The translations under genes were made by a program, and so were the position numbers. The notes under the pieces are model-generated. The model saw only the letters and a list, made by a program, of their open reading frames with translations, made no database searches and had not been told where the DNA came from. DNA of 64,000 nucleotides from assembly GCA_951406725.2 (NCBI GenBank), contig OX597815.1:193626001-193690000 (forward strand), given 5' to 3'. Numbering within the stretch: position 1 is the stretch's first letter; each line of letters opens with the position of its first letter. Below, in pieces: positions 1 to 64,000 of the stretch. This DNA is from Octopus vulgaris (Eukaryota).

Positions 1-3239
<3,239 letters not shown>

Positions 3240-3240
<1 letters not shown>

Positions 3241-3420
3241 CTTATTTAATTTTTTCAACATGTCTGTATCCCTGCATACTTCAAATCTTTCCTTATCGTT
3301 GTGAAACACACTTTGAAGCATTTCAGGAATTAGCTTCTGCACTGCTAACTGAATACGTTCTTTAAGCTCAGGTAAACGATTGCTCCATCGTAGTGATGAA
3401 GGTAAATATAATGATATAAT
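3240..3420 (-). mobile_element. Tc1/mariner transposase C-terminal remnant
   Basis: Translation [34 protein letters not shown] resembles the C-terminal helices of Tc1/mariner transposases; short and decayed. Confidence 0.5.
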
Positions 3421-3596
3421 GAAATTATTGTATACAGTGCTCAGATGCACCACAAGTAGATTAGAATAAGTACTAGGCCCACAAAGAACAAGTCCCGGGG
3501 TCGACTTGCCCGACCAAAGGTGGTACTCCAGCATGGAGTACTACCTTTGCTAAAGAAAATGATTTTGGCCAAACTGAAAAAAAAGCTGTCATGGAC

Positions 3597-3995
3597 ATGG
3601 TAAGTAGCTTGCTAACCAACCACATGGTTCCGGGTTCAGTCCCACTGCGTGGCATCTTGGGCAAGTGTCTTCTGCTATAGCCCCGGGCCGACCAATGCCT
3701 TGTGAGTGGATTTGGTAGACGGAAACTGAAAGAAGCCTGTCGTATATATGTATATATATTTATATATGTATGTGTGTGTGTGTTTGTGTGTCTGTGTTTG
3801 TCCCCCTAGCATTGCTTGACAACCGATGCTGGTGTGTTTACGTCCCCGTCACTTAGCGGTTCGGCAAAAGAGACCGATAGAATAAGTACTGGGCTTACAA
3901 AGAATAAGTCCCGGGGTCAATTTGCTCGACTAAAAGCGGTGCTCCAGCATGGCCGCAGTCAAATGACTGAAACAAGTAAAAGAGTAAAAAGAATA
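3597..3995 (+). mobile_element. tRNA-derived SINE, family A (5' end clipped)
   Basis: Box-B-like GGTTCAGTCCC, body GGCATCTTGGGCAAGTGTC, internal TA/GT tract, tail CTCCAGCATGGCCGCAGTCAAATGACTGAAAC; more than 12 homologous copies in the window. Confidence 0.85.
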
Positions 3996-5076
3996 AAATT
4001 ATAAACGAAATTCAAAATTTATACACTTTTAACACATATTAAACATGGTAAACATAAATAAAAGTGAGTTTTTTAAAAAATTCATCCGATTTCACTCAAA
4101 TCATCATTAATTCTAGGACATCCTCTATTTACTCGACTGACTAAACAGAGGAGGGAACACAGGAGGGAACACAGAGAGACACATTCAGAAAACACTTCTT
4201 TACGACTATTTAACACGCTAGGTTTAGTAGAGTCCTTAAGAATTTTGGCTTTCTCCTCAATGCAGATCTCTGAAGAAGAAGAAGAAGAAGAAGAAGAAGC
4301 TGGTTTCTAACAAAGATACAACCCTTTGTAATTGCAGGTGGCGAGCGTAGCTTCCGGAAGTGGTCACGCAGTCAAACTCAAATGGCTGTGAGTCACAACA
4401 GCAGTTTGTTTGTTTTTTTGCATGAACATTTTGCATTATATAGGTCAGACAGAGATGACATAGAAAGAAGACGTACTGCCAGACCATTCAGGAGAATGGA
4501 TGAATGGGTTTGTTGTGCTTTTACCCAGCCGCGCACATGCGCACATGTCCCGGTGGTGCGCAGGATGGTAACATGAAGAATCAACATGGCGCCGACAAAC
4601 ATTTTAATGTTCTTCTCATTTTCTCTGCCAAATTGGACAAAAAGGTTTTCACGAAATATTATAAGCTACTTTATAATGCATGAGTAGTGTCAATATTTAT
4701 TCGTCGGAAAATGACCTCAAACAAAGATAAAACCCAGTGCAGTATACTCGAATTTGATTAAACTGCATTTGGAGGGTGGGGAGGCATAGTCGGCGCGTCG
4801 TAAATTTGTTTTAGCCAACAGCAATTAGAGGAGCCTGATTAATGTTTGTTGCAAATTTGGAGGAAAGTGACTGGATACTCTTCAAGCCTTAACGTTGCAA
4901 AAATGCTTTTAAAATGCGGTTTTTCTGTCCCTGGGCCCGCATTAGGCAAGAAGTTGAAATTTTGTGGGGCCCATAACACTCTATGGGCCCTATGTAATGC
5001 ATGTGTAAAATTTCATAAAAATCTGCTGGGTGGATCTCAAGTTTTAACATTACAAACACACAGACAGACACAAATC

Positions 5077-5188
<112 letters not shown>

Positions 5189-6671
5189 CAGAGTTATATG
5201 GTGTTACTCGAGCGAAAACAGTTTTTTCCAGCTGAATACATTTAATTTGTTGTCTTCCTAGTTTTTGGCGTCATGTGACTTCTTTATTGCGTAAATTTAT
5301 GCTCTGGTTGATTGTTTAGTGTGAATTCTGAACTGCCTTATAAACAATATTACGTGCTTTCCTAAAATGTCTATGAATAACAAGATAACGTGTACTATCA
5401 ACTCTAGTGCATTGCCTATGAAAGAAACGATGTTCTCCGAGTTGTGATTTATCTATAGACACGGCAAAAGTTGCGATTTATTTATAGACGCGGCAAAGAC
5501 TAGTTTTACTGGATAATGTAGTCTTTTGAATACAAAAGCTAGTTCTGTGCTAGTCGGTATCAATGCTATCGTAGGTATAAAAGCTAGTTTGTGTTAATTA
5601 GTATCAAGGGTAGTGTAGGTATAAACGTATCTTCTCTTATAGAACAACCACTCAAAATAGCAGCCTGAATAACACAAGGCATTATGTTTTTTTAACCGGC
5701 GATCTGTTGCTATTACACAGGATCTGCGGCGATTAGCAAGATTATGGCTCTTACATTTTACAGAAGTCCATCATCTGATGGACGCCTAGGAGGTTCCAAA
5801 GAACAGGACAGTTGACTGCCTCTGCAGGATTACGAACTGAATCTATAGGTACGTAAGTCTGTGTAGTTTCTGAACTGCGATCCACTGGATTATGGTTTAT
5901 GTTGTTGATAGTGATATTTTTTGGTGCAAGCATTGCTCTTTCACGTAAGTACTTACGGTTTTGTTGGTGTTCCTGAAAATTTATAAATACTCTTACATCG
6001 AGTGATGAAACGAATTGAAATAATTAGCGTTGTATCTAGAGAATTTTATCCAGGAGCATCCTATCCTCTTCAAGTCCTTAAAAATCATAGAGCAAAAACC
6101 GATTCTCATTTTCTTAGGGTTATCTTTTAGGTGTCTCCGTGTCTCCTCAAGATGACTTCAATCAAGCTATTAACTCTTCTGCTTCAGTACCCTTTGGAAT
6201 TACAGGCAAAATCTGACGAAAGTCTCCTAATAGTACATTTCGGAATTTCTTAAATTTTGCAACCTTCGATTCAAAGTTTACAAAAATAATTTACTTTCCA
6301 TCCTGCACTCATTCCAAGCTGACACCTCACTTGTTCCATCCCAGATGTTTTGCTTATTTCACAAACTGGTATATCATTGTTAGCTAAATTCAAGGGCAAT
6401 TTGAAAGTGGAGTTGGCTCTTTTTCCTCTAGAAAGTGATGTAGTAGAAATACCCGAAGAAGCACCAGCTAAAGCGATGTATTATTATTTGGGAGTGAGGA
6501 TCTCACTTTGGCATGTAACATCATTTTGACAAATATTTTGTTGGTTCCTGCAGAAGCATCAGGAAGAAAGTCCTTTCCTTTGATTAAAAAACAAGATTTT
6601 TCGCATATTGCATTGTAGGCAGCAATTCGGTTTCGTGGTTTCGTTTTCACTAACATATTTTGAGAGGTTTA

Positions 6672-7086
6672 GGGCGGCGAGCTGGCAGAAACGTTAGCAC
6701 ACCGGACGAAATGCTCACCGGTATTTCGTCTATCGTTACGTTCTGAGTTCAAATTCCACCGAGATCGACTTTACCTTTCATCCTTTCGGGGTCGATAAAT
6801 AAAGTACCAGTTACGCACTGGGGTCGATGTAATCGATTTAATCCCTTTGTCTGTCCTTGTTTTCCTCTCTGTGTTTAGCCCCTTGTTGGTAGTAAAGATA
6901 TAGGTATTTCGTCTGCCGTTACATTCTGAGTTCAAATTCCACCAAGGTCGACTCTGCCTTTCATCCTTTCGGGGTCGATAAATTAAGTACCAGCTACACA
7001 CTGGGGTCGATGTAATCGATTTAATCCCTTTGTCTGTCCTTGTTTGTCCCCTCTATGTTTAGCCCCTTGTGGGTAGTAAAGAAATA
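6672..7086 (+). mobile_element. SINE family B (Nin/Deu-like central domain), head plus two tandem units
   Basis: Head GGCGGCGAGCTGGCAGAAACGTTAGC, B-box-like GAGTTCAAATTCC, central GTCGACT..CCTTTCATCCTTTCGGGGTCGATAAA..AAGTACCAG; the ~185-bp unit is repeated. Confidence 0.85.
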
Positions 7087-7462
7087 TATTTTGAGAAGTT
7101 GTAGGATGTTTGACTTGATAGTTTTGTTGATAAAATATTGATTTCAGAACGATTGTTATGAAGAAGACCATACCTACGCTATATCTTCAATGGCATCGTT
7201 GACTTCCTCACTGTATTCTATTTTCCCGCCAGGATATTGCACTCTGAATCTGGTATTTGCAAACTTGTGTAAGATCACTTTTGTACTTTAGTCAAATTGT
7301 TATTGGATCGCCTAAATAATAGTTTTTAATGAGAATAGCCAATAATAATGTCAAGCTGCCTCCTGAGCTAGACGCAGAGGTCCCTGACATAGTTGTCCTC
7401 CAATGACTATCATCCTATAGTAATTCTTATCTAAAAGATACTCGATAGGAAGCACAAATATA

Positions 7463-7853
7463 ACCTATTTCTTTACTACCCACAAGGGGCTAAACATAGA
7501 GGGCACAAACAGGGACAGACAAACGGTTTAAGTCGATTAAATCGACCCCAATGCGTAACTGGTACTTAATTTATCGATTCCGAAAGAATGAAAGGCAAAG
7601 TCGACCTCGGCGGAATTTGAACTCAGAACGTAACGGCAAACGAAATACCTATTTCTTTACTACTCACAAGGTGCTAAACACAGAGAGGACAGACAAACGG
7701 ATTAAGTCGATTATATCGATTACTTATTAATTCGACCCCGAAAGGATGAAAGGCAAAGTCGACCACGGCGGAATTTGAACTCAGAACGTAACGGCAGACG
7801 AAATACGGCTACGCATTTCGCCCGGCGTGCTAACGTTTCTGCCAGCTCGCCGC
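7463..7853 (-). mobile_element. SINE family B, two tandem units
   Basis: Reverse complement of the 6672-7086 type. Confidence 0.85.
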
Positions 7854-8189
7854 ACAAATATAATCATCAACTGTTCGAAGATCAAAAAGGGATGTAGGAT
7901 CACGAGAGAGCAGCTGTAAATAAAAGCATTCCTGCTGAGTTAGATGCACGGTACAAACTCTTCCCAGAACATTGTGAAATCGGATATTAAGATAACTTCA
8001 GCGCCTCTTTTCCTGCAATTCCATTGTTTATTGCTCAATATATATATATATATATATATATATAATAAGGTAGTAATTGATAGTATAACGTGTTTTCTTT
8101 TTGTTTTTTCGGAAGAGTCTTTCTGATAAATTTGGGAAAATGTTCTACATGTAGTTTCTCTGGGAGCTAGAGATGGTTGAGTTTTCGTT

Positions 8190-9612
8190 TCTGTAGTGAG
8201 TCCTACGTCCTACCCCACAGGAAGCTACCTGCAGCAAATGTGCCGCCACCAACAGATGGAATTAGAGACAAGAACTGTTCAGGATGTAGTTGTTTACATC
8301 ATCTCTCTTGCACCAGCCTGGCACGAAGGGCCTCAAATGCAACAGAGTAGACACCAAACTTACCGAGGGCGATGTCGCCTCCAATGATACCGTCCCCTTT
8401 CCCCACCGAAGCGGTCCTGGCTATCCCTCGACTCAAACATCTTGAGCCACCTGCAGACCTCAGACCAATACATTGACCCAACCTTGAGGCGCCATACGTG
8501 GCCTCTGAGAAAGACATCTCTGATCCGAGATCTTTCCCTGCCAGTAGCAACGGAGGTGAGAACGGTGTCCGATTCGGCCACCTCCAAAACTTGCTGCCCT
8601 CTCTTACTGCAGATGCCGGGATCCACATACAGAGCGCAATTACAGCTCTCATTAACAGATTCATTCAAGGCATCCTGGATCCTAATCCACAAGGAGTCAT
8701 ATTTCAGCCTGCTTCATCGCTCTCGGGAAGAAGGGTAGGGGAATCCGCCTCACCGCAACGGGCAATGTTTTCTGCAGTTCTGTCGCAGTCGAACTAGGTG
8801 AGGAATTCAGCCATGTAGAGCTGAGGATCAGAGTAGCCAGAGGGTGTGAAGGAGCCACTCATGCCGCTAGGCAGTCCTTCAATGATTGTTCTCCTGAGTT
8901 GACATCGAGCGATTACAAGCACCTCGTTGTCAAGCTTGACATGAAAAATGCTTTCACCTGTTTGCGCCATGACTACTTGCTCCAAGCCTGCCTCAGCTTT
9001 GCACCGTCTGCCTACCAGTGGGCTTACCTGTCATACGAGGCTCCAAGTATGCTCTTCTCCTAGGGTAAGGTTACACCATCTACGACTTGCGCCCAACAGG
9101 GTGATCCACCAGGCCCCCACTCCTATTCGCTCCTCAGGGTGAGCAGTATTACTCGGAGTATCACGGCTCTTTTCCATGTCTGGTACCGAGCGATACAACG
9201 ATATGTGGGCCGGTAGATAGTGTCTTCCACGATTTCTGATCAGTGGTTCCCGCTCAAGCGAGGATAGGTTTTGAGATAAACTCGTCAAAGTCGGCGGTTT
9301 TGAACGTTTACTGTGACGCAGGGGGCTTTGTGGCCTCCGTCTCAGATGTACATTTCAGATGCACTAATTCACCAGGGGTGGGTGACTTCAAAAGAGAACG
9401 TCCTCATAGCCGACCCTCACCCTTGCCATTCGCTCCACTCTCAGGTTGTGACGGGCATAATGAATGCGATCGATGCTCATTCAACATTGTTTCTGTTGAG
9501 GAACTGCTTCGTCTTGCCGAAGTTATTGAATACTCTCCGCAATGCCCCTTGCTGCAACCACGTATCTTTCCTCGCGGATCTCGACACCTGCATGCAACTG
9601 GCCATCAAAAAG
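8190..9612 (+). mobile_element. Decayed non-LTR reverse transcriptase remnant, CRE-clade-like
   Basis: Frameshifted motifs VVKLDMKNAF, AQQGDPPGP..LF, GFEINSSKS, LLRNCFVLPKLLNTLRNAPC; GC-richer than flanks; ends at a (GT)n tract. Confidence 0.65.
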
Positions 9613-9649
9613 TGTGTGTTTGTGCGTGCGTGTGTGTGTGTGTGCGTGC

Positions 9650-9707
<58 letters not shown>

Positions 9708-10182
9708 TGTAGGTGTGGCTGAGTGTGAATATATGTTTAATTTTGCTTCACAATAATGTGTTTACACGTTCTGAGTGGCACATTGGGCGTGTGTGTGTTT
9801 AACAATTCCTTTTTGGAAGACTGGATGAGGAAGCATAATTAAAGCTATAAATATTAGTATGCAAATACTGGGTTGAAAAACCTTCTTGTATAGAAAACTC
9901 GAAGGCGGAGCGTTTCAGAATTTTTTTACAACCAAGATTTACATGAATGCTTCGAGATCCAATTCCAAAAAATATTATTTCACATTCTCTCGAAAGCGTA
10001 TAAATTCTCATGACATACGTATAAATGTTTAAGAGGTTTCCATTGCGGATAAAAGTGAGGAATTATTTACATTCCTATCAAAATATGTTACTGGTTTCAA
10101 TCGTTTTAAAAAGATGATTTAGTCATAACTAAAGTAAATTGAATTAAACTTTCGTTATAGTAAGTTTCATTCTAGAGTATAC

Positions 10183-10348
10183 AGACGCAGGAGTGGCTGT
10201 GTAGTAAGAAACTTGCTTCCCAACCATATGGTTCCGGGTTCAGTCCCACTGTGTGGCACCTTGAACAAGTGTCTTCTTTTATAGCCTCGGGCCGACCAAA
10301 CCCTTGTGAATGGATTTGGTTGACGGAAACTGAAAAAGGGCCGTTGTG

Positions 10349-10381
<33 letters not shown>

Positions 10382-10622
10382 ATGTGTGTGTGTGTGTGTG
10401 TGTATTTGTGTCAGTATTTGTGTCCCACCATCACTTGATAACCGATGTTAGTGTGTTCACGTCTCCGTAACTGAGCGGTTCGGCAAAAGGATCCGATATA
10501 ATAAGTACCAGAATAAGTACAAAGAATAAGTCCTGAAGTTGATTTGTGCGACTAAAAGCGGTGCTCCAGCATGACCGTAGTCAAATGACTGAAACAAGTT
10601 AAAGATCAAAAGATCAAAAGAA
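10183..10622 (+). mobile_element. SINE family A, full length
   Basis: Head GCAGGAGTGGCTGTGTAGTAAG..GGTTCAGTCCC through the GACTGAAACAAG tail. Confidence 0.85.
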
Positions 10623-10918
10623 TATGATTAAAGACTAGCTTCAACTTTCATTAATTACCCCACAATCAGATCCTTGGGTATTTCAGTAAACAGAGGGGAA
10701 GGATGACTATTGAAATTGGTAGCTTAAGTGGTTGTTAAAGATAAAGCATAGGAAAGGTGTTTTAACATCTGTTACCTAAAGCGAGAAATTTCTCCACAGC
10801 AAACAGCAATAAAAATCCTCTCTGAATAGGTCAAACATGTCACAAACATGTCAGAATTGATTTAAAACTCTCTTTCTTCTACAATACTACTTATACATAA
10901 TACATACATACATACATG

Positions 10919-10974
<56 letters not shown>

Positions 10975-10984
10975 TATATATATA

Positions 10985-11045
<61 letters not shown>

Positions 11046-11161
11046 AATCCAAACGGGAAACAAAAAAACAACAACAATGGAACAATTACAGTATTATTAT
11101 TAATAGGCGCTCAGGAAATGACACACACATATATTGTTCTCAAAAAGCTGACGCATCCTGT

Positions 11162-11239
<78 letters not shown>

Positions 11240-11366
11240 CTATTATGTAATTCAAACAATGATAGACATAAACCATATCATATAGAAAAAAATAAAATAT
11301 ATCATTGTGAAATTTGATTTAATACTAAATAGAATTTTTCCCCTGTAAGTTTGGAGTTATGCTCCC

Positions 11367-11438
<72 letters not shown>

Positions 11439-11448
11439 CATTATTGAA

Positions 11449-12000
11449 TGAGAGAGCAGTGCATGCCAACAAAGTGACACTGGGGTAAAATATACGAAGC
11501 CCAGTATACCCATCATGACTACCCGTCTGAAAAGGGTACACTAGGCACATGCATCACAACCATATGTGCGCGACATGGTGATCTTATATCAAGATAAACA
11601 GCGTATGATCTTGCAGGTGGGGCCCAGTTAGAATTTTGTTCTGGTGGAGTAGCCCATCCCGCTCAAAAGGTCCCCGAATAAGGGTTGTTTAAGGATGTTG
11701 AACGAAGCACCCCTGTTTCCAAAGGTGAATTATTCAAACCCCAAAGAATCCCTCTCAACACATGGCTATGATGCTCCCCCACTACTTCTGCTCGTGATCA
11801 GAGATGCACATATCGTCAGCCACTAAGGGACATGCTCAACCGGTTAAGGTCAAACAACTGACAAGCAAATCTGTGGTATTGAGCAGAATATTTGCTGTAG
11901 ACCATCTTTTATACCAAGAAAAAAACAACGTACACGATAACACTTGCAATCAGTTAAGATCAGAAGCCATGAGAGCTACTGCCTGGTACTGCATCAGGGC

Positions 12001-12003
<3 letters not shown>
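11449..12003. mobile_element. ~550-bp interspersed repeat embedded in (ATT)n, class unknown
   Basis: A highly similar second copy lies at 47733-48218; this copy has (ATT)n on both sides. Confidence 0.75.
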
Positions 12004-12045
<42 letters not shown>

Positions 12046-12046
12046 G

Positions 12047-12106
<60 letters not shown>

Positions 12107-12321
12107 CACACACACACAGAGAGTGCATCAGCTTTTTGAGAACAAAATTTTAATAGACCGAAAATAAATATTTATTAGAGAAACCAATATATAATCTTAC
12201 TTATAGCTACACATATTATTCAATAAAGCTGCTATCAGCTTCAGTTAAAGCCTCTATACGACCAGCTTCTGAAGCGATTAAATACATTGATGAGGTGCCC
12301 TTTATTCATGCCCCCAATACA

Positions 12322-12547
12322 TTTATTTATTGCTTACAATGAGCTAAACATAGAGGGGACAAAGACAGACAAAGGGATTAAGTCGATTACATCGACCCCA
12401 GTGCGTAACTGGTACTTTACTTATCGACCCCGAAAGGATGAAAGGCAAAGTCGACCTCGGCGGAATTTGAACTCAGAACGTAACGGCAGACGAAATACTG
12501 CTACGCATTTCGTCCGGTGTGCTAACGTTTCTGCCAGCTCGCCGCCT
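12322..12547 (-). mobile_element. SINE family B monomer
   Basis: Homologous to 6672-6900. Confidence 0.85.
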
Positions 12548-12761
12548 TTCATGTCCGCAATAATCCGCATCAACAAGTCCTTGGTATTACGGGCACGCTT
12601 GTTAGTCTTCCCCTCAGTGACACCCGAAGCATAAACGTCCATGAGAGCTAGGAGGACAAATGCCAGGGGTAAGTTGACGAAATTTTTCAGCCCTTCACTC
12701 CTGGATCGCACAGGGTCTATAAGAAAGAATAGAGTCTTGCTGGAACACGTACGGTCTCTGT

Positions 12762-13045
12762 GGCGGCACATGGCCTAGTGGTTAGATCAGCGGACACGCG
12801 GTCAAGGGTTCGCAGGTTCGAATCTCAGACCGGGCGATGTGTGTGTTTATGAGCGAAACACCTGAGCTCCACGCGGCTCCGGCAGAAGGTAATGGGCGAA
12901 CATCTACTGACTCTTTCGCCACAACTTTCTCTCACTCTTTCCTCCAGCATCTTGCAGGTCACATGCGATGGACCGGCATCCCGTCCAGGTGGGGAAACCG
13001 GGAAACCGGCCCTTTATGAGCGAGGCGTGGCTCGAGAAAGAAGAA
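12762..13045 (+). mobile_element. tRNA-derived SINE, family D (V-domain-like tail)
   Basis: A-box TGGCCTAGTGG, B-box GGTTCGAATC, body GAGCGAAACACCT..CTCCACG.GGCTCCGGCAG, tail GCGATGGACCGGCATCCCGTCCAG. Confidence 0.75.
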
Positions 13046-13229
13046 ACGTACGGCTCTCCTCCGAGCAACTCTCTCGATCCAAGGATCGACAACTGTCATC
13101 GTTGTTTCAATGTAGGCTGCCGCATTGAACCCACCCGCCTCCCAACCCGCCCCAAAGACATTGCAGGGAAAAGTAAGGGGGCATAACATGATCCTCATTG
13201 CTTACGATCCACAAGTCTCTCGCAATCAA

Positions 13230-13520
13230 TGAAAACTTGCTGTATATAATAGTGAGAACTTTAATGGGGCTGAAACATGATATTCCCTCTGTTCACGTTG
13301 AAATCCTCTGGGTGTTTGAATGTATTCAGTTGGCGCTTCGATTGGATCACACGGTTTCTCCCGGATTTTATCGGATTTGTGCCTGGCATCTTTTCGCACC
13401 ACACGTCTAATTGTTGACTCCGACACATGGGGATGATTGGCAATGGCCTTTATAGGCCTGTTGGGATTCTTGGTGCTGATAATGTGAACTTGGCAGACAT
13501 ACTTTTCTGACAACGTTTGA
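13230..13520 (-). mobile_element. Tc1/mariner-superfamily transposase HTH remnant
   Basis: NPNRPIKAIANHPHVSESTIRRVVRKD and KRQLNTFKHP resemble the second HTH and linker of Tc1/maT-type transposases. Confidence 0.55.
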
Positions 13521-13647
13521 CCTTCGAGAATGTATTTATATATTTAGCAAGAGGCCAGCTGCTCTTTACTTATCTTTAACACGAAGAACCCAGTGACATT
13601 TAAGAAGGTTGAAATTGTAGAATCAGTGTAATCTTTTGTAATCTTTT

Positions 13648-14094
13648 TGAGTGGATTTGGTGGACGGAAACTGAAAGGAAGCCCGTCGTATATATATGGG
13701 GTAGGAATGTCATTGTGTCTGTGTTTGTCCCCAAATACTGCCTTACAACCGATGTGAGTGTGTTTATGTCCCCCGCAACTTAACGATTCTGTAGAAGCGA
13801 ACGATGGATCAAGTATAAGGTTTAAAATTGTTTTTTTTTTTTATGGGACAGGGGTTGATTCGTTCGACTACAGTTTTACAAGGCGGTGACCCAGCATGGC
13901 TGCAGTCCAGTGACCGAAAAATGTAAAAAAAAATAAGAAGAGTGGCTGTGTGTTAAGTAGCTTGCTTACCAACATCATGGTTCCGGGTTCAGTCCCACTG
14001 CGTGACACTTTGGGCAAGTGTCTTTTACTATAACCTCGGGCCGACCAAAGTCTTGTAAGTAGATTTGGTGGACGGAAACTGAAAGAAGCCCGTC

Positions 14095-14161
<67 letters not shown>

Positions 14162-14425
14162 TATGTGTGCGTGTGTGTGATGTGTATGTGTGTGTATATG
14201 TTTGTGTGTCTGTGTTTGCCCCCCCCCCCCCCAACATCGCTTGACAACACGATGTTGGTGTGTTTACGTCCTCGTAATTTAGCGGTTCGGTAAAAGAGAG
14301 ACTGATAGAATAAGTACTAGGCTTATAAAAGAACAAGTCCTGGGGGGTCGATCTGCTTCGACTAAAAGGCGGTGCTCCAGCATGGCCGCAGTCAAATGAC
14401 TGAAACAAGTGAAAAGAGTACAAGA
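13648..14425 (+). mobile_element. Two tandem SINE-A copies (5'-truncated 13648-13935; near-complete 13941-14425)
   Basis: Repeated family-A body and tail motifs. Confidence 0.8.
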
Positions 14426-14716
14426 GTACGAAAGATGCACTTGGTTTGAGCTCCATTTCACACACACACACGAACGAATAATTTACTTCCTTTGTGTTTT
14501 CCTCTTTATGGCTTGTATTGGTAGAGTGCAACGTTATACGAGAATATCGTATATCTCTTCTGTACTGCAACGTACGTAGCAAATACCGATTCAGTTGGCA
14601 TAGTTATTATACCACTCACGTGAGTCATCATATCTCGTTAATTTGTATATTATTCTTACTGAAGTTATTAGTGTTGTTACAGCTATTGCTGCTGCCACTG
14701 ATGATGATGATGCTGC

Positions 14717-14750
<34 letters not shown>

Positions 14751-14809
14751 ATTGTGGTCTTTATTTCGTTGTTGGTTCCATCCTGTTTTTTTTTTTTTGT
14801 TTTTCACCA

Positions 14810-15027
14810 TTCTTTTACTTGTTTCAGTCATTTGACTGCGGCCATGCTGGAGCACTGCCTTTAGTCGAGTAAAATCGACCCCAGAACTTATTCTTTGTAA
14901 GCCTAGTATTTATTCTATCGGTCTCTTTTGCCAAACGGCTAGGGTTACGGGGACGTAAACACACCAGCATCGGCGACAAATACAGACACAAATATGTACA
15001 CACACACACATACATACACACACACAC

Positions 15028-15093
<66 letters not shown>

Positions 15094-15291
15094 TCTTCTC
15101 TTCTCGTGACCGACCAGACCATCAGATGTTGTTACACATCGCTGGTCACAATGACGCCACCCCGCTGGCTAAGCGAGCAGGCCAACTGAAGAAAGAGTGA
15201 GAGAAAGAGTGGTGAAGGAGTACAGCAGGGATCACCACCCCCTGCCGGAGCCCCGTGGAGCTTTTAGGTGTTTTCGCTATATATGGAGGCG

Positions 15292-15330
<39 letters not shown>

Positions 15331-15469
15331 ACGTACCTCTTTCAGTTTCCGTCTACCAAATCCACTCACAAGGCTTTGGTCGACCCGAGGCTACAGTAGA
15401 AGACACTTACCCAAGGATTCACGTAGTGGGACTGAACCCGGAACCAAGTGGTTGGTAAGCAAGCTACTT
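14810..15469 (-). mobile_element. SINE-A body with a nested SINE-D fragment (~15092-15285); its head is displaced to 20416-20452
   Basis: Family-A tail at 14810 and body to 15469 stop exactly at GGTAAGCAAGCTACTT; the missing continuation ACCACACAGCCACTCCTGCACC is at 20431-20452. Confidence 0.8.
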
Positions 15470-18400
15470 TATTTCATGAAAATTGCCATGAAGGCATTAC
15501 AAAGAGTGGACGAACAAAGACAGACAAACATAAAAAGGTGTAGTAGCTGCTATAACGTTTAAAAATTTATGATGATGAATACAATTTAAAAATTACAGCT
15601 TACAATTTATAATTTACTAGCAGTATTGCCCGGCTCGTGCGCTCGTGCGTTCTATGCACGCGCGAATTAAGCTAAACTTGGATGAAGTTCAATCAAAATT
15701 CAATTATTTTGGTTTTAAAATCAAGCATTTAATGCCCTCTATTTTTGGGCTTATGTGTTCCATTTCCTCAATAGGAAGTACGTAGAAGCGTTTCATAAAT
15801 TTTTGTTGATCAAATAATTGCATTGTTGAATTATTCTTTTAGATCAGTGTTTCTCAAATGGGATTTCAGGGGAGAGTTTCAGGGAGTCGCTGGCGATGTA
15901 TCGTGATGATAAAAAATCCGGCCTGCTAAAATTTGGTTAAAGTGATTCAAACTGCAGACTCAACGCAAAATGGTCACATTTAATTCAAAGCGTTAAAAAT
16001 GTTATGAAAACAATTGGTATGTGTTCACAAAGTCCAAACGATTAATACCAAAAAACCCTCCAGGCTACATCCCGAAAATTCATTTCTTTGCCGAATTTCT
16101 ACAATGTTTACGGCGATTCGTTTTTATATCTTGATTTTTTATTTTTCATACAATTCACGCATGCTTGTACGCATGCTGAACACAGTTCACGTCAAACAGC
16201 TGACTGAGTAAAGTTCACTATTCAATGCATGGGATAAAGCCTAAACAAACACATTATCGAATTTTGCACTTGCGAGATGAATTTCGGAACAGAAATAGCG
16301 CAGTTCAATTTTCATTCGCCTAAACTTTAAGTGACCCATTTTTGGTGGTTCTACGATTTGTTGGCTAGGAGGAGATGTGCCGGGAAGTTAAACACACAGA
16401 CACACACACAGACACACAAGTTGAGTTTTATATATATAGATAATTTACACTTTACAAATTACACATTACTATTTACTGATTACATTATAACATGTTACTT
16501 ATTGCGATTTACAATGACTACCCCGAAGGAAAGGCATCCGACCACCAGGGTAGAACCCTTGCTCTCTCTTTCCTTTTCTTTTCTGGATTCCACTTACCTG
16601 GTGCCAATCGCTCCCAGCTTCCTTGCCACAGGCTTCCATCTTTTCATGAATCTATCTCGTGACAGGTACCTCTTCTCCAGCTTGATCTTACTACTGAGGT
16701 GGCAACTAAAAAAGTTAACCAACTCCTGGCCGGATACAGAGGTACCCGTCACTATGCCTTTCACACGCGTCTTCCATACTGTTTCTTTCAGTATGGCCAC
16801 TACGCAGAAAAAGCAAGCCTTCCTTTCCCTGTTAAGGGAAGGAGGCGGCACAATCTCGATGATAGACTCAGCTGATAGCTGTACTTTTTCCATCGATGGC
16901 AACAGTTGTTCTGTGAAAACTATCAGTCCCGTTAATTCCGGACATTCCACAAATGCGTGCAAGACGGTTTCCCTGTCCCGCTCGCACCTCGGATATGTCG
17001 GCGAGACGGCACTTCCGTGCCTTGACAGCTTATCACGAACAGGTAACGCCGCACGAAAGCACTGCTGAGCCAGGGATGACCCAGATACCCCGACTCGAAA
17101 GCTCTCCTGAACTGGTTGGTCAACTGATTTTCATCCCAAAGCGTCTTCGGACATAAATTCCACTAACCCGCTATAAAATTCCGCGGTGGAACTCCTATTG
17201 CCGGCATTGCCTGCCCGAGAGAGTAGCTGAAGTGTGTGACGGCACTCCAATTGCCAGTCCCCCAGCCTAGGTCTCTCTGCTTGATCCATTTACCAATGTC
17301 CGTTAAGGACGTTTACTGCGAAGGGTAGAACTGGGCGTGCAGTGACCACACCTGCTCTCCATCCAGGTAAAGCCAGAGGTGCCTGAACCTTAACGCGAGT
17401 TTTCGCATCCTCAGCCAAGGCATCCCTAGCCCACCCTTTACCGTTTTCTGGTAGCAGACAGAACGCTTCACAAGTGGCTTTCCTCCTTTCCACAAAAAGC
17501 GGAAAAGGATTCTCTCCAGCTTGTTCAGTCACAAATCGGAGTAAGGTACCACGGTGAGACGGTAGGTGATAATTGACGCTATAAACATCCGCCTTTCCTA
17601 GCAAGGATAACGCCCGCCCAGACCAGGTCTGGGTTAGAGCAGTCAAATTGCTGGTTACCTCACTCCAATTTTTCTCTATCTGGAGGCCTGGCCCAAACCA
17701 GACTCCAAGCAGCTTAACAGGACCTTTCGTCCAACGCCCCACGATGTTATCGGACAGCATTGGAATGCCCCTCCAGGTGCCGAGTTGCAAACCGGCCACC
17801 GCCTCGTAACTTTTGATGGCCTTCATCCGCCACGATGATGGAGATGTCATCCGCATACACCGTAGCTCCTCTTCCACACCGTAGATCATGCGGTGCGCTC
17901 CCTAGTGCCTCCAGTTTCCGCAGTCATGGCTCGAGAGCCAACACATACAAAAGCGGAGACAGGGGACACTCCTGACGCACTGAGCACTCGATCCTGAATG
18001 GCTTCGAAAGGAAACCATTCACTTTTATTACAGACTCGATGTCACTGTACAACACAGCAATCCAACCGTGGAAGGTCGGGCCCAGGCCAGCCTTCTCGAG
18101 GACCGCTGCCAAGTACCGATGGTCGGGCCCAGGCCAGCCTTCTCGAGGACCGCTGCCAAGTACCGATGGTCGACCCTATCAAATGCCTTAAACTGGTCTA
18201 AATGTACCTGCGCCAGAAAGCTTCCCCATCCTCTCTAAGAAGTAGCGTATAATGTGGAAATTGTTATGGATCGTCCCGCCCGGGATAGCGCACGTTTGCA
18301 CTTCCCCTACAAGTCTGTCCTCGACCCGCGCCAAGCTTTTTGCTAGCACCTTGACCAAAATCTTTAACTCTGTGTTCAGCAGAGTTATGGGCCTGAAATT

Positions 18401-19711
18401 CCCTATTTCATCCCCAATGCTTGGGTCCTTCTTGATCAACGTCACCACACACCGGCTCGCAGACTTGGGGATTCTCCCATTCTGCTGCCAATTGGCGTAG
18501 ACGCTGGCCAGCAGGTGACCGAACAAGTCTGGCATACTTTTGTAAAATTCATAAGGCAGACCATCGAGAACCGGCGACTTCTCCTCGGGGCATTCGCCCA
18601 GTACCTTGATCACCTCCTCGGCTGTGATTGGTCCTTCACAGCACTCAGCCTCTCGTGCCGTGAGACGCGGTCCGCCAGACAGGAAGTCCCTAAGGGCCTC
18701 ACCATGATCCAGCGTCCCGCCCCTCTCAAACAACTCGGCAAAGTGCTTGTGAAGTGCCTCACACATCTCGTCCCATCCATCGACCGAAAACCCATTGTCA
18801 TCCACGAGAGACCTAATTGTGGCATCATTGTGGGTTTCTACCGTACGGGCCCATCCGACAATATTAAGTCTCTCACGGCCCAATACGCGCACTTTAACCC
18901 GAACTCTGCACCCCTCATGTTTGGCTTTGAGGTGACGGTCCAACTGTCCTTCTTTTCAATTTTTCGACACTGGGTGAGGGTGATATCTTTATATTACCAC
19001 CCTCCTCTTTCATTCTTTCAAAAAGCTCGGGGAGCTTTTCCGTTTGTAATACTACGTTTTCAGTTACCACCGCGGCAACTACTGCAAATTTCTTAACTAA
19101 CTCATCCAGTGAACTTTTCGGGAATTATTTCGTCCGACATATTCGTTCGAAATAAATTTTACACACAATATTAAATCCCCAAAAACGGGAAACCTATAAT
19201 GCATTTTTATACTTTTTTTTTCCACTCAACGAGGATAGCAGTTCAAATCCCATCTCTACAGGGGTGCGAGGCGCAACAACAAAGCCTACAACGGCCTCTC
19301 AACGATGGGGGGGAGGTGCAACAATAAAGCTGACAACGGCCGAAATCAATTTTTCACACAACAATAAATCCCCAAAACTGAGAAACCTATAATATTTTTT
19401 TCGTTTTAATGAGGATAACAGTTCAAATCCCACCCCCGCTGGGTGTGGAGCACGACAATAAGGCCTACAACGGCTTTAACAAGTTCAATATTTCAACAAT
19501 TCACAACTGCCAAAATGGCTTTACACAAACAAATTCAGTCTCTCGTCACCGGGAAAAAGCACAAAAATTTTCAAATTCAACAATTCAAAAGATGTTCAAC
19601 AGTTCGACAATGTTCAACAATAAACAGTCAACAATTCCAACAGAAAAAACAAGCCAAAGCTCAACAAAACGTTCGACTCACCGCCAAAAAGACACGTCTA
19701 ACAACGAGACC
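15470..19711 (-). mobile_element. Tx1/L1-clade non-LTR retrotransposon with internal deletion (ORF1/endonuclease not seen), decayed RT and C-terminal domain, 16-bp target repeat
   Basis: KSPVLDGLPYEFY, NFRPITLLNTELKIL, SVRQECPLSPLLYVLALEP, KGGLGMP, HAFVECP; bounded by GGTAAGCAAGCTACTT at 15454-15469 and 19712-19727. Confidence 0.85.
15617..16440 (-). mobile_element. Non-autonomous Helitron inserted in the Tx1 3' UTR
   Basis: Minus strand starts TCTATATATATAAAACTC..(GTCTGTGT)n and ends GCCGGGCAATACTGCTAG; sits between A and T. Confidence 0.8.
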
Positions 19712-19727
19712 GGTAAGCAAGCTACTT

Positions 19728-20415
19728 TATTTCATTTCGTTTACCATAAAGGCAGTACACGAGGCTCCGGCAGGGGATGGTGGTGATCCCTGCTTTACTC
19801 TTTCACCACAACTTTCTCTCACTCTTACTTCCTGTTTCTGTTGTACTTGTATTTCAAAGGGCCGGCCTTGTCACTCTCTGTGTCACGCTGAATATTCCCG
19901 AGAACTACGTTAAGGGTACACGTGTCTGTGGAGTGCTCAGCCACTTACACGTTAATTTCACGAGCAGGCTGTTCCGTTGATCGGATCAACCGGAACCCTC
20001 GTCGTCGTAACCGACGGAGTGCTTCCATTCCAGTACAAAGATGGGTAGCTTTGCGAGTTGGACAAGATATTGATGAGGCGAATGATAATAATACAGGATG
20101 ATAAGGATGGGAGAAAACAGAAAGCGCCCGCCGACCCTCTGCTTCACTATAACATTGTTCTTTTTGAAAGACACATCTTGAGGTAATTACCCTCTCACAA
20201 TTTACAATATCTTACAATTTTTTGGACTAAGAAGTCCATTACAATTTAAAGCATAAGACACATATTGAGGCGATGAACCTCTTACCTCAAGTCCCCGATT
20301 AATTCTCTTGCGACCTGCAGGCATCACTGCATCCGCAAGTCGGGGTACCAAGAAAGTAATCTATAATCCTCCCTTGGGAAGGAGCCTGTGGTGTGAAATA
20401 AATCCTCTTTTTCCA
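19728..20415 (-). mobile_element. Second, 5'-truncated Tx1-like copy, interrupted by a SINE-D
   Basis: Its 3' end GCCTTTATGGTAAACGAAATGAAATAA parallels GCCTTCATGGCAATTTTCATGAAATAA of the first copy; C-terminal VARELIGDLR* resembles VARKLGAIGTR*. Confidence 0.65.
19760..20030 (+). mobile_element. SINE-D, 5'-truncated, with 7-bp TSD CAGTACA
   Basis: Body CGAGGCTCCGGCAGGGG.. and tail CGTCGTAACCGACGGAGTGC; CAGTACA at 19753-19759 and 20031-20037. Confidence 0.8.
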
Positions 20416-20646
20416 GTAGCAGAGCTACTTACCACACAGCCACTCCTGCACCAAATTCAATTCATGACACCATTAAGCAATGTAAACTTTTCATTCGTCA
20501 TCGAAGCTTTTGATTTGTGCCCCGCTCAGCTTCAATGCACAAATACACTGTAGATGTTGAAATTCACACGAAGAAACCGGATCTTTCTCTATTGACAAGA
20601 AATCTTGTAATAAGACTGAATAAGGATACACACACACACACACACT

Positions 20647-20712
<66 letters not shown>

Positions 20713-20949
20713 CTAATACATCTGTTTGGTTTGTACACCACCTGTCTTCGTCTTTTGTTTTTTTCGTAAACTCTCCCTATATATACATACATGTGTGTGT
20801 GTGTGTGTGTGTACAAGAAGGTCCTGAAGAGTACTAGGCGTTAAGGGTGTCGCGAAAGCCTGGCTGTAGTCAATCCAAGATAATGACGGCAGTCAATCCA
20901 AAATAATGGACTGTAGTCATTCCTTGATAATGACCAAACTGTCTACCCT

Positions 20950-21350
20950 TATCCGCCAGTTCCAACAAGGTTGAACAAAAAAGGAGATTACTTGACTAGA
21001 TTTGACTGCAAAACCAGTGACTTCTACGGACTTCCCAAAATTCACAAAAGTGAGGCCATAAACGAAGCCGGTAACAAGTCAACCTCTATAGTCATAAATA
21101 TTCCACACCCGAGATATTTCAAAATGAGACCAATTGTGTCCGGTCCCTCGTATGAGATACACAGACTCAATAACTTTATTGATGTCCTCCTTAAACCTAT
21201 CCTCCATCATATACCTAGCTTTATACGGGGTGGCCTGAACTTTTTAAACCAGAAAGTACTCCCTCCTGGTTTCATTCGATGTGATAAACCTCTACACCTC
21301 GACTCCTCGCGAATACGGAATAATAACCATACAATACCGACTGGAAAAAT
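20950..21350 (+). mobile_element. Penelope-like RT fragment
   Basis: FYGLPKIHK, MRPIVSGPS, HIPSFIR and, after a frameshift, LVSFDVINLYT. Confidence 0.8.
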
Positions 21351-21590
21351 ACTCACACGCACACACACAAAGACAGCGCACACCTTTTAAGAGCCGAACT
21401 TGTTTATTTATCAAGGTAGTTGATTTTCAGGCTGTCATTTGAGGTTGTATTTCGGTCAATAACTATCATTTGCTTTATGGTGAGTGTACGTGACTATCAC
21501 AAAAACAGGTCAAAAACGAATTACAAAAATATATACTATTTAAACATCCACCCTAATATCGATACGACGCAGTTGTTCTCGCTCTCCCCA

Positions 21591-21624
<34 letters not shown>

Positions 21625-21629
21625 ACTTC

Positions 21630-21680
<51 letters not shown>

Positions 21681-21684
<4 letters not shown>

Positions 21685-22034
21685 TGAGATAGGGGTTGTA
21701 AATGCAACCCTCCATGGGATAACATATATCCAATATACTGCTAGTGAAGTACCCAACAAAGTTAATACATAAATGTTAAGAATTGCGATGCAATTAATTC
21801 GTTTACTGTATTATATGGGCAAAGGTAAAATGTTTTACCACAAATTCATAATACAAAATAAGAAAATGGAGAAATACATCGAAATCAAATATCAATTACC
21901 AGATAATACTCAATCACATACTTTATTAAACCACCACATAAGAAACTAGTTTCTTATGTGGTGGTCTAATAAAGTATGTGATTGAGTATTATCTGGTAAT
22001 TGATATTTGATTTCGATGTATTTCTCCATTTTTT

Positions 22035-22038
<4 letters not shown>
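21681..22038 (-). repeat. (TA)n-flanked asymmetric fold-back element (arms ~21860-21947 / 21948-22038)
   Basis: Spacerless inverted repeat centred on GAAACTAGTTTC, with an extra unpaired segment on the left. Confidence 0.8.
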
Positions 22039-22085
<47 letters not shown>

Positions 22086-22089
<4 letters not shown>

Positions 22090-22223
22090 ATGCAATACGA
22101 GAGTATTGCTTTCCAGTAAAGAATAGCCCGTGAGGGAAAATTATACATAGAAGTAAATATATGGTACAACGAAGTACCGATATTTACTGGAAAATATCGG
22201 TACTTCGTTGTACCATATATTTA

Positions 22224-22226
<3 letters not shown>
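22086..22226 (-). repeat. (TA)n-flanked fold-back element (35-bp arms 22151-22185 / 22192-22226)
   Basis: AAGTAAATATATGGTACAACGAAGTACCGATATTT and its exact reverse complement. Confidence 0.85.
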
Positions 22227-22283
<57 letters not shown>

Positions 22284-22384
22284 TTATAAACAAGCGCAAA
22301 AGAAAAATTATTTCTATGCCAATGTGCTAAGAGCAGACTATAAGTTATAATAAATCTCTGAACGAGGACCTCACGCAACACACC

Positions 22385-23255
22385 CTTCTATTTGCCGACG
22401 ATATCAAACTGGTCGCCCCTCGCGGTAGTATAGAGGATCTTCGTCGATGCCTCCACCAAATTTGGAAGTGGTCTAACGATTGGGACCTATGTCTGAACGT
22501 GTCAAAGTGCTGTCATCTGCCTGTCGGCTCTACTCCTGCAACTCAACTTGATTTCGAGCCGGGTCGTCTGCTGCTGGAGAGGAACGATCAGGTAAAGGAC
22601 CTGGGTATCTTGGTGGATTCCTCCTTTTCGCCTTCGGCCCAGTGCGTCCATGCTGCCAACAAAGCAAGCGGAATTCTGTTTTTGATTCGACGGTCATTCG
22701 GAATGCTCACAGCAGCCATATTCCTGCCACTCTATGTCACGCTGGTGAGACCCATATTGGAGTATGGGATTCAAGCCTCTTCTCCTTATGTCCTCAAAGA
22801 CATACAGCATCTCGAAAGAGTCCAGAAGCTGGCTACCCGCATGGTTCATGGTCTCAAAAATTTGTCCTACGAAGAAAGGCTGAGGACGCTCGACCTTTAT
22901 TCTCTTGAAAAACGCCGCCGCCGTGGTGATCTCATTCTCGCCCACAACATCATAAGCGGGAAGTGTAACCTCTCGAAAGAGCTGTTCTTCACTCCTGCCC
23001 CGGAGCGTCGGCTGCGGGGTCATTCCGAAAAGCTCTACCTGCGACGATTTCATCTCAATCGAAGGAGAGGAGCTTTCTCCGTCCGGGTTGCGGATCCGTG
23101 GAACAAGCTGCCAGACGAGATGGTGAAGATGCCGACGACCGCTTTGTTCAAAGCCTCCCTGGACCTCAAGTGGCCTGAACTCTTTACATGAACACCACCC
23201 TGTACTTAACTCCATGTCCCCCTACATGGCCTTGCTATTTGCTTTTGAGCCAAAT

Positions 23256-23286
<31 letters not shown>

Positions 23287-23288
23287 AC
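22385..23288 (+). mobile_element. 5'-truncated CR1-like LINE with open C-terminal frame and (CTAA)n tail
   Basis: LLFADDIKL, VKDLGILVD, LVRPILEYG, LYSLEKRRRRGDLI, FSVRVADPWNKLP; stop at 23191; AACT tandem tail. Confidence 0.9.
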
Positions 23289-23312
23289 AGTAACTGCTCG
23301 ACAACGTACAGT

Positions 23313-23538
23313 ATACTAGCCATCTCAATATGGCTAACCACTAAGGGTGGGTGTTACTGTAGCTTTTAGCCCCATGACGATGATCTCCTGGGGCTAAACG
23401 CTACAGTAACACCCACTCTTAGTGGTTAGCCATATTGAGATGGCTAGTATAAGACTATAAGTTGTTTATAATTTAAACCTTTAAAGGTATTTTAATATGC
23501 TGCCACTTTTGATGAAATTTTTTTCTGACACAAATTAT
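23313..23538 (+). repeat. Fold-back element (arms ~23313-23375 / 23389-23450) with 3' tail, related to 33656-34075 and 61925-62250
   Basis: Near-perfect inverted repeat; shares the CTGGGGCTA(T)AA..CTACAGTA motif with those islands. Confidence 0.75.
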
Positions 23539-23645
23539 ATATATAGTTAATCCAAACAAGAAAACACAAAAAAAAACACAACAACGCGAAGACGTGGAAC
23601 AAATAAAGTATTATTGGACGCTCAGGAAAGAAGGGAAGAAGGAGG

Positions 23646-23680
23646 GTTTAACGTTTCGAGCGGAGCTCTTCGTCGGAAAC
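23646..23680 (-). ncRNA. Minimal type I hammerhead-like motif (U4C core)
   Basis: GTTT CCGACGA A GAGC TCC GCTC GAAA CG TT AAAC, with palindromic AACGTT stem III. Confidence 0.6.
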
Positions 23681-23756
23681 ACAGGAGAAGGAAAGATTCC
23701 GAGAAGGGAAGACAGAGGAAAAAAATCGCCAGCGGTATTCACGAGGTCACATATTG

Positions 23757-23815
<59 letters not shown>

Positions 23816-23867
23816 CATACATACATATATATATACATACATACATATATATATATACATATATATA

Positions 23868-23916
<49 letters not shown>

Positions 23917-24392
23917 ATAATATTAGGGAGTAAATCCAAACTTACAGGAAAAATTAGATTTAGGATTAAATCTAATTTTATAGTATAAGTATATATATAT
24001 TATATTAAATTAGAGATAAAACCACTATTAGGCAAATCAAACAGTGAAAATCATAAACCAATGCATAGAAATAAAATTAATTAATAAAAAAAAATATAAA
24101 ATATAAAATTCAAAAATTTAAAATATTTAAATTAAAGTTAAAATTTAAAAAATTATTATTTTATTTATTTATTTATTTATTTTTTTAAATATAACTATCA
24201 AAAAGTATTAAAAGTTTAATATAAGATAAATATGAGATATATATAAAGAAAACAAAAAATGGAACAACAACGTAACAGGCGACAACAAAACATCCGGACA
24301 GTAAGACGATACAAAAAGGAAAGGAAAAAAGCAAGGACGGGTCATTCGAAGCTTCCTATACCCAGTCGAGTTCCAGATCGTCTTTGCAGTTT

Positions 24393-24511
<119 letters not shown>

Positions 24512-25134
24512 ATATGCACACACACACATGCACGTGGACTATAACCTGCTATCGTGTATAATTCGGTATTGTCAATGCTTATCTTTTGCAATGTAACTGC
24601 AAGCCGACATAGATATCTTATTGTCCTTCCCACTAATTGACTCGGCAGAGCGTCCAAAGGTATAATAGGCGGAGGAAAGTGAACCCTCCATTTGCACCTG
24701 ACGGCCGTTTTATTTATCGGCCGGAAAAGGATGAAAGGTAAAGTTGACCTCGGCAGAAATTGAACACCAGGAACTTGTGAGTGGAAAAAACACGGCTAGA
24801 TAAGCCGTTCGACGTTCTGACCTCTCTGTAATGCTCACGTTTATATGTACATAGACATTGGTATATTGGAGCTGCTTCACATCGATCAGAGAGAAATGGA
24901 TGTTGTGCTATTTTCGTTAATAACATCAGGCGGTAATCTTTTGATAAGCCCCGAAGAGATATCTACTTGGAGGAGTTATTTTATCAGTTATTTCAGAGTC
25001 AGATTACTCGTACGAACAATTCTACTTAGCTATAATTGCTTAATTGTTCAATGTGTTATTAAATTAAGTTGTTAAGGTTTATTGGCCATGTACAGAGTAA
25101 AAAAAATGTGCATAGGCGTTTATATGTATATTTG

Positions 25135-25186
<52 letters not shown>

Positions 25187-25324
25187 TACAAAATTACATA
25201 TGCATGTGTGCGTATGTATGTGTGTGTGTATGTGTGTGTCTGTCCGAGGCTCAGTCTAGAAGTTTTGAAACTTTTCTTAGGAGTATGATTGATAACTGTC
25301 CTAGTTTATAGTAATTTTAGTACA

Positions 25325-25635
25325 TTTTTCCTTGCGTGCGTAGCGAAAGCTGTGTACTGCAGTCCCTCGTCTTGGTTTGTTTGTCTGTGTGTTTGCAAAA
25401 TTACTGGTAAACAATTGAACGGATTTTCACCAAATTTGGCAGAAACACTCAGTGAGTGAATAGCTTGAACTCATTAAATTTTGGTTTGGTAAATCAAGAT
25501 GTTTCGTTTTTTTATATTTTTTCTTTGTTATATATGCATAAACGATAAGCAGGAGAAATAACTCTTGATATTTTATTTTGTCCTTGTGTGCGTGCAGGGT
25601 GTACCTCGCCTCGCCCCTCCCATGCCCCCCTTTTT
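25325..25635 (+). mobile_element. Possible Helentron-associated non-autonomous element
   Basis: T-run start, CCTTGCGTGCG / CGTGCAGGG sub-terminal inverted match, GTTTGTCTGT microsatellite, GGATTTTCACCAAATTTGG core. Confidence 0.35.
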
Positions 25636-25656
25636 TTCATTTATTATATCATTGTT

Positions 25657-26086
25657 AGCAGGAGTACTTGTGTGGTAAGAAGCTTGTTTACCAACCACAT
25701 AGTTCCGGGTTCAATCCTACTGCGTGGCACTTTGGGAAAGTGTCTTCTACTAAAGCATCGGGCCGGCCAAAGCCTTGTGAGTAGATTTGGTAGATGGAAA
25801 CTGAAAGAAGCCCGTCGTATATATGCATATATATATATGTGTGTGTGTGTGGTGTGTGTGTGTGTGTATGTGTGTGTGTCTGTGTTTGTTTCCCCACCAT
25901 TGCTTGACAACTGATGGGGTGGGGTATTTACGTCCTCGTAACTTAGCGGTTCAGCAAAAGAGAGACCGATAGAATAAGTACTAGGCTTACAAAGAATAAG
26001 CCCTGGGGTCGATTTGCTCGACTGAAGGCGGTGCTCCAGCATGGCCGCAGTCAAATGACTGTAACAAGTAAGCAAAGTAAAAGAGT
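25657..26086 (+). mobile_element. SINE family A, full length
   Basis: Family-A head, body and tail. Confidence 0.85.
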
Positions 26087-26179
26087 ATACATTAGCAGAC
26101 GTGTCAATTTTTATTCCAGATTGCAGGAGATGGCTGTGGCAGCACTTTGAACGCACTCTTCTAAATATGTTTATTACAG

Positions 26180-27278
26180 CTGACAGGTAAGCAGAAAGAA
26201 GTCGGGACGTAAAGACAATTTTGGAGCTCGCTATACAATAAAGTTTTGGCCCAAAACACTACCGAAACATGTGAAATGCTTCAGACTACTTATGGATTAA
26301 CTTGTATGAGCTGAGCATTTGTTTTCCGCCGGTGCAAGAGGTTCATGGATGGTAGAGAGGAAGTGAGAGGCGATGAAAGGTATAGGAGGGAGTGGGTCAT
26401 TCAGAACATAAGAGATGGTTGAGAAAATTCACAATTTTCTAAATGGAGATTGTCATGTATCTATAAAACATACAGTTCGGAGTTAGTGTGTCTACTGTAC
26501 ACAGAATTATTCATGAAGATCTGAACAAGCACACAATTTGTGCAGAGTTTGTTCTCTGGGGGCTCAGTGACGAAAGGAAGACGCGTTGGAGATGGTAGGG
26601 AGATGGTTGAGTTTATTACCCCTAGTCCGAGAGTACTTGAGTCTCTGGAGACGAAAACTGGATCTACTGTTTTGATCCAGAGACCAAGAGGCCGAAGGCC
26701 CGTCGGAACCATCCTGTCTCCCCAGATCCAAGAAGGCCAGGCAAAGCAAGTCCACAGAGAAGATCATGATGATCGCCTTATTTCAGAGCAAGGACAGCGT
26801 CCCCTTTGGCCAGACGACTACCAAGAGTATTTCTTGGGAGTTTTGAACGGGTTCAGGAAGAGATTTTGTCGCAGAATGCCGGAGCTCCTAATGTATATGC
26901 CTTCTGCACCAACAACTCTGACATGCACCAGTTTACAATTCCCTCCTGGTAACAAGCTACTTGACAGAGATGGGCCTCAAAACTGTCCTTCACACGCCCT
27001 ACAGTTCAAACCTTGCACTCTGTGACGTTTGGTTGTTCCCTAAGCTGAAGGAGACCCTAAAGGGCAGACGTTTTGAAGGCATTGAGAAGATGTGACAAAG
27101 GGACTAGACACCTTCACTTTGGGGGACTTGTGTGGGGCCTTCACGGAATGACTGGAGCGCTACAGGTGAACTGAAGACAGAAGATATTATTTTGAAGAGA
27201 TTAACATGTTATACTTGTTTGAAATTAATAAATGTCTCCCCTGAAAAATCTAGAGCCTTCTGGAAAGCACTTTGCGCA
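26180..27278 (+). mobile_element. Decayed mariner transposon
   Basis: Frameshifted motifs ETCEMLQTTYG, KRFMDGREEV, GDENWIYCFDPETKR, KKARQSKS..KIMMI, CDVWLFPKLKETLKGRRF. Confidence 0.85.
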
Positions 27279-27308
27279 TATGAGAATGATTGTGTGCATT
27301 TATATATG

Positions 27309-27349
<41 letters not shown>

Positions 27350-27359
27350 ATATCCATGT

Positions 27360-27655
27360 GGAGGCGCAATGGCCAAGTGGTTAGGGCAGCGGACTCGTGG
27401 TCGGAGGATCGCGGTTTCGATTCTCAGACCGGGCGTTGTGTGTGTTTATTGAGCGAAAACACCTAAAAGCTCCACGATGCTCCGGCAGGGTGTGGTGGCT
27501 ACCCCTGTTGTACGCTTTCGCCACAACTTTCTCTCTTTTCCTGTTTCTTGAGTAGCGCTACGATGGACTGGCGTCCCGTCCAGCTGGGAGGAACACATAC
27601 ACCACAGAAACCGGGAAACCGGGCCCATGAACCTAGCTAGGCTTGAAAAGGGCGA
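27360..27655 (+). mobile_element. SINE-D, full length, V-domain-like tail
   Basis: GGCGCAATGGCCAAGTGGTTAGGGC..GTTTCGATTC head; GATGGACTGGCGTCCCGTCCAG tail. Confidence 0.8.
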
Positions 27656-27665
27656 CGTTTATCGT

Positions 27666-27747
<82 letters not shown>

Positions 27748-28446
27748 TATCCATGCGTGTAATTGTGTATTTGTATATATATCACCTACTCAAAATTACG
27801 CCGCTTTACTTCTGTCCCTATACCACCACTCCTTTTATCACTCGCAGTATATTAAATAGCCATTGTATTCATATAACTATTTGTTTTTGTTTAATGCTAC
27901 GAGAGATTAAAACTTCCTTTCTGGGGACTATAATTTGGTATTATTTGAGTCATCGACTAGAACTTATTTATGAGACTGTTACAAATGGATTCATTAATGT
28001 CACCAGTCTGATAAAAGTGTCAGTTTCATATATTTTCAGAAGAGCATTGTATTGAAATAATATAATTAAACCGTGTCATTTGACTCAGAATAGGTTTACT
28101 GAAGAATCAAATCTACTAAGACAGTATGCTGTTGTTTATTCATCTATTCATTAGTTTCCTCAACTCTAAACAGGTTTTCTGGTGTGAAATACAGATTGAA
28201 AGCAAAGCTTCACTTACCTAATGTACGAACTATTATGAAAAGCACGACAAGAAGAATGGATATGTTTCATAAAGGCTGACAAAAATCCATAGGCGTAGAA
28301 TAAATTTGTTTATATAATAGGAAAACCGGAGGATTAGCATGAATTAATGAGTCTAGTAGTACAAAATGATCCTATTAAATGCGTGAAGTTTGATGGAAAC
28401 GAAAAGTGTAAATCATTCGCTCAATGAGAAAACTTCATTGATAAAA

Positions 28447-28848
28447 TCTTTATATATAAAAGTAAGGTTGTGTGTCTGTCTCCTACGATTTAGATTCCTA
28501 ACTACTCCCACATTTTGCGGTGCAGTTTAACCAAAACCGGGTATCTTATAGTCGTGATTCATATCGAGCCCTTCTGGGTATTAGCGCGCGTCTACAATGA
28601 GTCTACTATTTAAAAAAAAATTTACCATCATTTTTTTTTCCATTTTAATGCATTTTTTCGCTATCATATAAGGGAAGTAACTCTCTAAAAATGTGTACGA
28701 TGAGTCAACGATTAAAATAAAAATTTACCATCATTTTTTTTTTCATTTTGAATGCCTTTTTTTGATATTTTTTTGGCTATAACTCTCTAAAAATGCTTAT
28801 ATAGTTATTTCCCTTACAAACCCGAGCAACGCCGTGCGATACTGCTAG
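28447..28848 (+). mobile_element. Non-autonomous Helitron
   Basis: A|TCTTTATATATAAAAG start, subterminal CCCGAGCAACGCCG, CTAG|T end; internal duplication of roughly 110 bp. Confidence 0.85.
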
Positions 28849-29517
28849 TAATTGATAAAATAAAGTAAGATTATGAAGGAAAAAATAAACAGCGCTTAAG
28901 AATAGATAATTTAGATTTTGATTTTAATAAAACTAAACTTGGAAAATTATTAGATGTTTTGAAGCCCACTTCGTGAAATATTGAAGAGGTCGAAGTCCCT
29001 CAAAGTCTTTAAGAAGTAAAATGGAACGAACTAAATAATATCTAAAATTTAAAACAGATTTAAATAATTTTCCTGGCGCACCAGAAAGCGGCAGTCATAT
29101 GAGGACAATAAAACAAATTATGAAGGCATTTGCCCTAAGTTTTGTCGAAGTAGAAAGAGATTTACAATTCATCAAATTTTTGTAGCGATAAAAGAGGAAC
29201 ACGTATAAAGTTTTATGCTTGGGGCCACCAATAAGATTTTGGAACTTATTAACACATGTCAAATAAGGGATCAAATTTCACTGATTTATTTTGTCTAGCA
29301 GAGTTCGTGTACCTCAAATTATAGTTTACAGAGATAGTGCAGGTGTGGTTGCGTGGTAACCACATGATTTCTGGTTCAGTCCCAATGCGCGGCAACTTAA
29401 TCAACCATCTTCTGTTACAGCTCCGGGCCAACCAAAGACTCGTGAGTAGCTTTGGTAGATGGAAACTGAAAGTAGACGGTCGTAAGTGTGTGTATATATG
29501 TATCTATTACATACACA

Positions 29518-29584
<67 letters not shown>

Positions 29585-30085
29585 CATATACATACATATA
29601 GATACATATACATACATACATACATACATACATACATACATACATACATACATACATACATACATACATACATACATACATACATACACACGCTATTATT
29701 TAGGTTAGTAAAGAACTCTGGGTATTCTTATAGCAAGGTCCGAGTTTATGGTTCATCACAATTCAGTTTTATAAATCCGTGGATGGGCTCCAGTCAAACT
29801 GGTTTTTGCACGGAGTGATACATAAGACAAGGTATAGGTAAAGGTCATTACATAGTTTTCTTTATTAAAGTAAATTTGGCTTACAGCTGTTTCCAGTGGT
29901 AACTATAGGGCCGTTACTGATAGGTTTATTCAATTGGTCTATGTATGTATGTATGTATGTATGTATGTATGTATGTATGTATGTATGTATGTATGTATGG
30001 AGAGTTTACGAAAAAAACAAAAGACGAAGACAAGTGGTGTAGAAAACAAACAGATGTATTAGTATACCGCTCAGGAATAGAAAAA

Positions 30086-30128
30086 GTCTTTTACGTTTCG
30101 AGCCTACGCTCTTCTACAGAAAGGGACA
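30086..30128 (-). ncRNA. Hammerhead-like motif with A6U core in a Penelope-type 3' fragment (29998-30215)
   Basis: TTT CTGTAGA A GAGC GTAG GCTC GAAA C GTA AAA; homologue at 39640-39673. Confidence 0.5.
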
Positions 30129-30689
30129 CTGAAAACAAGGAGAGAAACAAGGAGAGAAAAAAATGTGTGTAGTGGCTAACGATCTATCATGGCGACTGAC
30201 TGCCGGGCAGAAGGGTCTGTATGTATGTATGTATGTATGTATGTATTCATGCATGTATAAGGAAGTGCGTGTGTGTGTTACGGTCTCTTTGTCTTGATGG
30301 TTGTAAACGAGTGTCACCACTATGCATGCAATGGCCTTTGTTTCCAATCTTCCATGTAAACGTATGAGGGTTTACGACAGGAGAAGCATCCGTCCATAGA
30401 ATATGCACCTCAAGAAAGTCCATCCAGCCGTTGCAAGCATGGAAATGTAGACGCTAAAACGATGGTGATACTGATGAGAGAAATCGAAGATATTTAGAAA
30501 TCGTAACATAAGGCGTCTGTAAGTGTTGAAATTCTTGAAGCCCTTTCGATATAACAGAAGTCCGAAGATTTTATTTTTTCAAAAAAGGCATTTATAATTA
30601 ATTTTTATTCAGATTCCAAATTCATCAAGGCGTGTCGAGACATTGCAGAAGGCTAGTAATACCGAGGTGGTTATGTAAGTTGACAACAT

Positions 30690-31232
30690 TGACCCCAGAG
30701 TTCAACTGGTACTTATTTTATCGACTTCAAAGGATGAGAGGCAAAATGACCTCGGTAGAATTTGAACTCAGAGCATAAAGGCGGACGAAATGCCACTAAG
30801 CATTTTGTCCGGCGTGTTGACGATTCTTATTTCTTTATTGCCCACAAGGGGCTAAACATATACAGGGGCAAACAAGGACAGACAAAGGGATTAAGTCGAT
30901 TACATTGACCCCCAGTGCGTAACTGGTACTTAATTTATTGACCCCAAAAGGATGAAAGTCAAAGTCGACCTCGACGGAATTTGAACTCAGAACATAAAGA
31001 CAGACGAAATACCTATTTCTTTACTACCCACTGAGAGGACAAACAAGGACAGACAAACGGATTAAGTTGATTACATCGACCCCAGTGCGTAACTGGTATT
31101 TAATTTATCGACCCCGAAAGGATGAAAGGCAAAGTCGACCTCGGCGGAATTTGAACTCAGAACGTAAAGACAGACAAAATACCGCTATGCATTTTCCCCG
31201 GCGTGCTAACGATTCTACCAGCTTGCCGCCTT
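30690..31232 (-). mobile_element. SINE-B cluster (three units)
   Basis: Repeated GACCCCGAAAGGATGAAAGGCAAAGTCGACCTCGGCGGAATTTGAACTCAG-type units. Confidence 0.85.
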
Positions 31233-31844
31233 GAGGCGCGTCTAATTTGAACCCTGCTTAAGAGGTCTTTTTTTTTTCTTGCTGCTGGTTTAACCGGTTA
31301 TTAAAATTTCTTCAGTTCCGCGGATAGTTAGCATTCTTGCTGCTTAGCACTGTCTGCTTTTATCTGTCTATTTATTTAATGTAGTAAAGTGGAGTTCCTT
31401 CCCGAGTTGTACAGACCCATAAAGGCCGGTTTCTCGGTTTTCATGGCATATATTTTCCCCACATGGACGGGACACCGATCGGTCGCATCTTTAACACGAA
31501 ATAACTTCTAAAATATCAAATTTTGTCAAAAATATACCAAAGTAAACCGTGTTCTGCGTGAGACATTCCACCAGTACACAAAGTTTTAAACTGTTTAGTT
31601 AAAAAAAAAAAATTAATTAAAAAATCTGTGCGCCAAACTGAACAGATCCGGAAAAGCTAAATAGACACAAACTAGAGCTTGACCGACCCTTGCTGTGTGA
31701 GGGTGCCTGATTAATGAAAGACCCAATCATTAAATGACCGTCATTAATGATATGTTCAGGTACACCACAAAATGATGTTCGGAAAATTACTTATTAGAGA
31801 GAGGGAGGGGAGAGAGGGAGGGGAGAGAGGAGAGAGAGAGAGAG

Positions 31845-31897
<53 letters not shown>

Positions 31898-32078
31898 GTG
31901 TGTATGAGTTTCTGTGTGTAAGTCTGTACTGAGCTTGTGTGACTCTGTGTGTGTGTGTCTGTACACAATGTGATAAGTATAAAAGTATGAAAATATTCAC
32001 GTATGTGTGCGTATATCTATGTATGATGTATATCTAAGTATGTTAGTGTATATGTAAATGTATGTATGAATGTGTGTA

Positions 32079-32237
<159 letters not shown>

Positions 32238-32565
32238 ACATGTATATGTGTGTGTGGGCATAGATCCAGCCCACAAAATACTGATCATTCTTAAATTTTC
32301 CATTGGGTTATTCTTGATAGACTTAAATCTTCCCCCACCCCGTTCTCTTATTCTTTAATCTTATTCTCTATCTTTAATTTTATTTTTATATTTATTTTTT
32401 CTTGATATCATTTACTTTTTTCTCGTCTTCTCCTTCCCCTTTTCCGCCTTCTTTCTTCTTTCCTTTTGTTGTTGTGACGCTTCTTCTTCACACATGCTTC
32501 CGTTTTCTTTATATATGCACACACACACACACACACACAGACACACACACACACACACACACACA

Positions 32566-32788
32566 CGGCGAGCTGGCAGACACGTTAGCGCGCCGGGCGA
32601 AATGCTTAGCGGTATTTCGTCTGTCGTTACGTTCTGAGTTCAAATTCCGCCGAGGTCAACTTTGCCTTTCATCCTTTCGGGGTCAATAAATTAAGTACCA
32701 GTTTCGCACTGGGGGCGGATAATCGACTCAATCCCTTCGTCTCTCCTTGTTTGTCCCCTCTATGTTTAGCCCCTTGTGGGCAGTAAAG

Positions 32789-32879
<91 letters not shown>

Positions 32880-33290
32880 CAGAGAGAGACTGAGAGAGGG
32901 TTCTACTCTAGGGAGAAGACCCGTAATTTTGGGGGAGGGGGCCAGTTGATTAGATCGATCCCAGTACGCAACTGGTACTTAATTTATCGACCCCGAAATG
33001 ATGAAAAGCAAAGTCCATTTCGGCGGAATTTGAACTCAGAAGGTAAAGACAGATGAAATACCTATTTCTTTATTACCCACAAGGGGCTAAACACAGAGGG
33101 AGCAAACAAGGACAGACATAGGTATTAAGTCGATTACATCGACCCCAGTTCGTAACTGGTACTTAATTTATCGACCCCGAAAGGATGAAAAGCAAAGTCG
33201 ATTTCGGCGGAATTTGAACTCAGAATGTAAAAACAGATGAAATACCGCTAAACATTTCGGCCGGCGTGCTAACATTTCTGCAAGTTCGCC
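32566..33290. mobile_element. Two oppositely oriented SINE-B copies (+32566-32792; -32900-33290)
   Basis: Family-B motifs on both strands, separated by TA/GA microsatellite. Confidence 0.85.
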
Positions 33291-33465
33291 AGGTTTTACT
33301 CATTCTTTCAAATATATGTAATTCTGTACCAAGGATATATATGTATGAATGTATATGTATATATATATATGTATATATATATATATTCGCCTTAAATGGT
33401 TCCTTTGCATACTGAACACTTGGTGAAATTGATTAATAATTAATTAATTTTACCCTCAATTGTTG

Positions 33466-33541
<76 letters not shown>

Positions 33542-33545
33542 AATA

Positions 33546-33576
<31 letters not shown>

Positions 33577-33577
33577 T

Positions 33578-33644
<67 letters not shown>

Positions 33645-33786
33645 GTATATATATATCGTGAAGTATATTTGCTAACTAAATGTGGCTGATCCATATAGGA
33701 CGACCCTACTGTAGTTTATAGCCCCAGGAAGACATCTCCTCCAGCTGGCTAACGACTCACTGTCCGTTCCTGATCAACCTGATACG

Positions 33787-33827
33787 CCCGGACCTGGGTT
33801 TCCGAGTAGTAACCCGTCATCAGCGTG
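33787..33827 (-). ncRNA. Type I hammerhead ribozyme motif
   Basis: CACG CTGATGA CGGGT TACT ACTCG GAAA CC CA GGTC CGGG: canonical core, 5-bp stem II, GUC site, weak stem I. Confidence 0.7.
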
Positions 33828-34187
33828 TGACAATCACCGGGTAGGGGGACGAGAAGTGATTTCGAACGCGAAATACTATCATGCTTTTTCCAGTGACAAA
33901 AGGTCGATGACCAGGGACCGTGTGTATCACGTCAGGCTAGAAATGGCAACGATGATTTCCTTCGCAAATACTGATAGGACACAGACAGTGTTGTTAGACA
34001 GTCGGGGGAGATGTCTTCCTGGGGCTATAAACTACAGTAGCATCGCCCCATAAGGGGTCAGCCACAAACTTCACGATGCTGCGCTGCTACTGTTTACATC
34101 TCGCTCAGAGATTTATTATTGCACACACGCACACAAATGCGCGCATACACACACACACACACACACATATATATAAATATATGTATG

Positions 34188-34247
<60 letters not shown>

Positions 34248-34312
34248 TTTATGCAAATTTCTAAAGTGAAATCGTGTGTTGAAACAGAGTATATTATATT
34301 TTTGATCACATT

Positions 34313-34377
<65 letters not shown>

Positions 34378-34540
34378 TAGTATTATTATAATATTTTTGA
34401 CAAATAAACAGACTCAGAAAATATATGTATGTATATGTATGTATATATATATATATATTCCATTTCCTGAGCGCCTATTAATAATAATACTGTAATTGTT
34501 CCATTGTTGTTGTTTTTTTGTTTCCCGTTTGGATTAAAAT

Positions 34541-34627
<87 letters not shown>

Positions 34628-35532
34628 GTGTGTGTTGTGTGTGTGTATGCATACAGACATGTGTGCGTGTGTGTGCATGTGCTTATATACATACATACAT
34701 ACATACATACATACATGCCAAAGTCACCACAAAGCCCGCGCCTCGTGAAATAAATCAACGCCTATTTTCAAAAGCTCTTTACGAGGAAATATTCGGGTTA
34801 ATTTGCTAGGGGTTTACTATAAGTGCAAACAACTGCACAGTTTTTTAGTACCACTGGAAATAGTGCGGATAGAAAAATCGATATATTGATCTATGTAGTC
34901 GTATAAAATGCAATATGCTTCTTTCCTCCCTGTCTGATTAGTCAACGATAAGGAGTGACCAGAGTTCCAATAATTTTATTTGAGCTTAAAATGATTGAAG
35001 CTTCCAGGAGTAGTTATTTGGATTTAAACACCTTGATTGAATCTTTAAAATGTATAACAAATAATTACAAAGAATTGTAACAGCTGTCTGTACTTCTGAC
35101 GATCATCTATAGGCTATTCACGAAATGTTATCTACTGTTGAATGATTCGCCCAAGTTTAGTGACGTAACTCGCAACGCCTTTCATAAACTTGTTGCTGAC
35201 ACTGTTCTAAGTTCACACCAAGTTGGATAGTTTGTTTCGTTACGCTAAGACAAACAGTAGATCACCAATTTCCACGGATTTAATTCTTCATTCTTCCATC
35301 GCTCACATACTTCACTCAGCAGCTCCACTTCACTATCATGGAATCCTGTAAGTATACATTACCGACTTTTAATGTTTCCATAACACTTTTCAAGCTTACA
35401 TAATAAACCTATTTCCGAACACACACACACACACGCGCAAAATTCGGTGAATTGGGTGAGACTAGAATTCCAAATATTCCTTCTGGTAGATTATGGCGGC
35501 TAATTTATGAGTAGTGTAAACAAACTTGTTCA

Positions 35533-35953
35533 CACTCTTTTACTAGTTTCAGTCATTTGACTGCGGCCATGCTGGATCACTGCCTTTAGTCGAGCAAATC
35601 GACCCCAGGACTTATTCTTTGTAAGCGCAGTATTTATTCTATCATTCTCTTTTGCCGAACTGTTAAGTTACGGCACGTAAACACACCACCATCGATTGTC
35701 AAGCGATGGTGGGGGACAAACAGACACACAAACATACACACACACACACACAAACATATATATATATATATATATTCACATATACATATATACGACGGGC
35801 TTCTTTCAGTTTCCGTCTATCAAATCCACTCACACGGCTTTGGACGGCTTGAGGTTATAGTAGAAGACACTTGCTCAAGGTGCCACGCACTGGGACTGAA
35901 CCCGGAACCATGTGGCTGGTAAGCAATCTACTTACCACACAGCCTCTCCTGCG
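35533..35953 (-). mobile_element. SINE family A, full length
   Basis: Reverse complement of the family-A pattern. Confidence 0.85.
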
Positions 35954-36364
35954 TGAACAAAAAAAAAATTATTATTATTATTATAAAGCAGCCTACTGGG
36001 TGTTAGCAAATACGTAGAAAACGAATTTTAAAAAAATAATAATTGCGCTAACGACCCTGGAGGGTGAAGAGAGGACTTTCGGAAAATTCAAAAGATCCGA
36101 TTTTTTCGTCATAACTTTCGGTAAAATGGATATATATATATTGATTTTTTTTTTTACGGAATCCCACGTTTTTGGTTATGGATGATCCGATAATGCAAAA
36201 AAAAAAAAAGAAAACAAAAATGTTCATGGGTGAAGATCTTTATATTGACCATTCTGCCATTAAGTACTTTTTTGTTAGTAAATTTCCATAAATTTAATCG
36301 ATAAAGGAGTGCATTTGTTTACAGTTTTTTTCTTACATTTTGAATATTATTATTTAATATTATA

Positions 36365-36860
36365 AAGCGGTGAGCTGGCAGAATCGTTGGCAGAATCGCA
36401 CGCTGGACAAAATGTTTAGCTGCATTTGTCTGTCGTTACGTTCTGAGTTCAAATTCCACTGAGGTCGACTTTACTTTTCATCCTTTCGGGATCGATAAAT
36501 TGGTACTACTTAAGAAGAGTGGTCCCGGTGCGCGCACTCGCGTACTCTCGCATCTGCACAAGCTAGTCGTGACGAGTCGATCCTACAACGACTACCTAGC
36601 AAAGTAAATAAAACACAAAATAAATAACTTTTTTTATACAAAGTAAAATAATTTTTTAAAACGAAATAAAACACAAAGTAAGGATCGACTAGTCACCACT
36701 AGCTAGCGCGGATACGCGAGTACGCGAGTGCGCGCATCGGGACCACTTTTCTTAAGTAATACCCGATAAATTGAGTACCAGTGAAACACTGGGTCGATGT
36801 CATCAACTAGTACCCATCTGCAAATTTCAGGCCTTGTGCCTATAGTAGAAAAGATTATTA
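36365..36860 (+). mobile_element. SINE-B interrupted by a MITE
   Basis: Family-B sequence resumes at 36764 after the insertion. Confidence 0.8.
36502..36763. mobile_element. MITE with ~85-bp TIRs (GG..CC termini) and 9-bp TSD CGATAAATT
   Basis: GGTACTACTTAAGAAGAGTGGTCCCG.. / ..CGGGACCACTTTTCTTAAGTAATACC; TSD at 36493-36501 and 36764-36772. Confidence 0.9.
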
Positions 36861-37284
36861 TCTAATATTATATTAAGTTAATAAAAACTTTTCTCTTAAA
36901 AATTTAAGGATCAAGAAATTTTATATAAGTTAACCAAAGTTATTCAATGTCTACCGTTTTTACTTGGCGACGAAATTTTGCTGCCACAGTTACCCGCATA
37001 CGTACATACAAATATACATACATATGTATATATTTATATTTGCGTATATATAAAAGTAAACGCCACCACAAATGACTTTATCAACAAGGCCTTGGAATAA
37101 ATAACACACACGCAAATATCAAAAACGATATATTCAAAAGAGTTACGGAGATGTACTTGCATAGCAAGTGATTTGATCTGGGATCGTGTGCTGGAACGAA
37201 AACAATTGCAGCGTGGAAGGGTGTTTGTAAGCCATTTAAGAAACACACAAAAGCCGTTCGATTCACTTCAACATGCTACGGATT

Positions 37285-37335
37285 TTTGTCAGTGAACAGG
37301 TCGCGGTCTTATAGCGACGAAAATATTTTGACAAA
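37285..37335 (+). ncRNA. Hammerhead-fold motif with G3-C8 swapped core, in the spacer of a ~65-bp inverted repeat
   Basis: TTTGTCA GTGAACA G GTCGC GGTCTTATA GCGAC GAAA ATAT TT TGACAAA. Confidence 0.65.
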
Positions 37336-37924
37336 TTAAACTTAAATGTTGAAGTGAATCGAACGGCTTTTGTGTGTTTCTTAAATGGCTTACAAACACC
37401 TTTCACGCTTCAAGAGAGTTACTTGACATAAATTTATTCAGAAAAATTCCATTCACTACTATTCCAACCACAACGGGTCGCTTTTAGAATTGACCAATTA
37501 AAAGGATTCCACCAACATCCTGCTACTTTTTCTGCTTCTTCTTCGCCACCTCCTTTTATCTACTACTACTACTACTGCTGCTTAAACTATCAAAGACAGG
37601 AATTCCTATCAAACTACTACCAACTGCTGCTAGAACTCAGAAGGGTAAAAAAAGAGAGACAATGAAAACTGAAAAACATCCCTCGCATTTGAAAACTATA
37701 GACATATTTTTAAAAACATTTCATGTAATTTTTCCATAATTTAATTGTTTTTCCTTCTTTGCTCTAAGTTGAAAAAGTCGCAAAGACTTAAACTGGTACT
37801 AAAATGTTCTTCATGATAAACTTAATTTAGCGTTCTCCACCTTTTTCAATTCCCGAGCGTTATACTAATACATCTGTTTGTTTTCTACACCACCTATCTT
37901 TTGTTTTGTTCGTGAATTCTCCCC

Positions 37925-37956
<32 letters not shown>

Positions 37957-38150
37957 GAGCGTCCAATAACACTATACTTGTTCCACGTCCTCGCGTTGTT
38001 GCGTTTTCTCTTTGTGTTTTCATGTTTGGATTAACTTTATATATATGTATATCTATCTATATATATATATATTTATATATATTTACTGATAGAAATGGTA
38101 AGACAACAAAAGAATGAAAGAGACCTCGATATTATGTAAATTTATGTATG

Positions 38151-38201
<51 letters not shown>

Positions 38202-38477
38202 GTACATATAGGCCAGTTTAGCCAATAAAAACATACGCACTATATACACTACATAATATAAGATAGAGCTGAAGCAAGTGAACACTTCACGGAGCCACAC
38301 ATATAGATGCATACATATGCAAATATTATAATATGTGGGTGTGTCCGTGAGTGCGTGAATGTGTATTGACAATATATATATATACATATACAAATATACA
38401 TATTTCTTTATTACCCACAAGGGGCTAAACATATACAAATATACAATGTGTCTGTGTGTGTGTGTGTGTGTATACAT

Positions 38478-39485
<1,008 letters not shown>

Positions 39486-39503
39486 TTGAACTTTACATAA
39501 AAC

Positions 39504-39569
<66 letters not shown>

Positions 39570-39639
39570 CATTATTATTATTATTATTATTATACTTTCT
39601 AAACTTTCCTGTACTTTCTGTTCTTTCTTTCTGTGTTCC

Positions 39640-39673
39640 TTTCTGTGGAAGAGCGTAGGCTCGAAACGTTAAA
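39640..39673 (+). ncRNA. Hammerhead-like motif with A6U core
   Basis: TTT CTGTGGA A GAGC GTAG GCTC GAAA CG TT AAA. Confidence 0.5.
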
Positions 39674-39778
39674 AACTTTTTCAATTCCCGAGCGTTATAC
39701 TAATACATCTGTTTGTTTTCTACACCACCTGTCTTCGTCTTTTGTTTTTTTGTGAATTCTCCCCCCCCCCTATATATA

Positions 39779-39840
<62 letters not shown>

Positions 39841-39845
<5 letters not shown>

Positions 39846-40195
39846 TTAATAAGGGTGAGAGAATTAGATACTAATTTAATAGCATATCTATTCAACACCA
39901 AGTGGCCCAGTGCCTCGAGAAACCTGGATTATTATAATATTTTATAATATATTATAATATTTTATACAAAAATAAATATAAGAGAATGGTCACTATGTGG
40001 CTCATTCTAGCACTAGAAAATCCAAAAGGTTTCAACCACAAAAATACATGTTTCCTATGAAAGTCAGTACGATTGTTAGCTCTCGTGTGAGCTAACAATC
40101 GTACTGACTTTCATAGGAAACATGTATTTTTGTAGTTGAAACCTTTTGGATTTTCTAGTGCTAGAATGAGCCACATAGTGACCATTCTCTTATAT

Positions 40196-40203
<8 letters not shown>
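39841..40203 (-). repeat. (TA)n-flanked asymmetric fold-back element (~115-bp arms, apex ~40085)
   Basis: Near-perfect inverted repeat ~39968-40082 / 40089-40203; the arms carry GAAACATGTA, which resembles the 3' half of a hammerhead. Confidence 0.85.
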
Positions 40204-40227
<24 letters not shown>

Positions 40228-40327
40228 TTATTTATTATATAGAAGGAGCTTCTACAGGACTAGAACTGTTTCATTCAAGTATTGAGTACCTTATTTACTG
40301 TGGTTAACCCCGAATCAACCCGGGACC

Positions 40328-40402
<75 letters not shown>

Positions 40403-40425
40403 AGAATATGTGTCTGCATATATAC

Positions 40426-40462
<37 letters not shown>

Positions 40463-40465
40463 CAT

Positions 40466-40639
40466 GCGCAGGAGCGGCTGAGTGGTAAGTAGCTTGCTTA
40501 CCAACCACATGGTTCCAGGTTTAGCCCCACTGGGCACTGCGTCGCACCTTGGGCAGGTGTCTTCTACTATAGCCTCGAGCCGAACAAAGCCTTGTGGGCG
40601 GATTTGGTAGACGGAAACTGAAAGAAGCCTGTTGTATGT

Positions 40640-40726
<87 letters not shown>

Positions 40727-40935
40727 CTTGTGTGTCAGTGTTTGTACCCCCACCATCGCTTGACGACCGATGTTGGTGCGTTTACGTGCCCGAAATTTAA
40801 CAGTTCGGCAAGAAGGAAAGATAGAATAAGTACTATGCTTACAAAGAATATGTCCAGGGGTTGATTTGCTCGACTAAAGGCGGTGCTCCAGCATGGCTGT
40901 AGTCAAATCACTGAAACAAGTGAGAGAATAAAAGA
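40466..40935 (+). mobile_element. SINE family A, full length
   Basis: Family-A head, body and tail. Confidence 0.85.
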
Positions 40936-40939
40936 ATGT

Positions 40940-40987
<48 letters not shown>

Positions 40988-41058
40988 ATAAATAAATAAA
41001 ATATATGCATATATACATACATATATGTACATACTTACATCTACATGTATATATACAT

Positions 41059-41109
<51 letters not shown>

Positions 41110-41316
41110 TACAGGACACCACAAATAAACGTAGAACACAACGAGAGACGAAAACAAAATCAAACAAGGAAACGGACTTTTTTTAACAACGAAAAAGCAA
41201 GGAAATGGACTTTTTTTTTAAACAACGAAAAAACAGAGTACAGGAGAAACAATACAAGGAAAATTCCCCTTCATTAGCTGCCCCTGGTTCGACTCAATGC
41301 GTGTTTCGAAGGTAGA

Positions 41317-42276
41317 GCGGAGGCAATGCGAGCAGTACCTAAAGGAACATTACTAAAATACACACAGAAAGATTAAATTCATACATATATTCATACATTC
41401 ATTTATATCTACAGAACAGATATAAAGTCCGACGTTTAAAAATATAATAATACATAAATAAATAAACATCATATAAAAATATATAAATATATAAGAATCA
41501 ATGTTGCATATATAACACATTGAATTTACGCTTAAAATCATAAAACATTTGGTAAATTAAAAATTTGGGATAATTAAACGTATAAAGGACAAATTAAAAT
41601 GGCGTGTTAAAATTCCAGAAAAAAATACAGAAAAAAATATAAAAAATAAAAATACAAAATTTATAAAATTGTTCAGAGATGCACCAATTAATATGAAACA
41701 TTTCATATATTCGAACCTGACACTCCCCTCATCAGGATGTTTTTTACACGCAATACACAATACATGTGTTCTCTCGCACACAGTTGGTATGTAATTGTAC
41801 ACTTGTTTCCATGTATTGTGTGTGAAAAACATCCTGTTGAGGATAGTGTCAATCTCGAATATATGAAATGTCTCGTATTGATTGGCGCGTCTCCGAAACG
41901 GTCCGTAGATGAACAATTTTGTAATTTTCATGTTTTTATTTTTTCTGGAATTTTAATACGACATTTTAATATGTCCTTTTATATGTTTTATTATCCCAAA
42001 TTTCTAATTTACCAAACGTTTTATGATTTTAAGCGTAAATTCACTGTGGTTTGTATGCAACACTGATTCTTATATTACTCTTTTACCCTTTTACTTGTTT
42101 CAGTCATTTGACTGCGGCCATGCTGGAGCACCGCCTTTAGTCGAGCAAATCGACCCCGGGACTTATTCTTTGTAAGCCCAGTACTTATTCTATCGGTCTC
42201 TAAGTAACGGGGACATAAACACACCAGCATCGGTTGTCAAGCAATGCTAGGGGGACAAACACAGACACACAAACAT

Positions 42277-42351
<75 letters not shown>

Positions 42352-42825
42352 TATGACGGGCTTCTTTCAGTTTCCGTCTACCAAATCCACTCACAAGGCT
42401 TTGGTCGGCCCGAGGCTATAGTAGAAGACACTTGCCCAAGGTGCCACGCAGTGGGACTGAACCCGGAACCATGTGGTTGGTAAACAAGCTACTTACCACA
42501 CAGCCACTCCTGTGCCTAAATATATATATTTATATATATTATATGATGTTTATTTATTTATATATTATTATATTTTTAAACGTCGGACTTTATAGCTGTT
42601 ATGTAGAAATAAATGATTATATGAATATATGTATATATGTATTTGATTTTTCTGTGTGGATTTTAGTAATGTTCCTTTAGTTACTGCTCGCATTGCCTCC
42701 GCTCAGATTAAGAAGTGGAATATGGTTCATTTGGAGCACTACAACTCCAGTCTGTTTTATATTTTGAGTATTGTTATTACTAGCGATCTCAAGATATAAT
42801 TGTGTATTTTGTATTTCATATATAT
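41317..42825. mobile_element. Large fold-back Penelope-type 3' fragment; right arm interrupted by a SINE-A (-42076-42517)
   Basis: 41317-41745 is the diverged reverse complement of 41825-42075 + 42518-42705; extra tail 42705-42825. Confidence 0.75.
41830..41911 (+). ncRNA. Type I hammerhead motif with long stem II
   Basis: CATC CTGTTGA GGATAGTGTCAATC..GATTGGCGCGTCTCC GAAA CGG T CCGT A GATG; the opposite arm retains canonical CTGATGA. Confidence 0.65.
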
Positions 42826-42827
42826 AC

Positions 42828-42894
<67 letters not shown>

Positions 42895-42896
<2 letters not shown>

Positions 42897-43113
42897 GATT
42901 GTCTTAACTGGTACATCACACGTATTGAGAAGAGCATTGTCACTGTGAGAACTATTACTACCCATGTAGTAATAGTTTTTTAACTTAAAAAAAAAAAAAA
43001 TGAACGAATTATTGAGTTTAGTTTAATGGCCTACCAATGAATACTATGAGTTTCTTTGCCCTAGGAGTCGGGAAGACACTCGGCAAGAAATGGAAGCAAA
43101 TTTGAAAGAAGAA
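42895..43113 (+). mobile_element. 3' end of a Dong/R4-like non-LTR element in (TAA)n
   Basis: KIVLTGTSHVLRRALSL* resembles R4/Dong C-termini; short 3' UTR; (TAA)n on both sides. Confidence 0.65.
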
Positions 43114-43198
<85 letters not shown>

Positions 43199-43450
43199 TT
43201 TTTATGGAGGCAAAATCTGCGCAGTCTAAAAGAACATAACTAAGATACACATTCGAAACTTATATAAATATATATATATATTCTTTATAAAATGGAAATA
43301 TAAATTCCAAAATACATATATATACATATCTTGAATATAGCTCACAACGGGCACTACATCTTCCTATCTGTATATTAAAGGGAGTTATTGTTAACATTAA
43401 CAAGCTCTAAATAAACTATATAATATATATTTATATATGTATGTATATAT

Positions 43451-43712
43451 ATATTGCTGTATTTAGGAATGGTCATTTTGCCAGTTTAATCAATAAAAAC
43501 ACACGCACTATATATTTGGTGTTACTTTGCTTAGCGTTATTTATTTTTTACATTAATTTTAATCTTAAAAAATAAATAACGTTGAAGCAAAGTAACACCA
43601 AATATATAGTGCGTGTGTTTTTATTGATTAAACTGGCAAAATGACCATTCCTAAATACAACAATATCTGTTTCAACACACGATTTCACATCAAAAATCTT
43701 GCAAAACAAATA
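43451..43712 (+). mobile_element. Miniature fold-back relative of the 3' end of the Penelope-like element at 52488-55552
   Basis: ~100-bp arms match 52542-52645; only the sense arm carries the tail CTGTTTCAACACACGATTTCACATCAAAAATCTTGC. Confidence 0.85.
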
Positions 43713-43786
43713 TGTATGTATGTATGCATGTATGTATGTATGTATGTATGTATGTATGTATGTATGTATGTATGTATGTGTATATA

Positions 43787-44072
43787 CTAGCAGAGATACC
43801 CGGCACCGCCGGGGTTAAAATGGCATAGTTTTTCATTGTTATAATTGTTTCGGTCATGTGGCTACGGCCATGCTGGAGCACTGATTTTAGTCGAAAAAAA
43901 TCGACCCCACGATTTATTGTTTGTAAGCTGAGTACTTATTCTATCGGTGTGTTTTTTCAAATGGCTAAAGTTACGGGAACGTAAACACAGCAACATCGGT
44001 TGTCAAGCGATGGTGGGAGTACATATAGACACACACGCACACGCACACACACACACACACACAAACACACAT

Positions 44073-44164
<92 letters not shown>

Positions 44165-44738
44165 GCATATATATATATATATATATACATGCCGACGAAA
44201 TGGATGAATGAGAACTAAGGCGACGAAACGGTTGTGGAAAAACCTTTTCGTCTCATGTACTAATTAGCACTTAATCTATGGGCAAATCAAATTTGAAGCG
44301 AATCGGATGTTAAATGCAAAAGTTATTGAGCGAATAAATAGTTGCAATCAAATTGAAAAAAAATCGTCTTTATGCTGCTTTTCGTCCACCCCTTAAAGCC
44401 AAAGCAAAATATTTTTCCTTAATAGTCATCCTCTTAACATTTTCCACCTGTATCTCAAATTTAAATCGAATCGGTAGACAATTGCAAAAGTTATAGCAAA
44501 AAGATATTTTCCTTGTGGAAATTCCCATTGAAAACTCCTATTGATTTTTTTTTCAATTGGCTGCTGATTTGCAATTATCGATTTTTTTTCAACAATCTGG
44601 ACACGCCATGAGGTTTCCAGACAGGATTTCTACTCACGTGGCAGGTTTCATCAAAATCGATAAAACGATGTAGGAGGAGTTAGATAACAACGCCACAAGC
44701 AAACACACCCACACACAAAATGTCCACATATGTAGTAT
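43787..44738 (-). mobile_element. Non-autonomous Helitron-like element with a nested partial SINE-A (~43845-44050)
   Basis: Left end CTAGCAGAGATACCCGGCACCGCCGGGG (3' CTAG and hairpin on minus); the right-end sequence recurs at 49580-49650. Confidence 0.65.
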
Positions 44739-44775
44739 ATGTGTGTGTGTGTGTGTGTGTGATATACATACATAT

Positions 44776-44846
<71 letters not shown>

Positions 44847-44939
44847 CAAGGAAAAATTGTAAAAAGGCAGAATGCTAAATTAAAAGAAAATTTTTATGAA
44901 AATGGGTGTATGGAAAAAAGTTTTTGAAACATTGATAAA

Positions 44940-44994
<55 letters not shown>

Positions 44995-45136
44995 TTCAAA
45001 CCGTCATAATGTGACTTGTAAAGAGAAAAATATTTTTTTAAATGTGAGTAGGGGGAAAAAAGAAAATTACATTGTTTTTTGCAAAAAAATAATAATAAAT
45101 ATATACAAATCCCCACCATTTATTGATCTATATATT

Positions 45137-45211
<75 letters not shown>

Positions 45212-45219
45212 ATATATTT

Positions 45220-45520
45220 GGAGGCGCAATGGCCCAGTCGTTAGAGCAGCGGACTCACGTCGTAGGATCGCGGTTTCGACTCCCAAATGGGGCATTGTGA
45301 GTGTTTATTGAGCGAACACACCTAAAGCTCCACGAGGTTCTGGCGAACCCTGCTGTACTCTTTCACCACAACTTTCTCTGTCTTTCTTCCTGTTTCTGTT
45401 GTACCTGTTGTACCGCCCTAGTCACAAGTGCTCAGCCACTTGCAAGTTAATTTCACGAGCAGGCTGTTCCGTTGATCGGATCAACTGGAACCCTCCTCGT
45501 CGTAAGCGACGGAGTGCCAT
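45220..45520 (+). mobile_element. SINE-D with the tail type seen at 19760-20030
   Basis: GGCGCAATGGCCCAGT head; CACGAGCAGGCTGTTCCGTTGATCGGATCAAC tail. Confidence 0.8.
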
Positions 45521-45529
45521 GATATACAT

Positions 45530-45622
<93 letters not shown>

Positions 45623-45747
45623 CATATATATGTGTGTGTAAGAGGTTCCTAACAACATTGTTCCACTTTCAGTCTTTTACTATACCGCTGGGCCAACCAA
45701 AGCCTTGTGAGTGGAATTAGTAGACGGAAACTGAAGGAAGCCCGTCC

Positions 45748-45780
<33 letters not shown>

Positions 45781-46129
45781 TCTCGCGGGCGCACGTGCGC
45801 GTGCGTCTTTGTGGATGTGTTTGACAACCGGTTTTGGTTTGTTTACATTCGCATAAATTAGGAGTTCGCCACATGACGGACGATAGTATAAGTTCCAGGC
45901 TTTAAAAATAAACTCCTGGTGTCGATTCATTGGACTAAATTTTCTTCTAGGTGACGCCCCAGCACGGCCGCAGTCTCCGGACTGACTAAATTAAAAGATA
46001 CATTTATATATATATATATTGGCCTGCTCGCTTAGCCATCGGGGTGGCGTCATTCGAAGGCTAAAGACAATGCGAACGCATTGTGACCAGCGATGTGTAG
46101 CAACATCTGATGGTCTGGTCGGTCACGTG

Positions 46130-46199
<70 letters not shown>

Positions 46200-46317
46200 A
46201 GCTTGTTTTCCAACCACATGGTCCCTGGTTTATCCCACTGCGTGACACATTCAGCGAATATCTTCTGTTATAGCCTTGTGAGTGGACTTGGTGGACAGAA
46301 ATTGAGAGAAGCCGCTC

Positions 46318-46371
<54 letters not shown>

Positions 46372-46399
46372 ATGTACCTATATATATATATATACATAA

Positions 46400-47492
46400 A
46401 TAATATTTTCGGGATTAAATAAAAAAGACAACAAGCGGAAAATATGACATACATATAAATAAATATATATATATATATTTTTTTTTTAAAAACGTGTACT
46501 AAATAAACATACGAACATATACTAAATACACAGACGAAAGGAAAACACATGGAGTCACCAACACCTCTTCAATTATCGGCCAGAGGGTCAAGTGCAATTT
46601 CGGCCAGTATCGATAATATTTCTTCCAATGTGGAGGCACCGGCAAAAAAAGTTGCCGGAATGGGATCAAAACATAACAAAACGGGACGGGCTCGAGACGA
46701 GACCGTTAGTAAACGGATAATGGACAAGACAATAAACAGAATAAAGGCTTATGGTCACACGAAGACAACATTTAAAATGATAATAATACATATACAGGGG
46801 GAAATAGGCCTTTAGGCTGCAAGGCAACACAGAAATGGATAACGCGAAGGAGAAATGAAAATGTGTTCTGAAGGACTATAGAGCCGGGGTGGGGTAGAGC
46901 GAGGAGCTCAGAAATTCGTGACCAGTGCTGCTGAAAACTATGCGAAAAAGAATGATACCGCCTTAGGCCGTCATGGATCACGTGATAGTGAGAGGAGGGT
47001 AGCAGAGAAAGCCAAACAGCAAAAGAGAGAGATGGGGAGAGAGAGGGAGAGAAATAAAACTAAGAGAAGCAAGGAGGTCAGAAATTCGTGACCAGTCCGA
47101 TCGAAGGCGATGCGAAAAATGACACAGCCTTAGGCCGTCACGGATCACGTGATCACGGGGAAAGGATAACAGAGAGAGACAGAGAGAGAGAGACAGAGAG
47201 AAAGGAAATAAGAGGAAAGTAAAGGAAAGAGACTGAGTGGCACAAAAATATTCCAAGAATGTTTCTACAAATAGGTAAAAAAATAATTAATGAGTGCTTG
47301 CGTTACATAAATAATATTTCGCTTTCTTATGTTTTGGCCCCATTCCCGGCAAGTTTCTTGCCGGTGCCTCCAGAGTGGAAGCACTATTATCGATAATGGC
47401 CGAAATTGCGCTTGACCTTCTGGTCGATAACTGAAGAGGAGTTTTGTGAACTTCTGTGTATTCTGTTCGTCAGTGTATTTAGTATATGTTCG

Positions 47493-47495
<3 letters not shown>
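46400..47495. mobile_element. Diverged fold-back Penelope-type 3' region with an internal ~85-bp direct repeat
   Basis: 46500-46680 is a diverged reverse complement of 47330-47495; TCAGAAATTCGTGACCAGT..GGATCACGTGAT occurs at ~46908 and ~47078; TA-flanked. Confidence 0.55.
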
Positions 47496-47546
<51 letters not shown>

Positions 47547-47549
<3 letters not shown>

Positions 47550-47712
47550 CGCAGGAGTGGCTGTGTGGTAAGTAGCTTGCTTACCAACCACATAGTTCCG
47601 GGTACAGTCCCGCTGCGTGGCATCTTGGGCAAGTGTCTTCTGCTATAGCCCCGGGCCGACCAATGCCTTGTGAGTGGATTTGGTAGACGGAAACTGAAAG
47701 AATCCCGTCATA
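47547..47712 (+). mobile_element. SINE-A 5' half
   Basis: Intact head AGGCGCAGGAGTGGCTGTGTGGTAAGTAGCTTGCTTACCAACC. Confidence 0.85.
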
Positions 47713-47732
47713 TATATATATGTGTATGTGTC

Positions 47733-48218
47733 TGAGAGCAGTGCATGCCATCAAAGTGACACTGGGGTAAAATATTCAAAGCCGAATATACCCATCGTGA
47801 TTACGTGTCTGATAAGGGTACACCAGGCACATGCATCACAACCATATGTGCGCGACATGATTTCATATCAAGATAAACAGCACATGACCTTGCAGGTGGG
47901 GCCCAGTTAGAATTTTCTTCAGGTCGAGTAGCCCATTCTGATCAAAATGTCCCTGAATAAGGGTTTGTTTTAGGATATTGTACGAAGCACTCATGTTTCC
48001 ACGGGTGAATTATTCGAACCCCAAAGAATTCCTCTCAACACATGGCTTTGATGCTCCCCCACTACTTCTGCTCATGATCAGAGATGCACATATCGTCAGC
48101 CACTAAGGGACTTGCTCAACTGGTTAAGGTCAAACAACTGACAAGCAAATCTGTGGTATTGAGCAGAATATTTGCTGTTAGCCCATCTTTTATACCAAGA
48201 CAAAACAATGTACATGAT
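47733..48218. mobile_element. Second, truncated copy of the ~550-bp repeat at 11449-12003
   Basis: Direct sequence match along its length. Confidence 0.8.
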
Positions 48219-48224
48219 AGTACT

Positions 48225-48890
48225 ATATTGTAAATTCAGAGGAAGGAACAAACTTGCTTGGGACTCTGCTGCCAACAGTAGCTGCGACAATTTTTAGGCT
48301 CAAGAACTTGAAGTCCAAGGGCCTCGTCTACAGCAGCCCGTTGGTGTACGCACTTTTGGCAGGCATCGACAAAAGGTTTAGGACCCTCCAGAAGGATGAG
48401 GAATGCCAGCTGGCTGCTGTCTTCCACTCCAAGTTTCGCCTCATCTGGTTGGGAAAGTATAACACCAAGGTCGCCAAGATGAAGAAAAGCATGGCGGGTA
48501 AGGTCGAGGAGGTCACGAGGCAGCAGTCTGACGAAGTGAGCAACAACGAAGAGGAGGATAACTTCTTCAGTGGTGTCACCCGGCAGGAGCCACAGGTCAC
48601 TCAAGGACAAGGCCCAGAATTTGGTCAAGACCTGGTTGGAGACCAACTCCAAGAACTTGCTGAGAAATGCTACCTTCTTGGGTAAGGAAGTGTTGGTAGA
48701 TTTCTTCATCAAGTTCAACATAGCTATCCCCTCCAGTGTTGCAGTGAAGCGTTTATTCTCTATGGGCGAGGACATCTTGAGGGCCAAGAGTTCATCCCTG
48801 TCTGATGAAAATTTTGACATGCTAATTTTCATGAAGGGCAACATGCATTTCATGAACAAAATGGAGAACGAGAAGAAAAGGAAAACTTAA
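48225..48890 (+). mobile_element. hAT transposase C-terminal remnant (dimerisation domain)
   Basis: GIDKRF..LAAVFHSKFR and FIKFNIAIPSSVAVKRLFSMGEDILRAKSSSLSDENFDMLIFMKGN; frameshifted. Confidence 0.85.
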
Positions 48891-49138
48891 ATTATGTAGA
48901 AACGTGGTTTTAATTGTTTTTAATTTTGATTCTTTTACAACCACTTTATCAATAAACTTTTCCAGTTTAATACTAATATTGTGTTTCATTTGAGTGGGGT
49001 TTTTTTTTACCATTTTCTGGCTCTAGAAGGGTCAAAACTATTAAATCAGCTCTTTTTAGGTCTTTTAAAAGTTAAAACTATAAAATTAGCATTGGTTAAC
49101 TCTAAAGCAACAACGACAACAACAACAACAACAACAAC

Positions 49139-49169
<31 letters not shown>

Positions 49170-49370
49170 TATTTTTAAAAGGATTGACGTAACTCTTCAC
49201 AAAGGTAAACAGTCAAGACGAGGAGCGCGGTTCGATTGTAAGATATTTTATTAGTTGAACGATATTTCAACAGTACGTCAGTCTTTGTCTACCTTCGTCT
49301 TAATAATAATAACAATAACAATAACAATAATAATAATAATGATGATGATGATTTTGATGATAATAATAAC

Positions 49371-49425
<55 letters not shown>

Positions 49426-49429
49426 TAAA

Positions 49430-49580
49430 CAAAAATGTTTATCATAGCAGCCCAAGATCAATGCCTACCTACAAGGAACTACCAGGCCAACATATTAAAG
49501 AACGGCAGCTTCCCAACATGCCGTTTATGTCAACAACAAAATGAGACCATTGATTATGTTGTCTCCATGTGCAGTCTTGG
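49430..49580 (+). mobile_element. Dong/R4-like ORF fragment (zinc-knuckle region) following (TAA)n
   Basis: FIIAAQDQCLPTRNYQANILKNGSFPTCRLCQQQNETIDYVVSMC. Confidence 0.75.
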
Positions 49581-50624
49581 AGGAGGAGTTAGCTGACAAC
49601 TCCGCAAACAAACACACCCACAGACAGAATGTCCCACATATGTAGTAGTTATATATGCAGAGAGAGAGAGAGACAGAGAGACAGAGAGAGGATGAGAAAG
49701 AGCGAGAGAGGGATGGAGACAGAGAGACAGAGACAGACAGACAGAGGGTGAGAGAGAGAAGGAGCGAGAGAAAGTGGGTTATTACGTTTTGCTTGTGAAT
49801 TTCCATAATTTTGATCGATAAGGGAGTGCCTTTGTTTTGGCAGAATCGTTTGCATTCTGAGCGAAATGCTAAGTTATTGAATGGCTATCCTATTTACTGA
49901 TAACGTCCTTAACGCCAAAATTATGCTGCCGTAGTTGCCTGCCATACGTTTATACAAGCATACATACATAGATATATACATACACACATGCATCCACACA
50001 TACATACGTACATTCATAAATGCATACGTACACGTATATACTTACGCACATACATACATACACACAAACACAGACATGCACGCGTACACACATACATACA
50101 TATAGTGGCGGAATGGGTCTAAAAATGTTGGTTGCCAGGAGACAACTACAAGGCTATATTTATTTATTTTTTCTTTTTGTTAAAAATATTCTTCTCAGTG
50201 GCTAGCGATCTGTCATGGCGAATGCCGGATAGAGGAGTCACACAGGAGGGCTCGGAAGAAGGGAAGATAATAAAGTAGTGGTGATCCCAAGACGGAGGTG
50301 CACGTGCGTGTGTATAATAGAGTATGTATGTGCGTGTGGAAGAGGGTTGGTGACCTTGACGTGTGCGTGTGTGTATGTGTAGATGTGCGGATGTGGGGCT
50401 GGGAAGTGGTCAGTGCTAGTGTGTTCGTGGTGGTGTGATGTGATGTGTTGCTGTGTGGTATGGTATAGTGGTGTGTGGTGTGATGGTGTTGGGAGGTGGG
50501 GGAGGCGAGAGTGGGGAAAGCAAGGGTGGTTGTGGGTTAGGCTGAGGGTAAGAGTAGAGGTGGGGTATGTGGGAGTTGGTGTAAAGGATGGGGTGGAGTG
50601 GGATGGATAGGGAAGGTGGGGTTG

Positions 50625-51632
50625 GTTTGCTTTTCATAGTGGCCTTCTCAGATATGCCCTCATCTGCCCGAGTAGCCGCCCTTGCTAGCTACGCAGACGA
50701 TACGAAAGTCTCGCAGAAAATGCAGAACCCCAGAGATGTTGCACACCTGCAGCAGGAGTTGGACCCAATTTACAGATGGCTGAGGATAATAATATGCAGT
50801 TTAATGCTGAAAAATTCCAAGCCCTGCGCTACCAGCGTCCAAACTGAATATGAAACTTACAAGATACACTGGTCCACAGAGGATTACAATCCCAGAGCCT
50901 AAATCGTTGAGGGACCTGGGTATCGCCATGAGTGATGATATAATAGAGTATGTATGTACGTGTGGCAACAAAGTGCAGATGACTGGCTGGATGGATCCTG
51001 AGAGCGTTCAGAATCAGAGACAAGGAAACCATGATGGTCCTCTGGAGGACATTCGTCCCCAGCCGCCTGTATTACTGTTCCCAGCTATGGTTACCCAACG
51101 GTCTAAAATTAACAGCAGACTTTGAAGCAATCCAGCGAAGCTTCACAAAGAAAATCGTCTCATTGCAACAGCTCAGCTACTAGGAAAAGCTAAAGCAGCT
51201 AAGAATCTGCACCTGGAGCGAAGGCAGGAGAGGTATGCAGTCATATACATCTGGTAGATCCTGGAAGGAATTGTGCCAAATTTTGGTATTGAATGCTACA
51301 CAAATTCCAGAACGGGTCGCCACTGCACAGTGCCAAAGATCCCAGCAATACCACCGCGCTTCAGGACCAGTTACTGCAACAGTCTGGGTTTTAATATTCT
51401 CTCAAAGAGCCTGAAGGACCTACAAAAAGTGGAAGTAGGTGTTTTCAAATCAAAACTGGACCTCTTCCTGTTGAGAGTCCCAGATGAACCTACTTCGCAG
51501 TAAGAGGTGCAAGTGAGGGTAGCGACATCAAGCTCCCTTATTCACCAAATGCCACATTTTAGAGGAGGCTCTCAATAATAACAGTGTAGCAAAGCGGTGG
51601 TACACCAGCATGGCCACCGCTTTGAGCTGAAA

Positions 51633-51635
<3 letters not shown>
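50625..51635 (+). mobile_element. Decayed CR1/L2-group LINE 3' part, related to 1-924
   Basis: LLFIVA.SDMP, YADDTKV, LRDLGI, FKSKLDLFL; 3' CCAGCATGGCCACCGCTTTGAGCTGAAAC. Confidence 0.85.
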
Positions 51636-51685
<50 letters not shown>

Positions 51686-52290
51686 CTATACATGGAAGAT
51701 GAACTATTTCAGACATAAAGGGAAAACAAGACAAACAACATAAAGAACGACCTTTCATCATTTGTGGCTGTTTTCTACTCTCGTATTTTGAGCATTTAAC
51801 AACAATATACGCTTTCGATAAAACTGTTGCTCCCGCAATGCAAATTAAATAAAATTTGGGATTTTGCAGAGGGTCAAAACAGGACAATGAAAACAAAGAG
51901 GAAGGGCTGCTAAGCCTAACGTGGTTGTGGTGGCGAACACGTAAATCAAGCTTGAACAGGACAGACAACGGAGAGAAAGAAAGAAACACAAGTTAGAAGA
52001 AAGAAAGATGGCCGATGGTCACATGGGAGCCACGCGAGCAAAGGGGGAGGAGTGAGGGAGAGAGAGTGACAGAGGAATAGGATAGGTTAGTGGGAGAAGA
52101 TGAGGTAAAAGAATAAAAGAGAGAAAGACAGGTAAACGAAAGAGTAAAAAGATCATATAGAGTGCGCATCAGAATTCTTAAAATAAGACTTACTTGGAAC
52201 AAGATGCGTGGCGTTCAATCATATAACAATATAAATAATATATATATATAATATATATATATATATATAATAAATATGTATGTATGTATA

Positions 52291-52416
<126 letters not shown>

Positions 52417-52439
52417 TATACATACATACATATTTATTA

Positions 52440-52487
<48 letters not shown>

Positions 52488-53022
52488 CGTTTAAATATTT
52501 GTTGTGCAAGATTTTTTATGTGAAGTCGTGTGTTGAAACAGATATTGTTATATTTCGGAATGGTCATATTGTCAGTTTAGCCAATAAAAACACACGCACT
52601 ATATATTTGGTGTTATTTTGCTTCAGTGATATTTATTTTTTACATTAATCTTAATCTTATTTCGGCCAAAGTTCTTTCGTCACACTCCTGTGACCGCATC
52701 AGTGGTCCTTTGTTTTCTTCTCACTTACTTGTGTCTCTCCTTACTAACCGTCAGCCATTTTGTATTTCTATTGTATGTCTTCATCTGCGCATGCTTATAT
52801 CTCTATGTGCGTCTATGTTTATTTAGTGTGTGTGGGGGGATGCCTGTAATATTTGTATCTTCTGGTTATATACATTCTTGTAATTTGTATTTTGTTTTTG
52901 TTGTTGTTGCTTTTGTTCTAATTTTGTTCATGTGTTTACATCCACCCATTATTATCATTACATATGCTTGTATGTATGTATAACAACAATATTAGTAATA
53001 ATAATAATAAATCTAATTGAAA

Positions 53023-53077
<55 letters not shown>

Positions 53078-55552
53078 TATACATATACATATATACATAT
53101 ATATACACACACACACACACATACACACATACATACACATATACATATATATAGTTATTCATTTCTATTTCTTTAATTATCTGTGTATTTATTATGTTTG
53201 CAGGATCCACTATCGTCATATGTTGTGGTGTGCGCTATTGCTCCATTCTAGTTTTCTATTCAGGCTAGGTTTATTTTCTATTATATGTGTAGCTTCTGTA
53301 ATTTGTCTAATTGTTGCATCTGTTCTATGTGTGGACAATATCTTAATCTCTATGTTATTGATTGATCCCCCGTGTTCTTGTTCAGCGTGTTGGTACAGAA
53401 TCGATGAGCTTTTACCTTCCTTGAGTTGTCTCCAATGTTCATTCACCCGCTCACCAATGCTTCTTGCTGTTTCCCCTACGTATGTTACTGTCTTGTTACT
53501 GCATCGTCCCTCTATACATCTTATACTATAGACCACATTTCTGGCTTTACAGTTTGTTTGTGGGCTAAATCTACATACAGTGCAATAGTTATCCGTACAG
53601 AGAGTTCTACTAAAAGGATAGGTTCTACCAATTATAGATCTGATAGGGTTGCCTGGCTTTTCAACAACCTTAATTCTTAGTTTAAGTCTATCTAGGGTCC
53701 TTCTAAAGCGGTACGCCAGTTCACCTCCAGGGGTGGTGTCAACGAACATGACACTCTGGTATTTATGGCTATCATACCAAGAGTTGGCCTTCCCTATTTT
53801 CTTTTTTGTCCTTTCTATAGTGTTCCATGACTTGTTCCTATAGAGTGGGCAAATCCCATTCCTATCATTACATAATATATTATCAAATTTCTTCATGGCT
53901 CCTTTGTATACTCTGATCCTTTCTTTATGGCTGTAACCTGAGAACTGCATGCGGTGAATGAAATACTGTATGTGTCTCTTTAATTCTGTAGGCTCGCACA
54001 TGCGTGACACATTTCTCATTATTCTGACGAGGTCTGCCATCAAAATATTGAATTTGGCATTGCCCGCAATGGCTGAGTTCCGGTGGATCAGGTATTTTGA
54101 GGCCATAGGTTTTGCATAGTATGAATGAAGGATTTGGGTTTTATTTTTCACAATTTCTAGCCAGAGTTCAGTGTCTAGTACTGGTAGTCTATGGTTGGGG
54201 TGTTTAGTGGGGTAGTCTATTGTGACCTTAATACTCTGGTGGATGGAGTTAGCTATTTGCTGGATGCTCTCCATAGTATTAGTTTCTATTACTATATCAA
54301 CATTACTCTCTTGTGGGGGTGCCTTTACTACTATATTGATATCATCAACATAGCGAGAGTACATGTTTACAAGTATGGATTTCTGCAGTAGGCATTCTTT
54401 AAGCCTTCTGTCCCACCATACCATGAAGAGGTTGGCCACATCACCAGCGATACTAACACCGATGGCTGCCCCCTCGTCCTGGGCATATATTTTATTATTA
54501 AATTTAAATTTAATAAGAGTAACTCTTATACTAGCTCCTAGTGCATGTGCGATCATTTTCTTTACCTGATGGACATTTGCGGGGCTCCGTATGGCTCTGG
54601 TCCATCCGCGCCATCTTTCTATATGTGTCTTCCTAGCCATAGAAGTAATTGTAGGCGGTCTACCTCTTAAACATCTACTGGGGCAGAAACTACTAAGATT
54701 ATGTTTATCTAAGTATTCACTATTATATGTCAGTCTAAGTAGGAGGCCCAGTTCTTCTGTGTCGACATTACAGAACTCCACCTGGCTCTCGTTGATCATC
54801 TCCACGCACTTCTCCACTGCAAAATCTACGTCAATCGATGGGTATAGGGATACCACATCCATGCTACCTACTATACATCCTGTCAAGTCACAAGTTTTGT
54901 TACAGTCACTGATCCTGCTTAGGAGATCTTCTGTGCTGTCACACACATCAGGTGACATCCTGATTATAGGGCGTATGATCATTGAGAGGAAGTAGGAGAT
55001 TCTGTAATTGCTAGCGATATTCGCTCCACAGACTGGTCTTGTTGGTGGTCCTGCTATAGGGTCAGTAAAACCTTTATGGTCCTTGCGAAGTCCATACAGT
55101 GCCGGGATATCATTGTTCCAGGCTTGGAAATTCCTTGCAGTACGTTTCTGAAGTCCTAGAACAATTGTCCACATCATCATGTGGGCATTGAGGACCTTTT
55201 CTCTCTCCTCATGCGCCTGTATATAACCAGAAGATACAAATATTACAGGCATCCCCCCCACACACACACTAAATAAACATAGACGCACATAGAGATATAA
55301 GCATGCGCAGATGAAGACATACAATAGAAATACAAAATGGCTGACGGTTAGTAAGGAGAGACACAAGTAAGTGAGAAGAAAACAAAGGACCACTGATGCG
55401 GTCACAGGAGTGTGACAAAAGAACTTTGGCCGAAATAAGATTAAGATTAATGTAAAAAATAAATATCACTGAAGCAAAATAACACCAAATATATAGTGCG
55501 TGTGTTTTTATTGGCTAAACTGACAATATGACCATTCCGAAATATAACAATA
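52488..55552 (-). mobile_element. Young 5'-truncated Penelope-like element (Naiad-like) with an inverted copy of its 3' end, inserted in (TA)n
   Basis: 55219-55552 is the near-exact reverse complement of 52542-52874; RT/GIY-YIG ORF lies between; TA tracts on both sides. Confidence 0.92.
53216..55218 (-). CDS. Penelope-like RT + C-terminal GIY-YIG endonuclease (5'-partial, uninterrupted)
   Basis: GPPTRPVCGA, SMDVVSLYPSI, QDEGAAIG, RYVDD, LPVLD, YAKPMAS, Cys-rich linker CTDNYCTVC..C, VVYSIRC..YVGETARSIGERVNEH, RQITEA..SLN. Confidence 0.9.
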
Positions 55553-55609
55553 TATATATATACTTACATATAAGACCAAAAAGGGTACGGGCGCCGCTAT
55601 ATATATATG

Positions 55610-55796
55610 TGTATATGTAAAAAAAATACAAATTGGGACAAGAACACAAAACATTTAGAAGACGATACAAAAAACACGAAATTGCGAGGATGATCCGGTT
55701 CTTGACTGAAGATTGAAGGCTTCGAATGTCCCGTCCGTGTTTTTTTGTATCGTCTTCTAAATGTTTTGCGTTCTTGTCCCAGTTTGTATTTTTTAC

Positions 55797-55805
<9 letters not shown>
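55610..55805. repeat. (TA)n-flanked fold-back element (~68-bp arms); related sequence at 24250-24395 and 56016-56097
   Basis: GTATATGTAAAAAAATACAAA..AAAAACACG and its near reverse complement around a ~57-bp spacer. Confidence 0.85.
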
Positions 55806-56492
<687 letters not shown>

Positions 56493-56643
56493 GGAGAAAT
56501 TGATATTAGTCAATTAAAACCAGTGGTCTAGCATATTAAAAAGAATCCGAAGATTAAAATATTTATATATACCAATTAAGGACTGAACACGAAAAGTGGA
56601 CAGTCAACATGCTAGATATAGACGTCAAATCGCCATTCTCCAC

Positions 56644-56678
<35 letters not shown>

Positions 56679-56715
56679 TGTATGTATGTATGTATAGGGA
56701 GAGAGAGATAGATAG

Positions 56716-56748
<33 letters not shown>

Positions 56749-57044
56749 AGCGGGAGAAAGTGGGTAAGACAGGACGAGAGAGAACGAAAAAGAGATTGTG
56801 AGTGAGAGGAATATTGAAATGAGCGTGGGCTTGCTGGGGCACTCACCGATATGTCGATGTATATGTGCGTTAAGAGAGCGTTAAGAGAGCGAGAGATGTA
56901 TCACTTTCAGTTCTCAAGCTGTTACTCTTATTTCAGTGTTGTGCTACATATATAGTGGATGTTAAATTAGATTGTTGTTGCCGTTAAGTTGTATTTCATA
57001 TCTAATCTCTAGTTATATCCTTTCCTACATTTTTTTTCTGCTTT

Positions 57045-57805
57045 ATGCACAAGGCCCAAAATTTTGGGGGAGGGGGTCTAGTCGATTAGATCAACCCCAG
57101 TACGCAACTGATACTTAGTTTATCGACTCCGAAAGGATGAAAAGTAAAATCGACCTCCGCGGAATTTGAACTCAGAACATGAAGACAGACGAAATACCTA
57201 TTTCTTTACTACCCACAAGGGGCTAAACACAGAGAGGACAAACAAGAACAGACAAACGGATTAAGTCGATTACATCGAACCCAGTGCGTAACTGGTACTT
57301 ATTTAATCGACCCCGAAAGGATGAACGGCAAAGTCGACCTCGGCGGAATTTGAACTCAGAACATGAAGACAGACGAAATACCTATTTCTTTACTACCCAT
57401 AAGGGGCTAAACACAGAGAGGACAAACAAGGACAGACAAACGGATTAAGTCGATTACATCGACCCCAGTGCGTAACTGGTACTTAATTTATCGACCCCGA
57501 AAGGATGAAAGGCAAAGTCGACCTCGGCGGAATTTGAACCCAGAACACGAAGACAGACGAAATACCTATTTCTATTTCTTTACTACACACAGGGGGCTAA
57601 ACACAGAGGAGACAAACAAGGACAGACAAATGGATTAAGTCGATTACATCGACTCCAGTGCTTAACTGATACTTATTTAATCGACCCCGAAAGGATGAAC
57701 GGCAAAGTCGACCTTGGCGGAATTTGAACTCAGAACATGAAGACAGATGAAACACCGCTAAGCATTTCGCCCAGCGTACTGACGTTTCTGCCAACTCGAC
57801 GCCTT
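57045..57805 (-). mobile_element. SINE-B tandem array: one head, four ~183-bp units
   Basis: Unit junction GACGAAATACC|TATTTCT at ~57199, 57382 and 57566. Confidence 0.9.
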
Positions 57806-58149
57806 AATCTCTAGTTATATTGATTGTGTAATTATATACACGCATGCTCATAGACGTGGGCGTCGCTTCTTAGGCGCCAACAGCGGTTGGTAGTTATGAA
57901 ACTAGCTTTACGTTTCCGAGTTTTCGAGTGTAGTCCCGTTGCTTGGTACCTTGGGCAAGTTTCTCCTACTATAAACACTGGCTGACCAGGAAGCCCTTCA
58001 CATGTCTGTGAGCTTACGCGCGTGTGTATGTATGAGTGAGCGTGTAGCTGAAAAGAGGAGCGAAGGAAAACGTAATATATAAAGCAGATCACGTTACATT
58101 TTTTAATTATAATAAGTACAGGATGTTATAAAAGATTGGCTGTCTTTTT

Positions 58150-59135
58150 TTGTTGTACTTGTTTCAGTAATTTTACTGGCAATGCTGGAGCACCGCTTTT
58201 AGTCTAGCAAATCGACGCCAGGACTTATTCTTTGTATTTATTCTATCGGTCTCTTTTGCCGAACTGCAAGATAACGGGGACGTAAACACACCAACATCGG
58301 TTGTCAAGCGATGGTGGGGGAACAAACACGGACACAAACACATACATATATGTATATACGACGGGCTAAATCCACACATAAGGCTTTGGTCGGCCCGAGG
58401 CTAAGGCAGAAAAGGCAGAGGCTAAGGCAGAATCGTTAGCACGCCGGGTAAAATGCTTAGCGGTATTTCGTCTGCATTTACGTTCTGAGTTCAAATTCCA
58501 CCGTGGTCGACTTTCCCTTTCCTCCTTTCGGTGTCGATAAATTAAGTACCAGTTGCGTACTGGGGTCGATCTAATCGATTGCTCCCACTCCCCCAAAATT
58601 TTCGGGCCTTGTGCTTAGAGTAGAAAAATATATCAGTGTGTCCGTCCCTCACCACCACTTGACAACAGGTGTGTTGGTGTGTTTATACCTCCCGAAACTT
58701 AGCGGTTTGACTAAAGAGATCGATAGAATAAGTACCAGGCTAAAAAATGAATAAATAAAACTACTGTGGTCGATTTATTCGTCTAAAATTCTTCAAGGCG
58801 TTGCCCCAACACGGCCGCAGTCCAATTACTGAAACGAGTAAAAGAATATATGTATATATAGGCGCAGAAGTGGTTGTGTGGTAAGTAGCTTGCTTACCAA
58901 CCACATGGTTCAGGGTTCAGTCCCACTGCATGGCACCTTGGGCAAGTGTCTTCTACTATAGCCTTGGGTCGACCAAACAGTTGTGAGTGGATTTGGTAGA
59001 TGGAAACTGAAAGAAGCCCGTCGTAAATGTGTATGTATATGTGTATATCTGTGTATATGTTTGTATATCTGTGTTTGTCCCCCCAGCATCGCTTGACAAC
59101 CGATGCTGGTGTGTTTACGTCCCCGTAACTTAGCG
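58150..59135. mobile_element. Cluster of SINE-A (-58150-58405, +58630-58850, +58860-59135) and SINE-B (+58425-58630) pieces
   Basis: Family motifs as described above. Confidence 0.75.
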
Positions 59136-59547
59136 TGTGAGTGCATGTGCGTGTGTACATGTGTGTGTATGTATGTGCGTGTGCATTTTGTGTGTGTGTG
59201 TGCATGTTTATGTGTGTGTGTGTGTGCATGTGTGTGTGTGCGTTTGTATGTGTATGTGCGTGTAGTTGTGTGCGCGTGTATGTGTACGTATATGTTGTTG
59301 TGTGTGTGTGTATGCGGATGTGTATACGTATATTCATGTGGTTGTGAGTGTTAGGTATGTGTGCCTTCGTGTGCGTGTGTGTGCATGAGCGTCTATATGT
59401 GTATGCGTATATGTATGTGTGTGTAGGCGTGGCTGTGTGGTACGAATGGTTCCGGTGTCAGTCCCACTGTGCTGTCAGCTGGTGGTGGGGTTTAAACACA
59501 AACACACACACGCGTACGCACACTCACAGTCTCTTCCTCTCGCTCTC

Positions 59548-59597
<50 letters not shown>

Positions 59598-59726
59598 ACT
59601 CACACATACACACACACACGCACATACTACACACACACATGCACACTCGTCCGGCTTCATTCGGTGTCTGTCAACTAAATCTACTCACAACTCTTCGGAC
59701 AGCCCGACGCTATAGAAGCTGTATAA

Positions 59727-59864
<138 letters not shown>

Positions 59865-60129
59865 CTTTATGTCTGTGTTTGTCCTCCATCACCGCTTGAA
59901 AGCTGGTGTTGACGTGTCTTAGCGGTTCGGCAAAAAATAACCGATAGAATAAGAATCAGGTTTTTAAAAAAAACATGTCCTGTGGTCAATTCATTTGATT
60001 AAAACCCTTCAAGGCGGTGCCCTAACATGGCTGCAGTCAAATGACTGAAACAGGTAAAAGGAATGCTATACATGTATTCATACATGTATAGAAGTCATTT
60101 TGCACGCCAGGTCAAGCACTCCGATCCTG

Positions 60130-60325
60130 TCGGCTCCTTAGATGTAGCGATGGGGGCCTACGACAACGTTGATGTATGCGACCTCATCGGGTTGTATATC
60201 CTTGATACTCTTAAGGAAAAGTTCCCTTGCGTCCCCTTCGGCCTCTACAGAGATGACGGCCTGGCCATCTCTAGAGGAGGTAGCGGCCATACACTTGACA
60301 GGATTAGGAAAGATCTAATTAGCAC
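60130..60325 (+). mobile_element. Penelope-like RT fragment of a different lineage (YRDD type)
   Basis: DVAMGAYD..VCDLIGLYIL..FGLYRDDGLAI. Confidence 0.75.
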
Positions 60326-60409
60326 ACATGCCTCCATGCGTCGGGCAGTCTAGAGCCTTGTGAGTGGATTTGGTTGACAGACACTGAATGAAGCCGGACG
60401 TGTGTGTGT

Positions 60410-60451
<42 letters not shown>

Positions 60452-60855
60452 GACAGAGACAGAGAGAGAGAAAGACAGAGAAAGAAAGTGAGAGTGTGCG
60501 CACGCGTGTGTGTGTTTGTGTTTGTACATGTGTGTGTGTGTGTGTGTGCGTGTGTGTGTGTGTGTGCATGACGCAGTATTTTGCTGTCATGAAACACGAA
60601 TGTCTGAAAAGATATAAATATCTTATATATCGTGGCGACATGGAAATCACATGATATAGAAATTCCGACACGCCCATGACATATGAATATCGTCAATTAT
60701 GTACAATACTTTTGTGTACTATGCAGTCATGGTAGAGCTCCGCTGAAGGCTATATGCGCAGTAGTCGACGTTCTAACAAAACATCCCGATTAAGCAGAAT
60801 ATAAAGATTGCCTTATATAAACGTTTGTATGTGTGTGTGTATGTGTTTATATATT

Positions 60856-61107
60856 ACTCTTTACTCTTTTACTCTTTTACTCTTTTTACTCTTTTACTTG
60901 TTTCAGTCATTTGACTGCGGCCATGCTGGAGCACCGCCTTTAATCGAGCAACTCGACCCCGGGACTTATTCTTTTGTAAGCCCAGTACTTATTCTATCGG
61001 TCTCTTTTTGCCGAACCGCTAAGTGACGGGGACATAAACACACCAGCATCGGTTGTCAAGCAATGCTAGGGGGACAAACACAGACACACAAACACATACA
61101 CACACAT

Positions 61108-61178
<71 letters not shown>

Positions 61179-61353
61179 CATACATATATACGACGGGCTT
61201 CTTTCAGTTTCCGTCTACCAAATCCACTCACAAGGCATTGGTCGGCCCGGGGCTATTGCAGAAGACACTTGCCCAAAATGCCACGCAGTGGGACTGAACC
61301 TGGAACCATGTGGTTGGCTAGCAAGCTACTTACCACACAGCCACTCCTGCGCC
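60856..61353 (-). mobile_element. SINE family A, full length
   Basis: Complete head-to-tail copy with an (AGTAAAAG)n tail. Confidence 0.9.
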
Positions 61354-61595
61354 TATATATGTATATATAATTCCAAAACTCACAGGGAAAAATTAAATTT
61401 AACAATTTTAAATCAAATTTCACAATATATAATATATGTATATAATTTAGAGAAAAACCTACTATTTACTATTTATTGTACTTTATTGATTTTCAGAATA
61501 AGGTTTTTATAGTATATGTTTTCTATATGGTGTGACTAACATCTTTCATTATTGAATTGTTTAATAGAGGTTTAATAAAGGTTTTATATAAATGT

Positions 61596-61655
<60 letters not shown>

Positions 61656-61657
<2 letters not shown>

Positions 61658-61835
61658 CTGCGAGACTTTCCTATCGTCTGCATAGCTGGCCAGAGTGGCT
61701 ATCCGGGCATTTGAGGGCATATCTGAGAGGGCCACTATAAAAAGCAGTGGTCCCAAGACAGTGCCCTGTGGAACACCGCTCACCATTTGTGTGTTCATAG
61801 AGGTGGCTCCATTAACCACTACTTCGGTGCCTTCC
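61656..61835 (-). mobile_element. CR1/L2-group RT fragment
   Basis: SGVPQGTVLGPLLFIVALSDMP..YADD. Confidence 0.85.
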
Positions 61836-62085
61836 AATATATGATTGATTGATTGGTTCTAGTTTCAGCTCACGAGCTATGACCATGCTGGGGCACCGCC
61901 ATTTATATATATATATATATTTTAAAGTCTATTTGCTAACACAATGTGGCAGTCCTACACAGGGCGGTATTACTACTTTTTAGCCCCAGGAAAACATCTT
62001 TTCCAGCTGGCAACCGACAAATGATCGGTGTCCGTATATTTTGAGCAAGGGAGTTTATTGCTCACTTTCTAGCCTTAGCGATACT

Positions 62086-62127
62086 TGTAGACCAATGGTT
62101 TCTGGGTTATTTTCCTTCTTCAGTACA
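62086..62127 (-). ncRNA. Type I hammerhead ribozyme motif (stem II decayed)
   Basis: TGTA CTGAAGA AGGAAAATAACCCA GAAA CCA T TGGT C TACA. Confidence 0.65.
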
Positions 62128-62248
62128 GGACAATCGCCGGCTAGAGGTGGCAGCCACTTGATATTGCTCATAGTATATACTTTTAAAGCGACACACAGTC
62201 GCTGATCCCGTAAAGAGAAAAGCAACTAGCTTTAAATCTCTGAGCGAG

Positions 62249-62311
<63 letters not shown>

Positions 62312-62312
<1 letters not shown>

Positions 62313-62558
62313 TTTGATACTTTGATACTTTGATAGGTTTCGGCCATTATTGGCCCAGGCCATGTCTAACTTAATAGCACCACCTGGTGAAGTCTTTCAA
62401 GTCAGAATTTGGGCACTATGGCCCACTCAAGTAGAGAGTTATTGTTTACAGAGACTCATCCGGGTGTAGGGGGTTTATCCGGGATTTCTTGAAGTAATCT
62501 GTCCAAATACTTTTTGAACCCTATAGGGTCAGTTTCTGTTTTAATGTGTTTTGGTGTG
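62312..62558 (-). mobile_element. Short 3'-end copy of the LINE at 63021-64000
   Basis: Near-identical to 63021-63258; (ATCAAAGT)n tail. Confidence 0.9.
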
Positions 62559-62629
62559 TATATATATATATACATACATACATGTGTATATATATATATA
62601 TATATACATACATACATACATATATATAT

Positions 62630-62691
<62 letters not shown>

Positions 62692-62693
<2 letters not shown>

Positions 62694-62960
62694 CGTGTTG
62701 TGTTCTTGAGCAAAGCACTTTATTTCACGTTGCTCCAGTTCACTCAGCTGTAGAAATGAGTTGCGACGTCACTGGTGCCAAGCTGTATCGACCTTTGTCT
62801 TTCCCTTGGATAACACTGGTGGCGTGGAGAGGGGAGGCCGGTATGCATGGGCGATGCTGGTCTTCCATAAAAACAACCTTGCCAAGACTTGTGCCTCAGA
62901 GGGTAACTCTCTAGGTGCAAACCCATGGTCACTCATGACCGAAGGGGGTCTTTACCCCTT
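62692..62960 (+). mobile_element. 5'-truncated SINE of another family (CORE-like domain)
   Basis: GTGTTCTTGAGCAAAGCACTT..CTCAGCTGTAGAAATGAG resembles the CORE domain; TA-flanked. Confidence 0.55.
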
Positions 62961-63020
62961 TATATATATATATATATATATATACATACATACATACATA
63001 TATATATATATACATATATA

Positions 63021-64000
63021 CTTTGATACTTTGATAGGTTTCGGCCATTATTGGCCCAGGCCATGTCTAACTTAATAGCACCACCTGGTGAAGTCTTTCA
63101 AGTCAGAATTTGGGCACTATGGCCCACTCAAGTAGAGAGTTATTGTTTACAGAGACATATCCGGGTGTAGGGGGTTTATCCGGGATTTCTTGAAGGAATC
63201 TGTCCAAAGACTTCTTGAACCCTATAGGGTCAGTTTCTGTTTTAATGTGTTTTGGTGTAATGTTAAAGAGAGCGGGGCCAATTGAGGTGAAATAATTGTG
63301 CCGTATTGTTGTTATGAGATGAGAGTGCGATTTTTGTTTTGGGCGGATGGCACGGGGCCCAAGCCTTGGATGTACCTTAAAGGTGATGCCAACATCATTT
63401 GGGCAATGCTGATGGAATATTTTCCACATCATGCAGATGATGTAGCGCTCACGACGACGTTGGAGAGAATAGAGTTTTAGCTTTTCTAGCCGACCCCAAT
63501 AGTCGAGGCCTGTCATGCCATCTATCTTTTTTGTGATTGCCCTTTGAGGTGCTTCAACTTTTATGATACCTTGTATTGTGTGGGGAGACCACAGTGGACA
63601 ACAGTATTCAAGGTGGGGTCGGGCAAAAGTGGAGAAGAGAAGGATAATAGTGTGGATATCTCTCGACTGGAAAGTTCTGAGAATCCAGGAACACATTCTG
63701 CGGGCCATGTCAACTTTGGTGTTTATATGAGTGGCCCAGCTTACGTTGTTGTCCACAATTACTCCCAAGTCTCTGATGTTGTTGGACGCCGCGAGAGTTT
63801 CACCTGAAGGAAGGGAGTATGGGAGTTTCAGGGCATCCTCTTTTCCAAAGTGGATTAGCTCAAATTTATCCTTGTTCAGCAGCATATTGTTTTTTTCTGC
63901 CCATTGGATAACAGCCAGTAGATCTGACTGAAGGCATGTCCGGTCACTCGCCTCATTTATGACCTTCTGTAGCTTGGAGTCATCTGCAAAGATTTTTATG
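63021..64000 (-). mobile_element. Young CR1/L2-group LINE, ORF2 C-terminus (open frame, continues beyond the window)
   Basis: FADDSKL near 63970-63990, IRDLGVIVD, RPHLEYCCPLWSP, LYSLQRRRERY; stop at 63103; (ATCAAAGT)n tail. Confidence 0.9.

Follow-up and report, generated by a model that had tools for sequence, protein, structure and literature searches.

The endonuclease largely determines where a non-LTR retrotransposon inserts, and many families of the Tx1 clade have a specific target, some published ones being directed at other transposons (excerpts of PMC4494074). Among these, the Tx1-Mar families with SINEU of crocodilians insert preferentially at set positions in abundant transposons, often in tandem, and short partners share the site (Kojima 2015; PMC4494074, in excerpt). 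In Xenopus, the APE-encoding Tx1L uses a site inside another mobile element, Tx1D, a non-autonomous piggyBac family, and its endonuclease specificity has been studied, judging by the title cited in the excerpted text of PMC4494074. Site-specific non-LTR elements also occupy multicopy small-RNA loci, as do Keno (U2), Mutsu (5S), Dewa (tRNA-Leu spacer), and the tRNA-gene elements NeSL-1_TV, LIN15_SM, and LIN25_SM (PMC3706591 and PMC4640811, in excerpt). Of these, the NeSL-related families fall in the group with a restriction-like endonuclease (PMC4640811, in excerpt).

The window analyzed here, a stretch of 64,000 nucleotides from Octopus vulgaris, contains two insertions of an L1/Tx1-type family into the head of an abundant SINE, termed SINE-A, at one and the same base. 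Because that base also forms the junction in related copies from four public sequencing runs, the family likely aims at SINE-A, and we consider it probable that a putative endonuclease nicks there specifically. The crocodilian families resemble this arrangement, but their targets are regions of DNA transposons (Mariner-N4_AMi, Harbinger) or LTR elements (PMC4494074, in excerpt), whereas here the target is a single base in a SINE head. Unlike Tx1L, the octopus family is known from its sequence alone, and unlike the elements of small-RNA loci, which hit functional genes or spacers, it hits a dispersed, mutating SINE. SINEs make up ~11.6% of the Octopus vulgaris assembly, and 13 L1-Tx1 families are recently active, their targets not being discussed in the part of that report available here (PMC13282606). 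No SINE-targeting LINE and no octopus Tx1 target was found in the literature covered, a scope outside which lie Repbase Reports, most subscription papers, and the supplements of PMC4494074. The SINE is likely new as a target, the targeting habit itself being known.

The features, all on the minus strand, are as follows, from the SINE head to the SINE body.

20431..20452, minus strand: SINE-A head, the 5' part of the split SINE; 21 of 22 positions equal the column majority of 11 window copies
20415..20430, minus strand: left target copy, altered, carrying a perfect 6-bp inverted repeat
19728..20414, minus strand: small element, non-coding, 688 bp (~410 bp net of a nested SINE)
19759..20030, minus strand: nested SINE-B, another SINE-like repeat, 278 bp, with a 6-bp duplication, inside the small element
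19712..19727, minus strand: middle target copy, exact 16-mer
18956..19711, minus strand: UTR-like 5' region of the large element, containing ~190-bp repeats (families D8-D10) and a short broken frame from ~19140
16594..18955, minus strand: ORF2 remnant with linker, RT, and zf-RVT (Pfam and tblastn)
16441..16593, minus strand: proximal 3' UTR, after the ORF2 stop; shares repeat family D17 with the distal part
15617..16440, minus strand: nested 824-bp insert with Helitron-type ends (TC...CTAG between A and T)
15470..15616, minus strand: distal 3' UTR, ending ...ATGAAATA, without a poly(A) run
15454..15469, minus strand: right target copy, exact 16-mer, running straight into the SINE body
15315..15453, minus strand: SINE-A body leading into a (TA)n tract; 113 of 124 positions equal the window majority (blastn)

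The order is thus head, target copy, element, target copy, element, target copy, body. An earlier note on this DNA had described a split SINE-A with the 16-mer present three times and two same-strand elements whose 3' ends abut the identical base, and each of these observations holds: two target copies are exact, the third is altered, and both elements end ...ATGAAATA. Allowing up to 3 mismatches, the 16-mer has 13 matches in the window, namely the two at the junctions and 11 in other SINE copies. The SINE body follows in 11/11 of the latter and the head lies directly upstream in 9/11, so the 16-mer is SINE sequence. That it might instead be the element's own terminus, a possibility the earlier note had raised against itself, is ruled out by these 11 copies. 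SINE-A presumably carries an A-box-like motif in its head and a B-box-like motif in its body, as judged by eye against the box consensus. Further along, the stretch at ~14810-14975, with repeat family D11, is likely the tail of the split SINE-A.

A length of 15 bp is most likely for the target duplication, whose first A is ambiguous. The target itself sits within an inverted repeat with a 9-bp stem and a 3-nt loop. The left target copy may be a short duplication with fold-back filler rather than a decayed copy, a reading based on the perfect 6-bp inverted repeat within it. The small element likely inserted first, because the middle and right copies are still the same sequence and only the left one has changed.

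The large element (4242 bp) is a dead L1/Tx1-type retrotransposon with an internal deletion. RT motifs of L1/Tx1 type had been claimed for it from its letters, and Pfam and tblastn bear this out: zf-RVT is found at E 3e-5 and a piece of RVT_1 at E 0.002, and the ORF2 remnant aligns with residues 104-906 of the relative P0001. Stops and frame changes interrupt the remnant, as does a tandem duplication of 47 bp (18071-18164). By tblastn against full-length relatives, homology begins at ORF2 residue ~330, and the endonuclease domain is therefore absent. The nearest named proteins are from Argonauta hians. Upstream, where ORF1 would lie, the window has only the short broken frame, and the 5' region has no tblastn match to the ORF1 of a sister clade. 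Helitrons carry TC...CTAG ends between A and T, as the nested insert does; summed contig depth goes up at its edge (15601-15635). An LTR element was considered and rejected, as the window repeats include no long terminal repeats.

The last 40 columns of the small and large elements agree at 31/40 (score 42), a match reached by 0/2000 shuffles; the remainder is weakly similar (3/300 shuffles), and tblastn finds no match of the small element to ORF2. Either it belongs to a diverged subfamily, of which it keeps a 5'-truncated 3' UTR, or it is a non-autonomous partner. Its nested SINE-B has matches elsewhere in the window at 45341-45517, 15188-15257, and 27473-27548. Both window copies are dead, the large one lacking most of ORF1 and the endonuclease.

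The RT is most like L1 ORF2p and has a C-terminal zinc-binding motif. Among solved structures, the family profile is best matched by human L1 ORF2p (PDB 9k6g, 8uw3; E 3e-112, residues 3-912), with which it probably has the APE-RT architecture in common, and R2 follows at E 1e-39. In the Argonauta relative P0002, the APE domain is partial (E 0.004). In a quick tree, the window copy groups with P0001, P0002, and P0030 (SH-aLRT 99) inside a 25-row clade (100); 80 metagenome loci (23-36% identical) served only as tree rows and as input for the tRNA and Rfam scans. No named Tx1 sequence (Tx1L, Keno, Kibi, Koshi) was among the database matches or the tree rows, and the Tx1 label denotes resemblance. 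The endonuclease hairpin loop of the sister clade aligns without gaps to that of LTX (2v0r), a chain we take to carry the Tx1L loop, and is 2 residues longer than the L1 loop. The closer Argonauta relative has a loop 2 residues short of most in the sister clade, and thus not of Tx1L length. L1 itself shows no preference beyond a short motif and carries poly(A) tails; in contrast to the latter, no poly(A) run is present at the window-family junctions.

The sister clade has an intact APE (E 3e-10), RT, and zf-RVT, and its ORF1 is a 636-aa frame with zf-CCHC. It shares its 3' end with the window elements: the last 29 columns of the large element match one sister 3' end at 24/29, which 0/2000 shuffles reach. 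One sister 3' end folds (z -4.2), and the last 61 nt of the large element give no fold signal (z -0.03). Sister-clade 3' ends read G(A/G)AATA followed by AA in 46/46, a count taken from outside the junction table, whose pattern itself required AA after the 3' end. The clade builds head-to-tail arrays with subfamily-specific spacers, and these vary between adjacent units (in one subfamily, 19 junctions show 7 variants). A single duplicated site would not account for such variation. One sister copy (L125) lies by itself and has a 14-bp duplication that begins with AG.

Contigs of four public runs were surveyed for 3' junctions only, with 32 of 8538 pieces and 24 of 277 loose-end rows listed; the query stretch held 30 SINE bases, so the sample is biased to SINE-flanked contigs. 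The 3' junction is crossed by 23 of the 32 pieces listed; every one of these enters the 16-mer, and 18 go on into the SINE body. Kojima's threshold for a target is one sequence type in >20% of flanks, and the share here is 23/23 crossing pieces among the 32 listed, in this biased sample of 3' sides. These rows comprise 20 distinct signatures, several of which look like one locus in different runs. Variant letters at 15478, summed over contigs, number 128, 142, 108, and 104 in the four runs, indicating that many diverged 3' ends adjoin the junction. In three rows from one apparent locus, the alignment stops 4 nt past the 16-mer, leaving 41-62 letters unaligned. One listed piece (record 7 of run X2) departs from the element at 15508 with 173 letters unaligned, and a joint of 15468 to 15564 bypasses the 3' end in 3 runs, one side comprising only 21 letters. 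In one X5 contig the alignment returns from 15548 to 15455, consistent with a truncated copy of ~100 bp preceded by the 16-mer. Kojima takes truncated copies with target on both sides as a sign of independent insertion, and among the copies listed the only candidates are this one and the small window element. Site-specific insertion into SINE-A, as proposed from the window, is thus supported beyond it at 3' junctions, the 5' side being represented by the window and indirect rows. Unrelated flanks, an outcome named as fatal to the proposal, were not what the listed copies in the four runs showed at the junction.

Summed contig depth was not taken as copy number, and a depth peak at 15496-15530 was rejected as a measure of it, fitting instead the tail of a second SINE, SINE-C. 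The exact 24-nt junction pattern had 0 matches in metagenome contigs, and 0/36 candidate relatives in viral contigs were confirmed. No RNA data set was listed as carrying the stretch, which has no bearing on its expression.

The true or ancestral target could be a conserved tRNA gene, or another Pol III gene, that gave rise to the SINE head, the SINE insertions being spill-over onto a look-alike. Octopus has three SINEs derived from tRNA, judging by the title of a paper cited in the excerpted PMC4824008. Genes for tRNA are targets in other non-LTR clades (NeSL-1_TV, LIN15_SM, LIN25_SM; PMC4640811, in excerpt), and the site is shared by strongly diverged subfamilies (31/40 at the 3' end, little beyond) at SINE copies ~82-100% like their majority, which suggests a target older than those copies. 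Yet ARAGORN finds 0 tRNA genes in the window, and the intact SINE-A head has no Rfam tRNA match at E<=10 and no cloverleaf fold (z 0.40 and -0.82). Near sister-clade copies, a scan of 26 loci found no tRNA, and Rfam found no family in 11 loci at gathering score, nor in a set of 6 sources; remaining matches were low-complexity or hairpin miRNA-type chance matches only. Junction contigs, moreover, run on in the SINE body, and an original tRNA target is unlikely.

Two further explanations question how far the junctions are independent or specific. A composite of element 3' end and SINE body might have been copied as a unit by 3' read-through, so that the junctions stem from one or a few insertions. 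The survey's restriction to 3' sides is compatible with this, as are the one window SINE that begins precisely at the 16-mer (46196), sister-array spacers varying as though RNA-borne, and the R2 families that have taken target sequence into the 3' UTR (PMC5035012, in excerpt). The small window element, however, has the SINE head before it and the 16-mer alone after it. Loose ends before 15454 in 5, 7, and 4 contigs (X2, X5, X8) likewise show the 16-mer followed by non-SINE sequence, resembling the window's tandem arrangement, and element 3' ends are far more diverged among themselves than their SINE flanks. Such copying is thus quite improbable. An L1-like preference for a short motif (an AAG-type step), its SINE signal inflated by SINE abundance and the SINE-anchored query, seems the least probable. 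The ascertainment bias is real, the SINE is very abundant (the 11 other 16-mer copies in 64 kb), and sister subfamilies have only AA(G) in common at the junction, the sequence after it differing. But a copy with unrelated flanks could align over ~80 nt (15470-15550), longer than 9 listed pieces (71-79 nt), and despite that 0/32 listed pieces break at the junction and no flank-side loose end falls at 15465-15472 among the 24 rows listed. Nor would a 3-base preference be expected to put two separate insertions on the same strand at the very same base, with a copy of the target in between.

Under targeted insertion into SINE-A, the preferred reading, the APE endonuclease of an autonomous relative would nick the bottom strand where the 15-16-mer starts. 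The RNA 3' end (…GAAATAA), with no poly(A) at the junction, would prime at this nick, and a second-strand nick ~15 bp downstream would duplicate the target. The element's terminal A would rebuild the A|AG junction, leaving the same site open to new insertion and hence to tandem stacks. A SINE copy hit in this way, between its A-box-like and its B-box-like motif, would have its promoter inactivated. That SINE amplification feeds the LINE, the "self-multiplying landing pad" of the earlier note, is purely conjectural.

SINE-C has two alternative tails. Copies with tail 2 are stacked at a single base within the heads of other SINE-C copies (7/14 ends in the window), and the match of the two tails to related LINE 3' ends is reached by 0/2000 and 0/1000 shuffles. 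Neither SINE-A nor SINE-C was found in genomes G001 and G002, both of which are incomplete, so that absence is not proven. Tentatively, one L1/Tx1-type clade might both drive and parasitize octopod SINE expansion, with subfamilies hitting the SINE-A promoter region and related 3' ends donated as both SINE-C tails. If true, a radiating set of endonucleases would have in SINE heads a class of targets that carries promoters and can be renewed.

A SINE-targeting family leaves the known mechanism unchanged. Insertion of a LINE in a SINE explains composite repeat models that would confuse annotation, and the related endonucleases with different ~15-bp targets would form a natural series for the study of specificity switches. 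A LINE at one base of an abundant SINE widens the strategy of a harmless multicopy target from genes and DNA transposons to a SINE, whose hit copies are expected to be disabled.

The split SINE-A lies on the minus strand, and two LINE-type elements of the same strand stand between its halves. The arrangement claimed in the earlier note, with both elements on the same base, was found in the sequence, with the following parts.

20452-20431, minus strand: SINE-A head, the 5' part of the split SINE
20430-20415, minus strand: altered target copy, between the SINE head and the small element
20414-19728, minus strand: small element, between the altered target copy and an exact 16-mer
19727-19712, minus strand: exact 16-mer (middle), between the small and large elements
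19711-15470, minus strand: large element, between two exact 16-mers
15469-15454, minus strand: exact 16-mer (right), followed by the SINE body

At up to 3 mismatches, the 16-mer occurs at 13 places in the window, 2 of them at the junctions and 11 in other copies of the SINE. The SINE body lies downstream in 11/11 of the latter, with the head directly upstream in 9/11. Since 11 other copies carry the 16-mer and all continue into the SINE body, it is SINE sequence; the outcome that the earlier note had named as fatal to its claim, a 16-mer belonging to the element's own termini, did not occur. The two halves match the majority of the 11 window copies at 113 of 124 body positions and 21 of 22 head positions, and are thus one interrupted copy. 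Both elements have their 3' ends at the same base of the SINE; for a random second insertion to hit that base on that strand, the odds would be about 1 in twice the genome size for each event, whereas sequential insertion leaves just such a target copy between the elements. Another SINE-A copy (46196-46332) starts exactly at the 16-mer, immediately past a (GA)n tract, and a fragment of SINE-B, a different SINE-type repeat, lies within the (TA)n tract of the split SINE-A (15100-15290).

The large element (4242 bp) aligns by tblastn to residues 104-906 of its best relative, protein P0001. In full-length relatives homology starts only at residue ~330, so the endonuclease domain is missing. Pfam detects zf-RVT (E 3e-5) and a piece of RVT_1 (E 0.002), and the family profile best matches human L1 ORF2p (E 3e-112, versus 1e-39 for R2), in agreement with the L1-type RT previously read in this element. 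"Tx1" here denotes a resemblance. Among named proteins, the nearest come from Argonauta hians (51% and 58% identity over the query piece), which suggests an octopod host. A quick tree unites the window copy with P0001 and the two Argonauta proteins at SH-aLRT 99, in a group that is sister to 21 other rows. The reading frame contains stops and frame changes, and a 47-bp tandem duplication disrupts it further. At the 5' side, ~750 bp of the element look like UTR; they hold internal repeats and one short, broken frame, in which no similarity to the sister-clade ORF1 was found. An 824-bp insert (15617-16440) interrupts the 3' UTR; its ends are of Helitron type, and it is single-copy in the window with raised contig depth in all four sequencing runs. 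Beyond the split SINE, broken plus-strand frames (20917-21440), which by eye look like a fragment of another retroelement and resemble a Penelope-type RT, gave no Pfam hit, and a near-perfect 170-bp hairpin (21863-22032; 85-nt arms, 99% complementary, no spacer) is MITE-like or a fold-back.

The small element spans 688 bp. Another SINE, nested in it and bearing a 6-bp duplication, takes up 278 of these, leaving ~410 bp of non-coding sequence. Its last 40 columns are identical to those of the large element at 31 positions (score 42 versus 15 +/- 3, 0/2000 shuffles), and the remainder aligns weakly (3/300 shuffles). It represents either a diverged subfamily in truncated form or a non-autonomous partner.

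Contigs from 4 of 24 public runs (X2, X5, X7, and X8; four organism labels, four studies) were aligned to 15440-15640 and kept at 80% likeness, with counts resting on 32 listed pieces of 8538. The junction is crossed by 23 of the 32, all of which run into the 16-mer; 18 extend into the SINE body and 5 reach the contig end inside the 16-mer. Of the remainder, 8 reach their contig end before the junction and 1 departs from the element at 15508, and no listed piece breaks exactly at the junction. The 23 rows comprise 20 distinct signatures, several apparently one locus in different runs. Variant letters at 15478, summing to 128, 142, 108, and 104 contigs in the four runs, indicate many diverged 3' ends aligned beside the junction base. 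Loose ends before 15454 in 5, 7, and 4 contigs (X2, X5, X8; 253 further loose-end rows lie outside those listed) place non-SINE sequence after the 16-mer, the same order as in the window tandem. One X5 contig jumps from 15548 back to 15455, apparently a truncated copy of ~100 bp that the 16-mer precedes on the 5' side. Counting against SINE targeting are three listed rows of one apparent locus that end 4 nt beyond the 16-mer and a weak joint, seen in three runs, that bypasses the element's 3' end.

Two bacterial MAGs, G001 and G002, contain contigs with relatives ~42% identical to P0001, probably as host contamination. In this sister clade ORF1 is 636 aa long and bears a zinc knuckle, ORF2 (APE-RT-zf) is intact, and the 3' end is homologous to that of the window element (24/29 columns, 0/2000 shuffles), reading G(A/G)AATA, then AA, in 46/46 ends. 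In G001, head-to-tail arrays of intact ~6.4-6.9-kb LINE units (L081-L117, L121) may be telomere-like. Their 15-19-nt spacers are specific to each 3'-end subfamily and retained even before 5'-truncated units, yet vary among neighbouring units, which simple duplication does not explain. A solitary copy, L125, has a 14-bp duplication that begins AG; since the base preceding it differs, the element's end can be set at ...AATAA, and the duplication in the window is likely 15 bp long. Inserting repeatedly at one site, with targets that change, thus appears to characterise the wider clade.

The site in the SINE head is genuine and has been used repeatedly for insertion by an L1/Tx1-type family, and site-specific targeting of the SINE is the probable reading. 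The junction is fixed, target copies lie around and between the elements, a poly(A) run is lacking, the RT is L1-type, and relatives carry APE. The endonuclease of an intact family member would nick the bottom strand at the target start, reverse transcription would be primed at the RNA's fixed 3' end, and about 15 bp of target would be duplicated; the element's terminal A would regenerate the junction and leave the site reusable, the small element presumably having inserted first. Because the target lies within an inverted repeat with a 9-bp stem and a 3-nt loop, a mirror site may be predicted.

That the true target is a tRNA gene is unlikely, and no tRNA or Rfam family was found at the sister-clade loci scanned. 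Copying of element and SINE as one composite unit is a little less likely still. Least likely is a weak motif preference combined with sampling bias; the query did contain 30 SINE bases and the listing favours long pieces, but a copy with unrelated flanks, alignable over ~80 nt and able to outrank 9 listed pieces, is absent from the pieces listed.

SINE-C, a second SINE in the window, has two alternative tails and forms arrays.

6720-7086, 7466-7806, 30828-31183, 32944-33246, 57080-57756: SINE-C arrays, one head and 2-4 body-tail units

Tail-2 resembles the final 60 nt of the large element (score 52 versus 18 +/- 4, 0/2000 shuffles), and tail-1 aligns with the 3' UTR of sister-clade copy L132 (0/1000 shuffles, 4/4 tails tested), more weakly with L081 and L106. 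This likeness, noted at 57383-57441 and 58579-58640, suggests that the window LINE's clade mobilises SINE-C, as a lead only, since the shuffles were simple ones on biased sequence and master dimers may have passed on the tandem units. Tail-2 ends adjoin the same base of the next SINE-C unit in 7/14 cases, the unit junction itself is a short inverted repeat, and for several arrays as a whole the duplications are ordinary ones of 14-15 bp at unrelated sites. Tails of L1-clade origin are rare among SINEs, 3 being counted in PMC3747384.

A target-specific insertion habit is already known. Reported Tx1-clade targets are U2, microsatellites, and other transposons (Tx1D, Mariner-N4_AMi, Harbinger, and LTR families; PMC4494074); Dewa enters tRNA-Leu spacers and Mutsu 5S genes (PMC3706591), and close to the NeSL clade there are elements specific for tRNA genes (PMC4640811). 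The target lists in the available text of PMC5035012 and PMC8869645 include transposons without naming SINEs, and octopus repeat papers, in the excerpts available, give L1-Tx1 only as counts or enriched families (PMC13282606, PMC8967140). No SINE-targeting LINE was found in the literature searched, a scope outside which lay Repbase Reports and the PMC4494074 supplements; the SINE is thus a target class not found in print. By eye, the insertion falls between A-box-like and B-box-like motifs, and would silence the SINE copy that is hit.
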